From Gemmatimonadota bacterium (GTDB lineage Bacteria; Gemmatimonadota; Gemmatimonadetes; Gemmatimonadales; GWC2-71-9), in NCBI GenBank assembly GCA_041482275.1, contig JBGPDL010000005.1, positions 2,985 through 66,984 on the forward strand: a stretch of 64,000 nucleotides of DNA, written 5' to 3'. Shown in pieces: positions 1 through 64,000 of this stretch (positions are counted from its first letter, which is position 1; each line of letters starts with the position of its first letter). Position numbers and translations under genes: made by a program. The notes beneath the pieces are model-generated. The model was given only the letters and a program-made list of their open reading frames with translations, was not told the DNA's origin and ran no database searches.

Positions 1-16
1 CACCGGCCTCGACGTA

Positions 17-928
17 GTGGTTGAGCTCACCCGCGGCGGCCCCGACGCCGCCAAGCTGTCGATCGCGACGGGGCCGCTGCGCGGACGCGAGACGCTGCGC
101 GTCATTTACCCCGACGACGAGCTCCTGTATCGCGAGCTCGGTCGCGGCTCGAATGCCACACTCCACGTGCGCGACGACGGCACGTTCAACGACCATGACG
201 GCCGGGGAGGGCACTGGTCCGACGAGGGTCGGCGCGTCCGCATTTCGGGATCGGGCGGCGGGCTCGAGGCCCACGTGGACGTGCGCATCGCCATCCCACC
301 GGGCCGCCGCGTCGAGGCCTACCTGGCGGTGGGCCAGGCGTTCGTCTCCAACGTGGAGGGCGAGCTGCGCGTGGACGCCGCGTCTGCCAACGTGATCGCC
401 GACCACGTGAAGGGATCGCTGCTCGTCGACACGGGTTCGGGGGACGTGCGCCTGAGCGACGCGCAGGGCGACGCGACCCTCGATACGGGGTCGGGCGACG
501 TCACGGTGAGCGGCATCACCGGGCACGAGCTCACGCTCGACACGGGATCCGGCAACGTCACGGCCGAGCGGGTCACGGCGGATGTGCTGAAGATCGATAC
601 CGGCTCGGGCGAAGTCAGCGCGTCCGTCGTGCAGGCGAACGACGTGCGCATCGACACGGGGAGCGGCAGCGTGCGCCTCGATCTGGTCTCCGACCTCGAG
701 TCGCTCCTCGTGGACACCGGCGCCGGTGACGTGACGGTCAACCTCCCGGCAGAGTTCGGCGCCGAGGTGGACATCGAAACGAGCAGCGGGGAGATCGAAC
801 TGCGGAACGTCACGGTCCGGACGACCCGGCTCGAGGAGGACCATCTCACGGGCCAGATCGGGGACGGCAAGGGGCGGATGAAGATCGAGACGGGATCCGG
901 CGGCGTCCACCTGATCCGGAGTCGCTAA
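17..928 (+). CDS. DUF4097-family beta-helix repeat protein (putative adhesin); possibly 5'-truncated by the window edge
   Basis: 303-aa ORF with about 10 tandem ~20-aa repeats containing D(T)GSG(D/N/E/S)V, typical of DUF4097. The frame stays open back to nt 2, so the true start may lie upstream. Confidence 0.75.
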   Translation: MVELTRGGPDAAKLSIATGPLRGRETLRVIYPDDELLYRELGRGSNATLHVRDDGTFNDHDGRGGHWSDEGRRVRISGSGGGLEAHVDVRIAIPPGRRVEAYLAVGQAFVSNVEGELRVDAASANVIADHVKGSLLVDTGSGDVRLSDAQGDATLDTGSGDVTVSGITGHELTLDTGSGNVTAERVTADVLKIDTGSGEVSASVVQANDVRIDTGSGSVRLDLVSDLESLLVDTGAGDVTVNLPAEFGAEVDIETSSGEIELRNVTVRTTRLEEDHLTGQIGDGKGRMKIETGSGGVHLIRSR

Positions 929-936
929 GGCCCCCG

Positions 937-3900
937 TCAATCGGCCGGCGCCGCTGCGGGCTCCCCGCTCGCGGCCCGCGCCAACGCGGCGTGGCCGAGC
1001 CGCTGTTGCAGCGCGTCCAGATACGTGTAGATCACGGGCGTCACGTACAGCGTGATGAACTGCGAGAACGCCAGGCCGCCCACCACGGCGATGCCGAGCG
1101 GCCGGCGGGACTCGGAGCCCACGCCGACACCGAGGGCGATGGGGAGCGTGCCCATCAGCGCCGCCATGGTGGTCATCATGATCGGCCGGAAGCGGATGCG
1201 GCAGGCCTCGAGAATGGCGTCATGCGCGGACTTGCCCTCGGCGCGCTGCGCCTCGATCGCGAAATCGATCATCATGATCCCGTTCTTCTTCACCAGTCCC
1301 ACGAGCATGATCACGCCGACGAACGCGTACACGCTCAGCTCCACCCGGAAGATGAGCAGCGTCAACAACGCGCCGAACCCCGCGAACGGCAGCGCCGAGA
1401 GGATCGTGAGCGGGTGGATGAAGCTCTCGTACAGAATGCCGAGCACCATGTAGATCACGAGCACGGCGAGGATCAGCAGGGCCAGGAGGCCCGACTGGCT
1501 CGACTGGAATGCCTGCGCGGTGCCGGCGAAGCTCGTGGTGATGCTGGCAGGCAGGAGCTGCCGCGCGACGCGCCGCACTTCGGCGACGGCGGTGCCGATT
1601 GCGACGCCCTGACGCAGGTCGAACGACACGGTGACCGACGGCAGCTGCCCCGCGTGGTTCACCGTGAGCGGGCCGACGCTCGAGTTCAGCGTTGCGAGGG
1701 ACGTGAGCGGCACGAGCGGACCGTTGCCGGAGCGGATGTACAGCAGGCTCAGCGCCGACAGATCCTGCTGATATTGGGGCAGCAGCTCCATGACCACCCA
1801 GTACTGGTTGGTGGCGGTATAGATGGTCGACACCTGGCGCGCCCCGTAGGCGTCGTACAGCGCTTCCTCCACCTGCTGGGCCGTCACCCCCAGCGCGGCG
1901 GCCCGGTCCCGGTTGATCGTCACGGTGGCCTGCGGGTTCGAGATCTGGAGATCGCTCGTGACGTTGATCAGGTTCGGCAGCTTGCGGAGCTCCGTGACGA
2001 GCCGACTCGAATAGTCGTACAGCGCCGGGTCGGGGCTCTGGAGCGTGAACTGATACAGGCTCTTGGTGCGGCGGCCGCCGATCTGGATCGGCGGCGGGTT
2101 CTGGAGGAACACCTGGATGCCGGGGATACCCGATAGCTTGCGATTGAAGTAGCGGATCAACTCGTCCACGCTCATGTCGCGCTGGGAGCGGGGCTTGAGC
2201 TGCATGAAGACTCGCCCCTGGTTGATCTGGCCGCCGCCCAGGAACGACATCGTCGCGTCCACGTTGGAATCGGCTTGCAGGACAGCCATGACCTGCAGCT
2301 GGTGACGCACCAGGTCGTCGAACGAGGTGCCCTCGACGGTCTCCGTGGTGCCGAAGATCTGGGAGTTGTCCTCACTCGGCAGGAAGCCCTTGGGGACCAC
2401 CAGGAACAGCGCCACCGTGGCGAGCAGGATCGCGCCGGAGAAGGCGAGCGCCGCGGGCCGGCGCTCCATCACCCAGCCGAGGCTGTTCTCGTACCAGCGC
2501 AGCACGCGCTCGTAGACCCGCTCCGACGCCTCGTAGAACTTCCCGTGCTGCGCCGCGCGCGGGGGTTTGAGGAACCGGCTGCACAGCATCGGCGTCAAGG
2601 TGAGCGACACCACCCCGGAAACGAGAATCGCGGCGCCGATGGTCACGGCGAACTCGTGGAACAGCCGCCCGACGATCCCGCCCATGAAAAGCACCGGGAT
2701 GAACACCGCCGCGAGCGACAGCGTCATGGAGAGAATCGTGAACCCCACCTCGCGCGACCCGGCGAACGCCGCCTGCATCGGCGGCGTCCCCTTCTCCATG
2801 TGCCGCACGATGTTCTCGAGCATCACGATGGCGTCGTCGACCACGAATCCGACCGACAGTGTCAGCGCCATCATCGAAAGGTTGTCGAGGCTGTAGTCGA
2901 GCGCGTACATCACCGCGAACGTGCCCACGAGCGAGAACGGCAGCGCCAGGCTCGGGATGACGGTCGCGGACAGGTTGCGCAGGAAGAGGAAGATCACCAG
3001 CACCACGAGAGCGAGCGTCAGGAGCAGCGTGAACTGCACGTCGGCGAGCGACGCGCGAATCGACTCGGAGCGATCGGAGCGGAGCTGCAGATCCACCGAG
3101 GCGGGGAGCAGTTGCTTCAAGCCCGCCATGACCGCGCGCACGCGGCCGGCGACGGCCACCGTGTTGGTGCCCGGCTGGCGCTGGATCGCGAGGACGATAG
3201 CCCGGCTGCCGTTGTACCAGGCGGCGCTCTTGTTGTCCTGCACGTCGTCCAGCACCTGTCCCAAATCCTGGAGGCGCACGGGTGCGCCGTTGCGATAGGC
3301 CACCACGAGGGGCCGGAACGCCGCCGCGTCCTGCAACTGTCCGTTCGCCTGTACGGTGTAGGCGCGATGTGGCCCCCACAGGATGCCGGTCGGCAGGTTG
3401 ACGTTGCCGGCGCCGACGCTGGTGGCCACCTCGTCGATGCCGAGCGCGCGCGTGGCGAGGGCCTTGGGGTCGAGCTGGATGCGCACGGCGTACTTGGCGG
3501 CGCCGTACACGTTCACCTGCGCCACGCCGTCGACGGTCGACAGGCGCTGCGCGATGAACGTCTCGGCGTACTCATCCAGCTCGGGAAGCGACAGCGTCTT
3601 CGAGCTCAGAGCGTAGTAGATGATCGGCTGGTCGGCCGGGTTCACCTTCTGGTACGAGGGCGGCACGATGCCGGTGGGCAGCTGGCGCAGCGTCTTGGAG
3701 ATCGCCGCCTGGATGTCCTGTGCGGCCGCGTCGATGTTGCGGTCCAGAGTGAACAGCAGCGTGATGGTCGTGGAGCCCAGGCTCGACGACGAGGTCATCT
3801 GGTCCACCCCGGCGATCGTCGAGAACTGCTTCTCGAGCGGTGTCGCCACGGCGGACGCCATGGTCTCGGGGCTCGCGCCGGAGAGGGTGGCGCTCACGGT

Positions 3901-4035
3901 GATCGTCGGGAAGTCGACGTTCGGGAGGTTGCTCACCGCGAGCAGCCGGTAGGCCATGAGGCCGAACAGCAGAATGCCCATCATGACGAGCGTCGTCATG
4001 ACGGGCCGCTTGATGAACAGCGCCGAGATGTTCAT
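937..4035 (-). CDS. RND efflux transporter permease (AcrB/MdtB-like)
   Basis: The tracked ORF 937..4326 has an Arg/Gly-rich N-terminal extension that looks spurious. The conserved N-terminus MNISALFIKRPVMTTLVMMGILLFG starts at ATG 4035. That ATG overlaps the stop of the upstream adaptor gene (ATGA). The 1032-aa, 12-TM layout is typical of RND pumps. Confidence 0.93.
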   Translation of the reverse strand: MNISALFIKRPVMTTLVMMGILLFGLMAYRLLAVSNLPNVDFPTITVSATLSGASPETMASAVATPLEKQFSTIAGVDQMTSSSSLGSTTITLLFTLDRNIDAAAQDIQAAISKTLRQLPTGIVPPSYQKVNPADQPIIYYALSSKTLSLPELDEYAETFIAQRLSTVDGVAQVNVYGAAKYAVRIQLDPKALATRALGIDEVATSVGAGNVNLPTGILWGPHRAYTVQANGQLQDAAAFRPLVVAYRNGAPVRLQDLGQVLDDVQDNKSAAWYNGSRAIVLAIQRQPGTNTVAVAGRVRAVMAGLKQLLPASVDLQLRSDRSESIRASLADVQFTLLLTLALVVLVIFLFLRNLSATVIPSLALPFSLVGTFAVMYALDYSLDNLSMMALTLSVGFVVDDAIVMLENIVRHMEKGTPPMQAAFAGSREVGFTILSMTLSLAAVFIPVLFMGGIVGRLFHEFAVTIGAAILVSGVVSLTLTPMLCSRFLKPPRAAQHGKFYEASERVYERVLRWYENSLGWVMERRPAALAFSGAILLATVALFLVVPKGFLPSEDNSQIFGTTETVEGTSFDDLVRHQLQVMAVLQADSNVDATMSFLGGGQINQGRVFMQLKPRSQRDMSVDELIRYFNRKLSGIPGIQVFLQNPPPIQIGGRRTKSLYQFTLQSPDPALYDYSSRLVTELRKLPNLINVTSDLQISNPQATVTINRDRAAALGVTAQQVEEALYDAYGARQVSTIYTATNQYWVVMELLPQYQQDLSALSLLYIRSGNGPLVPLTSLATLNSSVGPLTVNHAGQLPSVTVSFDLRQGVAIGTAVAEVRRVARQLLPASITTSFAGTAQAFQSSQSGLLALLILAVLVIYMVLGILYESFIHPLTILSALPFAGFGALLTLLIFRVELSVYAFVGVIMLVGLVKKNGIMMIDFAIEAQRAEGKSAHDAILEACRIRFRPIMMTTMAALMGTLPIALGVGVGSESRRPLGIAVVGGLAFSQFITLYVTPVIYTYLDALQQRLGHAALARAASGEPAAAPAD

Positions 4036-5135
4036 TTGTCGCCCGCCATCTCGGCCGAGCCTTTCACCTCCACCGGCGCGCCGGAGGTGAGCCGCAGCTG
4101 GCCGTCGGTCACCACCTGGTCTCCCGGCCGCACGCCCTGCGCGACGACCGCGTACGCCCCCGCGGTCCGCTCGATTTGGACGGGCTGCGAGCGGGCGGTG
4201 CCGTCCGGGTTGAGCACGAACAGATAGGTGCCCTGCTGTCCGGTCATCACGGCCTGCGACGGCACCACCAGCGCCGCCTCGTCCACGTAGAGCCGCAGGC
4301 GCACGTTGAGGAACTCGCCGGGCCACAGCGCATTGTCGCGATTCGCGAACTCCGCCTTGAGCAGCACGGTGCCGTTCGCCGTGTCGACGCTGTTGTCAAC
4401 GAACGTCAGCACGCCCTCGCTCGCGACGGTGTCGGCCTGGGACGGGCTCACGAGCACGGGCAGCCGGTTCTTGTAGTAGCGCTGAATGGCGGCGAGGTAC
4501 TGCTGCGGGACGGTGAAGCGCGCCAGGATGGGGTGGATCTGGTTGATCACGACGAGCGGTTCCGGGGCGTTGGCCCGTACCAGATTGCCCTCGCGCACCA
4601 GCAGGCGACCGGTGCGGCCGGCGATCGGCGCGCGGATCGCCGCCCAGTCGAGGTTGAGCTGGGCGGTGGCGACGGCGGCGGAGTCGGCGCGCACCGACGC
4701 CTGGAGCCCCTCGGCCGTGGCGCGTTTGGCCTCGTAATCGGACTTGGTCACGTAATCCTGCTTCACCAGCTCCCCATAGCGTGCCGCATCGAGCACGGCA
4801 CTCTGCGCCTGCGCCTGGTCGCGCGCTAGCATCGCCCGGGCCTGGTCGAGGGCGGCCAGGAACGGCCGGGGATCGATCTGGAATAGCATCTGGCCCGCGG
4901 CCACCTCGTCTCCCTCGCGGAACGCCACCTGCGTGAGGATACCCGTGACCTGCGCCTGGACCGACGCCGTCTGCCGCGGCTCGACGCTGCCGGTCGCCAC
5001 GATCTCGTACGGCACGGCGCGCTGCTCGGCGCGGGCGATCGTGACGGGCACGCGCGTCGCGCCCCCGGCCCCCTTGCGGGCGCAGCCGAAGGCGAGGGCG
5101 ATGGCGCCGGCCGCGAGTAGGGGCGTCCGCTTCAT
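4032..5135 (-). CDS. RND efflux periplasmic adaptor (membrane fusion protein), lipoprotein
   Basis: 367 aa with lipobox LAFGC near the N-terminus. It has HlyD/AcrA-like barrel-sandwich and coiled-coil segments and is translationally coupled to the RND permease. Confidence 0.9.
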   Translation of the reverse strand: MKRTPLLAAGAIALAFGCARKGAGGATRVPVTIARAEQRAVPYEIVATGSVEPRQTASVQAQVTGILTQVAFREGDEVAAGQMLFQIDPRPFLAALDQARAMLARDQAQAQSAVLDAARYGELVKQDYVTKSDYEAKRATAEGLQASVRADSAAVATAQLNLDWAAIRAPIAGRTGRLLVREGNLVRANAPEPLVVINQIHPILARFTVPQQYLAAIQRYYKNRLPVLVSPSQADTVASEGVLTFVDNSVDTANGTVLLKAEFANRDNALWPGEFLNVRLRLYVDEAALVVPSQAVMTGQQGTYLFVLNPDGTARSQPVQIERTAGAYAVVAQGVRPGDQVVTDGQLRLTSGAPVEVKGSAEMAGDK

Positions 5136-6665
5136 TTATTTGTTGTCGGTTCCCGTGGTGTCGGTCTGCAGCCGCAGCGGGCTACCGCCGTCCAGCCCCA
5201 AGATCCCCGCATCGTGGGCGAGCCGTGCCAGCGCCGTGGACCAAGAGAAGCGCGCCTGGATCGACTCCGCGCGGGCGCCCGCCAACGCCGCCTGCGCGGT
5301 GAGCAGGTCCAGCAAGCTCCCGGCCCCGGCGCGGTAACGCCCCAACGCCACCTGCTCCGACTGGGTGGCGCTCGCGAGCAGGTCGGCGCTCGTGCGCACC
5401 TGTTGCGTAGCGGTGCGGAGCGCATAGTAGGCGTTGAACACCTCGTACACCACCTGCTGCTCGAAGCCCTGCGCACGCTGTGCGGCGGCCTCGGCCGCCG
5501 CGGCAGCCGCCTTCACGTCGTAAATTTGGGATCCTCCGGAGAAGAGCGGTATGGAAAGCGTCAGGGTGGCGCTGTAGCTGTTCCGGAACGCCGTGAACGT
5601 GTTCGTGCTGTCAACAAAAAAGGAAGTTTCGCCCGTGTTGCCACCCAGGCTGAGCGAGGGCAGCGCCCGAGAGCGCGCCACGCTTACACGCGCGCGCGCG
5701 GCGCGCGCCTGGGCCCGAACCGCCGCGAGATCGGGGCGCTCGCGCACCGCGCGCGCAATGAGCGTGTCCACACTGTCCGTGATCCCGAGCGCGAGGGCCG
5801 TGTCGGTGGGCAGCTCGATGTCGTAAGGGACGTTGGCCGGCAGCCCCATCGACAACGCCAGGGCGCCGCGCGTGGTCTGGATCTGCCCGTCGGTGGACTC
5901 GAGCGCGAGCTGGGCCTGCGACAGCGCGGTCTTCGCCTGCAGCACGTCGGCGATCGTGGCGAGCCCGACCCTGTGCCGCTGGCTCGCCGCCTCCAGGTTG
6001 GTCCGTGCTTCCTGGAGCGTGGTTTGCTGGGCCGCGAGCAGCGCCTTCGTGCCCACGTACAGAAAGTAGGCCTGCTCGACGGCGAGCACGACGCCCTGGA
6101 GCGTGGCGTTATGAGTCCAATCGGCGGCGAGCAGCGCTTCGCGCGCCTCGCCGATCGAGCCGCTGCGCCCGCCGAAGTCGAACAACAGCCACGAGAGGTT
6201 GAGCGTGGGACCGTAGAACCGCTGCTTCGCGGCCGTTCGGCCGGCCGACGCCACCGTCTTGACGGCCGTGGCGCTGCCGTCAACCGAGAGGGTGGGGTAA
6301 TATTGTCCCTTCGCCGCGCCGTAACTGGCCGCGGCAGCCCGCGCGTCCGCCCACGCGGCGCGCGTGGCCGTATTGTTCCTCAGGGCGATGTCGATGACGT
6401 CGGCCAGCTTGAGCTGCGCGATCCGCTCGGCGAGATCGGCCGGAAGCTCCGGCGGCGGCGCCGGCCGAAGCGTCTGTTGGGGGGGCGGCGTCCAGAACGC
6501 GTTCGGGGCGGGCGCCGTGCCCGCGACCCCGCGCACGCCGGGAGTCCCGCACGCGAGGAGCAGGGCCGCGGCGCCCGCGACCGTGGTTTCGCGCCGCAAT
6601 GCCGCGCGGCGCCGGCGAGGGGCGGGTGGATGGTCTGGACGGTGCGTCGGCATCCGATCGAGCAT
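5136..6665 (-). CDS. Efflux outer-membrane factor, TolC/NodT-family lipoprotein
   Basis: TolC-like duplicated repeat structure with lipobox LLLAC. I trimmed the start to ATG 6665 (MLDRMPTHR...; an alternative ATG is at 6653) because the longer ORF to 7004 would run across the divergent hslR-like gene. The stop abuts the adaptor start. Confidence 0.85.
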   Translation of the reverse strand: MLDRMPTHRPDHPPAPRRRRAALRRETTVAGAAALLLACGTPGVRGVAGTAPAPNAFWTPPPQQTLRPAPPPELPADLAERIAQLKLADVIDIALRNNTATRAAWADARAAAASYGAAKGQYYPTLSVDGSATAVKTVASAGRTAAKQRFYGPTLNLSWLLFDFGGRSGSIGEAREALLAADWTHNATLQGVVLAVEQAYFLYVGTKALLAAQQTTLQEARTNLEAASQRHRVGLATIADVLQAKTALSQAQLALESTDGQIQTTRGALALSMGLPANVPYDIELPTDTALALGITDSVDTLIARAVRERPDLAAVRAQARAARARVSVARSRALPSLSLGGNTGETSFFVDSTNTFTAFRNSYSATLTLSIPLFSGGSQIYDVKAAAAAAEAAAQRAQGFEQQVVYEVFNAYYALRTATQQVRTSADLLASATQSEQVALGRYRAGAGSLLDLLTAQAALAGARAESIQARFSWSTALARLAHDAGILGLDGGSPLRLQTDTTGTDNK

Positions 6666-6744
6666 TCGACTCTGGACGAAAGGGTGAGGGCGGCATCGGG
6701 GTTCACGGAGTATACGCACGAGCGGCCCCGGGCGTGGAGGCTCC

Positions 6745-7122
6745 TTGGTGAAAGTACGGCTCGACCGCTGGCTCTGGGCCGCGCGCTTCTTCAGGACGCG
6801 CGCGCTCGCGGCAGCGGCGATCGGCGGCGGCAAGGTGGAGGTGAACGGAGAGCGGACCAAGCGGGCGAAACCGCTCGCGATCGGCGACCGGGTGAGGATC
6901 CGGCGCGGTCCGTTCGAGCACCTGGTGGTGGTCCGGGCGGTGTCGGAGCACCGCGGCCCGCCGTCCGCCGCCGCCGCGCTGTACGAGGAGGACGCCGAGG
7001 GCAAGCGACGGCGGGAGCGGCTGGCGGAGCAATTGCGGGTGGCGCCGTCGCTCCGCTACGAAGGAAGAGGGCGGCCCACAAAAAAGGATCGGCGGGATAT
7101 CGAGAAGCTGAGGGGCGACTGA
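6745..7122 (+). CDS. hslR: S4-domain RNA-binding protein (Hsp15/HslR-like)
   Basis: 125 aa. The N-terminus VRLDRWLWAARFFRTRALAAAAI..GG.V.VNG matches the Hsp15 S4 signature. A GGAGG sits 9 nt upstream of the GTG start. Confidence 0.8.
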   Translation: MVKVRLDRWLWAARFFRTRALAAAAIGGGKVEVNGERTKRAKPLAIGDRVRIRRGPFEHLVVVRAVSEHRGPPSAAAALYEEDAEGKRRRERLAEQLRVAPSLRYEGRGRPTKKDRRDIEKLRGD

Positions 7123-7638
7123 TTACCCGCGACTGAGCGCTTTCAACAGCTGAATCTGTCCCGCGTGATACAGGTCGTGTGAGGCGATCCCATACACGTG
7201 CTGGGCGTTGGTCCACTGCGAGCGCCAGCCCTTGGCGTCGAGCCGCGCCGCGGGAAACCGGGCGATCGCCGCGCGGAGCAACCCGTGCTGCTCCTTGAGC
7301 AGCGCCACATCGCGCCGCCACGCGGCGGCGTCGCGCCGCGCCGGCAGCAGCGGCCAGTTGCTGCCGTCGCGGGGGAACACGGCCGCGGTGTCGCGAGTCA
7401 GGCGGCGGCGCACGATGTACTTCCAGTAGGCGGTGTGCAGGACCACCTCCCAGATGTTGTGGCGCCGCCGGCCCGGGCGCCACAGCGCCCGGCCGGGCGT
7501 GAGGCCGCGCAGCGCGCCCCACAGCGCGGTACCGTGCCAGGCTTTGTGATCGAACGCCTGGTCGTAGACGCGCAACAGGAGGGTGATGCGGGCGTCGCGA
7601 GGCCTGCGGGCGCCGCCCCTCGTGCCGCGCTTCGACAT
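7123..7638 (-). CDS. DinB-superfamily protein
   Basis: Four-helix DinB_2-like pattern (H..YW ... HDLYHAGQI). I chose the Met at 7638 as the start to avoid running into the upstream esterase. The start is uncertain (7647 and 7674 are alternatives). Confidence 0.65.
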   Translation of the reverse strand: MSKRGTRGGARRPRDARITLLLRVYDQAFDHKAWHGTALWGALRGLTPGRALWRPGRRRHNIWEVVLHTAYWKYIVRRRLTRDTAAVFPRDGSNWPLLPARRDAAAWRRDVALLKEQHGLLRAAIARFPAARLDAKGWRSQWTNAQHVYGIASHDLYHAGQIQLLKALSRG

Positions 7639-7643
7639 CAGGC

Positions 7644-8618
7644 TCATCGCGAGAACCGGGAGAAGAACCGCCACATCTCCACGCTGGCGTCGAGGAGCCG
7701 AGTCCCGCGACCCACGAACATTCCCTCGAGGCGGCCCTGCGCCCCGCCCGGCCAGGCGTGCCCGACGCCGGCGAGCCTCCAGTGCACGATCTCAGTGCCG
7801 TCGCGGCAGGGCCCGTACACGAGCTCGGTGGCCGTCTGCCCTGAGTCCGGGCCGTCCGCCGCTCCGCGGAGTGTGGTTGCCACCGCGGGCGTCCGGGGGC
7901 AGGCGTCGCGCGCGATCCAACGCGACAGCACGCTGTCCATGTCGGGCTGCATCACGCGCGAGCTGGTGAACGGGAACGGCGGGCCGAGCCCGCCGTGGTA
8001 CAGGGCGCGCGGGTCGTCCACGCTGTGGAAGTCCATGATCGCGACCGGCCGCGACGCCGCGAATGAGTCCACCACCATGCCGCCCGCCACCGGCGCGATC
8101 GCCGCGATCAGGTCGGACGCCTCGGCGGCCATCCGGTACGCCATCATGGCGCCGTTCGAGAGCCCGGTCGCGTACGCCCGCCGCCGGTCGAGCGGGGTGC
8201 GGCGGGCGAGATCGTCGAGCAACGCCCGCACGAAGCCCACGTCGTCCACGTGATGGTCGGTTGCATAACCGCAGCAGGTCCCGGCGTTGAAGGTGAGGAG
8301 CCGGTTGCGGCGGCGGCCGGTGCCGTTGGGATAGACGGCGAGGAAGCCCTCTCGGTCCGCCACGCGGTCCATGTGCGAGTGTTCCTCGTGGTACGCGGCG
8401 TAGCCCCCGCCCCCGTGAAAATTGACGACCGCCGGCAGCGGGCGCCCGTCCCGCGCCTGCGGCGGCACGTGAACGCGATAGCTCCGGTCCCGGTTGTCGT
8501 GGCGCAGCGTGTACTCATAGGTGCCCGGGGGGAGGGGCGGGAGCGCGGCGTCGTCCGCGGCGGGACGCGGGGCCGCCGCGCACGCGGCGAGGGTGAGCGT
8601 GAGCACGAATGAGCGCAT
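7644..8618 (-). CDS. PHB-depolymerase-family esterase (LpqC-like alpha/beta hydrolase), secreted lipoprotein
   Basis: 324 aa with signal/lipobox LTLAAC. Motifs VNFHGGGG and the GLSNGA nucleophile elbow are typical of esterase/PHB depolymerase family proteins. Confidence 0.75.
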   Translation of the reverse strand: MRSFVLTLTLAACAAAPRPAADDAALPPLPPGTYEYTLRHDNRDRSYRVHVPPQARDGRPLPAVVNFHGGGGYAAYHEEHSHMDRVADREGFLAVYPNGTGRRRNRLLTFNAGTCCGYATDHHVDDVGFVRALLDDLARRTPLDRRRAYATGLSNGAMMAYRMAAEASDLIAAIAPVAGGMVVDSFAASRPVAIMDFHSVDDPRALYHGGLGPPFPFTSSRVMQPDMDSVLSRWIARDACPRTPAVATTLRGAADGPDSGQTATELVYGPCRDGTEIVHWRLAGVGHAWPGGAQGRLEGMFVGRGTRLLDASVEMWRFFSRFSR

Positions 8619-8627
8619 GTGACGCCC

Positions 8628-9179
8628 CTATGGCAGGAATTCCTTCGGGATGGAGTGCGCAGAGTCTTCGTCGAACCAGATGGCCGAGGCGACCCACCAG
8701 CGGGTGCCGTCCCAGAAGAGCTGCAGCGCGTTGATGCCGCGCCCGTCCACCGGACCGTTCGCGGTGCGACGCTCCTCGTAGGTGCTGAAGACCTGCACGA
8801 TGTTGCCGTAGCCCCTCGTCACGCGATGGATCTCCCGCTCGAAGAACCCGTCGCGCACCATCCCCGCATCCGAGCCGTCCACGAACTCCTGGTGCGTCAT
8901 GACCCGCGCGTACGGCTTGCTCTTGGCGACGCCGGCGGATACGAACCGGACGTCGGGGATGTAGAGCGAGCGGTCGCGCGACCATTGCCGCGGCTGGCCT
9001 GCGGGGCCGGTGATGACGTCGTAGTACGCTTTCACGACGCCGTCCACCGTGGCGACGTCGGCGGCGAGCGGCGCGACCTTCGGCACCTTCACGTGCCGGC
9101 GTGCGTGAGCCTGAGCGGCGAGCGTCGCGGGCACGAGCAGCAGCGCCGCAAGGACACTCACCGGATTGAATCGCGACAT
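8628..9179 (-). CDS. Hypothetical secreted protein (NTF2/SnoaL-like fold suspected)
   Basis: Start trimmed to ATG 9179 (MSRFNPVSVLAALLLVPATLAAQA, a clear signal peptide). Third-position GC bias is consistent with coding. The fold assignment is only an impression from the sequence pattern. Confidence 0.55.
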   Translation of the reverse strand: MSRFNPVSVLAALLLVPATLAAQAHARRHVKVPKVAPLAADVATVDGVVKAYYDVITGPAGQPRQWSRDRSLYIPDVRFVSAGVAKSKPYARVMTHQEFVDGSDAGMVRDGFFEREIHRVTRGYGNIVQVFSTYEERRTANGPVDGRGINALQLFWDGTRWWVASAIWFDEDSAHSIPKEFLP

Positions 9180-9213
9180 GGAGTCTCCGGGTCGAGGTGT
9201 ACGGGTGGGTGGT

Positions 9214-10575
9214 TCATTGGAGGCCGATCGCAACGCCCACCGTGACGGCGCCGGCGCCCAGCGCAAGGAGGGCCAGCGACAACGGCGCGGCGAACCGCAG
9301 CCAGTCTTCGTAGCGCACCTGGGCGGCCGCGAGGATCGCCATGAGCGCCCCGTTCGTGGGAGTGACCAGCTCGCACAGACCGCCCCCGTACTGGTAGGCC
9401 AGCACGGTCACCTGGCGCGATAAGCCGAGCAGGTCGGCCAGCGGGACGAGGATCGGCAGCGTGAGCACCGCGTGGCCGCTGGGACTTGGCACCGGCACGT
9501 GGATGAGGGTGTGGACGACCATCATGCCGAGCGCGGCGAGAGTGAGCGGCAGCCCGGCGAGCGGCGCGAACAGCCCGTGCACGATCGTATCCACGATCCG
9601 GCCCTGCTCGAGCGTGACGAAGATCGCCCGCGCGACCCCGATGAGGAGGGCGGCGTACGCCATGGCCCGGAAACCGGCCACGAATGCCTCCGCAGTGCCG
9701 CCCACGCCGAGCCCACCGACCAGCCCTGCGATCACGCCCATCACGAAGAACAGCGCCGCCATCTCGTTGAACCCCCATCCCGAGCGCAGCACGCCGATCA
9801 CGAGCGCGGCGAAGCTCGCGAGCACCAGGAGCAGCACGGTGCCGCGCCGGCGGTCGAGCGTCGCGGATCCGGGCCCCTCATCACTTCCGCCGGCGGGCGC
9901 GGTCCGCGTGCGAATCGCGTAGCGCAGCGTGCCCCAGATCCAGATCGCCAGACCCACGACGAGACAGGCGATCCGAAACAGCGACCCCGACAGGAGCGGC
10001 AGCTGGGCGAGCTGCTGCGCGATGCCGACCTGGAAGGGATTGATGGGGCTGAACGCCGCGCCCACCGCCGCCGCGCCCAGGCTCATCGCGACCGCGACCG
10101 TCGGCCGGTAGCCGAGGCGGCGCACGAGCAGGAGCGTCACCGGCACGAGCGCGATTATCTCCTCTTTCATGTTGTCGAGCACGCCGCCCAGGGCGAACGC
10201 GAGGGATACCACCGGGATGACGAGGGCTTCGGAGCGCCCCACCCGCCGTACCAGCCAGTCCACTCCGCCGCGCAGCGCACCGGTTTCGTCCACCACGGTG
10301 AAGGCGCCCCCGATTAGGAACACGAAGAAGATCACGGGGGCCGCGTCGACCATGCCGCGGGGGATGGCTACCAGCGCCTGGAACGGACCGACGGAACGCG
10401 GGGGTACCGCGTGGTACGTACCGGCGATCACCACCCGCCGGCCGGTGGCGGGATCGTCGCGCCGGTCGTATTCGCCCGGCGGGAGTACGTGGCTCGCGGC
10501 GGCGGCGAGCAGCACGCAGCCGCACAGCAGGATGAGGGGGTGGGGGAACCGCACGGCGAGACTATGCCCCCCCAA
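9214..10575 (-). CDS. YfcC-family membrane transporter (putative C4-dicarboxylate/basic amino acid carrier superfamily)
   Basis: 453-aa polytopic membrane protein. The N-terminus FPHPLILL...LPPGEYDR and the internal F.FLIGGAF..V.ETGA match the YfcC family. Confidence 0.8.
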   Translation of the reverse strand: MGGHSLAVRFPHPLILLCGCVLLAAAASHVLPPGEYDRRDDPATGRRVVIAGTYHAVPPRSVGPFQALVAIPRGMVDAAPVIFFVFLIGGAFTVVDETGALRGGVDWLVRRVGRSEALVIPVVSLAFALGGVLDNMKEEIIALVPVTLLLVRRLGYRPTVAVAMSLGAAAVGAAFSPINPFQVGIAQQLAQLPLLSGSLFRIACLVVGLAIWIWGTLRYAIRTRTAPAGGSDEGPGSATLDRRRGTVLLLVLASFAALVIGVLRSGWGFNEMAALFFVMGVIAGLVGGLGVGGTAEAFVAGFRAMAYAALLIGVARAIFVTLEQGRIVDTIVHGLFAPLAGLPLTLAALGMMVVHTLIHVPVPSPSGHAVLTLPILVPLADLLGLSRQVTVLAYQYGGGLCELVTPTNGALMAILAAAQVRYEDWLRFAAPLSLALLALGAGAVTVGVAIGLQ

Positions 10576-10599
10576 GGAACGGTTCCGCCACCTGCGGAA

Positions 10600-11262
10600 C
10601 TAGGCGGCCCCGAGCCGCCGGATCGCGTGCGACTCGTACGCGTGCACGCCGTGCTGCGCCTCGCGCGCCGTGCGAACCATGGCGCGCGCCACCGTTGCCG
10701 CCCGGATCGGGCGGTACCGGGCGAGCGGACCCACCAACATCCAGCCGAAGAGCGGGCTGAGCACCACAGCCATCCGCTCCGCCGGCCGGCTTTGGGCCCG
10801 CGCGCCCACGAGCAACGACGGCCGGAAGATGTGCACGCCGTCGAACTGGAGGCGCCGCAGGGCCTCTTCCACCTCGCCTTTGACCCGGCTGTAGAACATG
10901 CGCGAGCGGGGGTCGGCGCCGACGGCGGTCACGACCAGGAACTGCGCCGCGCGGTGGCGCAGCGCGACGCGGGCCAGCTCCACGACATACGTGTAATCGA
11001 CTTTGCGGAACTCCGCCTCCGAGCCCGCCTGCCGGATCGTCGTGCCGAGACAGCAGAAGACGTCGTGCACCCGGGGGAAGTCGGCGACGTGGGCCAGATG
11101 GTCGAAGTCCACGACGCGCTGGATGAGCTTCTTGTTGGCGAGGGGCAGGTCGCGGCGGGCGAGGACGGTGACGCGGTCGTACTGCGGATCGTCGAGCAGC
11201 AGTCGCGTCACGTGGCCGCCGACGAGCCCGGACGCTCCGGCGACGAGGGCCGTACGGATCAC
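10600..11262 (-). CDS. NAD(P)H-binding atypical SDR (HTATIP2/YraR-like oxidoreductase)
   Basis: 220 aa with an N-terminal Rossmann motif ALVAGASGLVGGHV and a short atypical-SDR length. Confidence 0.75.
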   Translation of the reverse strand: MIRTALVAGASGLVGGHVTRLLLDDPQYDRVTVLARRDLPLANKKLIQRVVDFDHLAHVADFPRVHDVFCCLGTTIRQAGSEAEFRKVDYTYVVELARVALRHRAAQFLVVTAVGADPRSRMFYSRVKGEVEEALRRLQFDGVHIFRPSLLVGARAQSRPAERMAVVLSPLFGWMLVGPLARYRPIRAATVARAMVRTAREAQHGVHAYESHAIRRLGAA

Positions 11263-11282
11263 CCGCTAGCGCGCCGGGCCGG

Positions 11283-11720
11283 TCACGGCGTCACCCGCTT
11301 GGTGCGGAAGGTGCCGTTCATGATCGCGCTGCCGCCACCCGCCGGCCGCATCTCGAACGTGCCGTTGAGCGAATCGCCGCGGACCTTGGCCGAGGCGGTC
11401 GTCACGACGTCCTGGTTGGCGGTGGGGCTGTGATAGGGTCCGATCTCGTCCACGAGGGATGTATCGGTGACCTGACGCGCCCGGATGGGAATCGGGGGAG
11501 CGGTGATGCCCGTGAATGTGAGCGTGCTGCGGAGGGTCCCGTCCGACACCACGCTCGCCACGATGCGGAACGGCGTGCCGCTGTCCGACGCGCTGCGGTA
11601 CGAGCGGCCTTCCCAGGTCCCGGCGTACTTCTGGGCGGGTGCAACGGGGGTCGCGCTGCGCGACTTGTCTCCCGGCGCGCAGGCGGCGATGACGAGCGCC
11701 GCGCAAACCAGTGTGCGCAT
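11283..11720 (-). CDS. Hypothetical lipoprotein
   Basis: Start at ATG 11720 (MRTLVCAALVIAACAPG, lipobox) with GGAGA 6 nt upstream. The longer tracked ORF to 12161 overlaps the MtfA-like gene and was rejected. Confidence 0.6.
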   Translation of the reverse strand: MRTLVCAALVIAACAPGDKSRSATPVAPAQKYAGTWEGRSYRSASDSGTPFRIVASVVSDGTLRSTLTFTGITAPPIPIRARQVTDTSLVDEIGPYHSPTANQDVVTTASAKVRGDSLNGTFEMRPAGGGSAIMNGTFRTKRVTP

Positions 11721-11790
11721 TCTGTTCTCCGGTGAAAGATCCAGCGTGCAGTATGGGCGCGCGGACCGCTTGGCACAAGGAAGCGCTCGC

Positions 11791-12654
11791 TTACCCCTGG
11801 TCGGGGCGGCGGGCGGCGGGGTCCTGGTGGTAGTACTGGCGGAGCTCGTCATACAGGTCGGGCTCCGCAGCTTTGAGCTGCTGCGGTTTCTCAAAAAACG
11901 TCTCGGTGGCGACCGCGAAGAACTCGGCGGGGTTCGTGACACCGTACTCGTGGAGCACGGTGCTACGACCAGCTCGCACATCCTGCTGCAGGCGTTCGTA
12001 GTGCGCGGAGAGGACGCGCGCCCATGACCGCACCAGGGATGGCGAGTCGAGCACGGGCGTGCCGCCCGCGTCGCCGTCCTCCTGGTCGAGCGCATGCGCG
12101 AACTCGTGCAGGGCGACGTCGTTGCCATCCGCCGGATTTGCACCGCCGGCGCGCACGTCATCCCAGGAGAGAATCACCATTCCGTCTCGCCACGCTTCCC
12201 CGCTCGCGACTACGGGAGCCGGCGGAGGCGCGATCTGGCCTACATGCGGCGCGTACTTCGGTCGAAACGCGCTGGGATAGACGAGGATTCGTCTGACTGT
12301 GGGGTAGCAGGGGCCGTCGAGGTGCAGCAGCAGCAGGCAGGCGTGCGCCGCGATCGTGACCCGCATCTCCGCCGTGATCTCGAGGCCGCCGCATCCCTCG
12401 AACGGCTTGTCGTGCACGAACACCTGCACCAGCTGCAGCAGACGCTCGTGCTCCTCCGCCGACAACCCGCTCGCCAGCGGGACGTTCCGAGCGATGATCT
12501 CGTTCCAGCCGTCGGGGATCGGCTCGGTGCGCAGCCGGACGGTACCTCGCGTCGAGCCGATGCGCGGTAGGAGAGCTCGCGCGACCAGCACCGCCACGGT
12601 CAGGACAAGAGCCACCGCTGCGATGACCAAGAGGGCCTGCAGCGCGTCCGGCAC
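11791..12654 (-). CDS. mtfA: MtfA-like zinc metallopeptidase (M90 family) with an N-terminal TM helix
   Basis: 287 aa with the zinc motif HEFAHALD and surrounding M90/MtfA-like sequence. The GTG start is preceded by GAGGAGA. Confidence 0.75.
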   Translation of the reverse strand: MPDALQALLVIAAVALVLTVAVLVARALLPRIGSTRGTVRLRTEPIPDGWNEIIARNVPLASGLSAEEHERLLQLVQVFVHDKPFEGCGGLEITAEMRVTIAAHACLLLLHLDGPCYPTVRRILVYPSAFRPKYAPHVGQIAPPPAPVVASGEAWRDGMVILSWDDVRAGGANPADGNDVALHEFAHALDQEDGDAGGTPVLDSPSLVRSWARVLSAHYERLQQDVRAGRSTVLHEYGVTNPAEFFAVATETFFEKPQQLKAAEPDLYDELRQYYHQDPAARRPDQG

Positions 12655-12666
12655 CCGAGTCTCTCC

Positions 12667-12735
12667 TCAAGCCCGCTGCCGGTCGAGCCAGCCGGCGATC
12701 GCGGCGAACAGGCCATAAGACACCAGGACGAACAT
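12667..12735 (-). CDS. Candidate 22-codon small ORF encoding a hydrophobic micropeptide (MFVLVSYGLFAAIAGWLDRQRA)
   Basis: Not in the ORF track because it is too short. Its ATG lies 3 nt after the TAA of the upstream methyltransferase/MTHFR gene, and its TGA lies inside the SD region 12 nt before the MtfA-like start. 18 of 21 third positions are G/C. It has one predicted TM-like segment. Confidence 0.3.
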   Translation of the reverse strand: MFVLVSYGLFAAIAGWLDRQRA

Positions 12736-12738
12736 GGG

Positions 12739-14574
12739 TTACCCGAACACCTCGAGCGCCACCTCCACCTTCCCGAACGGCGCGCTCACCTGCACGCCCT
12801 GCACCGTGCCCTTCACTTGCTGGAACATCTCGCGCGCGATCTTGACCCCTTCGGCGAGCGCAGCCTCTTTGCCCTTGTCCTGCGCCTGGCGCATGCGCCC
12901 GAGCACTGACTCTGGCACCACCACGCCGGGCACTTCGTTCGCGAGAAACTCCGCGTTGCGGAGGCTGATGATCGGCCAGATCCCCGCCACGATGGGGATG
13001 CGGAACTGCTCCACCCGCTTGAGGAACTGCTCGAGCTGCGCGGGATCGAACACCGGCTGCGTCACCGCGAAGTCCGCGCCCGCATCCACCTTCCACGCGA
13101 ACCGCGACAGCTCGCGGTCCAGGTCGACTGCCGCGGGGTTCACCCCCACGCCGATCGCGAACCGGGTCGGCTGGCCGATGGGGTTGCCGCCGGGATCGAG
13201 CCCGTGGTTCAACCGGTATACCAGATTCGTGAGCCCGATGGCGTCGATGTCGAACACCGCGGTCGCGTCGGGATATGGGCCCATCTTGGGCGGGTCACCC
13301 GTGATGATCAGAATATTGCAGAGCCCCGCGGCGGCGGCGCCCAGCACGTCCGACAGCATGCCGAGCAGGTTGCGGTCGCGGCACGAATAGTGGGTGACGG
13401 TCTCGATCCCCACCTCACGCTGGATCATGAGCGACGAGAGCAGCGCCCCCATGCGGCTCTGCGCGCGCGGGCCGTCGGGCACGTTCACCGCGTCGACGCC
13501 CGCCGCCTTGAGCGCCCGGCACTGCGCGAACATCGGCGCGGGATCGACGCCGCGCGGCGGCACGATCTCCACGCTCGTGACGAGCTCGCCCCGGGCCAGC
13601 TTCGCGCCCCAGCGGGACCGCTCGGCCAACGGCACTGCCTCGACCCCCGCGGGCGGGGCCACCAGGTCCCGCGACACCACCACGGGCTGGTGGCGCGGCA
13701 CCACGCTCGCCACGTAGTCGCGGATCTTCTTGATGTGCTCGGGAGTCGTGCCGCAACACCCTCCCACGATGCGCGCGCCGGCCTCAATCATGCGGCGCGC
13801 GTAGCTCGCCATGTACTCGGGGCTCGCGAGGTAAATCTTCCGGTCGCCCACATCCTTCGGCAGGCCGGCGTTCGGCACGGCGGAGATGGGGCGGTCGGTT
13901 GCCTTGACCAGCTTCTCCACCGCTTCGAGCACCCCGGCCGGGCCCACCGAGCAATTCACCCCGACCGCGTCCGCGCCCCACGCGGCGAGTTGTTTGGCGA
14001 ACGTCTCGGGTGCCGTGCCGTAATGGGTGAGTCCGTCGTCGCCCACCGTCATCTGCGCGATCACGGGGAGGTCCGAGAGACTCTGCACCGCGCGCAGCGC
14101 TTCGTGGATCTCATCCACGTCCGAAAACGTCTCCAGGATGAACCCGTCCACGCCGCCCGCGAGCAGGCCCCGCACCTGGCGCTGGAAGTGCGCGAACGCC
14201 TCCTCCCGCGAGGTTGCGCCGAACGGTTCGATCCGGACGCCGAGCGGCCCGATCGCGCCAGCGACGCTCGCCCGTCCCGCCGCGGCCTGGCGCGCCAGCT
14301 CGGCGGCAGCCCGGTTGATCTTCTCGGTGTCGTCGGCCAGCCCGTAGCTCCCCAGCTTCACCGGATTCGCACCGAACGTGTTCGTCTCGAGGATCTCCGC
14401 GCCGGCGCGCACGTAGGCCTCGTGCACGTCCTGGACGAGCTTGGGCTGCTTCAGGCTCAGCTCGTCGTAACAGACGTTCAGCAGGAAGCCCTTCGAGTAC
14501 AGCATCGTACCCATCGCCCCGTCGAGGACGTGGACCTTGCCGTCTTCCAGCAGCTCGCGAAGCGTGATGGTCAT
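12739..14574 (-). CDS. Bifunctional homocysteine S-methyltransferase / 5,10-methylenetetrahydrofolate reductase (YitJ-like)
   Basis: The N-terminal half (LDGAMGT...ETNTF..N..., with GGCCGT near the end of the domain) matches the homocysteine-binding domain. The C-terminal half is MetF-like. Start trimmed to ATG 14574 (MTITLRELLEDGK). Confidence 0.9.
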   Translation of the reverse strand: MTITLRELLEDGKVHVLDGAMGTMLYSKGFLLNVCYDELSLKQPKLVQDVHEAYVRAGAEILETNTFGANPVKLGSYGLADDTEKINRAAAELARQAAAGRASVAGAIGPLGVRIEPFGATSREEAFAHFQRQVRGLLAGGVDGFILETFSDVDEIHEALRAVQSLSDLPVIAQMTVGDDGLTHYGTAPETFAKQLAAWGADAVGVNCSVGPAGVLEAVEKLVKATDRPISAVPNAGLPKDVGDRKIYLASPEYMASYARRMIEAGARIVGGCCGTTPEHIKKIRDYVASVVPRHQPVVVSRDLVAPPAGVEAVPLAERSRWGAKLARGELVTSVEIVPPRGVDPAPMFAQCRALKAAGVDAVNVPDGPRAQSRMGALLSSLMIQREVGIETVTHYSCRDRNLLGMLSDVLGAAAAGLCNILIITGDPPKMGPYPDATAVFDIDAIGLTNLVYRLNHGLDPGGNPIGQPTRFAIGVGVNPAAVDLDRELSRFAWKVDAGADFAVTQPVFDPAQLEQFLKRVEQFRIPIVAGIWPIISLRNAEFLANEVPGVVVPESVLGRMRQAQDKGKEAALAEGVKIAREMFQQVKGTVQGVQVSAPFGKVEVALEVFG

Positions 14575-14592
14575 CCGTTGTCCGTCACCCGG

Positions 14593-14631
14593 AAAAGCAA
14601 GACCCGTCCGGCCGAGCAGCCGCCAAACGGG
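14593..14631 (-). terminator. Terminator-like hairpin plus T-rich tract in the 5' leader of the YitJ-like gene (possible attenuator or riboswitch expression platform)
   Basis: The minus strand reads CCCGT-TTGGCGGCTGCTCGGCCGG-ACGGG followed by TCTTGCTTTTCC. It lies about 20 nt upstream of the ATG. A T-rich run is rare in this GC-rich window. Confidence 0.35.
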
Positions 14632-14633
14632 CT

Positions 14634-14686
14634 GGCGCTTTAGCGACTTGTTTAACGTGGCTGCAATAGGCCGCAAATCACCACGG
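14634..14686 (-). promoter_or_regulatory. Candidate H-type pseudoknot leader RNA (SAM-II/SAM-V-like?) upstream of the YitJ-like gene
   Basis: The minus strand reads CCGUGGUGAUUUGCGGCCUAUUGCAGCCACGUUAAACAAGUCGCUAAAGCGCC. Stem CGUGG/CCACG encloses a loop (UUUGCGGC) that can pair with the 3' tail GUCGC(U)AAA. Its position upstream of a methionine-cycle gene fits a SAM-responsive element. No covariance model was run. Confidence 0.3.
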
Positions 14687-14703
14687 AATCGGTTGTCGAT
14701 TGG

Positions 14704-14731
14704 AATCTAGGTCAACGACGCGCTGCCGCAA
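14704..14731 (-). promoter_or_regulatory. Candidate sigma-70-type promoter for the YitJ-like leader
   Basis: The minus strand has TTGCGG (14731-14726), a 16-nt spacer and TAGATT (14709-14704). This would place the transcription start just upstream of the candidate leader structure. Confidence 0.25.
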
Positions 14732-14754
14732 GCTATCTGTTCTCCCGGTCCATT

Positions 14755-14813
14755 AGTGGAGGTTGGTGAAGGTTACTCCTCCACCATCTTCCACTCTCCT
14801 CCACCACCCTCAC
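14755..14813. repeat. Hairpin element with tandem 10-nt arms (GGTGGAGGNN family), 40 bp upstream of cydA
   Basis: AGTGGAGGTTGGTGAAGGTTA faces TCCTCCACCATCTTCCACT(CTCCTCCACCACCCTCAC). 15 of 19 positions are complementary. The same decamer core occurs in the element inside glcF (41277-41361). Confidence 0.7.
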
Positions 14814-14852
14814 GACCATCCTCCCCTTTCCAAGTAGCTACTTTTCGCAACC

Positions 14853-16193
14853 ATGCCCGACCTCCTCGCCGCGCGCTCGCAGATGGGCATCTCGCTCGCC
14901 TTTCACATCGTGTTCGCGGTCATCGGGATCGCGATGCCGCTCATGATGGTCGTCGCCGAACGGCGCTGGCGGGTGACGGGGCACGCGATCTATCTGGACC
15001 TTGCGAAGCGGTGGGCCGCAGGAACCGCCATTCTCTTCTCGGTGGGCGCGGTGTCCGGGACGGTGCTGTCGTTCGAGCTGGGGCTCTTGTGGCCTGCCTT
15101 CATGCAGCTCGCGGGGCCGATCATCGGGATGCCGTTCTCGCTCGAAGGGTTCGCGTTCTTCACCGAAGCCATATTCCTCGGCATCTACCTGTATGGCTGG
15201 GACCGCATCTCGCCCCGGGCGCACCTCTGGGCCGGCGTGGCCGTGGCGGTGAGCGGGGCCGCGTCCGGCGTGTTCGTGGTGATCGCCAATGCGTGGATGA
15301 ACGCGCCCGCGGGTTTCGAGCTCGTGAACGGCCATGTGGTGAACGTCGACCCGATCGCCGCGATGGGGAACGCGGCGGCCCTCTCGCAGACCATCCACGT
15401 GACGCTCGCGGCGTACGCCGCCACTGGGTTCGCCGTCGCCGGGATCCACGCGTTCCTGCTGCTCAAAGATCCGGCGAATGCGTTTCACCGCCGCGCGCTC
15501 GAGATTGCGCTCCTCGTGGGCGCGCCCGCCGCCATCCTGCAGCCGCTGTCGGGCGATCTCTCGGCGCATCACGTCGCCGTGCATCAGCCGGTGAAGCTCG
15601 CCGCCGCGGAAGCCCTGTTCCAGACTCGGGCGGGGGCGCCCCTCACGCTGGGCGGCTGGCCCGACGTAGCGGCGCGCGCAACGCGGTTCGCGATCGAAGT
15701 CCCGTACGGGCTGTCATTGCTCGCCTTCCATGATCCTCACGCCGAGGTGAAGGGGCTCGACCTTGTCCCCCCTAGCGACTGGCCCAACATCCCGGCGGTG
15801 CATCTGTCATTCCAGCTCATGGTGGCGCTCGGCACGTACCTGGCGGTGGTCTCCCTCTGGGTGGGCTGGCTCGCGTGGCGCCGGGCGGACCTGGCGGACC
15901 ACCGCTGGCTGATGCGGGCGATCGCGCTCGCCACGCCGCTCGGTTTCGTGGCGGTGGAGGCGGGATGGATGGTGACCGAGCTGGGTCGGCAGCCATGGGT
16001 GATCTACGGCGTGCTGAAAACGGCAGACGCCGTCACGCCCATGCCGGGGCTCGTCGTGCCGTTCATCACCTTCACGTTGCTGTATTGTTTCCTCGGCGTG
16101 ATCGTCGTCTGGCTCATGTACCGACAGATCATCCGCAGTCCCGGGACTCCGGAGTGGCGGGGGTTCTACATGCCGAAGGGAGAGGCCGGATGA
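14853..16193 (+). CDS. cydA: Cytochrome bd-type quinol oxidase subunit I
   Basis: 446 aa. The N-terminus LLAARSQMGISLAFHIVFA.IGI matches the CydA signature. The short Q-loop length class and the cydB gene downstream support the call. Confidence 0.93.
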   Translation: MPDLLAARSQMGISLAFHIVFAVIGIAMPLMMVVAERRWRVTGHAIYLDLAKRWAAGTAILFSVGAVSGTVLSFELGLLWPAFMQLAGPIIGMPFSLEGFAFFTEAIFLGIYLYGWDRISPRAHLWAGVAVAVSGAASGVFVVIANAWMNAPAGFELVNGHVVNVDPIAAMGNAAALSQTIHVTLAAYAATGFAVAGIHAFLLLKDPANAFHRRALEIALLVGAPAAILQPLSGDLSAHHVAVHQPVKLAAAEALFQTRAGAPLTLGGWPDVAARATRFAIEVPYGLSLLAFHDPHAEVKGLDLVPPSDWPNIPAVHLSFQLMVALGTYLAVVSLWVGWLAWRRADLADHRWLMRAIALATPLGFVAVEAGWMVTELGRQPWVIYGVLKTADAVTPMPGLVVPFITFTLLYCFLGVIVVWLMYRQIIRSPGTPEWRGFYMPKGEAG

Positions 16194-16197
16194 CTGA

Positions 16198-16290
16198 TTG
16201 GTACGTAGTACGTGGTGCGTGGTTGCCTACGACGCGGGTTGCGCGCGCGGCCCGCGCCGCATGCCACCACGTACCACGCACCACGCAGGG
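16198..16290. repeat. Hairpin element with tandem 7-nt arms (GTACGTG/GTGCGTG family) filling the cydA-cydB junction
   Basis: Arm GTACGTAGTACGTGGTGCGTGGTTGCC (16201-16227) faces GCATGCCACCACGTACCACGCACCACGC (16259-16286). A GC-rich central mini-hairpin reads GCGGG..CCCGC. The cydA stop and cydB start are 106 nt apart instead of abutting. Confidence 0.7.
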
Positions 16291-16299
16291 GTGTGTTCC

Positions 16300-17331
16300 A
16301 TGACTCTCCCTGACGTTCTCGCCGGCACGATCTTCGTGGCACTCAACGCCTACGCGCTGCTCGCCGGCGCGGATTTTGGGGGCGGTGTGTGGGGTCTGCT
16401 CGCGAGCGGCCCACGCCGGGTGCGCCAGCGCGAGCTCGTCGCCCACGCGATCGCCCCGGTGTGGGAAGCGAACCACGTCTGGCTGATCCTCGCGCTGGTG
16501 CTGTTGTTCACCTGCTTTCCGCCTGCGTTCGCGCGCCTGGGCACGATGCTCCACATCCCGCTGTCGCTCGTGCTGATCGGGATCGTGCTGCGCGGCTCGG
16601 CGTTCACCTTTTGGCGCTACGGCAGCGCCGGGGACGAGGAGCAGCGTCGCTGGGGCACGGTGTTCGCCGTGGCGAGTCTCATCACGCCACTGTTGCTCGG
16701 GACGACGGTGGGCGCGATCGCGTCCGGCGCACTGGGAGAGGGAGGACGGGGGACCGGGGAGGGGTTCTACGGCAGTTACGTGGCGCCGTGGCTGAACCCC
16801 TTTGCCCTATCGGTGGGACTGTTCGCGCTGGTGGCGTTCTCGTTTCTCGCGGCCGTCTACTTGACGGTCGAGGCGCGGGAGCGGGAGTTGCAGGAGGATT
16901 TCCGCCGTCGCGCGCTCGGCTCCGGCGTGGCGTTGTTCGTCGCTGCCGCTCTGACCCTCTTGCTGTCGCGCGGGTATGCGCCCGCGGTACGCGATTCGCT
17001 CATCTTCGCCACCTGGGCGGTCGCGCTGCATCTCCTCACCGGCGCGGCGGCGATCACGGCCCTCGGTGCGCTGTGGTACCGCCGCTGGCGGCTCGCTCGG
17101 GCCGCGGCCGCGGCCCAAATCTCCCTGATCCTGTTGGGCTGGGCGCGCTCCCAGTACCCCTACATCCTGCCGCCCGACCTGACGATTGCGGCAGCGGCGG
17201 CGCCGGACGTGACGCTGCGGCTCACGCTCGGCGCGCTGGCGCTCGGCGCGGTGCTGCTGCTGCCGTCACTGTACTACTTGTTTCGAATCTTCAAGCACGG
17301 TCCTCCGTCACCCGTTGTCCGTGATCCGTAA
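16300..17331 (+). CDS. cydB: Cytochrome bd-type quinol oxidase subunit II
   Basis: Start set at ATG 16300 (MTLPDVLAGTIFVALNAYALLAGADFGGGVW, the canonical CydB N-terminus). The tracked TTG start at 16198 would translate the repeat element and was rejected. Confidence 0.9.
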   Translation: MTLPDVLAGTIFVALNAYALLAGADFGGGVWGLLASGPRRVRQRELVAHAIAPVWEANHVWLILALVLLFTCFPPAFARLGTMLHIPLSLVLIGIVLRGSAFTFWRYGSAGDEEQRRWGTVFAVASLITPLLLGTTVGAIASGALGEGGRGTGEGFYGSYVAPWLNPFALSVGLFALVAFSFLAAVYLTVEARERELQEDFRRRALGSGVALFVAAALTLLLSRGYAPAVRDSLIFATWAVALHLLTGAAAITALGALWYRRWRLARAAAAAQISLILLGWARSQYPYILPPDLTIAAAAAPDVTLRLTLGALALGAVLLLPSLYYLFRIFKHGPPSPVVRDP

Positions 17332-17375
17332 CGGCAGGCCACGCTTTCACAACCGATGACGGACAACGGACGACG
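17305..17375. repeat. Hairpin element with tandem 7-nt arms (ACGGACN / CGTCNTC family) at the cydB 3' end
   Basis: Arm 17305-17328 (CCGTCACCCGTTGTCCGTGATCCG) pairs with 17353-17375 (CCGATGACGGACAACGGACGACG) at about 19 of 23 positions. The left arm encodes the last 8 codons of cydB. The right arm ends 4 nt before the stop of the convergent small gene. Confidence 0.7.
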
Positions 17376-17378
17376 TCG

Positions 17379-17528
17379 TCAATCGAAGACGCGGCGCGCC
17401 ACCCACCAAGCAGCGAGGCCGCCCGCGATGAAGCCCACCAGCATCCCCCACGCACCGAACAGCTTGTCGCCGAGCGCTCCGACGAGCGTCGCCACGATGA
17501 GGTTGACGAGCGTCTTGAGTAATTTCAC
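17379..17528 (-). CDS. Small membrane protein (49 aa; GlsB/YeaQ/YmgE-like?)
   Basis: The GTG start overlaps the stop of the upstream cupin gene (GTGA). The sequence KLLKTLVNLIVATLVGALGDKLFGAWGMLVGFIAGGLAAWWVARRVFD contains two hydrophobic helices. The longer tracked ORF (to 17756) overlaps the cupin gene. Confidence 0.45.
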   Translation of the reverse strand: MKLLKTLVNLIVATLVGALGDKLFGAWGMLVGFIAGGLAAWWVARRVFD

Positions 17529-17878
17529 GTCGCGTACCGCTCTGCGCCGAGGAAGTGCAGCGACACGTACGGCTCGGCTCCTTCCACCCAGCTGTCGTGC
17601 CCCGGCGCGATGTGGAACAGGTCGCCGGGGTTGAGGGAGAAGGCCGTGCCGTCGTCCATGACCACGCGGCACCGCCCGGAGACGACGAGCCCCACGTGCT
17701 CCACCTGGCAGCTCTTGGTTCCCGCGGTCGGGCCGACGTGCGCAGACCATTTCCATCCCGGCTCGTAGCTCGCGCGTCCCACCGTCACCGCGCCGATCTG
17801 CACGAGCTCGAACCGCCCCTTCTCGAACCGCCGCGTTTCGTCGGGGCGGTCGAATCGTCTGATGGTTGCCGCCTTCAC
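17525..17878 (-). CDS. Cupin-domain protein
   Basis: 117 aa with a cupin beta-barrel pattern (G..W..H......EH.G.V.SG......DDG.......GD...I.PGH..W). The GTG start overlaps the stop of the DUF167 gene. Confidence 0.7.
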   Translation of the reverse strand: MKAATIRRFDRPDETRRFEKGRFELVQIGAVTVGRASYEPGWKWSAHVGPTAGTKSCQVEHVGLVVSGRCRVVMDDGTAFSLNPGDLFHIAPGHDSWVEGAEPYVSLHFLGAERYAT

Positions 17879-18159
17879 GTCGACTCTCCTCCTGGCTCTG
17901 TGCCGAGCAGCGCGCGCGCCAGTGCCGCCGCGGTCACGCCCGACACGGTCACGGTCTTGCGACGCCCGGTCGCGCCGCTCGCGATCGTCACGGCCCCGCG
18001 CGCCACGCCCACTCGCTCGGCCACGAGCCGGATGAGCTCGGCATTGGCCGCGCCGTCCACGGGGGGCGCCGCCACCCGGATCTTGATGGCGTCTCCGTGA
18101 CGACCCACCACTTCGGTCCGGCGGGCGCGCGGTACCACGTGCACTGCGAGCGCCGCCAT
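17875..18159 (-). CDS. DUF167 (YggU) family protein
   Basis: 94 aa. MAALAVHVVPRARRTEVVG......I.V.APPVDGAAN.ELI..VA..VGV matches the YggU signature. It follows yggT with a 1-nt overlap, which is the canonical gene pair. Confidence 0.8.
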   Translation of the reverse strand: MAALAVHVVPRARRTEVVGRHGDAIKIRVAAPPVDGAANAELIRLVAERVGVARGAVTIASGATGRRKTVTVSGVTAAALARALLGTEPGGEST

Positions 18160-18734
18160 CAGAGGCCCACGCCGATGAGCAGGATTCGCTCCAGCACCAT
18201 GAGGACCAGCCAGGCGGCGAGCGGGCTCCAGTCGATCGCGCCGAACGGGGGGACGACGCGGCGCATCGGCTCCACCACCCAGTCGGTCAGGGCGTACGCC
18301 GGGCGCAGCCAGCGCGTATAGCGGTGGTAGCCGAACCAGCTCGCGAGCACGCGTACCACGAGCGCCGCGACCACGACCTTGTAGGCCAGCTGTATCAGCA
18401 GCGCCGTCGCGTAGCGAGGGCCCGCCGAGAACGCGCCGATGACCCCGTATGCGACCTCCACCACCCAGTTCCACGCCGCCAACACGACGACCCCGGCGGC
18501 CGCGACGCCGACCACCAGCCACCATCCTGCCTGGACCGGGTTGCCGCCCGCGCGCACGAGCCGCGTCTCGACGGGACGGATCAGCGGGTCGCTCACCGCC
18601 CGCAGCACCCGGCCGGGAGCACCGAACGGCGAGATCCGTCGCGTGCGGACCAGCCAGGACGCGAGGGCCACGAGCGCGCTGCCGGCGAACGCGGCGAGCA
18701 CCACGTAGCGGGCGAGGGTATAGGCGGTGAGCAT
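18159..18734 (-). CDS. yggT: YggT-family integral membrane protein (duplicated YGGT domain)
   Basis: 191 aa with four TM segments and two YGGT-like repeats (PLIRPVE..., W.VEPMRRVVPPFG.IDWSPL). Confidence 0.8.
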   Translation of the reverse strand: MLTAYTLARYVVLAAFAGSALVALASWLVRTRRISPFGAPGRVLRAVSDPLIRPVETRLVRAGGNPVQAGWWLVVGVAAAGVVVLAAWNWVVEVAYGVIGAFSAGPRYATALLIQLAYKVVVAALVVRVLASWFGYHRYTRWLRPAYALTDWVVEPMRRVVPPFGAIDWSPLAAWLVLMVLERILLIGVGL

Positions 18735-18751
18735 GCCTTAAGTTTAGCGCG

Positions 18752-20560
18752 ATGCGGCGATTCCTTCAGCGCCTGCGGACGGTTTTCGTGCGGCCGGCGG
18801 CCGTATTCGTCTATCATGCGAGCTACGCCCGCACGGTGTCGGGCGTTCCGATCGATCCGGCGCGCGCCGACGAGATCCTGGCGTTCCTGCTCGACCGGGG
18901 GCTGATCCGCCGGCGCGACGTCTCACGGCCTACCCTCGCGTCCCTCGAAAATCTGCTCCGCGTCCACACCCCCGCCTACCTCGAGTCGCTCCCCGACCCG
19001 GCCACCCTCACCGCGATCTTCGGCTCGCCCGTGCGGCCCGACGAGGTGCAGGACATCATCGATCTGCAGCGGCTGAGCGTGGGCGGGACGATCCAGGCGA
19101 CGCGGCTCGCTCTGGGCCGCGGCGGCCGGATCGCCGTGAACCTGAAGGGCGGCTTGCATCACGCGGCGCCGGCCCGGGGAATGGGGTTCTGCCTCTTCAA
19201 CGACATCGCGGTGGCGATCCGCCGGCTCCGGGCGCGCGGATTCGCCGACCCAGTACTTGTTGTCGATCTCGACCTGCATGACGGCAACGGCACGCGGGCG
19301 GCCTTTGCCGCGGACGCGAGCGTATACACGTTCTCCATTCACAACCGCACCTGGGACGACGCGCCCGCCGTGGCGGCGACGAGCCTGGCGCTCGGCGAAG
19401 GCGTGACCGACGACCAGTATCTGGCGGCGCTGCGCGAGGCGCTGCCGCCGGTGTTGCGAGCCCATCGACCGGGCCTCGTGGTGTACGTCGCCGGCTGCGA
19501 TGCCGCAGCGGACGATCAGCTCGGCGACTGGCGCATCACGCCCGTGGGGATGCTCGAGCGCGATCGGTTCGTCGTCGAGCAGGTGCGCGGCGCGCACGGC
19601 CGCCGCCGCATCCCGCTCGTGATCGTGCCCGGCGGGGGCTACGGTCCGAATGCGTGGCGCTACTCGGCGCGGTTCTTCGGGTGGCTCGTGTCCGGGCGCG
19701 TGATCGAGCCGCCGGGCGACATGGAGCTCGCGCTGGGCCGGTTCCGCCCGGTGGCGCGCCAGTTCGCCGAGAGCGCGCTCGTGCGCAGTGAGACGCGTGC
19801 CGCGACGGCCGAGTGGAGCCTGAGCGAGGCGGACGTCGCGGCCCCGGCGCAGGGCCGCGCGGGGGACCGCATCCTGGAGCACTACTCGCGGCACAGCCTG
19901 GAGTTATTGCTCGAGCGGTTGGGTTTCTTCAAGCGGCTCCGCGACCGCGGCTTCCGGCATCCGGTGCTCGACGTCGAGTTCGGCCATGCGCTCGGGGAGA
20001 CGATCCGCGTGTACGGCGACGCTGCGCGCGCGGAACTCCTGATGGAGCTGCGGATCAACCGCAGCCAGCGGGTCGTACCGGGCATGGACGTGTTGTACGT
20101 CGAATGGCTGCTGCTGCAGAATCCCCGCGCCGCGTTCGGCGGCCGGCTCGCCCCGTTGCCGGGGCAGGAGCACCCCGGGCTCGGGATGCTGGGCGAGGTC
20201 GCGGCCTGGCTAGTCGTGATGTGCGAGACCCTCGGACTGGACGGGGTGGTGTTCGTGCCGGCGCACTATTACACCGCCGCCCTCGGCCATCACCGCCTGC
20301 GGTTCCTCGAGCCCGAGCACCAGGCACGGTTCGAAGCGCTGCAGCAGGCGGTCGCGGGGATGAGCCTCGCGGACGCGGATCGGGCGATCGCCGAGGGGCG
20401 AGTCGTGGACGGCGCGACCGGCGAGGCGGTGCGCTGGCATCCCGCCACGATGGTGGTTCCGGTGAGCCCTCGGCTCAAGGGGCTCGTGCTGGGCCCGAGC
20501 TATGAGTGGGCCGTCGGGACGGCTCGGAGCGCGATGCGAGTACGGCTCGCTACGGAGTGA
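18752..20560 (+). CDS. Histone-deacetylase-family (arginase/deacetylase fold) enzyme fused to a ~270-aa uncharacterised C-terminal domain
   Basis: The N-terminal ~320 aa carry GGLHHA, DLDLHDGNGT and GGGY, the catalytic motifs of HDAC/acetylpolyamine amidohydrolases. The C-terminal region (about 19700-20557) has no motif I can name with confidence. There is a weak GNAT-like beta-alpha pattern around LYVEWLLLQNP...GLGMLGEVAAWL. Confidence 0.8.
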   Translation: MRRFLQRLRTVFVRPAAVFVYHASYARTVSGVPIDPARADEILAFLLDRGLIRRRDVSRPTLASLENLLRVHTPAYLESLPDPATLTAIFGSPVRPDEVQDIIDLQRLSVGGTIQATRLALGRGGRIAVNLKGGLHHAAPARGMGFCLFNDIAVAIRRLRARGFADPVLVVDLDLHDGNGTRAAFAADASVYTFSIHNRTWDDAPAVAATSLALGEGVTDDQYLAALREALPPVLRAHRPGLVVYVAGCDAAADDQLGDWRITPVGMLERDRFVVEQVRGAHGRRRIPLVIVPGGGYGPNAWRYSARFFGWLVSGRVIEPPGDMELALGRFRPVARQFAESALVRSETRAATAEWSLSEADVAAPAQGRAGDRILEHYSRHSLELLLERLGFFKRLRDRGFRHPVLDVEFGHALGETIRVYGDAARAELLMELRINRSQRVVPGMDVLYVEWLLLQNPRAAFGGRLAPLPGQEHPGLGMLGEVAAWLVVMCETLGLDGVVFVPAHYYTAALGHHRLRFLEPEHQARFEALQQAVAGMSLADADRAIAEGRVVDGATGEAVRWHPATMVVPVSPRLKGLVLGPSYEWAVGTARSAMRVRLATE

Positions 20561-21467
20561 ACACGTCCACGGCGTCCGTCTGCGCGAACCCCGCCCGCGG
20601 GCCCCCGCCGATCACGTACAGCCTCCCGCCGAGCGCCGCCGCGGCGAGGCCGTGGCGCGCCGCGGGCAGCGCGGGCGCGACGGTCCAGCGGTCGGCCGCC
20701 GGGTCGTACACCTCGTGGCTGGCGAACACCGAGTTGCGGGTTTCGCCGCCCACCGCGTGGATCTTGCCGTCCAGCACCGCCGTCGCGAGGCCGCCGCGCC
20801 GGGTCGGCATGGGTGAGCGCGGGATCCAGCGATCGTGCGCGGGGTCGTACGCTTCGACCACGTCGTAGTTGCGGCCGGGGTCGAACGGCCGCCCGCCGAT
20901 CGCATAGACGAGACCGCCCACCGCCGCCGCGGCGAGATGGTCGCGCGGGGTCGGAATCGGCGCCGCCTCGCGCCAGCGGTCGGCGGCGGGGTCGTAGATC
21001 GCCGTCGCTGCGACCAGTCGCCGCCCCGCGCCCCATCCACCGACGACGATCAGTTTGCCGTTGACGACTCCCACGCCCGACGCACCCCGCGGCGCGGGGA
21101 GCGGCGCGCGCGGCTCCCAGCGGTTCGCGTGTCCATCATACAGCCACAGCGTCGGCTCCGGCACGAAGCTCTGCTCGGCGAGCCCTCCGACCGCGTACAA
21201 CGTGTCGCCCACGACGGCGAGCGGCATGTGATGGCGCGGGGCGGGGAGATCCGCGATGCGCTCCCAGCGGTTCGCCGCCGGGTCGTAGCGGAACACGGCG
21301 GCGGTGGGCCGGCTGGCGCGGTCGATCCCTCCGGCGACGTAGATCTTGCCGCGCAAGACCGCGGCGCTGAGTTCCTGGACGGGCTCGGGGAGCGGTGCGG
21401 CGGAGGACCAGGTACCGTCGCCTGCGAAGAACGGCAGAAAGACGAGGGCGGGTGGGACGAGTCGCAT
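20550..21467 (-). CDS. Kelch-repeat beta-propeller protein, secreted
   Basis: 305 aa with six repeats of the type G..Y..GG........V..YDP..N.W....P.P..R. The start overlaps the sucA stop by 1 nt. The 3' end overlaps the convergent HDAC gene by 11 nt. Confidence 0.85.
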   Translation of the reverse strand: MRLVPPALVFLPFFAGDGTWSSAAPLPEPVQELSAAVLRGKIYVAGGIDRASRPTAAVFRYDPAANRWERIADLPAPRHHMPLAVVGDTLYAVGGLAEQSFVPEPTLWLYDGHANRWEPRAPLPAPRGASGVGVVNGKLIVVGGWGAGRRLVAATAIYDPAADRWREAAPIPTPRDHLAAAAVGGLVYAIGGRPFDPGRNYDVVEAYDPAHDRWIPRSPMPTRRGGLATAVLDGKIHAVGGETRNSVFASHEVYDPAADRWTVAPALPAARHGLAAAALGGRLYVIGGGPRAGFAQTDAVDVFTP

Positions 21468-24400
21468 CAGGCGACGAACGCCGCCGCCAGCATGCGTGCC
21501 TGCTCCGCCTGGTGGGCCGCGGGGTAGCCTTCCGCCGGGCTCGAGCGCTCGGGGCGCGCGATCGCCTGCAGGGTGAGCGTCGCCGGCACGAGCTCGCGCA
21601 GCTGCGGCAGCATGAACTTCTGGGGTCCCATGTTACGCGGCTCCTCCTGCACCCACACGATCTCTCGCAGGTTGGGATAGCCGCGCACCAGGGCCGCGAG
21701 CTCCTCGCGCGGGAAGGGGTACAGCAGCTCCACACGCCCGATCGCCACGTGCGTGGCCTGAGCCCGCGCCGGCGCCAGCGTGAGGTCGTAGTACACCTTG
21801 CCGCTGCACAGGATGAGCCGCTCCACCGCCTCGCGGCGCTCGGCCGCCGTGCGATCGTCGAGCACCGGCTGGAACCGCCCGCCCGTCAGCTCTTCGAGCC
21901 GCGAGTTCGCCTGCGGCAGGCGCAGCAGGCTCTTGGGTGTGAACAGCACCAGCGGACGGAGCTCCGTGTGGCGCGCCTGGCGCCGCAGCAGGTGGAAGTA
22001 CTGCGCCGGCGTGGTGCAATTCGCGATGCGGATGTTCCCGTCGGCGCCGAGCGCCAAGAACCGCTCGATCCGTGCGCTCGAATGCTCGGGTCCCTGGCCC
22101 TCGTAGCCGTGCGGCAGGAGCAGGGTGAGACGGGACGTCTGCCCCCACTTCGCGAGCCCGGCGATGAGGAACTGATCGATGATGACCTCGGCGCCGTTCG
22201 TGAAGTCCCCGTATTGCGCCTCCCACAGCACCAGCGTCTCGGGCGCCGCCGCCGCGTAGCCGTACTCGAAGCCCAGGCAGGCGAACTCGGAGAGCGGGCT
22301 GTTGTGCAGCTCGAACGGCGCGCGCGCCCCAGGGAGGTTCTGGATCGGCGCATGACGGCGGCCGTCCGTCGCGTCGTGGAGCACCAGGTGGCGCTGGCTG
22401 AACGTGCCGCGCTCCGTGTCCTGACCTGTGAGGCGGATCGCCGTCCCTTCGGCCACGAGCGACGCGAATGCCAGGGCTTCGGCGTGTGCCCACTCGATCT
22501 GTCCCTCGGCAAGGGCCGGGCGCCGCCGCTCGAGCTGCTTCATCAGCTTGGGAATGACGCTGAAACCGTCCGGCACCATCAGGAGTTGCTCGTTCAACGT
22601 CGTGAGCAGCGGCGCGGCCACCGCCGTGTCGGGCTCGGCGACCGGCTGCTGCCCGCCGGAGATGCGCTGCGGCTCCTCGCCCGCTCCCGCTTCGCGCAGG
22701 TGAGCCTTGAGCGATTGCTGGATGTCCGCGAGCCGCTGGTACACCTGCTCGACGTCGGCGCTCGCCTGGGCCTCCGCTACCACGCCCTCGCGCGCCAGCT
22801 GGTCGGCGTAGCGCTGCCGCGCCGTGGGTGTCTGCTTGATCCGTTCGTACATCACCGGCTGCGTGTACGCCGGCTCGTCGCCTTCGTTGTGACCGTGCCG
22901 CCGGTAGCCCACCACGTCGATCACCACGTCCGCGTGGAACTTGTCGCGGTACAGCATGGCGAGCCGTGCCGCCGCGACGCACGCCTCCGGATCGTCGGCG
23001 TTGACGTGGACGATCGGCGCGTCGAAGCCCTTGGCCAAGTCGCTCGAGTAATCGGTCGAGCGCCCTTCCTTGGGGTCGGTGGTGAAGCCGAGCTGGTTGT
23101 TCGCGATCAGGTGGATGGTGCCGCCGGTGGTGTAGCCCTTCAGGCGGGCGAGGTTGAACGTCTCCGCCACCACCCCCTGGGCGGCGAACGACGCATCCCC
23201 GTGGATCAGCACGGGCAGCGCCACCGACCCGTCCTGGATCGCGTCCTTGCCGCGGCGATTGGTCTGGTTGGCCCGCGCGCGTCCCTCGACCACCGGGTTC
23301 ACGGCTTCGAGATGGCTCGGGTTCGGGGTCAGCGTGATGTTGACGGGCTTGCCCGCGGCGGTCTGGTACACGCCGTCGGCGCCGTGGTGGTACTTCACGT
23401 CGCCCGTGCCGCCCTCGGGCGTGAGTGTTTCCTCCACGTGCCGCCCGCCTTCGAACTCGGCGAAGATCGTCTCGTAGGGGAGTCCCACGATGTGGGCGAG
23501 CACGTTCAACCGGCCGCGGTGCGCCATGCCGAGCACCAGCCGCCGGGCCCCGCTCGCGCCGGCCAGCTCGATCGTCTGGTCGAGCATCGGGACGAGCACG
23601 TCGAGCCCCTCGATCGAGAAGCGCTTGTGGCCAAGGTAGGCCTTGTGCAAAAAGCGCTCGAGCGTCTCGACCGCCGTCAGGCGCGACAGCAGCTTGCGCC
23701 TTTCGTCGGGCGCAAGGGGCTTGCGATGCTCGCCCGATTCGATCACCTGACGCAGCCAGAGGCGCTCCTGGTGGCTGCCGATGTGCTCCACCTCGTACGA
23801 GATGGTGCCGCAGTACGTCTCCTGCAGCCTCGGATAGGCCTCGGCGAGCGTCCGCCCGGGGACGTAGATGCGCAGCAAGTCGGCCGGGATGCGGGCCATG
23901 ATCTCGGGGCTCAAGCCCAGCGGCGCGGGATCGAGCGCTGGATCGCCCGGCGGCTCGGAGCCAAGCGGGTCGAGCCGTGCGGCGAGGTGACCGAAATGCC
24001 GGATCGCTTTTACCAGCGCCATGGCGGCGGCCACATGCTTGAGATCTTCGACCCCGGGCTCCACCCCCGCGCCGGGGAGCGCGGAGCGGGGAGCGGTTCC
24101 TGTCGGTGCAGCAGAGGGCACCGCTCCCTGCTCCCCGCTCCCTTTGAGTCTCAGGCTCTCGAATACCGATCCGTAGAACCCGTCTGCGTCCTGGAGCAGA
24201 TCGTCGAGCCGACGGAGAAACATCCCCGACTCCGCCCCCTGTATGATGCGGTGATCGTAGGTCGACGTGATCGTCATGACCTTGGCCGGTCCACTCGAAC
24301 GGATCGCGCCGGTCGCGATGATCGAGCCTTGGCCCTTCATGAGGCGCGGCACCGAGGCGACCGTCCCGATGGTGCCGGGGTTCGTGAGCGTGATGGTCGC

Positions 24401-25090
24401 GCCTGCGAAGTCGTCCGGGAGGAGGCGGTTGGTGCGCGCCTTCTCGACCAGGCTCTCGTACGCCGCGTGGAAGGTCGCGAAGTCCATGGCCTCGGCGTGC
24501 CGGATGACGGGGACCACCAGGGCGTGGCTGCCGTCCTTCTTCTCCACGTCCACGGCGAGTCCGAGGTGCAGCGCATGCGGATCGAACCGGTGCGCCTTGC
24601 CCTCCACTTCCTGGAACGCGTGCGTCATCACCGGGAATTGGCGCGCGGCGCGCGCGATCGCGTGGCCGATCAAGTGGGTGAAAGAAACCTTCTTACCGGT
24701 CGCGGCGAGCGCGCTGTTCAGCTCGCGGCGCCGGGCGTCCAGGACATCGACCGCGATCTCGCGGAACGAGGTGGCGGTCGGGACGGACAGGGAGTCCGTC
24801 ATGTTCTGGACGAGACGGGCGGCGGGACCGGTGATGGGGGTCAGGCTCGTTGAGACCGTGAGCGGGGAGCTGGGAGCGGCACCCGCCGTGGCAGCGGAGG
24901 GAACCGGTCCCTGCTCCCCGCTCCCGAGCACTTCGGCGCGGCTCGTCGGGATCACCGGCAGCTCTGCCAGCTTCCCATTGTCGAAGAGGCTCCGCCACTC
25001 CTCGTCCACGGAGGAGGGATCCCGCAGGTACTGCTCGTACATCACCTGCACGAAGGCGGCATTGTGCGTGCCGAAGACGAACTCGCTCAC
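21467..25090 (-). CDS. sucA: 2-oxoglutarate dehydrogenase E1 component of the Kgd/OdhA type (E1o fused to an N-proximal E2-like acyltransferase domain)
   Basis: 1207 aa with a SucA N-terminus (FGTHNAAFVQVMYEQYLRDPSSVDEEWR). An acyltransferase catalytic domain ends in STYDHRIIQGAESG. A full E1o/TPP region follows (HRGRLNVL..., GDVKYH, NPSHLE). The start is GTG, with AGGTGA upstream. Confidence 0.93.
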   Translation of the reverse strand: MSEFVFGTHNAAFVQVMYEQYLRDPSSVDEEWRSLFDNGKLAELPVIPTSRAEVLGSGEQGPVPSAATAGAAPSSPLTVSTSLTPITGPAARLVQNMTDSLSVPTATSFREIAVDVLDARRRELNSALAATGKKVSFTHLIGHAIARAARQFPVMTHAFQEVEGKAHRFDPHALHLGLAVDVEKKDGSHALVVPVIRHAEAMDFATFHAAYESLVEKARTNRLLPDDFAGATITLTNPGTIGTVASVPRLMKGQGSIIATGAIRSSGPAKVMTITSTYDHRIIQGAESGMFLRRLDDLLQDADGFYGSVFESLRLKGSGEQGAVPSAAPTGTAPRSALPGAGVEPGVEDLKHVAAAMALVKAIRHFGHLAARLDPLGSEPPGDPALDPAPLGLSPEIMARIPADLLRIYVPGRTLAEAYPRLQETYCGTISYEVEHIGSHQERLWLRQVIESGEHRKPLAPDERRKLLSRLTAVETLERFLHKAYLGHKRFSIEGLDVLVPMLDQTIELAGASGARRLVLGMAHRGRLNVLAHIVGLPYETIFAEFEGGRHVEETLTPEGGTGDVKYHHGADGVYQTAAGKPVNITLTPNPSHLEAVNPVVEGRARANQTNRRGKDAIQDGSVALPVLIHGDASFAAQGVVAETFNLARLKGYTTGGTIHLIANNQLGFTTDPKEGRSTDYSSDLAKGFDAPIVHVNADDPEACVAAARLAMLYRDKFHADVVIDVVGYRRHGHNEGDEPAYTQPVMYERIKQTPTARQRYADQLAREGVVAEAQASADVEQVYQRLADIQQSLKAHLREAGAGEEPQRISGGQQPVAEPDTAVAAPLLTTLNEQLLMVPDGFSVIPKLMKQLERRRPALAEGQIEWAHAEALAFASLVAEGTAIRLTGQDTERGTFSQRHLVLHDATDGRRHAPIQNLPGARAPFELHNSPLSEFACLGFEYGYAAAAPETLVLWEAQYGDFTNGAEVIIDQFLIAGLAKWGQTSRLTLLLPHGYEGQGPEHSSARIERFLALGADGNIRIANCTTPAQYFHLLRRQARHTELRPLVLFTPKSLLRLPQANSRLEELTGGRFQPVLDDRTAAERREAVERLILCSGKVYYDLTLAPARAQATHVAIGRVELLYPFPREELAALVRGYPNLREIVWVQEEPRNMGPQKFMLPQLRELVPATLTLQAIARPERSSPAEGYPAAHQAEQARMLAAAFVA
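24074..24142. repeat. In-frame hairpin element (GGGGAGC heptad family), copy 1, inside sucA between the E2-like and E1 domains
   Basis: GGGGAGCGCGGAGCGGGGAGCGGTT faces GCACCGCTCCCTGCTCCCCGCTCCC, with 21 of 23 positions complementary. On the coding strand it is translated as KGSGEQGAVPSAAPTGTAPRSALPG. Confidence 0.75.
24859..24928. repeat. In-frame hairpin element (GGGGAGC heptad family), copy 2, inside sucA between the N-terminal segment and the E2-like domain
   Basis: GAGCGGGGAGCTGGGAGCGGCACC faces GAACCGGTCCCTGCTCCCCGCTCCCGAG. It is translated as LGSGEQGPVPSAATAGAAPSSPL. It has the same orientation and reading frame as copy 1 and is offset from it by exactly 783 nt. Confidence 0.75.
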
Positions 25091-25251
25091 GGCTTCAATT
25101 TAATCACCTGGCGAACCGCAGCGCCCTCCCTGGAGCCGAACGAACAGCAGTTGACGAGGCGCCGTCGCCGTGAGGCGGTAGCCCGTCGCCAGCCCCGAAT
25201 CGTTCACCCACCACACGGTGTTGGGGGCGTCGGACGGGAAAAAGTCGCCGG

Positions 25252-25866
25252 TCAGGCCGGCGCGAGTTGGGCGAGCTCACGATCGTGGCGCCGCGCGAGC
25301 AACAACTGCGCCATACACGCGCCCACCAGGGCCAGAAACATGTCCCATTGCGTATCCCAGACGTCGCCCTGCGTCCCCAGGAAATCCGTTGCCGCTTCAC
25401 CCCAAGCCAGCGCCGTCCACCATTCGATGAGCTCGTAGCACGCGCTGAGCGCCAGGGCGATGCTCGCGACGATGAAGAACAGCCACCCGCCGGGCCGGAG
25501 CAGCGTGCGCCGGAGTAGGATCTCACGGGCGATCATCGCAGGGACGAACCCTTGCGCGAAATGCCCCAGACGGTCGTAGTGGTTCCGGGTGAAGCCCAAG
25601 AGGCCCTCGGCCCAGAACCCGAGCGGCACCCGCGCGTACGTGTAGTGGCCGCCGACCATGAGGATCACGGCGTGCAGAAAGATGAGCCGGTAGACGAGCG
25701 GCGTGAGCGGAACCTGCCGCGCGGTCGCGACGAGCAGCGGAGCGCCGATCAGGATCGGCGCGACCTCGAGCAGCCACGTGGTGCGATCGTACGGGTGGAT
25801 CGCGCTCACCGCGAGCAGGGCGACACCGCCCACCAGCAGCAGCAACGGCTCGGATCGGCGTGGCAT
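25252..25866 (-). CDS. DUF2238 (YjdF-like) inner membrane protein
   Basis: Start trimmed to ATG 25866 (MPRRSEPLLLLVGGVALL...). It is a 204-aa polytopic protein with HYTYA.VP and NHYDR.GHF..GF motifs recalled from the YjdF family. Confidence 0.65.
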   Translation of the reverse strand: MPRRSEPLLLLVGGVALLAVSAIHPYDRTTWLLEVAPILIGAPLLVATARQVPLTPLVYRLIFLHAVILMVGGHYTYARVPLGFWAEGLLGFTRNHYDRLGHFAQGFVPAMIAREILLRRTLLRPGGWLFFIVASIALALSACYELIEWWTALAWGEAATDFLGTQGDVWDTQWDMFLALVGACMAQLLLARRHDRELAQLAPA

Positions 25867-25946
25867 CGGGACCGGCCAAGCATAACGCTCCCACGCCGGG
25901 CTCGCGACCCAGGCCGTCCGCGTCAGCGCGCCGGCCCCCCGTACCC

Positions 25947-27002
25947 CTACTTGGCCGCGCTGCGGAGCGCGTCGACGTCCGGCTTGACCGGGTCGTCGAG
26001 CGCCACGTGGTTGCGGTCGTGGCGCACCACGCGGGAAAACAGCGTCAGCTCGCGGTCGAACAGGAAGCGCCACAGCAATCGCGCCCATGAGGCGTGCGAG
26101 GCCAGCGACGCGTACACTTCCGGAGCGAGGGCGCGGATTCGGGGCAACCGGTTCCACGGCACCGAAGGGAAGTCATGATGCTCGTTATGGTACCCGACGT
26201 TGAACGCGAGCAGGTTGAGCGGGCCGTAGTAGCTGAACGTCTCCTGCTCGCCCGCCGAGGTGAGGTAGTGGCGCTGGATCCAGCGCGCGCCGAGGGGATG
26301 CAGGCCGATCGAGAAGAAGAGCGATAGCGCGAAGTAGACCAGCGCCTTCGGGCCGAGCACGACCCAGACCAGGGCGTCGAACGCCACCAGGACGGCCACG
26401 TTGGTCGCCGTCCAGCGGTCCCACAGGGGGACCTCTTTCACGCGCCAGGGCCGGATCGCCTGGAATACGGGGAACAGCAGCAGCCAGAGCGCCTTGCCGA
26501 GCGGCGAGCGTCCCACGAGTCGCGCCTCCCACCGGAAGGGGAGGTCGCCGTCGAGCTCGTACACGCCCTGGAACGCGTGGTGTTTGAGGTGGTACTTGGA
26601 GAACGACATGGCGCCCGGGAAGGCCTGCGGCAGGTTGGCGAGCAGCGCCGTCAGGATGTTCGGCACCCTTCGTTTGAAGACCAGCCGGTGCGCGGTCTCG
26701 TGGATCATCACGAAGAGCGCGTGGTCGGCGAACGCGCCCACGGTGTAGGCGACGGCCACCACGACCCACCACGGCTGGTCGGCCACGAGCCACGCGACGA
26801 CGATCTGGAGCGCGACGATGCCCGCCGTCCACCAGAACGTGGCGGGGTTGGGGCCGATCAGCTCCCGGATCTCAGGATGGCGCCGCAACAGTTCTCGCGT
26901 CCGCATCCGATGGGGTTCCGGAGCGGTGGAGAAGGTGAACTCGTCGCGCGGGGTCTTCACGAGCGTTTCAAAAAGTGGCAAGTGCCCATTGAGTGTAAGC
27001 AT
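25947..27002 (-). CDS. Fatty-acid-desaturase-family protein resembling sphingolipid delta4-desaturase (DEGS/Des1)
   Basis: It has three His boxes (HETAH, HLKHH, HNEHH). The N-terminal segment FTFSTAPEPHRMRTRELLRRHPEIRELIGPNP parallels the eukaryotic DEGS lipid-DES N-terminal motif (..W....PH..RR..IL..(H/Y)PEIK.L.G.(D/N)P). Start trimmed to ATG 27002. Confidence 0.8.
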   Translation of the reverse strand: MLTLNGHLPLFETLVKTPRDEFTFSTAPEPHRMRTRELLRRHPEIRELIGPNPATFWWTAGIVALQIVVAWLVADQPWWVVVAVAYTVGAFADHALFVMIHETAHRLVFKRRVPNILTALLANLPQAFPGAMSFSKYHLKHHAFQGVYELDGDLPFRWEARLVGRSPLGKALWLLLFPVFQAIRPWRVKEVPLWDRWTATNVAVLVAFDALVWVVLGPKALVYFALSLFFSIGLHPLGARWIQRHYLTSAGEQETFSYYGPLNLLAFNVGYHNEHHDFPSVPWNRLPRIRALAPEVYASLASHASWARLLWRFLFDRELTLFSRVVRHDRNHVALDDPVKPDVDALRSAAK

Positions 27003-27110
27003 ACTCGCGCACCACGTCAGGCGACACCCTGACGAGCACAATCACAGTGTGAAGGTCTGGTGGGGCGAACCTTAGACCTAGGTCGCGACGAGCTTGGTCT
27101 TGCCGGCCAG

Positions 27111-28325
27111 CTAGTCCTTGTACGGATCGAACTCGTTCTCGCCTGCCATCACGACGATGACCGGGGTAAGCGTGTGGAGCACGGTGACGGTGTCGCCCTG
27201 TGCCGCCAGCACGTCCGGCAGCCGGCGGTACGCATGCGGCGACTCGTCCAGCCCGCCGCCGCGCAGGATCACGCCTTTGGCCCCAATCCATTGCCGCAGC
27301 ATGTCCCAACTGATTTTGCCCGGTCGTATCAGCTCGCCGGTGCGGCGATTCACCTTGCCGCGCGCTTCGGTGCGGGACATCACGCGCCCCGCGCCGTGCA
27401 CCGTGGAATAGAGCGACGCGCGCTGCAGCGCCGAGTCGTGTCGCGCCCCTTCGATGATGACCGCGTCGTCTCCCATCGAGCCGCCCACGAAGCCCTTCTG
27501 GCCCGGAAACGCGGGCGTGGCGCCCTTTCTGATCACGATGTATTCCGTGCCGTCGTGGGTCTCGCGCCACGCGAAGTTGTGGTGATTGTGGACGAGCTCC
27601 ACCTCCGCGCCGCCCAGCAGCGACACGACCTTGCGCGCCACCCATTCCCGCCCCGCGTACGCATACCGGCCGGCGAGCGTCATCAGTTGCCAGTAGTCGT
27701 GTCCGAGCGGCTGCTCGAGGGCAAACAGCGTCTCGGCCTCGGGCACGCGCTCGCCCCACTGCCTCCCCTGCGACAGCGCCAGAAAGCCCGACGCGACCGT
27801 GTGACCGAAGCCCCGGCTGCCGAAATGCACGCCCACCCACACGTCGCCGTGCTCGTCCGCGAATATGTCCACGTAGTGGTTGCCGCCGCCCACGGTGCCG
27901 AGCTGATTGCGGGCCTTGGCGCGCAAGCCGTCTCGCTCATGCCGCCCGGGCACCGCGTTCCAGGCCGGATCCGCGAACAGCGGGTGATCGGTGGGCGCGT
28001 CGTCGGCGCGGTTGGTCCGGCCCATGCCGAACGAGATGGTGTGCTGGATCTCGTCCGCCAGGCGTTCGAGCTCGAGGCGCGTGAACTGATCGAGGCGCCG
28101 GTCGGTGCGGATCGCCGCGTTGCCGCACGCGATGTCGAACCCCACGCCCACGACGCTGACCCGGTTCACGTACGCCGCGACGCCGCCGATGGGCATCACA
28201 TAGCCCAGGTGGCCGTCCGCCATGAGCGCGACGCGCTCGGCGCGCGTCGCCACGTCCCGCAGCTGGGCGAGTGTCTTTTCCTCGTGTGTACCGAAGATCG
28301 CGGGCTGATTCACGCCGCTGCCCAC
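27111..28325 (-). CDS. rtcB: RtcB-family RNA 3'-phosphate/2',3'-cyclic phosphate ligase
   Basis: 404 aa with MADGHLGY, GFDI.CG and GGGNHY metal- and GMP-histidine-site motifs characteristic of RtcB. Confidence 0.92.
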   Translation of the reverse strand: MGSGVNQPAIFGTHEEKTLAQLRDVATRAERVALMADGHLGYVMPIGGVAAYVNRVSVVGVGFDIACGNAAIRTDRRLDQFTRLELERLADEIQHTISFGMGRTNRADDAPTDHPLFADPAWNAVPGRHERDGLRAKARNQLGTVGGGNHYVDIFADEHGDVWVGVHFGSRGFGHTVASGFLALSQGRQWGERVPEAETLFALEQPLGHDYWQLMTLAGRYAYAGREWVARKVVSLLGGAEVELVHNHHNFAWRETHDGTEYIVIRKGATPAFPGQKGFVGGSMGDDAVIIEGARHDSALQRASLYSTVHGAGRVMSRTEARGKVNRRTGELIRPGKISWDMLRQWIGAKGVILRGGGLDESPHAYRRLPDVLAAQGDTVTVLHTLTPVIVVMAGENEFDPYKD

Positions 28326-28338
28326 GGGAGGTGACCGG

Positions 28339-29637
28339 TTAGGAGACCCGCCGCGTCTTCCGCCGCATGAAGTCCATCAGAATGAACTGGCCGAGCGTCA
28401 TCGTGTTGGTGAAGTACGCCTTCCCGCGGCAGATCGCCGAGACTGTCTTCACGAACTCCACGAGGCTCCGGTCCCGGGCGAGCATGAAGGTGTTGATCAT
28501 GATCCCCGAGCGCCGGCACAGCGCGACCTCGCGGTAGGTGGCCTGAAGGATCTGGGGATCGAGGCCCATCGAGTTCACGTAGATGCGGCCGTCGGGAAGG
28601 GTGAGCGCCGATGGCTTGCCGTCGGTGATCATGATGATCTGGCGCATGTCCTTGCGCTGCGACATGAGCATCCGCCGCGACAGCTTGAGCCCTTCCGCCG
28701 TGTTGGTGTGATACGGCCCCACCTGGGCGCGCGCCAGCTGGGCGAGCGGGATCTCCTCGGCGGTGTCGTGGAACAGCACCACGCGCAGCGTGTCGCCCGG
28801 GAACTGGGTACGGATCAAGTGGGTGAGCGCCAGCGCCACCTTCTTGGCCGGCGTGAAGCGGTCTTCCCCGTACAGGATCATCGAGTGCGAGCAGTCGAGC
28901 ATCAGCACCGTGGCCGACGAGGAGCGGTATTCGGCCTGGTGGACCATCAGGTCGTCGTATTCGAGGTTGATCGGGACGCCGAGCCCTTCGCGCTGCAGCG
29001 CGTTGGTGAGGGTGGCGTTCACGTCGAGGTTGAGCGTGTCGCCGTACGCGTAGCGCTTGCTCACCGCCTCGGCCTCGACGCCGGTGGCGAGGTGCTCGGT
29101 GTCGTGCGCGCCGAAGCTCGACTTGCCGATGCTCCCCATGAGGTGTTTCAAGGTTCGGTAGCCGAGAAAGTCGATGCCCTTGTCGGTGAGGTTGAACTGC
29201 ACCTGCTGGGCCGCTTCCTTCGCCATCCCGCCCGGCCCGAACAGGGGCTGCTGGCCCGCGGGCAGCTTGGGCGCCTCGGTCACATTCAGGTACCCGTCTT
29301 CGATCAGCTTCTGGACGATCTTGTCGAGCAGCTCGCCCATCTGGCGCTCGAGGTCGGCGTCACGCGCTGCGTCGCCGGTCGATTCGCCGCGCAACAGCTT
29401 CAGCATCTCGGGTGTCAGCTGGCCCGAGTCCATCAGCGCTTGCAGGATCGCCTGCCGCAGCGCGTCCAGCGAGCGGTCGGATTCGTCTTCGCCGAACTCA
29501 CCCCAGAAGGGGTGTGAGTACGCGCCTCCGGCGAAGCCCGATTGGAGGAGGAAGTCGGCGAGCTGATCGAGCAAGGCCTGGAGGTTGACAGTGTCGGCCA
29601 GCTCGGGCAGGTAGCGGCTGTACGTCGTGTATTTCAT
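28339..29637 (-). CDS. vWA (MIDAS) domain protein, CoxE-like
   Basis: Start trimmed to ATG 29637 ([13 protein letters not shown]). The C-terminal vWA domain has the MIDAS-type motif MLDCSHSM and a later ITDG. The stop lies 13 nt upstream of rtcB. Confidence 0.85.
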
Positions 29638-29681
29638 TGGCTCCCTACCCGAAATATCGGCCCCGGGCGAGCTTTCCCGCA

Positions 29682-30905
29682 ATGGACGAAGCCGCGCGCG
29701 GGTCCCGCTTCGGGGCGCTCGCCTACCGTAACTTCCGGCTGTTCTTCCTGGGACAAGGCGTTTCCCTCATCGGTACGTGGATGCAGAACGTCGCCCAGGG
29801 GTGGCTCGTGCTCGAGCTCACCAACTCGCCGTTCTACGTCGGACTCGTGTCGGCGCTCGGCTCGCTCGGCGTGCTGCTCTTCACCATCTACGCCGGCGTC
29901 ATCGCGGACCGCACCAACAAGCACCGCCTGGTGATCGCCACCCAGTCGCTCTCCATGATCCCCGCGTTCGCCCTCGCCGCGCTGGTGTGGACCAAGACCG
30001 TCGCCGTGTGGCAGGTCGCCGGCTTGGCGGCGTTCCTGGGCGTGGTGAACGCGTTCGATATCCCCGCGCGCCAGGCGTTCATGGTCGAGCTCGTGAGGAA
30101 GCAGGACCTGATGAACGCGATCGCGCTCAATTCCTCCGCCTTCAACGCGGCCCGTGTGATCGGCCCCGCGGTGGCCGGCGCGCTCATCGGCGCGCTCGGC
30201 GTAGGGGCGTGCTTCTTCTTGAACGGCGTAAGCTACGTGGCGGTGATCGCCGGGTTGCTGGCGATGCGGCTCCCGCCGTACACCTCCGCGCCGCGTACCA
30301 CGTCGCTCTGGGCCGGCTTGCGGGAGGTGGTCGCGTTCATCGGCGCCGACCGCCGCGTGTCGACGGTGGTGGTGCTCACGGGGCTGCTCAGCATCTTCGG
30401 ATTTCCCTACCTCGTGATGATGCCGGTGTTCGCGCGCGACGTGTTGCATCGCGGCGTCACCGGGTACGGCGTCATGATGACGTCCGTCGGCGTCGGCGCC
30501 CTGATCGGCGCCCTCGCCGTGGCGCTGCTCGACCGCCGCATCCCGAAGGGTCCGACGCTGGTCGCCGCCGGCGCATCGTTCGGCACGCTCCTGGTTGCGT
30601 TCGCTCTGTCCCGGAGCTACGTACTCTCGCTGGCCCTGCTGGCCCTCACGGGCGGCACGATGATCGTGAACAACGCGCTCGCCAACACCACGATTCAGAC
30701 CATCGTCCCCGACGCGCTGCGCGGCCGCGTGATGGGCTTCTACGCGTTCGTGTTCGTGGGGCTGGCGCCGATCGGCGCGTTCGCGGTGGGGACGCTGGCG
30801 GAGCACATCGGCACGCCCGCCGCCGTGGCCGCCGGCGGCGCTGTGTGCATCCTCGCCGTGGCGCTCGCGGCGTGGCGAGTGCCGGAGCTGTCGCGCACGG
30901 CCTAG
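29682..30905 (+). CDS. MFS transporter (EntS/MFS_3-like)
   Basis: Start set at ATG 29682 (MDEAARGSRFGALAYRNFRLFFLGQGVSLIGTWMQ, a typical N-terminus for this subfamily). It has 12 predicted TM segments. Confidence 0.85.
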   Translation: MDEAARGSRFGALAYRNFRLFFLGQGVSLIGTWMQNVAQGWLVLELTNSPFYVGLVSALGSLGVLLFTIYAGVIADRTNKHRLVIATQSLSMIPAFALAALVWTKTVAVWQVAGLAAFLGVVNAFDIPARQAFMVELVRKQDLMNAIALNSSAFNAARVIGPAVAGALIGALGVGACFFLNGVSYVAVIAGLLAMRLPPYTSAPRTTSLWAGLREVVAFIGADRRVSTVVVLTGLLSIFGFPYLVMMPVFARDVLHRGVTGYGVMMTSVGVGALIGALAVALLDRRIPKGPTLVAAGASFGTLLVAFALSRSYVLSLALLALTGGTMIVNNALANTTIQTIVPDALRGRVMGFYAFVFVGLAPIGAFAVGTLAEHIGTPAAVAAGGAVCILAVALAAWRVPELSRTA

Positions 30906-32096
30906 CTACAGCAGGCGCCGCAGCTGCAGCGTCACCCGCACGGTGTCGGCGTCGCGCATCAGGACCAGGTGGCGCAGCGCTCCCTCGGCGCGCAACGTCT
31001 GCCGCACGTCGCTCAGACCCGCCTCGGCCGCCCGCTGGCCGTCGATCAGCAGCAGTTCGTCGCCCACCTGGATCCCGGCGTCCGCACCCGGGCTCCGCGG
31101 CACGACGTAATCGACCATCAGTTGCTTGAGTCCGGGTCCTCGGGCGATCAGCCGCAACCCGCTGCGATCGTAGTCGCAGGGCGTGCTGGCGTCGGCCGGG
31201 GGCTCGATGATGACGCGGCGGTGCGCGTAATCGACGATCAACCGCGTGTTCTCGAACACGGCGTTGCCGATCACGCCGTCGATGTCGGTGCGCCCCAAGA
31301 ACCCCTTGTTCTCACCGCCCAGGCCGGTGGTGGGCGACCGAATGCTCAAGCCCCCGAGCCGCAGCTCCTGCAGGCGCACAATCGACCCATGCAGCTCGCC
31401 GACGAGCCCGGTGCCGATCGGCGCCTCGATGGCGGGCGACACCTGCCCCAACCCGTGCTGTTCCACAAACGGGGTCGTGAGAATCAGGCACAGGCCGGAC
31501 GCCCCCGTGTCGAGCAGCAGCCGGGCCGGAATGGGCCGGCGGCCGCGAGCCTTGATGCGGGCGCGGAGCAACGGCCGGTCTGCGTCCGGCGTGAACGGCA
31601 CGGTGGTACCGGGCCCCACGTAGCGGTAGCGGGCGGGATCGAACAACCGGACGCGGTGCGCCCGGTAATCGATCTCCACCGTGAAGTGCTGGAGCACGTC
31701 GTGACCCACCAGACCGCGCTGCACGCGCCCGCTCGCTTCACTCAGACCCTGGAGCGGGTACAGGGCGGCCGGAAAGTCCAACAGCTCGACATTGCCGAGC
31801 TGCAGGCGGCGGAGCACGGCCGTCGAGGCGCTCTCGGCGATGCCGGCGGAGGCGCCCGGTGCCGCGGAAACGGCGCCGATGCTCCGGGCCCAATCGCGAT
31901 CGAACCCCGTGCGCGACAGACCGGTGTCGAACATCAGCAAGGCCGAATCGTCGTTCACTACGGCGGGCACGTAGATCGCGCCCCCGTACGCGTCGAACGG
32001 CAGCGACGCGACGGGCAGGACGCGCTGGGGCGCCAATCCGGGCCCGCACGCCGCCAGCCATGCGACCACGCCGAAAGCGCGCCGCGCGCCCCTCAC
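30906..32096 (-). CDS. Retropepsin-like aspartyl protease (two DTG lobes) with a C-terminal PDZ domain, lipoprotein
   Basis: The GTG start at 32096 overlaps the stop of the upstream kinase-like gene (GTGA). It has the signal/lipobox VVAWLAACG, two catalytic motifs (MFDTGLS and LLDTGAS), and a C-terminal PDZ (PGADAGIQVGDELLLIDG). Confidence 0.75.
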   Translation of the reverse strand: MRGARRAFGVVAWLAACGPGLAPQRVLPVASLPFDAYGGAIYVPAVVNDDSALLMFDTGLSRTGFDRDWARSIGAVSAAPGASAGIAESASTAVLRRLQLGNVELLDFPAALYPLQGLSEASGRVQRGLVGHDVLQHFTVEIDYRAHRVRLFDPARYRYVGPGTTVPFTPDADRPLLRARIKARGRRPIPARLLLDTGASGLCLILTTPFVEQHGLGQVSPAIEAPIGTGLVGELHGSIVRLQELRLGGLSIRSPTTGLGGENKGFLGRTDIDGVIGNAVFENTRLIVDYAHRRVIIEPPADASTPCDYDRSGLRLIARGPGLKQLMVDYVVPRSPGADAGIQVGDELLLIDGQRAAEAGLSDVRQTLRAEGALRHLVLMRDADTVRVTLQLRRLL

Positions 32097-32728
32097 CGCC
32101 ACCCCCGCCGCTGCGCCTCGGCGACGATCAACCGGGCCGCGCCGTCGACTCCGAGCTTCTCCGTGTTGACCACGAGATCGTAGTTCACCAGGTCCTGGCG
32201 ATGCCGCCGGTAGTAGGTCTTCACGTACTGGTCGCGCTGCCGGTCCGTTTCGTCGATCACCCTGTCTGCCTCCTCCGGGTTCACGCCCAGCCGCTCGACG
32301 GCGAGCCGCATCCGCCACGGCTTGGGGGCGACCACGTAGACGTGCAGCGCGTCCGGGCGCTGCGCCAACACGGCCTGGGCCCCTCGACCCACCAGCACGA
32401 TGCGGCCGTGGGCGGCGGCTTCGGCGATCACCCGCTCGGTCAGCTGCACGAGCGCCGCTTCGTCCTGGGCCACGCGCGGGGCGCCGGCGGACGCGATGAA
32501 CATCTCCGGCGAGGCGGCCGCGAGAGTGCGCGCGAGGCGCTCCAGCAGGCCGGGGGCCCGCTCTTCGCGCTGCGCCACCTCGTCGGCGGACAGACCGGCG
32601 CGGCGCGCCACCTGATCGACGAATTCGTTGTCGATCACGTCCCACTCGAGCTGGGTGGCCACCCGGCGGGCCACGTCGGACCCGCCGGACGCGTACTGTC
32701 GGGTGATCGTGATGACCGGCGGCGCCAT
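32093..32728 (-). CDS. Cytidylate-kinase-like family P-loop protein
   Basis: 211 aa. The N-terminus ITITRQYASGGSDVARRVA..L.W.V.D matches my recollection of the cytidylate kinase-like family (PF13189). It is tightly packed between the SPFH and protease genes. Confidence 0.7.
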   Translation of the reverse strand: MAPPVITITRQYASGGSDVARRVATQLEWDVIDNEFVDQVARRAGLSADEVAQREERAPGLLERLARTLAAASPEMFIASAGAPRVAQDEAALVQLTERVIAEAAAHGRIVLVGRGAQAVLAQRPDALHVYVVAPKPWRMRLAVERLGVNPEEADRVIDETDRQRDQYVKTYYRRHRQDLVNYDLVVNTEKLGVDGAARLIVAEAQRRGWR

Positions 32729-32729
32729 C

Positions 32730-33647
32730 TCAGGGCTTCAGGTTCTTGCGCAGCTCGCCGATGTTGAGCAGCGGCAACCCGCCCTCGGTGGGGACGAAGA
32801 TGATCAGGTTGTTCGAGGTCTTCAGGTCGTGCAGCACCTCGATCCACTGCTTGGTGAGCGCCTCGGGGGAAAGCGTCTGGTTCAGGAGTCGCTGCTGCTC
32901 GGTTTGGAGGCGGGCGACTTCCACGCGGTGGCGCTCGGTTTCGATCTGCTGTTCCTGCGCGATCTTGTTGTTGATTGCCTGCACCACCTGGGGCGGAGGC
33001 TGCAGGTCGCGGAGGAAGAACGCGGTGACCGTGGCGATCCGGAAGTTCCCGCCGCCGGCGCGGGGCCGCGTCACGAGAGCGGAGTCCACCAACCCTTCCA
33101 TGGTGTTCGCGATCTGCGTACGCTTGGAGATGTCGTTGATGGAATACTGCACCATGCCGTCGCGCACGCCCTTGCGGATGGCGTTCAGCACCGCGCCGCG
33201 AATCTGGTCCTCCTTGCCGATCTCGGTGAAGATCTTCGGTGCCTGCATCGGGTCGATCTGCCAGCGGATCGACACTTCGACATGCATGCCCATCTGCTCG
33301 CTCGAGAGCGCCTCGATCACTTCGGTCTGCTCGCCACGCGTGGGCCACTGTTCCTCGCGCGTCGAGTAGCGCTCGATGGACGACCAGGGCACCACCAGCC
33401 GGATCCCCGCGAGCAGCGGAGCCGGATCCACATAGCCGAAGGCGTGCCGCACCCCGACCTCGCCCGGGCCGATCACCACCATGCCCGACCCGATCGCGAG
33501 CAGCACGGCCACCCCGGCGGCCGCGAGGCCGACGAAGCGGAGCAGGTTGGCAATCGGGCCGGGGCGCTGTGAGCGGACGGTGGCGGCGGCTAGGAGAATG
33601 GAGAACGCGACGACGAACAGGACGGTGCCGGCGACGAGCTTACCCAT
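32730..33647 (-). CDS. SPFH/Band-7 (prohibitin/stomatin-like) membrane protein
   Basis: 305 aa with N-terminal TM helices followed by an SPFH domain (V.PGE.GV...FG.........G......P....I.....R). A C-terminal coiled-coil region is rich in Q and E. Confidence 0.85.
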   Translation of the reverse strand: MGKLVAGTVLFVVAFSILLAAATVRSQRPGPIANLLRFVGLAAAGVAVLLAIGSGMVVIGPGEVGVRHAFGYVDPAPLLAGIRLVVPWSSIERYSTREEQWPTRGEQTEVIEALSSEQMGMHVEVSIRWQIDPMQAPKIFTEIGKEDQIRGAVLNAIRKGVRDGMVQYSINDISKRTQIANTMEGLVDSALVTRPRAGGGNFRIATVTAFFLRDLQPPPQVVQAINNKIAQEQQIETERHRVEVARLQTEQQRLLNQTLSPEALTKQWIEVLHDLKTSNNLIIFVPTEGGLPLLNIGELRKNLKP

Positions 33648-33661
33648 GGAAGCCCCGGGGA

Positions 33662-33744
33662 GGTGACGGAGAGAAGATACAGCGTCATCCGTCGTCCGTT
33701 ATCTGTCGTCCGTACGTCACCGGAGCCAACCGACGCGGATGACG
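33662..33744. repeat. Heptad-repeat element (CGTCNTC / ACGGACN family) in the AAA-SPFH intergenic region, with two crossing inverted-repeat pairings
   Basis: There are five tandem heptads: CGTCATC CGTCGTC CGTTATC TGTCGTC CGTACGT (33683-33717). GGTGACG (33662-33668) pairs with CGTCACC (33715-33721). CGTCATCCG (33683-33691) pairs with CGGATGACG (33736-33744). Confidence 0.65.
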
Positions 33745-33746
33745 AA

Positions 33747-35222
33747 TTACTGAAACAGATTCGGCGCGCCCCCGCCCGTCTTTCCAAAGCCCGGTCCCTT
33801 CGGCTCGGCGCGGGCGCGCACGTAGCCGAGCTCGTCGTTGCGGGAAATGCGCTTCTCCGCCACGAGGCCCTCGAGTACCAGCTCGCAGGCGGCCACCACG
33901 GTGCCCGGGTCCTTCTTCGCGGCGAGGCCCACCCGGTCCACGAGGTCGAGCAGACCCGGCACCACGCTGAAGCCCTTGAGGCAGGTCTCCGAGCGCTCGT
34001 CCATGGACATCTTGAGGGCTCCACCCTCGTCGAACCAGTGGACGATGTCGTCCACGTTGGCGCCGCCCACGCGGGACTCGAAGGTCTTGCCCGCGGCGCG
34101 CCGGATCAGGTCCTTGGCGATCGATTCGGGACCCTGCAGCTCGCCTTCGTACTCGAGCTCGAGCTTGCCCGTGATCGCGGGCAGGGCGGCGTAGATGTCC
34201 GAGATGCGGGGCACCGCCGTCTTTTCCTTGGTGGCGATGGAGCGTCGCTCGGCGTTCGACACCACGTTCTCGAGCACGCTGATCGGCAGCCGTTGTGACA
34301 CGCCCGAGCGCCGGTCGACCCGCTTGTCCTCCCGCGCCTCGAAGGCCACGCGCTCGATCAATTCCGCAATGAAGTCGGGCAGCCTGACCGGTCGCCCCGT
34401 GCGCTCGAGCCAGGCTTCCTGGCGGGTGATCGCCGCGCCGAGATCGACGGTGTGGGGATAATGGGTCCCGATCTCCGAGCCGATGCGGTCTTTCAGCGGC
34501 GTGATGATCTTGCCGCGGGCCGTGTAGTCCTCGGGGTTGGCGGTGAACACGAGCCCCACGTCGAGGTTCAGCCGGACGGGATAGCCTTTGATCTGGACGT
34601 CCCCCTCCTGCATGATGTTGAACAACCCCACCTGGATCTTGCCGGCGAGGTCGGGCAGCTCGTTGATGGCGAAGATGCCGCGATTGGCGCGCGGCAGGAG
34701 GCCGAAATGCATCGTGAGCTCGTCGGACAGCAGATGACCGCCGCGCGCCGCCTTGATGGGGTCCACGTCGCCGATGATGTCGGCGATGGTGACGTCCGGC
34801 GTGGCGAGCTTCTCCACGAAGCGCGAGTCGCGCGGCAGCCAGGCGATCGGTGCCGCGTCGCCCCGCTCGCCCACGAGCTCGCGGCCGAACTTGGAGATCG
34901 GCGCGAACGGATTGTCGTTCACCTCGCTGCCAGCGAGAAACGGGACTTCTTCGTCGAGCAGCGTGACGAGCTGCCGCAGAATGCGGCTCTTCGCCTGCCC
35001 CCGCAGGCCGAGCAGGATGAAGTTGTGGCGCGACAGGACGGCGTTCACGAGCTGCGGGATGACGGTGTCCTCGTAGCCCACGATGCCCGGGAACAGCGGC
35101 GAGCCATTTTCGAGCAGGCAGACGAGATTCTCCCGCAGCTCGTCCTTGACGGTGCGGTGCATCCGAGCGGGACTCGCCCACTCGGTCTGTTTCAACTCGC
35201 CCAGTGTGGTCGGCTTGGTCAT
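33747..35222 (-). CDS. AAA+ ATPase of the Mg-chelatase ChlI/BchI-like type (often annotated as sigma-54-interaction-domain ATPase)
   Basis: 491 aa with Walker A-like GLRGQAKS and Walker B-like [11 protein letters not shown]. The overall ChlI-like layout has a long C-terminal helical region. Confidence 0.8.
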
Positions 35223-35232
35223 ATGGCGATAG

Positions 35233-38178
35233 TTAACCCGACCCCTCCGGCGGTGTAAAGAGTCGCAGCGCCGCGCTGCCCCACGCGGGCAGCTCGATCG
35301 TCACGCGCCCGTCCGGCGCGACGGGGATCGCCGCGCCGTTCATCTCCACGAAGTTCACGCGCCGCGCCGCGCGGAAACCGTAGGCCGCGGGCCAGACGCT
35401 CACCAGGCGGGTCACACCCGCGACGTCGAGAAGCTTTACGACGGCGCCCGTGCGGTCGTCCGCCGGCTTGACGCCCACCACCGCGACGCCAGGATCCGCG
35501 ATGAATAACCCCGAGTCCTTGCGGGCGAGCGCGCCGGAGCCCGCGCTCGCGTACGCGTCGCTCACGTAGAGCGGGTCGCACGCCGCCCAGCCCCGCCGCA
35601 CCGGCTCGGCGCGGTCTCCGCCCGGCCCGAGCGACGAGATGCGGAAGCGGAACGCGAGCTCGCCGCCCTGGCGGGCCGCGAAGTTGGTGGGCCAGTAGTT
35701 GTGCAACACGTACGCGAACAGCGTGCCGTCGGGCGCGAGCGTGCGCCGCCACTGGCCCCGGAAGATGTCGTTCAGCGTGAAGAGCGGCGTGTCGGGTGCG
35801 CTCCAGAGGATCCCATCCGTCGCGTCGTGCAGCCACACCCAGTGGGCGTGGCAGTACCAATCCCGGCAGCTGCCGGGCTGTTGGTCGCGCTCCACGGTCA
35901 TCCGCCCGAGGGGCACCTCCACATCCACCGTCGGCTTCGCGAGCGCGAACGGAAACGCGACGTACAGGGCTTCCTTGTCGAGCGTGGCGGGCTTGGCGAC
36001 GCGGTTCTCGATGTCCATCCAGGGGAGCTCGTCGTACAGGGTCACGACGGTCGTGACGCTCGTGCAGCCCTGCAGGCGGCGCTCGATGACGAGACGGGTC
36101 CCGATGCCCGGGAGGCGCTCGCGGCGCGCCGACGCGAGCTCGGCCTGGCTCACCGCAAGATCGGGAACAGTGCGCAGCTCGTCGCGGGCGCGGCCGGTCC
36201 AGAGGGCGCTATGCGCTCCCCCTTGCACGTACGCGAGCTGATTCAGCCCGGACCAGCCGGCGGGTCGGACGCGCTCCCTGCCGTCTCCCGTCGTGAGCGA
36301 GCGGATGGCGCCGCTCGCCGGGTCGAGCACCACGTGAAATCCCCCGGCCTGGGCCTCGAGTGCCGTGCCGTCGTCCCGAGGCGGATTCGGCGGCCGCTCG
36401 GTTTCCGCGACCGCCAGGTAACCGAGCGCCGGTACGTCCCGCGCCACCACGAGCGCCGAGCCGTCGGGCAGGTCCACCGCGGGCCAGTCGCGCCCGTCGA
36501 GCGCCAGCCGGCGACCGGCCCCGCCCGGCACCTGCAGCACGTCGCTCCGCACCCAGGTCGAGGCGTTGAACACGACCCGGCCACCGCCGGCCCCCGTGCT
36601 GAGGCCGATCCGGAGCAGCGCGGCCGCGATCTGGGTATCGGCGACGGCGGCGGCGCCGTCCAGCAGGCGCCGCTTGTACTCCCACTGCGCCGCCGCCTGC
36701 GGGCCGTCGGGGTCCGAGACGCTGGCTGCCGATCCCCAAGTGTGCTCTCCGAACAGCAGCAGGGCGCGCCACATGCGGCGGCGCTCCTCGGCCCGCCGTG
36801 CGATCCGCTGCGCCGCGCCTGCGGGGCGCGGCTCGGTGCGCTCGTCCCACAATGCGAGCAGCTCCGCCGCCCGGGCGGCGAGCTGAGTGGCCCGGAAGCG
36901 CGCCAGCTCGGCAGCGGTCGAGGCGGCACCATCCTCGCGGTAGCACCCCGTGTCGCCGCGTCGCACGGGGAGCTTGGCGCCCCAGCGCCGCTCCACCTCG
37001 CGGAAGAAGTCCTCAGGCCGCGCCGCCACCAGCCGGGGATACGCGTAGCGCCGGTTGAACTCGTTCACATTCGCGACCACGGCTTCGTCCACCAGGCCGT
37101 TATCGCCCGCCGCGCCCCACAACAGCGCCACATCGTACGGGTAGCCGGGAGAAAGGAGGACGGGGTGCGCGAGCAGCCACTCGGAGAGCCGCTGCGCCAT
37201 CTCCGCCGGGCCGATGTCGAAGCCGAAGCGCGGCCCGTCGGTGTACTGGTCGGACCGCCAGTGCAACACGCGGCTCCCGTCGGGTCCCTCCCACCAGTAG
37301 AGCTGGGGGTACGCGGTCCACTCGCCCGCGAGCTGGGCGCGTGCCGCGTCGGCGGGCGACAGCAGCGGTGCGGCGCGCTCCGGATTGACGCCGCTCGCCA
37401 AATAGCGCACGCCGCTCGCTGCGAGCAGGGAGGGGAACGTGAGCGTCTGCCCGGGCACGTCGGCGCTGAGGGCGGCGAGGTAGCCGAGTCCCTGCTCACG
37501 CGCGAACAGGCCGGCGGGCCACACGGCGCGCGCCAGCGTCTCGTGATCGAGGATTCCCGTCAAGAGGTGCGCGAACAGGGGGGAGAAGCCGATCCGGCCG
37601 GCACGCATCGCCTGCGCCAACGCTTGGCCGGCCGCCGGGGCGCGGGTTTCGACGTAGGAGATCACCTGCAGCGCGCAGTCCGCCGTCCAGTGGAACTCCG
37701 GGTGGGCGGGCAATCGGGCCAGCGCGGCGTCCAGGTTGGCGCGGTGGATCTCGAGCGTCCGCTCCTGTAGATCGGTGCGCCCCACGTCAGTGTGACTCGA
37801 CGCGATCCAGTACAGGGTCCAACGTCGCGGCGGGGCGAGCCGCACGCGCTGGCGCGCGACGCGCTGCTTCCCGACCTCGACCTCGATTTGGAACTCGGTC
37901 GCCCGGGACAGCGGTACCCAGACTTCGCCGGCGAGTCCCGCGTCGCCGGGGAGCAGTCCAGCCGTGCCGACGAGCGTGCCGCGGTAGTCGGTGACGCGGG
38001 CGCGGGCAGCGGGCGCGTCGAGGCCGGTGACGGCGACGCGCACCAGGTTGTTACGGCCGTCGGGCTGCTGGTACAGCGCGGTCGGGCGCGCTGCGATGAG
38101 AACCGGGGGCGTGGCGCGGTGCCGTCGCACGAGCGGCAGCGTGCCGAGCCACGCGACGAAGCTGCGGCGGTCGGTCAT
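35233..38178 (-). CDS. Large secreted glycoside-hydrolase-like protein (GH38 alpha-mannosidase-like N-terminal domain suspected), Tat signal
   Basis: 981 aa with a twin-arginine N-terminus [12 protein letters not shown]. The SSHTDVG metal-site-like motif and downstream pattern are reminiscent of GH38-type domains. The family assignment is tentative. Confidence 0.5.
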
Positions 38179-38290
38179 GTCGGGCTAATACACCCCCCAG
38201 CGCGGCGCGGCCTTGACTCCCGTGAGCATGCCGCTAGGTTTTCCCCCGCCGACACCCCCCCATAGCTACTATTCCCTAAGAGGAGCTCGC

Positions 38291-38488
38291 ATGAAGCGTA
38301 TCGCATTGGCCCTCGCCGTCGTGGCGCTGGGCGCCTGTAAGAAGGCGGAGCAGCAGCCCGCGCAGAGTCAGATGATGAGCGACACGTCGCACATGATGAT
38401 GAGCGACACCTCGCACATGCAGATGATGGTCGACACCTCGATGCACGTGATGAAGGCCGACACGTCGAAGCCCAAGAAAAAGCCGTAA
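38291..38488 (+). CDS. Small lipoprotein with Met/His-rich tandem repeats (putative metal-binding)
   Basis: The ATG is preceded by AAGAGGAG. The signal/lipobox is MKRIALALAVVALGAC. The mature part reads QMMSDTSHMMMSDTSHMQMMVDTSMHVMKADTSKPKKKP and is encoded by about four degenerate 21-24-nt DNA repeats. Confidence 0.65.
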   Translation: MKRIALALAVVALGACKKAEQQPAQSQMMSDTSHMMMSDTSHMQMMVDTSMHVMKADTSKPKKKP

Positions 38489-38523
38489 GCGACGGTTTGA
38501 CTCCGTAGTGACGATGCCCGGGA

Positions 38524-39510
38524 CTAGCGCCCGGGCGTTTCGTTCTCCAGGAACCAGGCGGCCGTGCGGGCGATGGCCTGCGGCGCGGGCGTGGGCGGGC
38601 TCCAGCCGAGCTCACGGCGGGCGCGCTCGTCCACGTACGGATTGTCGCCGCTCAGGAACGCCGCGGCGGCGCGTGCCAGCCGAGGCGCCGTGAACAGGCT
38701 GATCGCGAGTCCCGCGAGGGGCCGTGGGATCGGCACCGGCCGGTATCGCCGGCCGAGCGCCGCCGCGAACGCGTCGAAGAACTCGCGCTGCGTCAACGCC
38801 GGCGCACCGTCGCCGGCGACGTTGTACGCGCGGAAACCGTGCAACGGCGCGTCGAGCGCTGCGAGCGCTGCGGCGGCGACGTTCCCGGCGTACACGCACG
38901 ACAGCCTGTTCCTCCCATTGCCGATCTGCGGCGGAAAGGCGAACCGCACCGCGCGGAGGACGCGGGGCGTGAACAGCCGATCTCGCTCACCGTAGATGAC
39001 CGTCGGACGCAGCGCTGCCGCGTGGAGCTCCCCACGCTCCGCCGCCTCGCGCACGACCTGCTCCGCCATCCGCTTGCTGCGGCCGTAGTAATCGAGCTGG
39101 CTGATCGGTTGGAACGCGTATGCTTCATCGCGGCGCTCCGGCCCCTGCGGATAGGCGGCTGAGCCGCTGTACACCGCCACCGAGGAGATGTGGACGAGCC
39201 GCGCGTCGGCCGCGCGGGCCGCCCCGATCGCGAGTCGGGTCCCGTCGACGTTCACCGCGACGTACTGCTCCCAGGTGGCGCGCCGTTGGACGATGGCGGC
39301 GGCGTGCACGATCGCGCGGACGCCGCGCGCCGCCGCGGGCCACGCCACCGGATCGGTGACGTCACCGACCACGACCTCGGCGCCCAGGCGCACGACCGCC
39401 GCGCGGCTTCCGGGCCGCACCAGCGCGCGCACCGGCTCGCCCCGGGCTGCGAGCGCCTCGACGACGTGGCTGCCGACGAGGCCGCTCGCGCCGGTGACGA
39501 GCACGGTCAT
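38524..39510 (-). CDS. NAD-dependent epimerase/dehydratase-family SDR
   Basis: Start trimmed to ATG 39510 (MTVLVTGASGLVGSHVV). It carries the catalytic YGRSK (YxxxK). The start overlaps the ygfZ stop by 4 nt. Confidence 0.85.
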   Translation of the reverse strand: MTVLVTGASGLVGSHVVEALAARGEPVRALVRPGSRAAVVRLGAEVVVGDVTDPVAWPAAARGVRAIVHAAAIVQRRATWEQYVAVNVDGTRLAIGAARAADARLVHISSVAVYSGSAAYPQGPERRDEAYAFQPISQLDYYGRSKRMAEQVVREAAERGELHAAALRPTVIYGERDRLFTPRVLRAVRFAFPPQIGNGRNRLSCVYAGNVAAAALAALDAPLHGFRAYNVAGDGAPALTQREFFDAFAAALGRRYRPVPIPRPLAGLAISLFTAPRLARAAAAFLSGDNPYVDERARRELGWSPPTPAPQAIARTAAWFLENETPGR

Positions 39511-40556
39511 GCGGGGGCGGCGGTGGCGAGCGCGAAGGGGAGGTCCACCACGCGCGCGTCGTGGCCCGCCGCGCGGACCATCGCGCCGGGCGCCACTTCC
39601 CGCCGGATCACCGCGAGTCCGATCCAGCGTCCGGCGCCCGGCAGCCCGGCATCGGGCACGAAGGCGAGGCTCGTCACGCGGCCCACGTCGCGATCCATAT
39701 GCGTGACCACGCTCCAGCCGCTGGCCGGAGCGACGGGCGGCTCGGGGTCGAACAGCAGGCCACGCAGCTGGCGGTTGGCGTGCCCGCGGAAATGCAGCCG
39801 TGCAACCGTTTCCTGGCCGGTGTAGCAGCCCTTGGTGTAGGAAACGCCGTCGATGGCGTCGAAGCGGACTTCCTGGGGGATGGTCTTGTCGTCGATCTCC
39901 GCGCCCAAGCGCGGCCAACCCGCGAGGATCCGCCCCAGCTCGAGCGCCGCCGCACTCGCCGCGACCGCGCCCGCCGCCTCGAGTCGCGTCGCGAGCAGCG
40001 CGGCGGCCGCGGCGGGGGCCGTCACCTGGATGACGAAGGGCGCCCCGGCCGTGGCGCGCGCGACCTCCACGCCGTCCGCCCCACACAGCACCCGCCCCGG
40101 CGCGGCGGGCACGGTGAGCCCGGCGGCGCCGGCCACCGCCAGCGCGCGCGGCCCGGCCACGCGGCGGGTCACGACGTCGGCCGAGCGGTCGATGACGCGG
40201 GCAAGGCGCGGAGGGATCGAGCGGCCGAAAATCCCGAGCGCGCGATCGCGGCCGTCGGCAGGCACCGTGAAAGTCATGGTCTGGCCGAGCCGCGCCGCCC
40301 AACCGTCCACGACGATCATGCCCTTCGGCGTCAGCAGCGCGCCGTACACGAACCCGCCGTCGCCGGGCAGCTCCACGTCGTTCGTGAGCAGACCCTGGAC
40401 GCAGGTGACGGCCCCGGGGCCCGTCAGCTCCACCACCGCCGTCTCGGCGCGACATACGACAGCGCCGGTGTCCAGCGCCGTGAGCGACGCGGCGGTCACC
40501 TCGCGGGGCTCGACCCGCGCGATCTGCGCCGCCGTCTCCACCGCCCTCTCGGTCAT
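39507..40556 (-). CDS. ygfZ: Folate-binding YgfZ/GcvT-like protein (Fe-S cluster enzyme maintenance)
   Basis: 349 aa with a GcvT-like fold pattern and the signature KGCYTGQE. Confidence 0.8.
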   Translation of the reverse strand: MTERAVETAAQIARVEPREVTAASLTALDTGAVVCRAETAVVELTGPGAVTCVQGLLTNDVELPGDGGFVYGALLTPKGMIVVDGWAARLGQTMTFTVPADGRDRALGIFGRSIPPRLARVIDRSADVVTRRVAGPRALAVAGAAGLTVPAAPGRVLCGADGVEVARATAGAPFVIQVTAPAAAAALLATRLEAAGAVAASAAALELGRILAGWPRLGAEIDDKTIPQEVRFDAIDGVSYTKGCYTGQETVARLHFRGHANRQLRGLLFDPEPPVAPASGWSVVTHMDRDVGRVTSLAFVPDAGLPGAGRWIGLAVIRREVAPGAMVRAAGHDARVVDLPFALATAAPA

Positions 40557-40559
40557 CCT

Positions 40560-41825
40560 TCAAGCATAATAGCCCGCCGCCCGGTACGATTCGTCGAGCA
40601 GCTCGACCGGATGCCGCACGGCGGCCGTAAGGCCCGCCGCTCCAAGCCCGGCGCCGAGCTGCATGAGGCACCCGGGATTGCCAGTGGCCACCACCTGAGG
40701 CCGGGCCTCGGCGAGCGAGGCGAGTTTCGGCGCCAGTACGGCGCGCGACATCGCCGGCTCGACCAGCGTGAACAGCCCCGCGCTGCCGCAACACTGTGCC
40801 GCGTCGGCCGTGGCGGTCACCCGCAGGACGGGAATCGCGGCCAACAGGCGCAGCGGCGGCTCGGCGATCCGCTGGGCGTGCAGCAGGTGGCACGGCGGAT
40901 CGTAGGCGACGGTGGCGTCGACCGGCGCGCCGGGCCGCGGGCCCCGGTCTGCGAGCAGCTCGCTCACGTCCCGCACCCGGGCGGCGAAGCTCGTCCCGGA
41001 ACCGTCGACCAGGTGGCCGTACTCCTTGAGCGTCGCTCCGCACCCCGCGCTGTTGACGACGATGAGCTCTGCGGCGTCGCTGCCGAAGGCGGCGACGTTG
41101 GTTCGAGCGAGTCGCCGCGCCTCGTCCCGCAGGCCGGCGTGCGCGTGCAACGCGCCGCAGCACACCTGCGCCGGGACCTCGCGCACGGCGTAGCCGTTCA
41201 CTTCGAGGGTGCGGATGGTGGCGTCGTGCACGTGAGAGAAGAGGCCGTCCATGATGCAGCCGCGGAACAACAGGACGGTGGAGGATGGTGGAGGATGGTG
41301 GAGGATGTCGCGGGGCGCACCTCTACCACCCTCCACTGCCCTCCACCGCCCTCCACCGCCCTTCGGCGCCGTTGCCGCGAGCATCCCCATCGCGAACCGG
41401 AACCGCCCCCACCCCGCGAGGCGGCGCGGGATTCCTGTCGCGCGCAACGCCCGCGCCAACGCGTACAGGATGCGCGATCCGCCCGCGCCCGTGAGGGCCG
41501 CGAGCGCCGCGCGCACGAGGGGCGGCACACCCCCCGCTCGGCGCTCCGCCATGAAGGCCCGGGCGGCCTCCAGCCCGCGGCCGTAGCCCACGCCCGACGG
41601 GCAGACGGGCTCGCACCCGCGGCACCCGAGACAGCGGTCGAGGTGCAGAGCGACGCCGGGGTCGTCCGGCGCCAACTCGCCGGTCTCGACCGCGCGCATC
41701 AGCTCGATGCGGCCGCGCGGGCTGTCGGCCTCGTCGCCGGTGGCGAGAAAGGTGGGGCACGCCTGGAGGCAGAAGCCACAATGCACGCAACTGTCCAGCG
41801 CTTCGAAGCCCCCGCGATCCGTCAT
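40560..41825 (-). CDS. glcF: Glycolate oxidase iron-sulfur subunit
   Basis: Start at ATG 41825 (MTDRGGFEALDSCVHCGFCLQACP). It has two 4Fe-4S motifs (CxxCxxCxxxCP) and two CCG domains. It contains a roughly 28-aa repeat-derived insert. Confidence 0.9.
   Translation of the reverse strand: MTDRGGFEALDSCVHCGFCLQACPTFLATGDEADSPRGRIELMRAVETGELAPDDPGVALHLDRCLGCRGCEPVCPSGVGYGRGLEAARAFMAERRAGGVPPLVRAALAALTGAGGSRILYALARALRATGIPRRLAGWGRFRFAMGMLAATAPKGGGGRWRAVEGGRGAPRDILHHPPPSSTVLLFRGCIMDGLFSHVHDATIRTLEVNGYAVREVPAQVCCGALHAHAGLRDEARRLARTNVAAFGSDAAELIVVNSAGCGATLKEYGHLVDGSGTSFAARVRDVSELLADRGPRPGAPVDATVAYDPPCHLLHAQRIAEPPLRLLAAIPVLRVTATADAAQCCGSAGLFTLVEPAMSRAVLAPKLASLAEARPQVVATGNPGCLMQLGAGLGAAGLTAAVRHPVELLDESYRAAGYYA
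41277..41361. repeat. In-frame hairpin element with tandem 10-nt arms (GGTGGAGGNN family) inside glcF
   Basis: (GGTGGAGGAT)x3 faces CACCTCTACCACCCTCCACTGCCCTCCACCGCCCTCCACCGCCC. On the coding strand it is translated as KGGGGRWRAVEGGRGAPRDILHHPPPSST. Confidence 0.75.
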
Positions 41826-43033
41826 TCCGCTCCTTCGACTGCCACCACGAACGCCTCGCCGGGATCGAACGTGCGTCGCAGCCCGGCCACGAGCGGACCC
41901 ACGCCTTCGCGGTAGGCGCCGAAGTGACCGACGGCGGCGCGGATCGGCCAGGGGGCGCGCTCCAGCGTGAGGGGCACCTCGAGCCCGGCCAACGTGCGCC
42001 GCAGCCGTCGCAGCCGATCGGCCGTGGTCGCGCCGCCCCACCTGATCGCACCGATCCCCGGACTCGCCGAGATCCACTCGTCACCAACCTGGTGCTGCAG
42101 CAGGTCCAGCAGCTCGTCGCTCGAGTCCGCGAGCCCGCCGATGCGGAACGCCACCGGCCGGGCGGCAAAGCTCTCGGCGGCGCGCATCCACACGGCGTGG
42201 GCTTCGTCCGCCCGGAGCGCGCTGAAGCGTCCCCCGGTGGCGGCGCGCAGCCCGGTCTCCTCGGCCGAGACGAGGGCCGCCGACCCGGCGAACCGGACCG
42301 CCAGCAGCCAGCGCTCACGGCGCGCCAGCGCGGGCGACAGCAGCTCGTGCGCCGCCGGCTGGATGCCGGCCGCGGCGATGTCCTCGGCCACCTGCGTCAG
42401 GTCCTCGCGCGATCCCTCGAGCACGAGCGTCGTGTCGGCGCGCGGCAGGGCGCGGAGCCGCAGATGCACCAGCACGATCACGCCGAACGCGCCGAACCCG
42501 CCCGCTTCGAGTTTGGTGAGGTCGTAGCCAGCGACGTTCTTCATTACCCGGCCGCCGCTCTGCACCAGCCGGCCGTCGCCGGTCACGAACGTGACGCCCA
42601 GGAGATGGTCGCGCACCGGACCGAATCCCTGCCGCAGGGGGCCCGCCGTCGCGGTCGCCACGATCGAGCCGAGCGTGCGGCCGGCGAGCCCCGGCGGATC
42701 GAGGGCGAGCCAGGTGCCACGGTCCGCGAGCTGTTGACGCAGCAGGTCGCAACCGATGCCCGCTTCCGCGGTTGCGGAGAGGTCCTGCGGCTCGATGGCG
42801 GGGACCTTGTCCAGCCGGCGCGTGGTGAGGGCCAGGTCGGCGGGAGCATCGGCCGCGAGCCAGGTGCCGGCCCCCTCGATCCGGATGCGCCATCCTTCTT
42901 CGCGCGCCGTTCCGAGCAGCAGAGCGACCGCATCCGGCGACGCTGGCGCCACCCGGGGCACGCCGTCCGGCGTGGCGGCCCGATCCACGGCCTCGTCGCC
43001 GAGCAGGGCACGGACGCGCTCGACGAGACTCAT
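41822..43033 (-). CDS. glcE: Glycolate oxidase FAD-binding subunit
   Basis: Start at ATG 43033 (MSLVERVRALLG). It has an FAD_binding_4-like domain and 4-nt overlaps with both glcD and glcF. Confidence 0.85.
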   Translation of the reverse strand: MSLVERVRALLGDEAVDRAATPDGVPRVAPASPDAVALLLGTAREEGWRIRIEGAGTWLAADAPADLALTTRRLDKVPAIEPQDLSATAEAGIGCDLLRQQLADRGTWLALDPPGLAGRTLGSIVATATAGPLRQGFGPVRDHLLGVTFVTGDGRLVQSGGRVMKNVAGYDLTKLEAGGFGAFGVIVLVHLRLRALPRADTTLVLEGSREDLTQVAEDIAAAGIQPAAHELLSPALARRERWLLAVRFAGSAALVSAEETGLRAATGGRFSALRADEAHAVWMRAAESFAARPVAFRIGGLADSSDELLDLLQHQVGDEWISASPGIGAIRWGGATTADRLRRLRRTLAGLEVPLTLERAPWPIRAAVGHFGAYREGVGPLVAGLRRTFDPGEAFVVAVEGAE

Positions 43034-44445
43034 GCGACCCCCGCCCATTCCCGGCACGCGTGAATCGGTACCACTTTCCCCGGGTTCACCCGCTCGTCCG
43101 GGTCGAACACACGGCGCACCGCCCGCATCGCGGCCAGCGAGTCGCCGTCGAACATCAGCGGCATGTACCGCAGCTTGTCGAGCCCGACACCGTGCTCGCC
43201 GGTGATCGTGCCGCCGGCCGCGATGCACACGGCCATCATCTCCCCGCTGGCCGCGTCGACGCGCGCCTTCAGGCCGGGCACCCGGCCGTCGAACGAGATG
43301 TTGGGATGCAGATTGCCGTCTCCCGCGTGGAACACGTTGCTGACGGTGAGCCCGTAGCTCGCAGCGATCCTGCCGATGGCCTCGAGCACGTCGGGCAGGG
43401 CGGAGCGGGGAACCACGGCGTCCTGCACGACCAGATCGCGCGACAGGCGGCCCATGGCGCCGAACGCCTTCTTCCGGCCCAGCCACAGCCGTTCGCGCTG
43501 CTTCGCGTCCGCTGCCGCGAGCACCGTCCGGGCCCCGTGGGCGCGCAAGATGCTCTCGATGGTTTCGGCATCCGCCGCCACCGCTTCCTCCCGTCCTCCG
43601 TCCAGCTCGACGAGCAGCACGGCCGCCGCGTCGCGCGGGTATCCCGCCGCGTATACCGAATCTTCCACCGCGCGGATGCACGACTGATCCATCATCTCGA
43701 GCGCCGCGGGCACGATGCCGCTGGCGATCACGGCCGACACGGCCTCCCCGGCTGTCCGGAGCGCGCCGAAGTCAGCGAGCAGCGTGCGAATCGCCGGCGG
43801 TACGGCCAGGAGCCGCACGGCGATGCGGGTGGCGATCCCGAAATTACCTTCCGAGCCCACGAACAGGCCCGCCAGGTCGGGCCCCCACGGCTCGCCGCCG
43901 GGGCTCCCCAGCTCGACGGCCCGTCCGTCCGCGAGCACGACTTCCAGCGCGAGCACGTGATTCGCCGTCACGCCGTACTTGAGGCAATGGGGGCCGCCCG
44001 CATTTTCCGCCACGTTGCCGCCGATCGTGCAGGCGGTCTGACTCGACGGATCGGGGGTGTACTGCAGGCCGTGAACGGCCGCGGCGGCCGAGAGCCGTGC
44101 GTTCACCACACCGGGCTCCACCACGGCAAGGCGATTCTTCGGGTCGATCGTGAGAATACGGTTGAGTCGCGTGAGCACCAGGAGGACCGCCTCGCCGCCC
44201 GCCAGCGCCCCGCCCGACAGTCCGGTGCCCGCGCCCCGCGGCACCACGGGCACGCCCAGCGCGGCGAGCAACCGCACGACGGCGACCACCTCGTCGCGGC
44301 TGCCGGGGAGCACCACGACACCGGGCACGTGACGATGGGTCGGCAACCCGTCCCGCGCGTAGGTGACGCGCTCGGGCAGCGCGGTACGCACGTGACGCGC
44401 GCCGACGATCTCGGCGAGCGCGTCGACCAAGGATCCGCCCGTCAC
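43030..44445 (-). CDS. glcD: Glycolate oxidase subunit GlcD (FAD-linked oxidase)
   Basis: 471 aa with the FAD-binding PCMH domain (VVPRGAGTGLSGGA) and a GlcD-like C-terminal domain. Confidence 0.9.
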   Translation of the reverse strand: MTGGSLVDALAEIVGARHVRTALPERVTYARDGLPTHRHVPGVVVLPGSRDEVVAVVRLLAALGVPVVPRGAGTGLSGGALAGGEAVLLVLTRLNRILTIDPKNRLAVVEPGVVNARLSAAAAVHGLQYTPDPSSQTACTIGGNVAENAGGPHCLKYGVTANHVLALEVVLADGRAVELGSPGGEPWGPDLAGLFVGSEGNFGIATRIAVRLLAVPPAIRTLLADFGALRTAGEAVSAVIASGIVPAALEMMDQSCIRAVEDSVYAAGYPRDAAAVLLVELDGGREEAVAADAETIESILRAHGARTVLAAADAKQRERLWLGRKKAFGAMGRLSRDLVVQDAVVPRSALPDVLEAIGRIAASYGLTVSNVFHAGDGNLHPNISFDGRVPGLKARVDAASGEMMAVCIAAGGTITGEHGVGLDKLRYMPLMFDGDSLAAMRAVRRVFDPDERVNPGKVVPIHACREWAGVA

Positions 44446-45128
44446 GTGGCCTGCTCAATCTCAGGGTGGCGGCCGCCGCGCCCGTTGCCCCCCGCCCGCC
44501 GGCGCACGACGGCGCGGCGCTCGGCATCGGCGGCCAGCGGGCCCAAGAGCGCCGCGAGCTGGCGCAGCCGCGCGCTCGTGCTCCGGCCGGTGTGCAGCGC
44601 TCGCTTCACATCGGGATCGAGCTCCAGCGCCGCCGCCACCTGGAACGACAGGAGCGTGGGGTCGCCGGGCAGCGAGATGTCCTCGTCTTCGCGCTCGGTC
44701 AAGACGCCGAGCGCCTGTGCGAGGCGCCCGAAGCCGTCGCGCACATCGGCGGCGAGCGTGCCTGCTTCCGCGGCGTCGACCGGGTCGTCGTCGAATTCCT
44801 CCACTTCGGCCACGCGGTACGGCTGCGGACCCGCGATCCAGCGGCACACGACGAAGCGGCGCTCTCCCACCGTGACGATGTTGGCGCATCCGTCGGGGAG
44901 CGGCTCACTCGAGCGGATCAGCGCCACGCAACCGACATCTCCCGGACTAGGGCCGGGATCCGCGCCCGGCGCTCGGTCCGCGGCGACGTACGCGATCCCG
45001 AGCCGCCGGTCCGCCGCGAGACAGTCCTGGAGTAGCTGGCGGTAGCGGGGCTCGAAGATGTGCAACGGCTGGGGGGCGCCCGGAAACAGGACGATCGGCA
45101 ACGGAAAAATTGGGAGCTCGCGCGGCAT
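44442..45128 (-). CDS. LON substrate-binding (LON-N) domain protein
   Basis: Start trimmed to ATG 45128 (MPRELPIFPLPIVLFPG...LHIFEPRYR, the LON N-terminal domain signature). There is no ATPase or protease domain. The stop overlaps the glcD start. Confidence 0.8.
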   Translation of the reverse strand: MPRELPIFPLPIVLFPGAPQPLHIFEPRYRQLLQDCLAADRRLGIAYVAADRAPGADPGPSPGDVGCVALIRSSEPLPDGCANIVTVGERRFVVCRWIAGPQPYRVAEVEEFDDDPVDAAEAGTLAADVRDGFGRLAQALGVLTEREDEDISLPGDPTLLSFQVAAALELDPDVKRALHTGRSTSARLRQLAALLGPLAADAERRAVVRRRAGGNGRGGRHPEIEQAT

Positions 45129-45157
45129 AGGTAAATAGTATACGGGAAAGGCCACGG

Positions 45158-45257
45158 CTAGACGCGCCGACGCACAGGGGAGGACAGCGAAGAGGGGCCA
45201 GGACAACGCTTGTCCTGACCCCTCACACCGTTCACCGCTGCGCGTCGGCGCGTCTAG
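45158..45257. repeat. 100-nt nested palindrome between the sigma-factor gene and the LON-N/glc operon (probable terminator or structured RNA)
   Basis: The outer perfect 16-nt inverted repeat is CTAGACGCGCCGACGC (45158-45173) / GCGTCGGCGCGTCTAG (45242-45257), and it extends imperfectly. The inner hairpin is GAGGGGCCAGGACAA-CGC-TTGTCCTGACCCCTC (about 45192-45224). Confidence 0.6.
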
Positions 45258-45270
45258 TTGTGGCAGGTCT

Positions 45271-46164
45271 TCAGGCGGCTCTCCAGAAGCCCTTCAGTGC
45301 CCTGCCATCCGGTGATTCACGGAGCTTCTCGAACGCCCGTTCCCTGATTTGCCTGATTCTCTCCCGCGTGACTCCCATCAGCGCCCCGATCTTCTCGAGC
45401 GTCATCGCCTCACTGCCTTCTTCGAGGCCGTAGTAGAGGTAGAGAATCTTCCGCTCGCGGGGTGTGAGATACTTCTGGAAGATGCGGTCGATGAATTCGC
45501 GCATCAGCTTGCCGTCGGTCTTTTCCTCGATCTCCCCGCCTTCTTGGCCCGCAAAGCGCTCACCCAGCGTGGCCGCGTCCTTGTCGCTGCGGTCGACCGG
45601 GGCGTCGAGCGACAGCTCCGCCGCCGTCATGCGGCGCGCGGTGCGTACGTTCTCGACGGTGTCTTCGAGCGCCATCGCGATCTCGTCGTCGGTGGGCTCC
45701 CGACCGAGCTCCTGGGACAAGTAGGTCTCGGTGCGGCTCATGCGGATCAACTGGGAGTTCTGGTTCAGCGGGATGCGGACGCTGCGGGTCTGCTCGGCCA
45801 GAGCCTTCAGGACCGCTTGGCGTACCCACCACACGGCATACGAGATGAACTTCACGCCCTGGTCCGGGTCGAACTTCTTTACCGCCTTGAGCAGCCCTTC
45901 GTTGCCGATGGCGACCAGCTCGGAGAGATCGAGCCCGTGCCCTTGATATTTCTTGACGTAGGAGATGACGAATCGGAGGTTGGCTGTGACGAGCCGCTCG
46001 GCGGCTTTTTCATCGCCCCGCTGGACGCGCCGGGCCAGCCGGCGCTCTTCCGCGGGATCCTTTATCAGTGGCAGCTTCTGAATGTCTTGGAGGTACTGGT
46101 CGAATGCGCCGGAAGGATTAGTTCGAAAAAACGCCTTCGCCTTGCCTGCGTTCGACCGCGCCAT
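45271..46164 (-). CDS. Sigma-70-family RNA polymerase sigma factor, RpoD-like short form (regions 1.2-4, no region 1.1)
   Basis: Start trimmed to ATG 46164 (MARSNAGKAK...). Region 2 reads ANLRFVISYVKKYQGHGL...IGNEGLLKAVKKFDP..G.KFISYAVWWVRQA. Region 4 has the HTH LEKIGALMGVTRERIRQI. Confidence 0.9.
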   Translation of the reverse strand: MARSNAGKAKAFFRTNPSGAFDQYLQDIQKLPLIKDPAEERRLARRVQRGDEKAAERLVTANLRFVISYVKKYQGHGLDLSELVAIGNEGLLKAVKKFDPDQGVKFISYAVWWVRQAVLKALAEQTRSVRIPLNQNSQLIRMSRTETYLSQELGREPTDDEIAMALEDTVENVRTARRMTAAELSLDAPVDRSDKDAATLGERFAGQEGGEIEEKTDGKLMREFIDRIFQKYLTPRERKILYLYYGLEEGSEAMTLEKIGALMGVTRERIRQIRERAFEKLRESPDGRALKGFWRAA

Positions 46165-46225
46165 AGCTAGGGCTCCGACGGTAGACGACTGACAGGGTTG
46201 TAGGGGAAAACGCTGACCGGCGCCC

Positions 46226-46254
46226 AATATAGGAATCGCCCTGCAAGGGTGCAA
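46226..46254 (-). promoter_or_regulatory. Sigma-70-type promoter for the sigma-factor gene
   Basis: The minus strand has TTGCAC (46254-46249), a 17-nt spacer and TATATT (46231-46226). It lies about 60 nt upstream of the ATG, inside a conspicuously AT-rich ~290-bp intergenic region. Confidence 0.45.
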
Positions 46255-46457
46255 ATCTGCGAATTTTTCCACATCACAAATTGCCAATCTGCCGCACACG
46301 TGCGCAGTTTGTCCACTATCCACATCGTGTGTGGAGAAAGTGATGTTGATTCGAGGTTGATGACGGCCCCATCTTCATGTGGAGACGTGCACACTTGTGT
46401 GGGAAGTTGTTGATCGATATGTGATTATGTCAGGAACTGATGGACAGCCGAGCACCT

Positions 46458-47570
46458 CTACCTGCTCGTCCCGCTGCTCAACACCTCGCGCACCACCCCC
46501 TCGGGCGCCGCCACGGTCCAACTGCTGCCGTCGGCGTGCATGCGCCCGATCGCCTCGGGTAGCGCGAACCGGACGGTGCCCTCGCGCGCCTTCTTGTCGA
46601 GTTGCATCGCGGCGATCAGCGCGTCGACCGTCGCTGTGTCGGGGAGCTCGAGCGGCAGATTGTACCGCTCGAGCAGCCCCGCCACTCGGTCCGCCGTGCC
46701 CCGCTCGGCGATCCCCAGCACCTCGGCCAGGCGCGCTTCGTAGGCCATGCCAATCGCCACCGCCTCGCCATGCAGCGCGGCGAATCGGGCCGTGGCCTCG
46801 ATCGCGTGGCCCACGGTGTGACCGAAGTTGAGCACGGCGCGGCGGCCCTCCTCCCGCTCGTCCGCTGCGACGACGCCCGCCTTGATCTCGACCGAGCGCC
46901 GCACCAGGCGCTCCAGCGCGTCCGGCTGCCGGGCCCTGATGGCATCGGGTTCGCGCTCCAGCACCGCGAAGTACGCGGCATCGCCGATCACGCCGTGCTT
47001 CACGGCTTCGGCCATCCCGGAGGCGAGCTGTTGCGGCGGGAGGGAGCCGAGCACGTCGAGGTCCGCCACGACGAGGCGCGGCTGGTGGAACGCGCCCAGC
47101 AGGTTCTTGCCCGCGGGCACGTCGACGCCGGTCTTGCCGCCGATGGAAGAGTCGATCATCGCGAGCAGCGTTGTCGGCAGCTGCACGTAGGGAATGCCGC
47201 GCAGGTACGTGGCGGCCACGAAGCCCGCCACGTCCCCCACCACGCCGCCGCCCAGCGCAATCACGGCGGCGTCGCGGCCGAACTGCCGGGCCAGGAAGCG
47301 ATCCGAGAGCGCCGCCCAGGTCTCCCGTGTCTTGTTCCATTCCCCGGCGGGGAATTCGAACAGCTCCGCGGGCAACGCGCCGGCGCGCAGCCGGGCCATC
47401 ACGCGCTCGCCGTACCGCGCTGCGACGTGCGAATCGGTGATGACGGCGTAGCGGCTCGCGGGGCACGCGGCGAGGACCAGGGAAGCGAGCTCGGCGAACA
47501 GCCCGCGGCCGATCATGATGTCGTAGGACGCGTCGCGCTGCCCCGTGAGCGGGACTCGGACCGTTACCAC
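46458..47570 (-). CDS. aroB: 3-dehydroquinate synthase
   Basis: Start set at GTG 47570 (VVTVRVPL..., which aligns with the N-terminus of known AroB proteins). It has GGGVVGD.AGF.AA.Y.RG and LPTTLLAM.DSS.GGKTG motifs. Confidence 0.9.
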   Translation of the reverse strand: MVTVRVPLTGQRDASYDIMIGRGLFAELASLVLAACPASRYAVITDSHVAARYGERVMARLRAGALPAELFEFPAGEWNKTRETWAALSDRFLARQFGRDAAVIALGGGVVGDVAGFVAATYLRGIPYVQLPTTLLAMIDSSIGGKTGVDVPAGKNLLGAFHQPRLVVADLDVLGSLPPQQLASGMAEAVKHGVIGDAAYFAVLEREPDAIRARQPDALERLVRRSVEIKAGVVAADEREEGRRAVLNFGHTVGHAIEATARFAALHGEAVAIGMAYEARLAEVLGIAERGTADRVAGLLERYNLPLELPDTATVDALIAAMQLDKKAREGTVRFALPEAIGRMHADGSSWTVAAPEGVVREVLSSGTSR

Positions 47571-48109
47571 GCGACATCGGGGCGGCCGGCGGCCGCGTTG
47601 GCGCTGCGGGCCAGCACGAACAACAGATCGGACAGGCGGTTCAGATACGGCAGCACGGCGGGGGGGAGGGACGCTTCGCGCGACAGGGTGACGACGCTGC
47701 GCTCCGCCCGGCGGCATACCGTGCGCGCCACGTGGAGCGCGGCGGCCTTGAGGGTGCCGCCAGGAATGATGAACCCTTCGAGTGGCTGGAGGGAGACCTC
47801 GGCGGAATCGATCGCCGCTTCGAGCGCGGCGACGCGCCCGGCGCCCAGCGCCGCCTTGGCGAGCGCCTGCGCGACTTTCCCCGGCTCGGGGCTCGCGAGT
47901 TGACCGCCGATCGCGAACAGGTCGCGCTGGACCTCCAGCAGCAGTGCATCGGCGAGCCCCGCCGGTTCGAACGCGCGCGCGAAGCCGATCGCGGCGTTGA
48001 GCTCGTCCACGGCCCCATAGGCTTCGACCCGGAGGTGATTCTTGAGCACGCGCCCCCCGCCGAACAGGCCGGTCTCGCCCCCGTCACCGGTCTTGGTGTA
48101 GATCTTCAA
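47564..48109 (-). CDS. ATP:cob(I)alamin adenosyltransferase, PduO/MMAB type
   Basis: 181 aa. The N-terminus KIYTKTGDGGETGL matches the PduO-type signature. The TTG start is preceded by GGGGAGAGAG. Confidence 0.88.
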   Translation of the reverse strand: MKIYTKTGDGGETGLFGGGRVLKNHLRVEAYGAVDELNAAIGFARAFEPAGLADALLLEVQRDLFAIGGQLASPEPGKVAQALAKAALGAGRVAALEAAIDSAEVSLQPLEGFIIPGGTLKAAALHVARTVCRRAERSVVTLSREASLPPAVLPYLNRLSDLLFVLARSANAAAGRPDVAW

Positions 48110-48165
48110 CCGCGCTCTCTCCCCATCTCCGGGACGGGTCCCAAGATATCACGATTATCGGCGCC

Positions 48166-49677
48166 TCACGGCCGCCCGATCTGCACCACCACCGAATCGA
48201 TCTGCGCCAGCATCTGCCCGTACGGCACGGCGTGCCCGTTCGCCTGCACGCTGAAGGTGATCGTCCGCCCGTTGGCGCGCTCGATGTAGCCCGACAGGCT
48301 GTTCACGCGGTCGATGCTCCCCGTTTTCGCGATCACCCGGCCCTCGAGCGACGTGCCGCCGAAGCGCCGGAGCAGGGAACCGGATTGGCCCGCGTGGGGC
48401 AGTCCCGCGACGAATGGACCTCCCTTGGGATGGCGGTGCATGTAGGCGAGGAGCTGCGCGAAGGCGTGCGGCGTCACGAGGTTCCCCGCCGCCAGCCCCG
48501 AACCGTCCTCGAGCGCGACCGCGGTCGAGTCGATTTTCACAGAGTCGATCAGAAAGCGTCGCTCCACGTCGAGCCCCGCCTTCCAGGACCCTTCCCCCTT
48601 CAGCTCCCGTCCGAGGATCTTGAGCAGCATCTCGGCGAACCAATTCTGGCTCGAATTGAGAATCGGGAAGATGATGTCCGGCAGCGGCCGGCCGCTGAAC
48701 TCGGCGAGCGCCCCGCTGCAGCAGCGAACCGTGCGGTAGGCGAGCGAGTCGATGGTGCCGGCCGCACCCCCCTCCACGGCGATCCCCTTGCGCGCGAGCG
48801 ACGCCGCCAGTGCCCGGGCGGCGTAGAGGTTCGGATCGGGCAGGGCCACGTACTCGACCCACGGCTTCTTGCCCAGCGCCACCGTCCCCTCGGCCCGGAT
48901 GTTCCATCCTCCGCCGGCGCGGAAGAAGTTGTCGCCGATGGTCGAGCTCGAATCGGGCGGGCCGGTGCGCGCGCGGTTCTCGAACGTGATGAGACCGAGA
49001 TCGGGCGCCCAGGTGATGGAGGGAGGCGCGTCGACGGCGGGACCCGGCGCGATCTGGAAGTCCACGCTGTTGTCGTGGAAGCCCAAGCCCGACACCGGGG
49101 CCGCATACCACCAGGTCAGGTCCCAGGCGTTCCAACCGTAGTGGATCAGCGTGGGCTCGAAGTACGAGCCGTCTCCCACCAGCTTGCCGGTGATGCGCCG
49201 GATGCCGTGCGCCCGCACCGAGTCGGCGAGCGCGTCGATCGCGGTGAAGGTCGAGTCGCAAGCACCCGGGGCGAGGGTGTCAACGCCGTAGCAGCGCGCC
49301 GACCAGGTGGGATCGCCCCGGCCGTAAAGGATCAGGTCGCCCTGGAGCACGCCGCCCTCCACCCGGCCGTTGACGTACAGCGTGGTCTTGACCCGGTAGT
49401 CGGGCGGGAGCAGCACGGCCGCGGCTGCCGTGACGACCAGCTTGGTGTTGCTGGCGGGCACCGAGAAACGGTCGGCGTTGCGCTGGTACAGGACCCGGCC
49501 ACGGTCGTCCACGACGTAGATGCCCCATGTGGCGCGATCGAACGGCGGCGTGTCGATCAGCTGGGCCAGCCGGTGCTCGAGCGATCCTTGGAGCGGCGCC
49601 GTGCGCGGCCGCCCCCCCGGCGTCTGGGCCGCAACCGTGGAGCTAATCGTCAACGATGCGAGGATCAGCTTTCGCAT
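48166..49677 (-). CDS. dacB: D-alanyl-D-alanine carboxypeptidase/endopeptidase (PBP4, peptidase S13)
   Basis: 503 aa with a signal peptide, the SxxK motif (PASNTK) and the PBP4 three-domain pattern. The start overlaps the end of the upstream permease by 35 nt. Confidence 0.88.
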   Translation of the reverse strand: MRKLILASLTISSTVAAQTPGGRPRTAPLQGSLEHRLAQLIDTPPFDRATWGIYVVDDRGRVLYQRNADRFSVPASNTKLVVTAAAAVLLPPDYRVKTTLYVNGRVEGGVLQGDLILYGRGDPTWSARCYGVDTLAPGACDSTFTAIDALADSVRAHGIRRITGKLVGDGSYFEPTLIHYGWNAWDLTWWYAAPVSGLGFHDNSVDFQIAPGPAVDAPPSITWAPDLGLITFENRARTGPPDSSSTIGDNFFRAGGGWNIRAEGTVALGKKPWVEYVALPDPNLYAARALAASLARKGIAVEGGAAGTIDSLAYRTVRCCSGALAEFSGRPLPDIIFPILNSSQNWFAEMLLKILGRELKGEGSWKAGLDVERRFLIDSVKIDSTAVALEDGSGLAAGNLVTPHAFAQLLAYMHRHPKGGPFVAGLPHAGQSGSLLRRFGGTSLEGRVIAKTGSIDRVNSLSGYIERANGRTITFSVQANGHAVPYGQMLAQIDSVVVQIGRP

Positions 49678-50560
49678 AGACCAAGTCCGTCAGGAGGTTC
49701 ACCAGCAGGAATACCAGGGACATGAAGAGTATGCTCCCTTGGATCGCCGGGAGATCGCGCTTTTCGATCGCGGAGAGCACATAGCGGCCCAGCCCCGGCC
49801 ACCCGAAGATTGTTTCCGTGAGGATGCTGCCCGTGAGGTAGCTGCCCGTGTCGAGCCCCAGGACGGTGATCACGGGGATGAGCGCGTTACGGAGCCCGTG
49901 GCGCAGGATCACCGCTGCATCGCTCAAGCCCTTCGCGCGCGCGGTGCGGATGAAGTCGCTCCCCAGGACCTCCAGCATGGCGGCGCGCGTCATGCGCGCG
50001 AGGAAGGCGATCGAGCGCATGCCCAGCGTCACGGCCGGCAGCACGAGGTACACGAGACCTCCCGAGCCCGACGGTGGGAGCCACCGCAGGGTCACGGCGA
50101 ACACGAGAATCAAGAGCAAGCCCACCCAGTACACCGGGAACGACACGCCCGCGTACGAGACGAGCATCGCGAGCCGGTCGACGGCCCCCCCCGGCCGCGC
50201 CGCCGACAGGACGCCCAGCGCGATGCCGGTCACCGCGGCGAGCGCCATCGCGGCGAGGGCGAGCTCGACCGTCTTGGGGAAACGCTCTCGCAGATCCCAG
50301 ACGATGGGCCGTTGGGTGATGTAGGAGCGGCCGAGATCCCCCCGTACCACGCCCCAGACGTAGTGCCCGAACCGGGTGGGGAGCGGGTCGTCGAGGTGCA
50401 AGTCGGCCCGGAGGCGCGCGATGGTCGCGGGATCGGCGCGCTCGCCCACCATCGCCGCCACGGGATCACCGGGTGCGACGTCCAATAGGAAGAACGTGAC
50501 GACCAGGACGCCGGCGAGCGTCGGGACCGTCATGAGCAGGCGGCGCCCTACGACGCGCAT
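49643..50560 (-). CDS. ABC transporter permease (DppB/OppB type)
   Basis: Start trimmed to ATG 50560 (MRVVGRRLLMTVPTLAGVLVVTFFLL). The EAA-loop region reads FIRTARAKGLS...HGLRNALIPV. Confidence 0.88.
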   Translation of the reverse strand: MRVVGRRLLMTVPTLAGVLVVTFFLLDVAPGDPVAAMVGERADPATIARLRADLHLDDPLPTRFGHYVWGVVRGDLGRSYITQRPIVWDLRERFPKTVELALAAMALAAVTGIALGVLSAARPGGAVDRLAMLVSYAGVSFPVYWVGLLLILVFAVTLRWLPPSGSGGLVYLVLPAVTLGMRSIAFLARMTRAAMLEVLGSDFIRTARAKGLSDAAVILRHGLRNALIPVITVLGLDTGSYLTGSILTETIFGWPGLGRYVLSAIEKRDLPAIQGSILFMSLVFLLVNLLTDLVYAKADPRIVDD

Positions 50561-52116
50561 CACCGCGGCGCGATCCTGGCGCTGGTCCAGCGCTGGCCGT
50601 TGAAGATCACCGGCACGTCCCAACCCGTGACCTCGGGCCGCCGCGCCCACAGGTCGGTGGGAAACCAGAGATACAGCCACGGCGCGGCACCGTACACCCG
50701 CTCGTCGATGCGACGATATAACGCGGTGCGCGCGGCGTCGTCCGTGGTGCGCCGAGCCCGCAGGATCAGGGCATCCGTCACGCTGTCCGAGTAGAACGCG
50801 TAGTTGCCTCCGGGACCGAAGCTCCCCGTATAGAACAGCGGGTACAGGAAGTTGTCGGCGTCGGGGTAATCGGCCCACCAGTCGAGGATGACCATGTCGG
50901 TCTCCCCCTGGCGCGCCGCCGCGCGCTGGCTCGACGCGTCGCGCTCGACCAGCTCCACGCGTATCCCCACTTCCGCCAGCTGGGTCTGCACCGCCTGCGC
51001 CACGCGCGACAGCTCGATGTTCGCCGCGGTGCGCCACAGCCGCACCGTGATGCCGCCCGCGTAGCCGGCGGCGGCGAGCAGCGCGCGCGCCGCGGCGGGA
51101 TCGTACCGGTACGCGGTCCTCGCCGTGTCGTTGCCGCCGAGCCCCGGGGGGATCGCCCCCCGCGCCGGAACGCCGCGTCCGCCGTACACCGTCGCCAGGA
51201 TCGCCGGCACGTCCACCGCCCGGTTGATCGCCTGCCGCACGCGGACATCCCGCAGCGGGCCGCGCCGGTTGTTCAACGCCACGTACACGACGCGCAGCGC
51301 CGGCTTCTCCACCAGCCAGTTCCGCCGATCCTCGCGCCACCGCGCGGTCTCCCCGAACGGTACCTCCACCACGCTGAGCCGCCCCGCCTCGAATTCGGCG
51401 GCACGCGTGAGCGGCTCGGGGATGATCCGTACCGCCAGCGTTTCGGCGACGGGGGCGCCGCCCCAGTACGCCGGGTTGCGGGCGAACAGGAGGTAGTCGT
51501 CGTGCTGCCACGCCACGAAGCGCCACGGCCCCGTCCCGACCGGATGCGCTCCGGGGTCGGCTGGGGGTGACGCCGGCAGGACGCTGGCGACCGGCATCGC
51601 GAGGAACTTGGGGAAGATGGCGAGCGGCTCGGTGAGGGTGAACGCCACCGCGGTGTCGCCCAGGAGCTCGATACCGGGCACATCGTCGCGCCGTCCCGCC
51701 GCGTAGTCCTGCGCGCCCGCGATCGGGTACAGCGGCCAGGGACGTCCGCCGCGGGTCGCGGGCGAGAGGACCCGCACTAGGCTGGCGCGCACCGCCGCCG
51801 CCGTCAGCGGCGTGCCGTCGTGGAACTTGACGCCCGCTCGGAGGTGAAAGACGTATCGCCGGCCGCCGCGCCCCACCGTCCAGCGATCGGCGAGCCCCGG
51901 GTGCAGTCGGCCGTCCGGATCGAACTGGGTGAGTCCGTCGAACGCCAACGTGGCCATCTCACCGGTGGGGACGTCGGTCGACAGGGCGGGATCGAGGGAC
52001 CGCGGGTCGTAGGATTCGTAATACGTGAGGGTCGCACCCGGCGGCCGGGCGCGTTCCTCTCCACAGGCCGTCGTCGCGGCGAGGGTGGCAAGAGCCAGAT
52101 CGGGGAACGCGCGCAT
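50560..52116 (-). CDS. ABC transporter substrate-binding protein, family 5 (peptide/nickel)
   Basis: 518 aa with lipoprotein signal ATTAC. SBP_bac_5-like sequence runs throughout. The stop overlaps the permease start by 1 nt. Confidence 0.88.
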   Translation of the reverse strand: MRAFPDLALATLAATTACGEERARPPGATLTYYESYDPRSLDPALSTDVPTGEMATLAFDGLTQFDPDGRLHPGLADRWTVGRGGRRYVFHLRAGVKFHDGTPLTAAAVRASLVRVLSPATRGGRPWPLYPIAGAQDYAAGRRDDVPGIELLGDTAVAFTLTEPLAIFPKFLAMPVASVLPASPPADPGAHPVGTGPWRFVAWQHDDYLLFARNPAYWGGAPVAETLAVRIIPEPLTRAAEFEAGRLSVVEVPFGETARWREDRRNWLVEKPALRVVYVALNNRRGPLRDVRVRQAINRAVDVPAILATVYGGRGVPARGAIPPGLGGNDTARTAYRYDPAAARALLAAAGYAGGITVRLWRTAANIELSRVAQAVQTQLAEVGIRVELVERDASSQRAAARQGETDMVILDWWADYPDADNFLYPLFYTGSFGPGGNYAFYSDSVTDALILRARRTTDDAARTALYRRIDERVYGAAPWLYLWFPTDLWARRPEVTGWDVPVIFNGQRWTSARIAPR

Positions 52117-54307
52117 GGGGCCAGGTGTCGAAAAGGTTGACAGTGCGGTGGGAGCGAGCCAACATAGGGAAGCGGTCCAACCGCGTCAATTGCGCGCGCC
52201 TCTGCTGTGCCTGCTCGTCGCCGCGTTCGCGGCGGCTCCCCTCGCCGCGCAGCAAGAGCCGCAGCGGGTGGTCCGCGGGCTTTCCTTCGAGGGCAATCAC
52301 GCGATCGACGACTACACGTTGAGCACGGCGATCTCCACCACGAAGTCGGGGGCGTTCGCGACGCACTGGTGGCTGCGCTGGATGGGGCTGGGTGAGAAGC
52401 GCTATTTCAACGAGCTCGAGTTCCGCCGGGACGTGGTGCGGTTGATCCTGCTGTACCGCCAGAGCGGGTACATGAACGCGGTGATCGACACGTTGGTGCG
52501 CCGCGAGAGCGGTGACGCCTACGTCACGTTCCGGATCTACGAGGGCGACCCGGTGCGCCTCGTGAAGCTTCAGATTCTGGGCCTCGACTCGATCCTCGAC
52601 GTGGCGCCGCTGAAGCGGGGCCTGCCGCTGCGGGAGGGCGACCCGTTCAACCGGACGCTGTTTCAAGCATCGGCCGACACGATCGTGAGCCGGCTCCGGA
52701 ACCGGGGCTACCCGTTCGCGGACATCCTCCGGAGCTATGACGTGGACGGGGCGGCGTTCCGCGCCGACGCGACGCTCGAGGCGCTCCCGGGCCGGCGGAT
52801 GCGGGTCGGCGAGGTGGTGATCACGGGCGCGGGGCAGGCCGACAGCGCCACAGTGCGGACCGTGCTCTCGGTGAAAGCCGGGGAGTGGTTTAGCCAGGAC
52901 CTGCTGTACCAGACCCAGCGCGACCTGTACGCGCTCGGCATGTTCGGCTCGGTGAACGTGGTGCTGGCGGACACGGCGCCGCCCCCGGCGGGGGACTCGA
53001 CCGTGCGGCTGGGGGTTCGGGTAGCGGAGGCGCCGCGCCACCGGATCCGGATGGGGGCGGGGTACGGATCGCTTGATTGCTTTCGGGTGCAGAGCGGCTG
53101 GACGGCGTACGATTTCCTCGGTGGGGCCCGCTCGCTCGACGTCACCGGCCAGCTCTCGAAACTCGGAGTGGGCCGTCCCACCGATGCCGGATTCAAGAAC
53201 AACGTGTGCGGCTTCCTGCACGACGATGCGACGTCGGACACCCTCAACTACAACGCCACCGTGACGTTGCGCCAGCCGGTGTTTCTGTCGGCGCGGCACA
53301 CGGCGAGGGTCGCGATCTTCGCTGAGCGGCGCTCGGAGTTCAAGACCTACACGCGCCAGGCGGTGGGGGCGAACGTCGCGGTGACGCTCAACGCCCGGCG
53401 CAACGTCCCCGTGACGGTGGGCTACGGCTACTCGGTGGGACGCACGACGGCCAGCGCGGCGGTGTACTGCAGTGTGTTTCGGGTGTGCGACAGCCTGGAT
53501 CAAGTGTCGTTGGCGAGCAAGCGACCGTTTGGGGCGGTCACGGTTTCCGCGCTCCGCAACAGCACCAACTCCGTGCTCGATCCGTCCGGGGGGGGTCTCG
53601 TCACCGGCTCGCTCATGTACTCGTCGCGGCTCATCGGCTCGGACACGCTGTACGAGTTCATCCGGGGGCAGCTCGAGGTCGCGCGGTATTATCCGATCGG
53701 CCGCCGTGGAGCGTTCGCCTGGCGGGTCCTCGGCGGCACGATCCTCCCGACGAGGCAGATCCAGGTCGACACGCAGCGGGTCCGCTTTGTCCCTCCCGAT
53801 CAGCGGTTCTACGGCGGCGGTCCCAATTCGGTGCGCGGCTACGCCCGCAACGAGCTGGGTCCGCGCGTGTACGTCACCGACAGCATCGAGGTGCAGGGAA
53901 CCACCACGACCTACAGAAACCTCCGAGCTTCACCGACGGGCGGCAACTCGATCTTCGTCGCGAATGCGGAGCTGCGGTTCGCGACGCCGCTCTTCCCCGA
54001 CCGCATGCGCCTGGCGGTCTTCACGGACGCGGGGCAGGTGTGGGAATACGGGAAAGGGATCAACGGGCTGCGCGTCACGCCGGGGGTCGGGCTACGGTTT
54101 GTGACCCCGCTCGGACCGGTGCGCCTCGACGCCGCGTACAACGGCTACCCGCAGGCGTCCGGCCCGCTCTACCTCCTGAATAACACTACCAAGAGCCTCA
54201 CTGCCGTGACTGATGGGGGTGGGAACCAGGTGATACTCCATCTGCCATTGCCGCCTGGGTTCTGGCGGCGGGTGGTGGTGCAGTTCGCCGTGGGCCAGGC
54301 CTTCTGA
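52115..54307 (+). CDS. tamA: Omp85-family outer membrane protein (TamA/BamA-like: POTRA domains plus 16-strand barrel)
   Basis: POTRA-like repeats are followed by the surface-antigen barrel, which ends in ...QFAVGQAF. It lies directly upstream of tamB and overlaps it (TGATG). The start is uncertain: ATG 52115, or TTG 52190, which gives a cleaner signal peptide (MRAPLLCLLVAAFAAAPLAAQ). Confidence 0.85.
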   Translation: MGPGVEKVDSAVGASQHREAVQPRQLRAPLLCLLVAAFAAAPLAAQQEPQRVVRGLSFEGNHAIDDYTLSTAISTTKSGAFATHWWLRWMGLGEKRYFNELEFRRDVVRLILLYRQSGYMNAVIDTLVRRESGDAYVTFRIYEGDPVRLVKLQILGLDSILDVAPLKRGLPLREGDPFNRTLFQASADTIVSRLRNRGYPFADILRSYDVDGAAFRADATLEALPGRRMRVGEVVITGAGQADSATVRTVLSVKAGEWFSQDLLYQTQRDLYALGMFGSVNVVLADTAPPPAGDSTVRLGVRVAEAPRHRIRMGAGYGSLDCFRVQSGWTAYDFLGGARSLDVTGQLSKLGVGRPTDAGFKNNVCGFLHDDATSDTLNYNATVTLRQPVFLSARHTARVAIFAERRSEFKTYTRQAVGANVAVTLNARRNVPVTVGYGYSVGRTTASAAVYCSVFRVCDSLDQVSLASKRPFGAVTVSALRNSTNSVLDPSGGGLVTGSLMYSSRLIGSDTLYEFIRGQLEVARYYPIGRRGAFAWRVLGGTILPTRQIQVDTQRVRFVPPDQRFYGGGPNSVRGYARNELGPRVYVTDSIEVQGTTTTYRNLRASPTGGNSIFVANAELRFATPLFPDRMRLAVFTDAGQVWEYGKGINGLRVTPGVGLRFVTPLGPVRLDAAYNGYPQASGPLYLLNNTTKSLTAVTDGGGNQVILHLPLPPGFWRRVVVQFAVGQAF

Positions 54308-57300
54308 TGGTCCGGCGCTCGCTCGGGGCCGCGCTGTGGACGGTGGCGGGCCTGCTCGCCTGCTTCCTCGGGGCGCTCTCGTCCTTGGTCGGCACGGGGG
54401 CCGGGCGCACCCTGCTCGCGCGCGTGTCCGAAGCGGCCGTGCGCCAGCTGTTCACCGGGACGATCGAGATCGCAAACGTGCGCGGGTCGCTCCTGACCGG
54501 CGTCACGCTGGACCAGGTCCGCCTGTTCGACGCGGACTCGACGCTCGTCGCGTGGCTGCCACGGGCGGACTTGAGCTACAACCCGTTCGATCTCGCCGCC
54601 GGCCGCATCGTGCTGCTCGCGTTCGAGCTTGACCGGCCCGTGATCAACATCGTGCAGCACCCGAGCGGCCGGCTGAACATCGAGGAGCTGTTGCGGCTGC
54701 GCGGCCCGGACACCGGGCCGCACGGACCCGCCACGCTCATCCTGTTCCGGAACGTCCGGGTGACCGACGGCAGCGTGACGCTGCGGCTGCAGGCGCGGCG
54801 GCCGGAGCCGGGCGACACGAGCCGCGAGATTGCGAGCGGCGGGCCGAACGGCCGGCTGCGGATCCGCCGGTTCGAGCATGTCGACACGCGGCTCGCGGTT
54901 CTGCAGTTGTCCACGCCGCGCGAGCGCGGCGTCCGCATCGACGTGTCCCAGCTGGCGGTGGAAATCTCGGACCCGCCGGTCCGCCTGGTGGACGTGGTGG
55001 GGCAGCTGCGGGTGATCCACGACTCGCTGGAGCTGGGTCTCGCGCGGGTGCGGCTGCCGGGCTCAGCGCTGCGCGAGGCGCGCGGGCTGCTCAGCTGGCC
55101 GCACGACACGCTGCTGTACGATCTCCGGCTGCACGCCGACTCGGCGACATTGCGCGACTTCCGCTTCATCGACCGGCGCTTTGCGGGACGTCCCGGCGGG
55201 GGCGTCGTGTCGGGCGACGTGCGAGTGCGCTCGCACGGCGGGCGGGTGCTCGAGGTGGGACTCGACCCTTTGCGTCTGGCGGACGCGGGCGGGACGCTCG
55301 CCGGTCGCCTCACCGCCTTCAGCGTGGCGGACTCCGGGCTCGTCGCTCTGCAGGACGCCGATTTGGAGGCCCGCAACTTCGACCTCGAGTTCGCGCGACC
55401 CTTTGTCGACACGCTCCCGTTCGCCGGACGGCTGACCGGACACACGGTGGCGAGCGGACCGCTCGGCCTCTTGGCCCTTGAGACCGACTGGTCGTTCCGC
55501 GACTCGCTCGTACCGGGGTGGCCGGAGAGCCGCGTACGGGGCAAGGGGGCGGTGAACCTCACCGCCGCCGACGGTCTGCGGTTCGAGAGCTTCGCCGTCG
55601 AGGCAGCGAGCCTCGACCTGGGCACGGTCGCGCTGCTCGCGCCCGCCGTGCAGCTGCACGGGACGCTGGACGCCGCGGGTACGCTCACCGGGCCGCTCCA
55701 CGACGCGCAGTTCGTCGGGCGTCTGACGCACCGGGACGGCGACCGGCCGCCGAGCACGCTCGTCGGGAGCGTGCGCTTGGACACACGCACCGACACGCTG
55801 GGCGTGTATGCCGACGTGACCATGGACTCGCTCTCGTTCGACGGGCTCAGGGGCAGCTTCCCGTCGCTGCCGCTGCACGGCGCGGCGACGGGTCCCGTGA
55901 AGCTCAGCGGCGCGCTCACCGCGCTCGAGATGCACGCCGAGTTGCGCGCGGCGGGTGGCGACGTGCGCGGGGACGGGACGCTCGTGCTGGACCGGCCGCG
56001 GTTCGGCGCTCGCGACCTGAAGATCGTGGCTCGGGACCTGGACCTCGCAGCGTGGCTCGCGGCGGCGCCGCCCTCGCGCCTCAACCTGACGCTCCAGGGG
56101 AGCGTGCTGCGCGACAGCGCCGCCCCGCCCACCGGGGCGGCGACCGTGGCGCTCGGCGCGTCCGAGTTCGCCGGTGCCGGAATCGACTCGGGAGCCGCCA
56201 GCGTGCGGTTCGCGGACCGGCGGCTCTACGTGGATTCCCTGCGTATCGCCCAACCGGGCCTCATCACCACCGGGTCCGGATCGCTTGGGTGGACCCACGG
56301 GACGCGCGGCCAGCTGGCGCTCGACTTCGACGCCGACAGCTTGAATGCGCTCGACTCGCTCGTGAGCTGGCTCGCGGGTGGCGGGTCCCCCGCCGCGGAC
56401 TCCGGCGGGCCGGCGGCGCACGCCCTGGCGGGTTCGGCGCACCTGCTGCTCACACTCGAGGGCTCGCTCGACTCCCTCGGTGGGGATGCGCGTGCCAGCG
56501 TCGAGCGGCTCGCGTGGCGCGGGTGGCTGATCCCGGCCGGCCGCGGCCGGCTGGCCTGGCAACCCGGCCCACACCCGACCTTCGCGTTCGACGCGACGCT
56601 CGACTCGCTCGCCTACGGCGTGCTCGGGTTCTCCGTCGCGGCCGTCGCGGCGCGGGGAAAGCCCGACTCGCTCACCTGGTTCGCGCGCACGCGCATCGGG
56701 GAGGGGGGCGCGTTTCTCGGCGGCGGACGGTTCGCGCAGACATCCTCCGTCGGCGGCGGCGTCGTACGCACCATCGGAGTGGACTCGCTCGCCGTCCACC
56801 TGCCGGGCGACGCCTGGGTGCTCGAGCGGCCGGCCGAGCTCACCGTGACCGACTCAGCCGCCACGGTCACCCGGTTCGCGCTGCACAGCGCGTACGGGCA
56901 GGGCAACCTCGCGCTCGAGGGGGACCTGCCAACGCGCGGCCGGGCTGACGCGCACCTCCAGCTCGAAGCGTTCCCGCTCGCCGCGCTGTACGCCTTGCTG
57001 GAGCAGGATACCGCGGGGGTAGGCGGTACCATCACGGCCACCGCGGGGCTGTCGGGCACGCGCGCGAGCCCGATCTCGAGCGGGTCGTTCTCCCTCTCCA
57101 ACGGCTCCCTCGGAGAGTTCCACACGCCGTTCGTCGACGGGACGTTCGAGTATCGGGACCGCCGGCTGGGCGCGGCGCTGCATCTGTGGCGCTCGGGCCA
57201 GCAGATCCTCGATGTGCAGGCGTACCTACCGCTCGACCTGGCTCTCACGCCCATGGCGCGCCGCCAGCTTCCCGACACCCTGTCGGTGCGGGCCACGGCC

Positions 57301-58722
57301 GACAGCGTGGATCTCTCGGTGCTCGAGGCGCTCACGCCCGCCCTGCAGCGCGTGACCGGCGTGTTCTCCGCGGATGTCGGGATCGCGGGCACGTGGGACG
57401 CACCGCGGCTGCGCGGTGCGTTGCAGGTCACCCACGCGGCGGCGACGATCCCCACCCTGAACGTGCGTTACGAGGACGTGAACGGCCGGCTGGCGCTCTC
57501 GGGCGACACAATCGCCGTTCAGGCGTTGTCCGCCCGGAGCGAGGGTGGCCTGGCCGACTTCACGGGCGTGGTGCGGCTCGAGCAGCTCACGCACCCGGTG
57601 CTCGACCTGCGGATCGTCGCCGATCAGTTCCGGGCGCTCGACCTGAAGAACAACGTCACGATCACCGCCAGCGGGCGTCTGGTGCTACGCGGGCCCGTCA
57701 TCGGCGCCACGCTCACCGGCCAGGCAAAGGTCACGTCGGGCGTGCTGTACTTCGCGGATCTCGTGCAGAAGCGCATCGTGAACCTGGACGAGCTCGCGGA
57801 CACGTCGCTCGCGTCGCTCATCGCCCAGCAGCGGCTCGGCCCCGAGTTCGAGAACGTGTTCCTCGACAGTCTGCGGATCGATGGCCTCGAGCTGGAAATG
57901 GGAAGCGACGTGTGGCTCCGGTCGAACGAGACGAACATCCAGCTCGCCGGCTCGGTGCGGGTCAGCAAGCAGCGCAACCTCTACCTCGTGAGCGGCACCC
58001 TGCAGGCGGTGCGGGGCACGTACCGGCTCAAGGTGGGGTCGGTGCTGTCGCGCGAGTTCGTCGTTACCGACGGGACGGTGCGCTACTTCGGCACTCCGGA
58101 CCAGGACGCCGCGCTCGACATCGTGGCGAAGCACGTGGTCCACCCCATCCCGACGCTGAGCCAGCGCAACCCCGAGGACATCACGGTGGTGGCGCACATC
58201 ACGGGAACGCTGCTCGTGCCCAAGGTCACGCTCGAAGCGGAGAAGCGCGAGCTGTCGCAAACCGAGCTCATCTCCTACCTGCTGTTCGGCAAGAGCAACC
58301 TGGATTTGGGAGGGGATCAGGGCCCCATCGCCGATCAGCGGGCCGTGTTGCAGAGCGCCCTTGCGGTCCTGTCGGGAGAGATCGAGCAGACGATCGTGTC
58401 GGGGGGCGTGCCGGTGGACTACGTAGAGATCCGCCCGGGCGGGGGCGGGCAGGGCGACCCGCTGCTCGGCTGGCAGTTCGCCGTGGGACGGCAGCTCGGG
58501 CCCAAGACGTTCCTCGTGGTGAACGCGGGATTTTGCGAGGGCCGGCAGGTCGGTGTGGGGAACACGCTGGGCCTCTCGCTCCAGTTCCGTATCAGCCCGG
58601 AGTGGCGCACGGAGGCGAGTTTCGAACCGGTACAGACCTGCGGCGACCCCACCAGCGAGACGCAGGGCAACACGGTTCCGCGCCAGATCGGTCTGGACCT
58701 GTTCTGGGAGAAGCGCTACTAG
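54307..58722 (+). CDS. tamB: Translocation and assembly module protein TamB (AsmA-like, C-terminal DUF490)
   Basis: 1471 aa with an N-terminal signal-anchor helix. It has long beta-rich repetitive architecture and a DUF490-like C-terminus, and it is paired with the Omp85 gene. Confidence 0.88.
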   Translation: MVRRSLGAALWTVAGLLACFLGALSSLVGTGAGRTLLARVSEAAVRQLFTGTIEIANVRGSLLTGVTLDQVRLFDADSTLVAWLPRADLSYNPFDLAAGRIVLLAFELDRPVINIVQHPSGRLNIEELLRLRGPDTGPHGPATLILFRNVRVTDGSVTLRLQARRPEPGDTSREIASGGPNGRLRIRRFEHVDTRLAVLQLSTPRERGVRIDVSQLAVEISDPPVRLVDVVGQLRVIHDSLELGLARVRLPGSALREARGLLSWPHDTLLYDLRLHADSATLRDFRFIDRRFAGRPGGGVVSGDVRVRSHGGRVLEVGLDPLRLADAGGTLAGRLTAFSVADSGLVALQDADLEARNFDLEFARPFVDTLPFAGRLTGHTVASGPLGLLALETDWSFRDSLVPGWPESRVRGKGAVNLTAADGLRFESFAVEAASLDLGTVALLAPAVQLHGTLDAAGTLTGPLHDAQFVGRLTHRDGDRPPSTLVGSVRLDTRTDTLGVYADVTMDSLSFDGLRGSFPSLPLHGAATGPVKLSGALTALEMHAELRAAGGDVRGDGTLVLDRPRFGARDLKIVARDLDLAAWLAAAPPSRLNLTLQGSVLRDSAAPPTGAATVALGASEFAGAGIDSGAASVRFADRRLYVDSLRIAQPGLITTGSGSLGWTHGTRGQLALDFDADSLNALDSLVSWLAGGGSPAADSGGPAAHALAGSAHLLLTLEGSLDSLGGDARASVERLAWRGWLIPAGRGRLAWQPGPHPTFAFDATLDSLAYGVLGFSVAAVAARGKPDSLTWFARTRIGEGGAFLGGGRFAQTSSVGGGVVRTIGVDSLAVHLPGDAWVLERPAELTVTDSAATVTRFALHSAYGQGNLALEGDLPTRGRADAHLQLEAFPLAALYALLEQDTAGVGGTITATAGLSGTRASPISSGSFSLSNGSLGEFHTPFVDGTFEYRDRRLGAALHLWRSGQQILDVQAYLPLDLALTPMARRQLPDTLSVRATADSVDLSVLEALTPALQRVTGVFSADVGIAGTWDAPRLRGALQVTHAAATIPTLNVRYEDVNGRLALSGDTIAVQALSARSEGGLADFTGVVRLEQLTHPVLDLRIVADQFRALDLKNNVTITASGRLVLRGPVIGATLTGQAKVTSGVLYFADLVQKRIVNLDELADTSLASLIAQQRLGPEFENVFLDSLRIDGLELEMGSDVWLRSNETNIQLAGSVRVSKQRNLYLVSGTLQAVRGTYRLKVGSVLSREFVVTDGTVRYFGTPDQDAALDIVAKHVVHPIPTLSQRNPEDITVVAHITGTLLVPKVTLEAEKRELSQTELISYLLFGKSNLDLGGDQGPIADQRAVLQSALAVLSGEIEQTIVSGGVPVDYVEIRPGGGGQGDPLLGWQFAVGRQLGPKTFLVVNAGFCEGRQVGVGNTLGLSLQFRISPEWRTEASFEPVQTCGDPTSETQGNTVPRQIGLDLFWEKRY

Positions 58723-58724
58723 CC

Positions 58725-59654
58725 GTGACGCGTGCCCTGCTCATCGCCAACCCGGCGGCGGCCCGCACCGATGCGCGGGCGGTGACGGCGATCCGCGACA
58801 CGCTGCGGGGCGGGGGCTGGGCGGTGGAGGTGCGCGCGACGGCCCGGGCCGGCGACGCCCGTCGCTTCGCCCGGGAGGCGAGCACCCAGGGCTTCGACGC
58901 GCTGGTGTGCTACGGGGGAGACGGCACGGCCATGGAAATCGCGGCCGGCGCGGTGGGGAGCGGCATCCCGCTCGGCCTGGTGCCCGGCGGGACCGGCAAC
59001 CTGCTGGCGGGGAACCTCCGGCTGCCGCGCCGCCCCGCGGCGGCGGCGCGCGTGATCCTCGCCGGCCGCGCGGCATCCATCGACCTCGGCGCCGTGGAGC
59101 GGCCGGACGGCACGCACTATTTCGCGGTCTGCAGCGGCACGGGGTTCGACGCCCGGCTGATGGCGCGCACCGGGACTGCGGAGAAACGGCGCAGGAAGAT
59201 GGCGGCGTACGTGATGCGGGCGTTCGCTGCCCTGCCCGGCGTCACGAGCCCGCTCCATCGCGTGACCGTCGACGGTGTCGCGCGCGAGCTGCCTGCGGCC
59301 ATGGTGCTGGTCGCGAACTGCGGCGAGCTCCTACCTCCGTTCCTGCGGCTGCGCGACAACGTCGCGCCGGACGACGGCTGGCTGGACGTGCTCGTGCTGC
59401 GGGCCGAGGGAGTGGTCCAGAGCCTCGCGGCATTCTTCGAGCTGCTGCGCCGGCCCGCGAACGGCGCCCGGCGATTGTGGTTCGGGCGGGGGCGCACGGT
59501 GCGCGTCGAGGTGCTGGAAGGCCCGCCCCAGCCGATGCAACTCGACGGCGAGCTGTGGGGCGACGCACCGTTCGAGGCGCGGCTGCTGCCGCGCGCGCTC
59601 GCGGTGATCGTCGATCCGGACACCGCGCCGCTGGGAGCGAAACCCCGTGGCTGA
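58725..59654 (+). CDS. Diacylglycerol-kinase-catalytic-domain lipid kinase (YegS/BmrU/LCB5 family)
   Basis: The GTG start lies 3 nt after the tamB stop, within tracked ORF 57186..59654. Motifs LIANP.A, GGDGT and GLVPGGTGN are typical of the DAGK_cat family. Confidence 0.8.
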   Translation: MTRALLIANPAAARTDARAVTAIRDTLRGGGWAVEVRATARAGDARRFAREASTQGFDALVCYGGDGTAMEIAAGAVGSGIPLGLVPGGTGNLLAGNLRLPRRPAAAARVILAGRAASIDLGAVERPDGTHYFAVCSGTGFDARLMARTGTAEKRRRKMAAYVMRAFAALPGVTSPLHRVTVDGVARELPAAMVLVANCGELLPPFLRLRDNVAPDDGWLDVLVLRAEGVVQSLAAFFELLRRPANGARRLWFGRGRTVRVEVLEGPPQPMQLDGELWGDAPFEARLLPRALAVIVDPDTAPLGAKPRG

Positions 59655-60990
59655 CAGCCTCCTCCTCATCGACGACGACGCCGACGTGCTGCGCGCGCTC
59701 GGCGACTATTTCGACAAGATCGGCTATGAGGTAGGGCGGGCCGGGACGGGCGAGGCGGGCCTCGAGGCGTTCGAGCGCGTCCGGCCGGACGTCGTGATTC
59801 TCGACCTCCACCTTCCCGACCTCGACGGGCTCGAGGTGCTCGAGCGCCTCCGCTCGCGCGGTGGAGCCGTCATCCTGCTCACCGGCCAGGGCGACATCGA
59901 TACGGCGGTCCGCGCCATGCAACTCGGCGCGGAGCACTTCCTCACGAAGCCGGTGGATCTCAACCACCTGGCCGCGGCCACGGCGCGCGTGTGCGAGAAG
60001 GTCCGGCTGGTGCGCCAAAACGCGCTGCTGCGCGCGCGCGAGCACGAAGGCGAGGGGCTCGAATCGCTCGGCGTCTCACCCGCCATCCGGGAGCTCGGCC
60101 GCCAGATCGAGCTGCTCGCCGCGAGCGAGCGGTCCACCGTGCTACTCACGGGGGAGAGCGGCACCGGAAAGGGGTGGGTCGCTCGGGTGATTCACCACCT
60201 GTCGCCGCGCGCGAAAGGTCCGTTCATCGAGGTGAACTGCGCTGGCCTGTCCGCCACATTCCTCGACTCGGAGCTGTTCGGGCACGAGAAGGGTGCTTTC
60301 ACCGACGCCAAGGAGCGCAAGCAGGGGTTGTTCGAGCTCGCGGACCATGGCACGGTGTTCCTCGACGAGATCGGTGACCTGGCACCCGAGCTCCAGCCCA
60401 AGATCCTCAAGGTGCTCGAGACCAAGACGTTCCGCCGGCTGGGCGGCACGCGCGAGCTGACCGTGGACGTGCGTCTCGTCGCCGCCACGAATCGGGACCT
60501 CATGGCCGAAGTGGAGGCGGGGCGCTTCCGCCGGGACCTGTACTATCGCCTCAGCGTGATGCCGCTCCGCCTGCCGGCGGTGCGGGAGCGCTCGCGCGAC
60601 GACCGGCTGGCGTTACTCACCCGCATCCTCTCGGACCTGGCGCCCCAGATGCCGGGCTGCCCCAGTGCCTGCAGCGCCGAGGTGCTGGATCGGCTCCTGT
60701 CGGCGGCCTGGCCGGGCAACGTGCGCGAGATGCGCAACGTGGTCGAGCGGGCCATGATCCTCGCGCGCGGCGTGAGTCAGCTCGGCGTCGAGCACTTGCC
60801 GGCCGACCTGCGCAAGGGTGGGAGTGGGGAGCGCCGCCACCAGCCGCAGGCGCTCGCCGAAGTGGAGCGGGTGCACATCGAGAAGACGCTCAGGTTTCAC
60901 GGCGGCAACCGCACGCGCGCCGCCCAGGAGCTCGGTATTTCGCGCGCCACGCTGATCAATAAGATTAGGGTCTACGGGCTCGACCTCTGA
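59647..60990 (+). CDS. Sigma-54-dependent response regulator (NtrC family: REC + AAA+ + Fis-type HTH)
   Basis: It has a REC domain (DDD..., DLHLPDLDG) and an AAA+ domain with GESGTGK, GAFTDA and FLDEIGDL. The C-terminal HTH reads AAQELGISRATLINKI. The start overlaps the end of the lipid kinase gene by 8 nt. Confidence 0.9.
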   Translation: MADSLLLIDDDADVLRALGDYFDKIGYEVGRAGTGEAGLEAFERVRPDVVILDLHLPDLDGLEVLERLRSRGGAVILLTGQGDIDTAVRAMQLGAEHFLTKPVDLNHLAAATARVCEKVRLVRQNALLRAREHEGEGLESLGVSPAIRELGRQIELLAASERSTVLLTGESGTGKGWVARVIHHLSPRAKGPFIEVNCAGLSATFLDSELFGHEKGAFTDAKERKQGLFELADHGTVFLDEIGDLAPELQPKILKVLETKTFRRLGGTRELTVDVRLVAATNRDLMAEVEAGRFRRDLYYRLSVMPLRLPAVRERSRDDRLALLTRILSDLAPQMPGCPSACSAEVLDRLLSAAWPGNVREMRNVVERAMILARGVSQLGVEHLPADLRKGGSGERRHQPQALAEVERVHIEKTLRFHGGNRTRAAQELGISRATLINKIRVYGLDL

Positions 60991-60997
60991 GGCGACT

Positions 60998-61186
60998 ATG
61001 ACGGACAAACTGAAGCTGATGGAGCACGACGGCATGGTGTGCCGCTACTGCGGCAACGAGGAACGTGCGTCGGAGGGGTATCCGTGCGCGGACTGCGGCA
61101 CCTTCATCTGCCTGATTTGCTCGTTCCGGGGCATCACGCGCTGCAAGGCGTGCGAGGAGAAGGCGAAAGCGTCGCAGCAGGCTTAG
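60998..61186 (+). CDS. Small Cys-rich double zinc-ribbon protein (62 aa)
   Basis: It has four CxxC pairs (CRYC, CADC, CLIC, CKAC). It lies 7 nt downstream of the NtrC-like gene. Its 3' end overlaps the convergent response regulator gene by 4 nt. Confidence 0.55.
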   Translation: MTDKLKLMEHDGMVCRYCGNEERASEGYPCADCGTFICLICSFRGITRCKACEEKAKASQQA

Positions 61187-61806
61187 CCCGCCGCGTCCCG
61201 CCGCTTCCGGACCTCCCGCGCCACGTCCTCGGGCGTCGTGCCGAGCTCTTTCGCCAGTTTGGCCACCGCATCGCTCGCCCCCGGCCAGTCGCCCGCGGCC
61301 GCGAGCGCGGTCAGAGCGACGTCCTCGACCACCGTGGTGCGCTCTTCCAGATCGCGCGTGCGCACCGCCACCTCGCGCGCGAGCCACTGCTCGAGCTCGC
61401 GACGGTCGATCTCGAGCTGCCGCTGCCGTAACGCTCCCTGGAGCGACATCTCCAGCTCGTCCAGGTCCACCGGCTTGATGAGGTAGTCGTAGGCCCCGAG
61501 CTTGAGACACTCGATGGCGGTGCGGGGCTCGTCGATGGCCGTCAGCATGATGATCGCCAAGTCCGAGTCGACCGCGAGGGCCTTGGGCACGAGCTCCACG
61601 CCGCTCATGTTCGGCATGCGGATGTCGGACAGCATCGCCTGCGGCTGATCCGCCGACTGTCGGTCGAGCGCCTCGGCGCCGCTCGCGGCCTGCAGCACCT
61701 TGTATCCGAGCCGAGTGAGAAACCGGTCGAGCGCCTGGCGAATGCCTTCTTCGTCGTCCACCACCAAGATGGTCGTCGCGGGGACCTGCGGATCGGCGTT
61801 GGGCAT
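61183..61806 (-). CDS. Response regulator (REC domain) with a C-terminal coiled-coil/unknown output region
   Basis: Start trimmed to ATG 61806 (MPNADPQVPATTILVVDDEEGIRQ). It has the phospho-acceptor context LSDIRMPNMSG and the conserved YDYLIKP. Confidence 0.85.
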   Translation of the reverse strand: MPNADPQVPATTILVVDDEEGIRQALDRFLTRLGYKVLQAASGAEALDRQSADQPQAMLSDIRMPNMSGVELVPKALAVDSDLAIIMLTAIDEPRTAIECLKLGAYDYLIKPVDLDELEMSLQGALRQRQLEIDRRELEQWLAREVAVRTRDLEERTTVVEDVALTALAAAGDWPGASDAVAKLAKELGTTPEDVAREVRKRRDAAG

Positions 61807-61863
61807 GGCGCTAACGTATGTGCCCTCCACAACCCGAGCAAGCCGAGGTATCTTCGCGCTTCC

Positions 61864-62838
61864 ATGGCGTCCTCCGTTCCCTCGAGCATCACCCTCGTCC
61901 GCGGCCTCAGCGTGGGACACTGGACCGACCTGCCGCGGGCGACGGGGTGCACGGTGGTGCTCGCGCCGGAGGGCGGGATCCGCGCGGCCTGTGCGGTCCG
62001 CGGTCGCGCCACCGGTACCCGCGAGCTCGATGCGCTGAACCCGCGCCACCTGGTCGACCGGGTGGACGCCATCCTCCTCACCGGTGGCTCGGCCTACGGG
62101 CTCGGCGCTGCGGACGGGGTGATGCGGTGGCTGAAGGAGCGGGGGCGGGGCTGGCCGGTGGGACCGGCAGGCGTCGTGCCGATCGTGCCCACCGCGGCGA
62201 TCTTCGACTTCGACCTGGCCCCCGGCGGCAAGGCGGATCGCTGGCCCACGGCGGACGACGCCTACCGCGCCTGCGCCGCCGCCTCGACCCACGTTGCCGA
62301 GGGGAGCGTCGGCGCGGGGACGGGCGCCACGGTCGGCAAGGCGCTGGGGCCGCGCGCCGCGATGAAGGGTGGCGTGGGTACCTGGGCGGTGACGGGCGGC
62401 GATATCGTGGTGGGCGCGCTGGTGGTGCTGAACGCGGTGGGGAACATCCTCGACGGCGCGGGGGGCGTGCTCGCCGGCGCGCGCGGCCCCGACGGCACGT
62501 ACGTGGACGCGCTGGCGCACTTCGGTCGGGGCGGCGTGCCGTTTGCGGGGCGCAACACGACCCTTGCCGTGGTGGCGACCAACGCGGCGCTCGACCGCAC
62601 GGCCCTCGAGAGCTTGGCGCACGCGGCGGGCGACGCGCTGGCGCGGCGTATCGTGCCCTACGGCACGACGTTTGACGGGGATGTGGTGTTCGCGCTGTCG
62701 ACCGTTGCCACTGCGCCGGCCACGCCGCTGCAGGCCGAGGCGCTCGCGGCGCTCGCGGTGCCCGTGGCGGCAGAGCGCGCGGTGCGGCTCGCGCGCGGGC
62801 TCGGTCATGTGCCGGGCCTCGCGGACGGTGGAGGGTGA
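61864..62838 (+). CDS. P1/DmpA-family peptidase (S58, L-aminopeptidase/D-esterase-like)
   Basis: 324 aa with motifs GLSVGHWTD...TGCTVVL, LLTGGSAYGL and NTTLAVVATNA, typical of DmpA/ornithine acetyltransferase-fold peptidases. Confidence 0.82.
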   Translation: MASSVPSSITLVRGLSVGHWTDLPRATGCTVVLAPEGGIRAACAVRGRATGTRELDALNPRHLVDRVDAILLTGGSAYGLGAADGVMRWLKERGRGWPVGPAGVVPIVPTAAIFDFDLAPGGKADRWPTADDAYRACAAASTHVAEGSVGAGTGATVGKALGPRAAMKGGVGTWAVTGGDIVVGALVVLNAVGNILDGAGGVLAGARGPDGTYVDALAHFGRGGVPFAGRNTTLAVVATNAALDRTALESLAHAAGDALARRIVPYGTTFDGDVVFALSTVATAPATPLQAEALAALAVPVAAERAVRLARGLGHVPGLADGGG

Positions 62839-63848
62839 GCGACCGCCTCGCGCGCGACGTGTCGGACGTCGCGCGCAAGCTGGTGCCGGACTCGCGCCTC
62901 GGGGTGTTCGACGTCGCGGTCGAGCCACAACGCCTCGCCGGATGCACCACCAACCGCGACGCCCTGGCCGCGCTGCGCCAGCTCGCTGCCGCCGTCGGTC
63001 GCGCGGCGGACGTGCGGCTCCTCCCCGACACCTCGGTGCACGACGAGCCGCGCGCGGTCGTGACGGCGGCCATCGCACCGCTGTTGCGCGAGCCGCGGAT
63101 CACCGCCGACCGCGTGAGCGAGGCGCTCCACGGCGAGTCGCTCGCGCTGCTCGAGCGGCGCGACGGGGTATGGCTGCGCGTACGCGCGGGCGACGGGTAC
63201 CACGCGTGGACCCACGCCGGTTACGTCGCCACCGGATCGGACGATTGGGCGGATGACTGGAGCGCCCGCGCGACCGCGTGGTCGCTCGGCGCCGAGCTGA
63301 AGTTCGCGGACCGGCGGTTCCGGCTGGCGGTGGGGGCGCGCGTCGTGCTGGGGCGCCATGGGGACGTCGAGACGGCGGACGGGCGCACGTGGAGCGTGAC
63401 GGCCGGGACCGTTCGGCCCGAAGCCGAGCTGCGGGCGGAGGCGCGCCTGCTCGCGGCGCCGGAGTGGGCACTGCGCTGGTTCTCGGGCGCGCCGTTTGTC
63501 TGGGGCGGCCGCACGGAATGGGGCCTCGACTGTTCCGGCCTGGTCCAGGCGACGTACGCGGCGCGCGGGGTCGCGCTGCCGCGCGACAGTGATCTTCAGT
63601 CCCTGGCGGGGCGCGAGGTGGCGATCGATCCGGCCGGCGCGGGCTACGAGGCGGGTGACGTGCTGTGCTTCGCCGACGGGCGGCGCATCTCGCATGTGGC
63701 GCTGTGGGCGGGCGCGGGGCGGATCGTGCACTCGGCGCTCTCCCGGGGCGGCGTGGCGTCGGACGACCTGCTGGCGGAAACGCCGGCGGCGCGGCGGCTG
63801 CGCGACTTTCTGGTGGTGGTGCGCCGCCCCGACACACCGAGGCGCTGA
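62835..63848 (+). CDS. NlpC/P60 (C40) cysteine peptidase with N-terminal SH3-like region (YkfC-like gamma-D-glutamyl endopeptidase?)
   Basis: The C-terminal catalytic core reads PFVWGGRTEWGLDCSGLVQ...HVALW. The GTG start overlaps the DmpA-like stop by 4 nt. Confidence 0.82.
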   Translation: MSDRLARDVSDVARKLVPDSRLGVFDVAVEPQRLAGCTTNRDALAALRQLAAAVGRAADVRLLPDTSVHDEPRAVVTAAIAPLLREPRITADRVSEALHGESLALLERRDGVWLRVRAGDGYHAWTHAGYVATGSDDWADDWSARATAWSLGAELKFADRRFRLAVGARVVLGRHGDVETADGRTWSVTAGTVRPEAELRAEARLLAAPEWALRWFSGAPFVWGGRTEWGLDCSGLVQATYAARGVALPRDSDLQSLAGREVAIDPAGAGYEAGDVLCFADGRRISHVALWAGAGRIVHSALSRGGVASDDLLAETPAARRLRDFLVVVRRPDTPRR

Positions 63849-63865
63849 CCGCCTATTTTGTCATC

Positions 63866-64000
63866 ATGAAGCTCGTCCTGTTCGACATCGACGGTACGCT
63901 GCTCTGGACCGACGGCGCCGGCCGCCGGGCGATCCACCGTGCGCTGCTCGATGAGGCGGGGACGGCCGGGCCGATCGACGGCTACCGCTTCGACGGTAAG
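63866..64000 (+). CDS. HAD-superfamily hydrolase, 5' fragment truncated by the window end
   Basis: MKLVLFDIDGTLL carries HAD motif I (DxDGT). The ORF is still open at nt 64000. Confidence 0.7.
   Translation, partial: MKLVLFDIDGTLLWTDGAGRRAIHRALLDEAGTAGPIDGYRFDGK

Follow-up and report, generated by a model that had tools for sequence, protein, structure and literature searches.

Hairpins whose arms are repeated short units are abundant in Gemmatimonadales. These cassettes lie mainly at gene junctions and, when the unit is stop-free, in disordered linkers between domains, where their translation yields filler that is first Gly/Arg-rich and then Pro/Ser-rich. With a probability of approximately 0.5, we regard them as selfish or neutral DNA-level repeats: convergent arrays of 7-, 8-, or 10-nt units, G-rich arm first, around a non-repetitive loop, which would be maintained by slippage and template switching and be tolerated only in disordered linkers and at gene junctions. 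The class is barely described so far; nothing specific was found in the literature on Gemmatimonadetes hairpin repeats or in-frame heptamer palindromes.

The glcF hairpin and its companions in the window

The window, i.e., the whole 64-kb stretch of DNA analyzed, contains five copies of the repeat-armed hairpin architecture. The copies, with the parts of the glcF element, are as follows (strand given where assigned):

40560..41825, minus strand: glcF, glycolate oxidase Fe-S subunit (421 aa), host gene; Pfam Fer4 and two CCG domains; homologues named glycolate oxidase iron-sulfur subunit; glcD and glcE upstream
41271..41369, minus strand: hypervariable GlcF linker, residues 153-185, wholly filled by the cassette; alignments of 22 and 81 orthologues; DNA homology breaks at the borders
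41320..41362, minus strand: G-rich 5′ arm on the glcF sense strand, (GCGGTGGAGG)x4.3, encodes KGGGGRWRAVEGG; TRF period 10, 87%; paired in the MFE fold
41308..41319, minus strand: hairpin loop in glcF, 12-25 nt depending on register, encodes about RGAPRD; inverted-repeat and fold data
41272..41307, minus strand: C-rich 3′ arm on the glcF sense strand, (CCACCATCCT)x3.6, encodes ILHHPPPSS; TRF period 10, 96%; inverted-repeat and fold data
14755..14824: decamer sibling in the divergent intergenic region before cydA (ATG at 14853); G-rich arm 14755-14772, C-rich (TCCTCCACCA)x4.6 at 14777-14824; lopsided, partly decayed
16199..16287: heptamer copy (TGGTACG / CCACGYA) filling the 106-nt cydA-cydB gap; tandem-array and inverted-repeat detection
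24073..24143, minus strand: heptamer GGGGAGC copy, in frame in linker 2 of OdhA/Kgd, which separates the E2-like domain from E1; encodes GSGEQGAVPSAAPTGTAPRSALPG
24860..24925, minus strand: heptamer GGGGAGC-family copy, in frame in linker 1 of OdhA/Kgd, which separates the N-terminal helix from the E2-like domain; encodes GSGEQGPVPSAATAGAAPSSPL

The preliminary description had reported a palindrome in glcF, read through in frame between the ferredoxin-like part of the protein and its first CCG domain, and both points were confirmed. The hairpin is translated as ...APKGGGGRWRAVEGGRGAPRDILHHPPPSSTVL... (residues 153-185 of the 421-aa GlcF ORF, 41825..40560, minus strand), and this segment lies between Fer4 (residues 10-79) and the first CCG domain (from residue 184; Pfam). 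On the plus strand the cassette (41272-41362, approximately 90 bases) consists of (AGGATGGTGG)x3.6 at 41272-41307 (96% matches) opposite (CCTCCACCGC)x4.3 at 41320-41362 (87%; TRF), and the arms form an inverted repeat of 33-36 nt with 81-82% complementarity and, according to the register, a loop of 15-25 nt. The unit is a decamer (GGTGGAGGNN) with GG runs only, and its spacer dinucleotide is GC all through one arm and AT all through the other. GGTGGAGG occurs 18 times in the window (2.9 ± 1.6 expected).

Folding energies likewise upheld the palindrome. The RNA of the sense (minus) strand folds at -75 kcal/mol, compared with -47.6 ± 3.9 kcal/mol for 200 dinucleotide shuffles, none of which equaled it (z = -6.96); as DNA, the hairpin folds at -33.9 kcal/mol (z = -4.7). 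No T run lies downstream of the glcF copy (GTCCTGTTGTTCCGC), as an intrinsic (Rho-independent) terminator would have. At gathering score, an Rfam 15 scan of the window matched no family to the hairpins, the sole match being a SAM_alpha riboswitch at 14620-14694. In the predicted GlcF structure, a poor model (pLDDT 47.7), the cassette segment is the lowest-confidence coil, which hints that it may be a coil.

A sibling upstream of cydA had also been claimed. The decamer is indeed the same: the reverse complement of the glcF unit (ATCCTCCACC), when rotated, gives TCCTCCACCA. Just three period-10 arrays in the 64-kb window score ≥ 50 (TRF), and all belong to these two elements. The copy is, however, short and lopsided, with approximately 2 G-rich units vs. 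approximately 4.6 C-rich units. Its inverted repeat (14755-14772 / 14778-14795) spans 18 nt at 83% complementarity, its RNA folds at -27.4 kcal/mol (z = -3.5), and it ends approximately 30 nt 5′ of the cydA ATG. A terminator-pattern scan of 14500-15000 showed no site at this copy. Among relatives, decamer cassettes occupy the site upstream of cydA in L167, L168, and L171, and the site is nearly empty in L166; decayed or half copies are present in L167 and L171. The decamer is therefore not specific to glcF; among the other fetched loci (outside the cydA relatives), it was found at glcF only.

At the cydA-cydB junction, L166 and L168 have a bare ATGA overlap and no cassette, and the site is filled in L169 and L170. 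ATGAC stands on both sides of the window insert; it is also needed for the stop and start codons and is inexact in L169 and L170. The OdhA copies at 24860 and 24073 match in 62 of 92 aligned columns, and their loops are recognizably related.

The glcF hairpin had been taken for an insertion of roughly 28 aa, a claim that the orthologues contradict. Because a linker is present at this site in every GlcF examined, E. coli included, there was no clean insertion into a continuous protein. The linker is variable and 20-77 aa long in all 81 Gemmatimonadales GlcF sequences and is approximately 17 aa long in E. coli (AETVKAKPRPPLRHKR; basic and Pro-rich). Its flanks are nearly invariant and the segment itself is hypervariable (alignments of 22 and 81 orthologues). 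The hairpin fills the linker, with a net gain of only approximately 6-15 aa. Folds with z ≤ -4 were found in 37 of the 81 glcF linkers, with at least 10 unrelated units, and distant orthologues had z near 0. Decayed or half copies are also present in P0116 and P0092. Across 81 loci and 120 proteins, drawn from numerous independent assemblies, the GlcF reading frame is unbroken.

Abundance, placement, and polarity of the class

The sample comprised 1.318 Mb of Gemmatimonadales DNA (64 kb of this genome and approximately 20 kb or less per relative). The loci come from related genomes around three genes, so class counts do not represent independent events. The source genome of the glcF copy is metagenome-assembled. 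Strong inverted repeats numbered 200, compared with 30 in shuffles. The same period was found in both arms of 82 of the 200 strong hairpins and in none of the shuffled ones (period 7, 51; period 8, 15; period 10, 14; period 9, 2). When arrays were searched first, 325 short tandem arrays were found vs. 26 in shuffles; 118 of them formed inverted pairs (59 pairs), and only 4 were in neighboring direct pairs. The two copies of one family originally described thus belong to a much larger class with many different repeat units.

Approximately 60 of the 82 copies were at gene junctions, as called by a home-made codon-usage score with best-frame comparison, by which a few glcF-site copies are still misclassified. 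Copies whose unit is stop-free on both strands were more frequent in frame (20 of 22) than at junctions (34 of 60). In-frame cassettes sit between Pfam domains. Among OdhA linkers, 123 of 133 folded at z ≤ -3, with approximately 15 different GGGNNNN units. The hairpins were flanked by A-rich sequence upstream (2.9 per 10 nt) and T-rich sequence downstream (3.0 per 10 nt), compared with approximately 1.5 expected, the T enrichment being modest in non-coding copies.

The 5′ arm was the G-richer one in 74 hairpins vs. 7 (P = 3e-15; 54:2 at strong skew). This polarity holds on both strands, outside coding regions (52:7), and in OdhA linkers (131:0). Non-periodic hairpins were likewise G-first (82:30).

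Turnover and origin of the cassettes

All units of one arm, and both arms, change together. GAGC, GAGT, and GAGA cassettes with homologous loops differ from one another by compensatory double changes, which affect one and the same position in each of the three units (covariation score 0.140 vs. 0.049 shuffled; 0 of 500 shuffles reach it). Unrelated cassettes also occupy one orthologous site in near-identical genes: at the glcF site, GlcF flanks are 95.6% and 98.4% identical, yet a decamer cassette stands against a heptamer cassette. Conversely, one cassette, loop included, can recur at different sites of a genome; the glcD-site and glcF-site cassettes of L020 are identical at 68 of 80 positions (loop, 11 of 16). 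OdhA shows many combinations of linker-1 and linker-2 cassettes. The unit was shared in 8 of 52 same-locus pairs vs. 4% between loci. SNPs adjacent to the cassette at glcF are mosaic, a sign that some of the shuffling of alleles comes about by ordinary homologous recombination.

A protein-level repeat was ruled out because 7-nt and 10-nt periods yield no peptide repeat. A period of 10 nt is not divisible by 3, the arms are complementary, the peptide is hypervariable, and cassettes are swapped; the element thus behaves as a repeat of nucleic acid and not as a protein motif. The idea that the same peptide at different loci indicates the same insertion phase was dropped, because three 7-nt units make 21 nt and, whatever the phase, the same 7-aa pattern results in cyclically permuted form. 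The preliminary description had argued for a mobile or templated element rather than an ordinary linker. Period, complementarity, and swaps within 95-98% identical flanks support the nucleic-acid level of the repeat, and gain and loss at the cydA sites are discrete, whereas mobility itself we infer.

If the cassettes are selfish or neutral, replication slippage would expand and homogenize the units within an arm, and the complementarity of the arms would be kept by intra-hairpin template switching (quasi-palindrome correction) or by selection for pairing. New sites would be reached through a copying step, and homologous recombination would shuffle the cassettes among lineages; no copying machinery was seen in the sampled regions (64 kb here, approximately 20 kb or less per relative). 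The glcF cassette would be a tolerated passenger that the enzyme does not require. The G-first polarity may represent a filter against exposing C-rich, Rho-attracting RNA before the partner arm is transcribed. Against this reading, the hairpin persists at the glcF, OdhA, and cydA sites in many lineages despite replacement of its sequence, which is exactly what selection for structure predicts. Selection on RNA pairing explains the compensatory changes equally well, and the strong G-first rule is without a demonstrated cause under the model.

Selection for RNA (or DNA) structure is the alternative to be weighed first, although we consider it rather unlikely. The hairpins would be 3′-end stabilizers, processing sites, or factor-independent terminators at junctions, and within glcF and odhA their role would be to slow the ribosome at domain boundaries or to adjust how strongly parts of the operon are expressed relative to each other, the repeat arms being a by-product of long-stem growth. 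The fold is kept while the sequence is replaced at four orthologous sites, and the compensatory changes agree with this. So does the placement of most copies at gene ends, several of them right after the glcF stop codon in distant lineages, as well as the A-rich and T-rich flanks, the exact position of in-frame copies at domain borders, and the location of the analogous Xanthomonas arrays approximately 28 nt 3′ of the upstream ORF (PMC4692102). The glcF site of many orthologues, however, lacks a hairpin (z near 0), close relatives have a plain ATGA overlap at cydA-cydB, decayed one-armed copies persist, and the in-frame copy lacks a following T-tract. In addition, Rehm et al. detected no regulatory effect of the Xanthomonas arrays (PMC4692102), and a stem as stable as -75 kcal/mol, lying in an ORF, is probably a burden rather than a tuned pause.

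It is doubtful that the cassettes are non-autonomous mobile elements of the REP/BIME or MITE kind, moved in trans by a single-strand hairpin transposase (RAYT or IS200/IS605-type TnpA) or another enzyme and preferring sites that already bear hairpins. Such movement would account for the same cassette, loop included, at different sites of one genome (L020, L055, L079, and OdhA in the window), for discrete filled and empty sites, for ATGAC on both sides of the cydA-cydB insert, and for unrelated families replacing each other at one site. The cassettes, however, have neither a conserved tag at their ends nor terminal inverted repeats, their target duplications are not consistent, and the exact ATGAC duplication is absent in L169 and L170. 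The glcF copy has no terminal repeats beyond the hairpin itself, and no transposase was found in the 64 kb analyzed here or in the small parts of the relatives' genomes (approximately 20 kb or less each). In L046, as many as five unrelated units were present inside 20 kb, whereas a genome usually has few REP families; this also weakens the idea of one mobile family per genome or a single template. The mosaic flanks fit recombination.

At longer odds still, the cassettes would be scars of break healing, and thereby made and not merely maintained by it: a telomerase-like enzyme, a reverse transcriptase, or a slipping polymerase would add one short G-rich repeat to the 3′ ends on both sides of a chromosome break or gap, and the two ends would then be joined, as in a head-to-head telomere fusion. 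Three features follow directly from this reading: on both strands the G-rich sequence runs 5′ to 3′ toward the center (74:7 and 131:0), the loop where the ends meet is non-palindromic, and cassettes are replaced repeatedly at one site, as seen in 98%-identical genes, since the palindrome would break again and be re-healed with a new unit. The excess of inverted pairs over neighboring direct pairs (59 vs. 4) agrees with it. Loops and irregular units are nevertheless common to several copies, so that many copies arise by copying and not de novo; the many different units per genome argue against a single template, and the G-first bias extends to non-periodic hairpins (82:30). A candidate enzyme was not seen in the sampled DNA, and we know of none that performs repeat addition of such kind in break healing.

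An ordinary low-complexity linker (Gly-rich, then Pro-rich) with palindromic DNA by chance at 70% G+C, or an assembly artifact, might be suggested by the linker-like peptide, the basic, Pro-rich E. coli linker, and the metagenome-assembled host genome, but is already contradicted by the fold (z of -7; 0 of 200 shuffles as good), the non-repetitive peptides from period-10 and period-7 units, the lack of periodic hairpins in shuffled DNA, the same architecture in non-coding DNA, the compensatory changes, and the unbroken frame noted above (81 loci, 120 proteins, numerous independent assemblies).

Relation to known repeats

Two kinds of known repeats come nearest, namely GGGAATC arrays in convergent orientation in Xanthomonas and palindromes that are read in frame in Rickettsia. 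Convergent G-rich heptamer arrays were described in Xanthomonas (GGGAATC) and Nostoc (GGGGA(C/T)T) by Rehm et al. (2015, PLoS One; PMC4692102). Xanthomonas has 70-75 convergent array pairs per genome, typically with 3-4 units per array; the arrays lie mostly just 3′ of an ORF, and their length and sequence differ between close relatives at the same intergenic sites (PMC4692102). As in the glcF copy, whose arms are G-rich 5′ on both strands, one unit occurs on opposite strands in convergent orientation and can form a stem-loop. The OdhA cassettes share heptamers of the GGGNNNN style, and the GGGGAGC copies of the window fit this pattern. In contrast to the G-quadruplex-capable Xanthomonas and Nostoc heptamers (GGGANTN / GGGGAYT), the glcF unit is 10 nt long and has no G3 tracts, and further units of the class (GCGGAAT, CGGACGGT) are unable to form classical G-quadruplexes. 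Whereas those arrays are mostly intergenic, the glcF copy is in frame in a gene, as are other copies in conserved enzymes at fixed linker sites. The present host belongs to another phylum and has many unit families per genome, not one. Cassette replacement in 98%-identical genes and concerted evolution of both arms are not described there.

The Rickettsia palindromic elements (RPE; Ogata et al. 2000 Science, 2002 Genome Res) are palindromes of approximately 100-150 bp, in frame in unrelated housekeeping genes, translated, and judged fold-compatible through loop position (summarized in PMC10969869). The glcF copy is likewise a palindromic repeat in frame in a housekeeping gene and translated. 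As far as that account goes, RPE families differ from the present cassettes by a conserved sequence and peptide and by arms that are not tandem arrays, and it reports neither a G-first rule nor mutual replacement at one orthologous site. Periodic arms, G+C content, and host phylum make homology of the glcF element to RPE families very unlikely.

If this description holds, Gemmatimonadales carry dense hairpin cassettes, approximately one per 16 kb in the sampled regions, which write inter-domain linkers of central enzymes (GlcF and the OdhA/Kgd 2-oxoglutarate dehydrogenase), fill operon junctions, and are replaced at a pace that exceeds the divergence of the genes around them. The puzzle posed by heptamer arrays in Xanthomonas and Nostoc would extend to another phylum and to coding DNA, with two regularities for any mechanism to explain, namely the leading position of the G-rich arm and the concerted evolution of all units in both arms. 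The cassettes offer a natural system for the conversion of selfish DNA into protein linkers, for the survival of long palindromes in bacterial chromosomes, and for a possible effect of very stable mRNA stems in ORFs on translation. In practice, they could serve as hypervariable strain-typing markers and are a hazard in metagenomes, as a source of spurious hypervariable regions and assembly breaks.

Mazel and colleagues are said to have described, in 1990 (cited in PMC4692102), the cyanobacterial short tandemly repeated repetitive (STRR) heptamers as genome-wide tandem heptanucleotide arrays with several unit families per genome. Tandem heptamers and several unit families in one genome are features of the present class as well; the STRR are described as direct tandem arrays in non-coding DNA, and inverted pairing, in-frame linkers, and cassette turnover are not in that description.

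REP/BIME are multicopy imperfect palindromes, short and G+C-rich, that lie mostly at gene ends in operons, with proposed roles in mRNA stability or termination; REP are extragenic, 20-40 nt long, with a conserved GTAG or CGTC end tag, non-periodic arms, and a RAYT gene (PMC3333891, PMC3733652). The present hairpins are also G+C-rich palindromes in many copies, mostly at gene ends, but the glcF element is approximately 90 nt long with periodic arms. GTAG is at neither end of the glcF copy, and the CGTC in its 3′ border (CCACCGTCCTG) is a conserved Pro-Val codon pair.

The glcF hairpin and its linker site

The window (70% G+C) encodes a GlcF protein identical to one from an NCBI metagenome-assembled genome, and its close homologues all came from Gemmatimonadales metagenome-assembled genomes and soil metagenomes. 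The gene, with glcD and glcE upstream, contains two opposed tandem arrays:

41825..40560, minus strand: glcF, 421 aa; Pfam assigns residues 10-79 to a Fer4 dicluster domain and finds two CCG domains, of which the first begins at residue 184
41272-41307, given on the plus strand: (AGGATGGTGG)x3.6, tandem array
41320-41362, given on the plus strand: (CCTCCACCGC)x4.3, tandem array opposite the first

The in-frame palindrome claimed for glcF in the preliminary description was real. Its arms formed a 33- to 36-nt inverted repeat (81-82% complementary, several pairing registers possible), and the element was translated in frame as residues 153-185. With a 10-nt unit, the reading phase shifts along the three or four units of each arm, so that the peptide is nonrepetitive. 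One arm had the spacer GC, the other AT. The suggested comparison with shuffled sequence bore out the fold: the sense-strand RNA reached -75 kcal/mol (z = -6.96, where z is fold energy relative to shuffled sequence; none of 200 dinucleotide shuffles folded as well), and the DNA strand -33.9 kcal/mol (z = -4.7).

A clean insertion of approximately 28 aa, also claimed, was not found. Between the conserved motifs GM(L/V)AA(T/S) and LFRGC, all 81 Gemmatimonadales GlcF sequences compared (80 fetched loci plus the window) had 20-77 aa, and E. coli GlcF had approximately 17 residues at the same place. We therefore rejected simple insertion, since every orthologue examined already has a linker there. 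In the alignment this segment was hypervariable and its flanks almost invariant; in a poor AlphaFold model (mean pLDDT 47.7) it was a coil that joined a helix to the first strand of the CCG domain and had the lowest confidence. The hairpin fills a disordered linker.

Linker DNA had z ≤ -4 in 37 of the 81 loci. The stem was always built from tandem units, which differed between lineages; in more distant lineages z was near 0 and there was no hairpin.

Units of the glcF-linker hairpins; further units also occur.
Period 7: GCGGAAT, GCGGAGT and GCGGAAC
Period 7: GGGGAGC
Period 7: GGGATTC
Period 8: CGGACGGT
Period 8: GATGGAAA
Period 10: GGTGGAGGnn and GGGGAGGTT
Period 10: GGCGGTAAGA and GGACGGTAAG
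Period 10: GGGCGGCGGA

Cassette type did not follow the gene tree. The flanks of the window GlcF (decamer) were 95.6% identical to those of P0002, a relative's entry with the heptamer CGGAACG, and 92.5% identical to those of P0017 (GCGGAAT); for P0004 (decamer) and P0110 (heptamer) the value was 98.4%. In the alignment, DNA homology ended right after the conserved Thr codon and returned at TTGTTCCGCGGC, and the 20-30 nt adjoining the cassette showed mosaic SNP patterns, as expected if homologous recombination exchanges alleles. Decayed copies were present in P0116 and P0092.

Separately, the linkers of three more distant Gemmatimonadales loci (L066, L071, and L072) contained long, near-perfect, nonperiodic palindromes in frame (approximately L071:3000-3230 and in the L072 linker; for example, GAGTCACCCTGAGCGGAGCGAAGGGGCCAT / ATGGCCCCTTCGCTCCGCTCAGGGTGACTC and TCATCCCGAGCGCAGGGAGGGA.../...TCCCTCGCTGCGCTCGGGATGA). 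Such palindromes are common in soil bacteria.

Abundance, context, and polarity of the cassettes

The sample consisted of small pieces of related genomes around three genes. Across 1,318,467 bases (the window and 80 loci, each at most 21 kb long), we observed 200 strong ungapped inverted repeats versus 30 in shuffled DNA. Both arms shared the same internal period in 82 of the 200 (period 7, 51; period 8, 15; period 10, 14; period 9, 2), versus none in the shuffles. A detector that started from arrays returned 325 tandem arrays (26 in shuffles); 118 of the arrays belonged to neighboring inverted pairs, and only 4 neighboring pairs were direct. The glcF element is one visible member of a class of repeat-armed hairpin cassettes and not just a two-copy repeat. 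In addition to the glcF copy, the window held four:

14755-14824: cydA-upstream element, period-10 array, consensus TCCTCCACCA
16199-16287: heptamer hairpin filling the cydA-cydB gap
24073-24143: GGGGAGC-heptamer hairpin, in frame in the OdhA/Kgd gene, between Pfam domains
24860-24925: GGGGAGC-heptamer hairpin, in frame in the same gene, between Pfam domains

By a home-made scoring of coding and junction context, approximately 60 of the 82 periodic copies lay at gene junctions; in-frame copies were nearly all at the glcF site, around which the loci had been chosen. Of 22 in-frame copies, 20 had units with no stop codon in any phase of either strand, versus 34 of 60 junction copies; only stop-free unit families can survive inside genes.

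Of 81 informative hairpins, 74 had the G-richer arm on the 5′ side, whichever strand was read (binomial P = 3e-15); these counts include orthologous sites of related genomes and so are not independent events. The same order held in 54 of 56 hairpins with strong skew and 52:7 outside coding DNA; nonperiodic hairpins showed a weaker bias (82:30). Because the rule is strand-symmetric, neither reading frame nor gene orientation can account for it. One idea is that, if the C-rich arm led in an RNA, a Rho-loading site would be bared before the partner arm was made.

Two long GACGGTC(A/G) octamer hairpins (L079:10937-11058 and 11756-11910; arms of 40 and 60 nt) with similar loop starts lay 700 bp apart just downstream of glcF, bracketing a short region, and could be a composite element.

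Concerted change and turnover

The OdhA/Kgd-type 2-oxoglutarate dehydrogenase gene of the window has 1211 codons. Among 133 linkers from 80 metagenomic orthologues, 123 had z ≤ -3 and 131 carried heptamer-armed hairpins, all 131 with the G-rich arm first. Approximately 15 different GGGNNNN units occurred, in many combinations of the linkers before and after the E2-like domain. Cassettes of GGGGAGC, GGGGAGT, and GGGGAGA had clearly homologous loops and differed by compensatory double changes; in both arms, each unit was altered at the same position. Covariation scored 0.140 versus 0.049 shuffled (0 of 500 shuffles as high; slid controls ≤0.045). The whole cassette evolves in concert.

The sibling copy reported before cydA was upheld, its consensus being a rotation of the glcF decamer unit; the element is lopsided, and its fold is weaker (z = -3.5). 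Comparison with six relatives (L166-L171) showed that this site is another cassette hot spot: L167, L171, and, with its C-rich arm alone, L168 had decamer cassettes; L169 and L170 had a CCACGCA heptamer cassette; and the closest relative, L166, kept just one unit. In L167 (1240-1500), approximately 150 nt of unrelated sequence separated the G-rich and C-rich arms, either a nested insertion or a very large loop. A heptamer hairpin of 106 nt filled the cydA-cydB junction of the window, L169, and L170; in L166 and L168 the two genes simply overlapped at ATGA. Half-cassettes, G-rich heptamer arrays without loop or C-rich arm, stood at the 3′ end of cydA (L167:2820-2859, GGGGAAA; L171:2820-2859, GGGATGC) and were read as a 6-aa CydA C-terminal extension straight into the overlapping cydB start.

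The glcD end, at the glcD-glcE junction, was empty in the window (approximately 43030-43063) and a recurrent site in relatives (L002:8709-8786, L007:8696-8773, L020:8709-8786, L025:8697-8774, L043:8674-8762, and others); glcD was called as 503 aa with a cassette and 471 aa without. These cassettes belonged to the GCGGAAY/GCGGATT heptamer group, also found in the glcF linker of some genomes. In L020, the cassettes at the glcD and glcF sites were identical at 68 of 80 positions, loop included, so whole cassettes were copied between sites or homogenized by conversion.

Two other features were observed. A SAM_alpha (SAM-II) riboswitch (14620-14694, minus strand; 53.3 bits, gathering score 36) precedes a fused homocysteine S-methyltransferase/methylenetetrahydrofolate reductase gene (611 aa, approximately 12739-14576) that is divergent from cydA, a synteny kept in the six relatives. 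An inverted repeat at 45151-45264 (27-nt arms, 89% complementary, CTAGACGCGCCGACGCACAG...; 60-nt loop itself with a small hairpin) resembles the period-8 ACAGACGC hairpin at L004:540-636, similarly distant upstream of glcF, and is probably an orthologous junction hairpin.

Proposed working and known systems

The cassettes are defined at the nucleic-acid level, are abundant, and are confined to tolerant places; they evolve in concert and are gained, lost, and replaced as units. Given the many orthologues without a hairpin and the decayed copies, the glcF cassette is best regarded as a passenger whose translation gives a disordered linker, first Gly/Arg-rich and then Pro/Ser-rich (probability approximately 0.5). 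Intra-arm slippage would give periodicity, unit homogeneity, and arm-specific spacer variants. Complementarity may be kept by selection for pairing or by template switching between arms, which according to PMC3820800 is the accepted way in which quasi-palindromes are corrected. Recombination would shuffle alleles, and some further step would seed new sites.

The main rival, which we consider unlikely, takes the stems to be RNA structures under selection, acting as 3′ stabilizers or terminators at junctions and as pause sites in linkers; it accounts for hairpin persistence at fixed sites, compensatory changes, and A/T-rich flanks, but fits poorly with empty and one-armed sites. Movement of the cassettes by a dedicated transposase is slightly less probable again, and an origin in break healing is improbable.

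Rfam contained no family matching the glcF cassette in a search of the window, and full-text searches yielded nothing on such elements in Gemmatimonadota. The closest description of the architecture comes from Rehm et al. 2015 (PMC4692102), who found arrays of the heptamer GGGAATC in Xanthomonas (70-75 convergent pairs per genome) and of GGGGA(C/T)T in Nostoc. Most of these arrays are intergenic, approximately 28 nt downstream of an ORF; they vary from one close relative to another and have no known function. The architecture is common to both, and the GGGNNNN unit style to the OdhA cassettes. Unlike those arrays, the class described here occurs in another phylum and includes 8- and 10-nt units, some units not G-quadruplex capable, and many unit families per genome. 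It differs further in that its cassettes lie in frame at fixed positions in the linkers of conserved enzymes, replace one another between genes that are nearly identical, and show documented concerted evolution of both arms. Rickettsia RPEs are likewise in-frame palindromes, but with nonperiodic arms and conserved family sequences. REP/BIME elements are recognized by size (20-40 nt), end tag, and RAYT gene; the glcF element measures approximately 90 nt, has no GTAG at either end, and has a CGTC in its 3′ border that is a conserved Pro-Val codon pair.

Elsewhere in the window, a 24- to 27-nt tandem repeat (38369-38468, plus strand) lies inside a small ORF ending at 38488 and encodes a Met/His/Asp-rich repeat (QMMSDTSHMMMSDTSHMQMMVDTSMHVMKADTS...KPKKKP); the product looks like a small secreted or lipoprotein metal-binding peptide, possibly for Cu.
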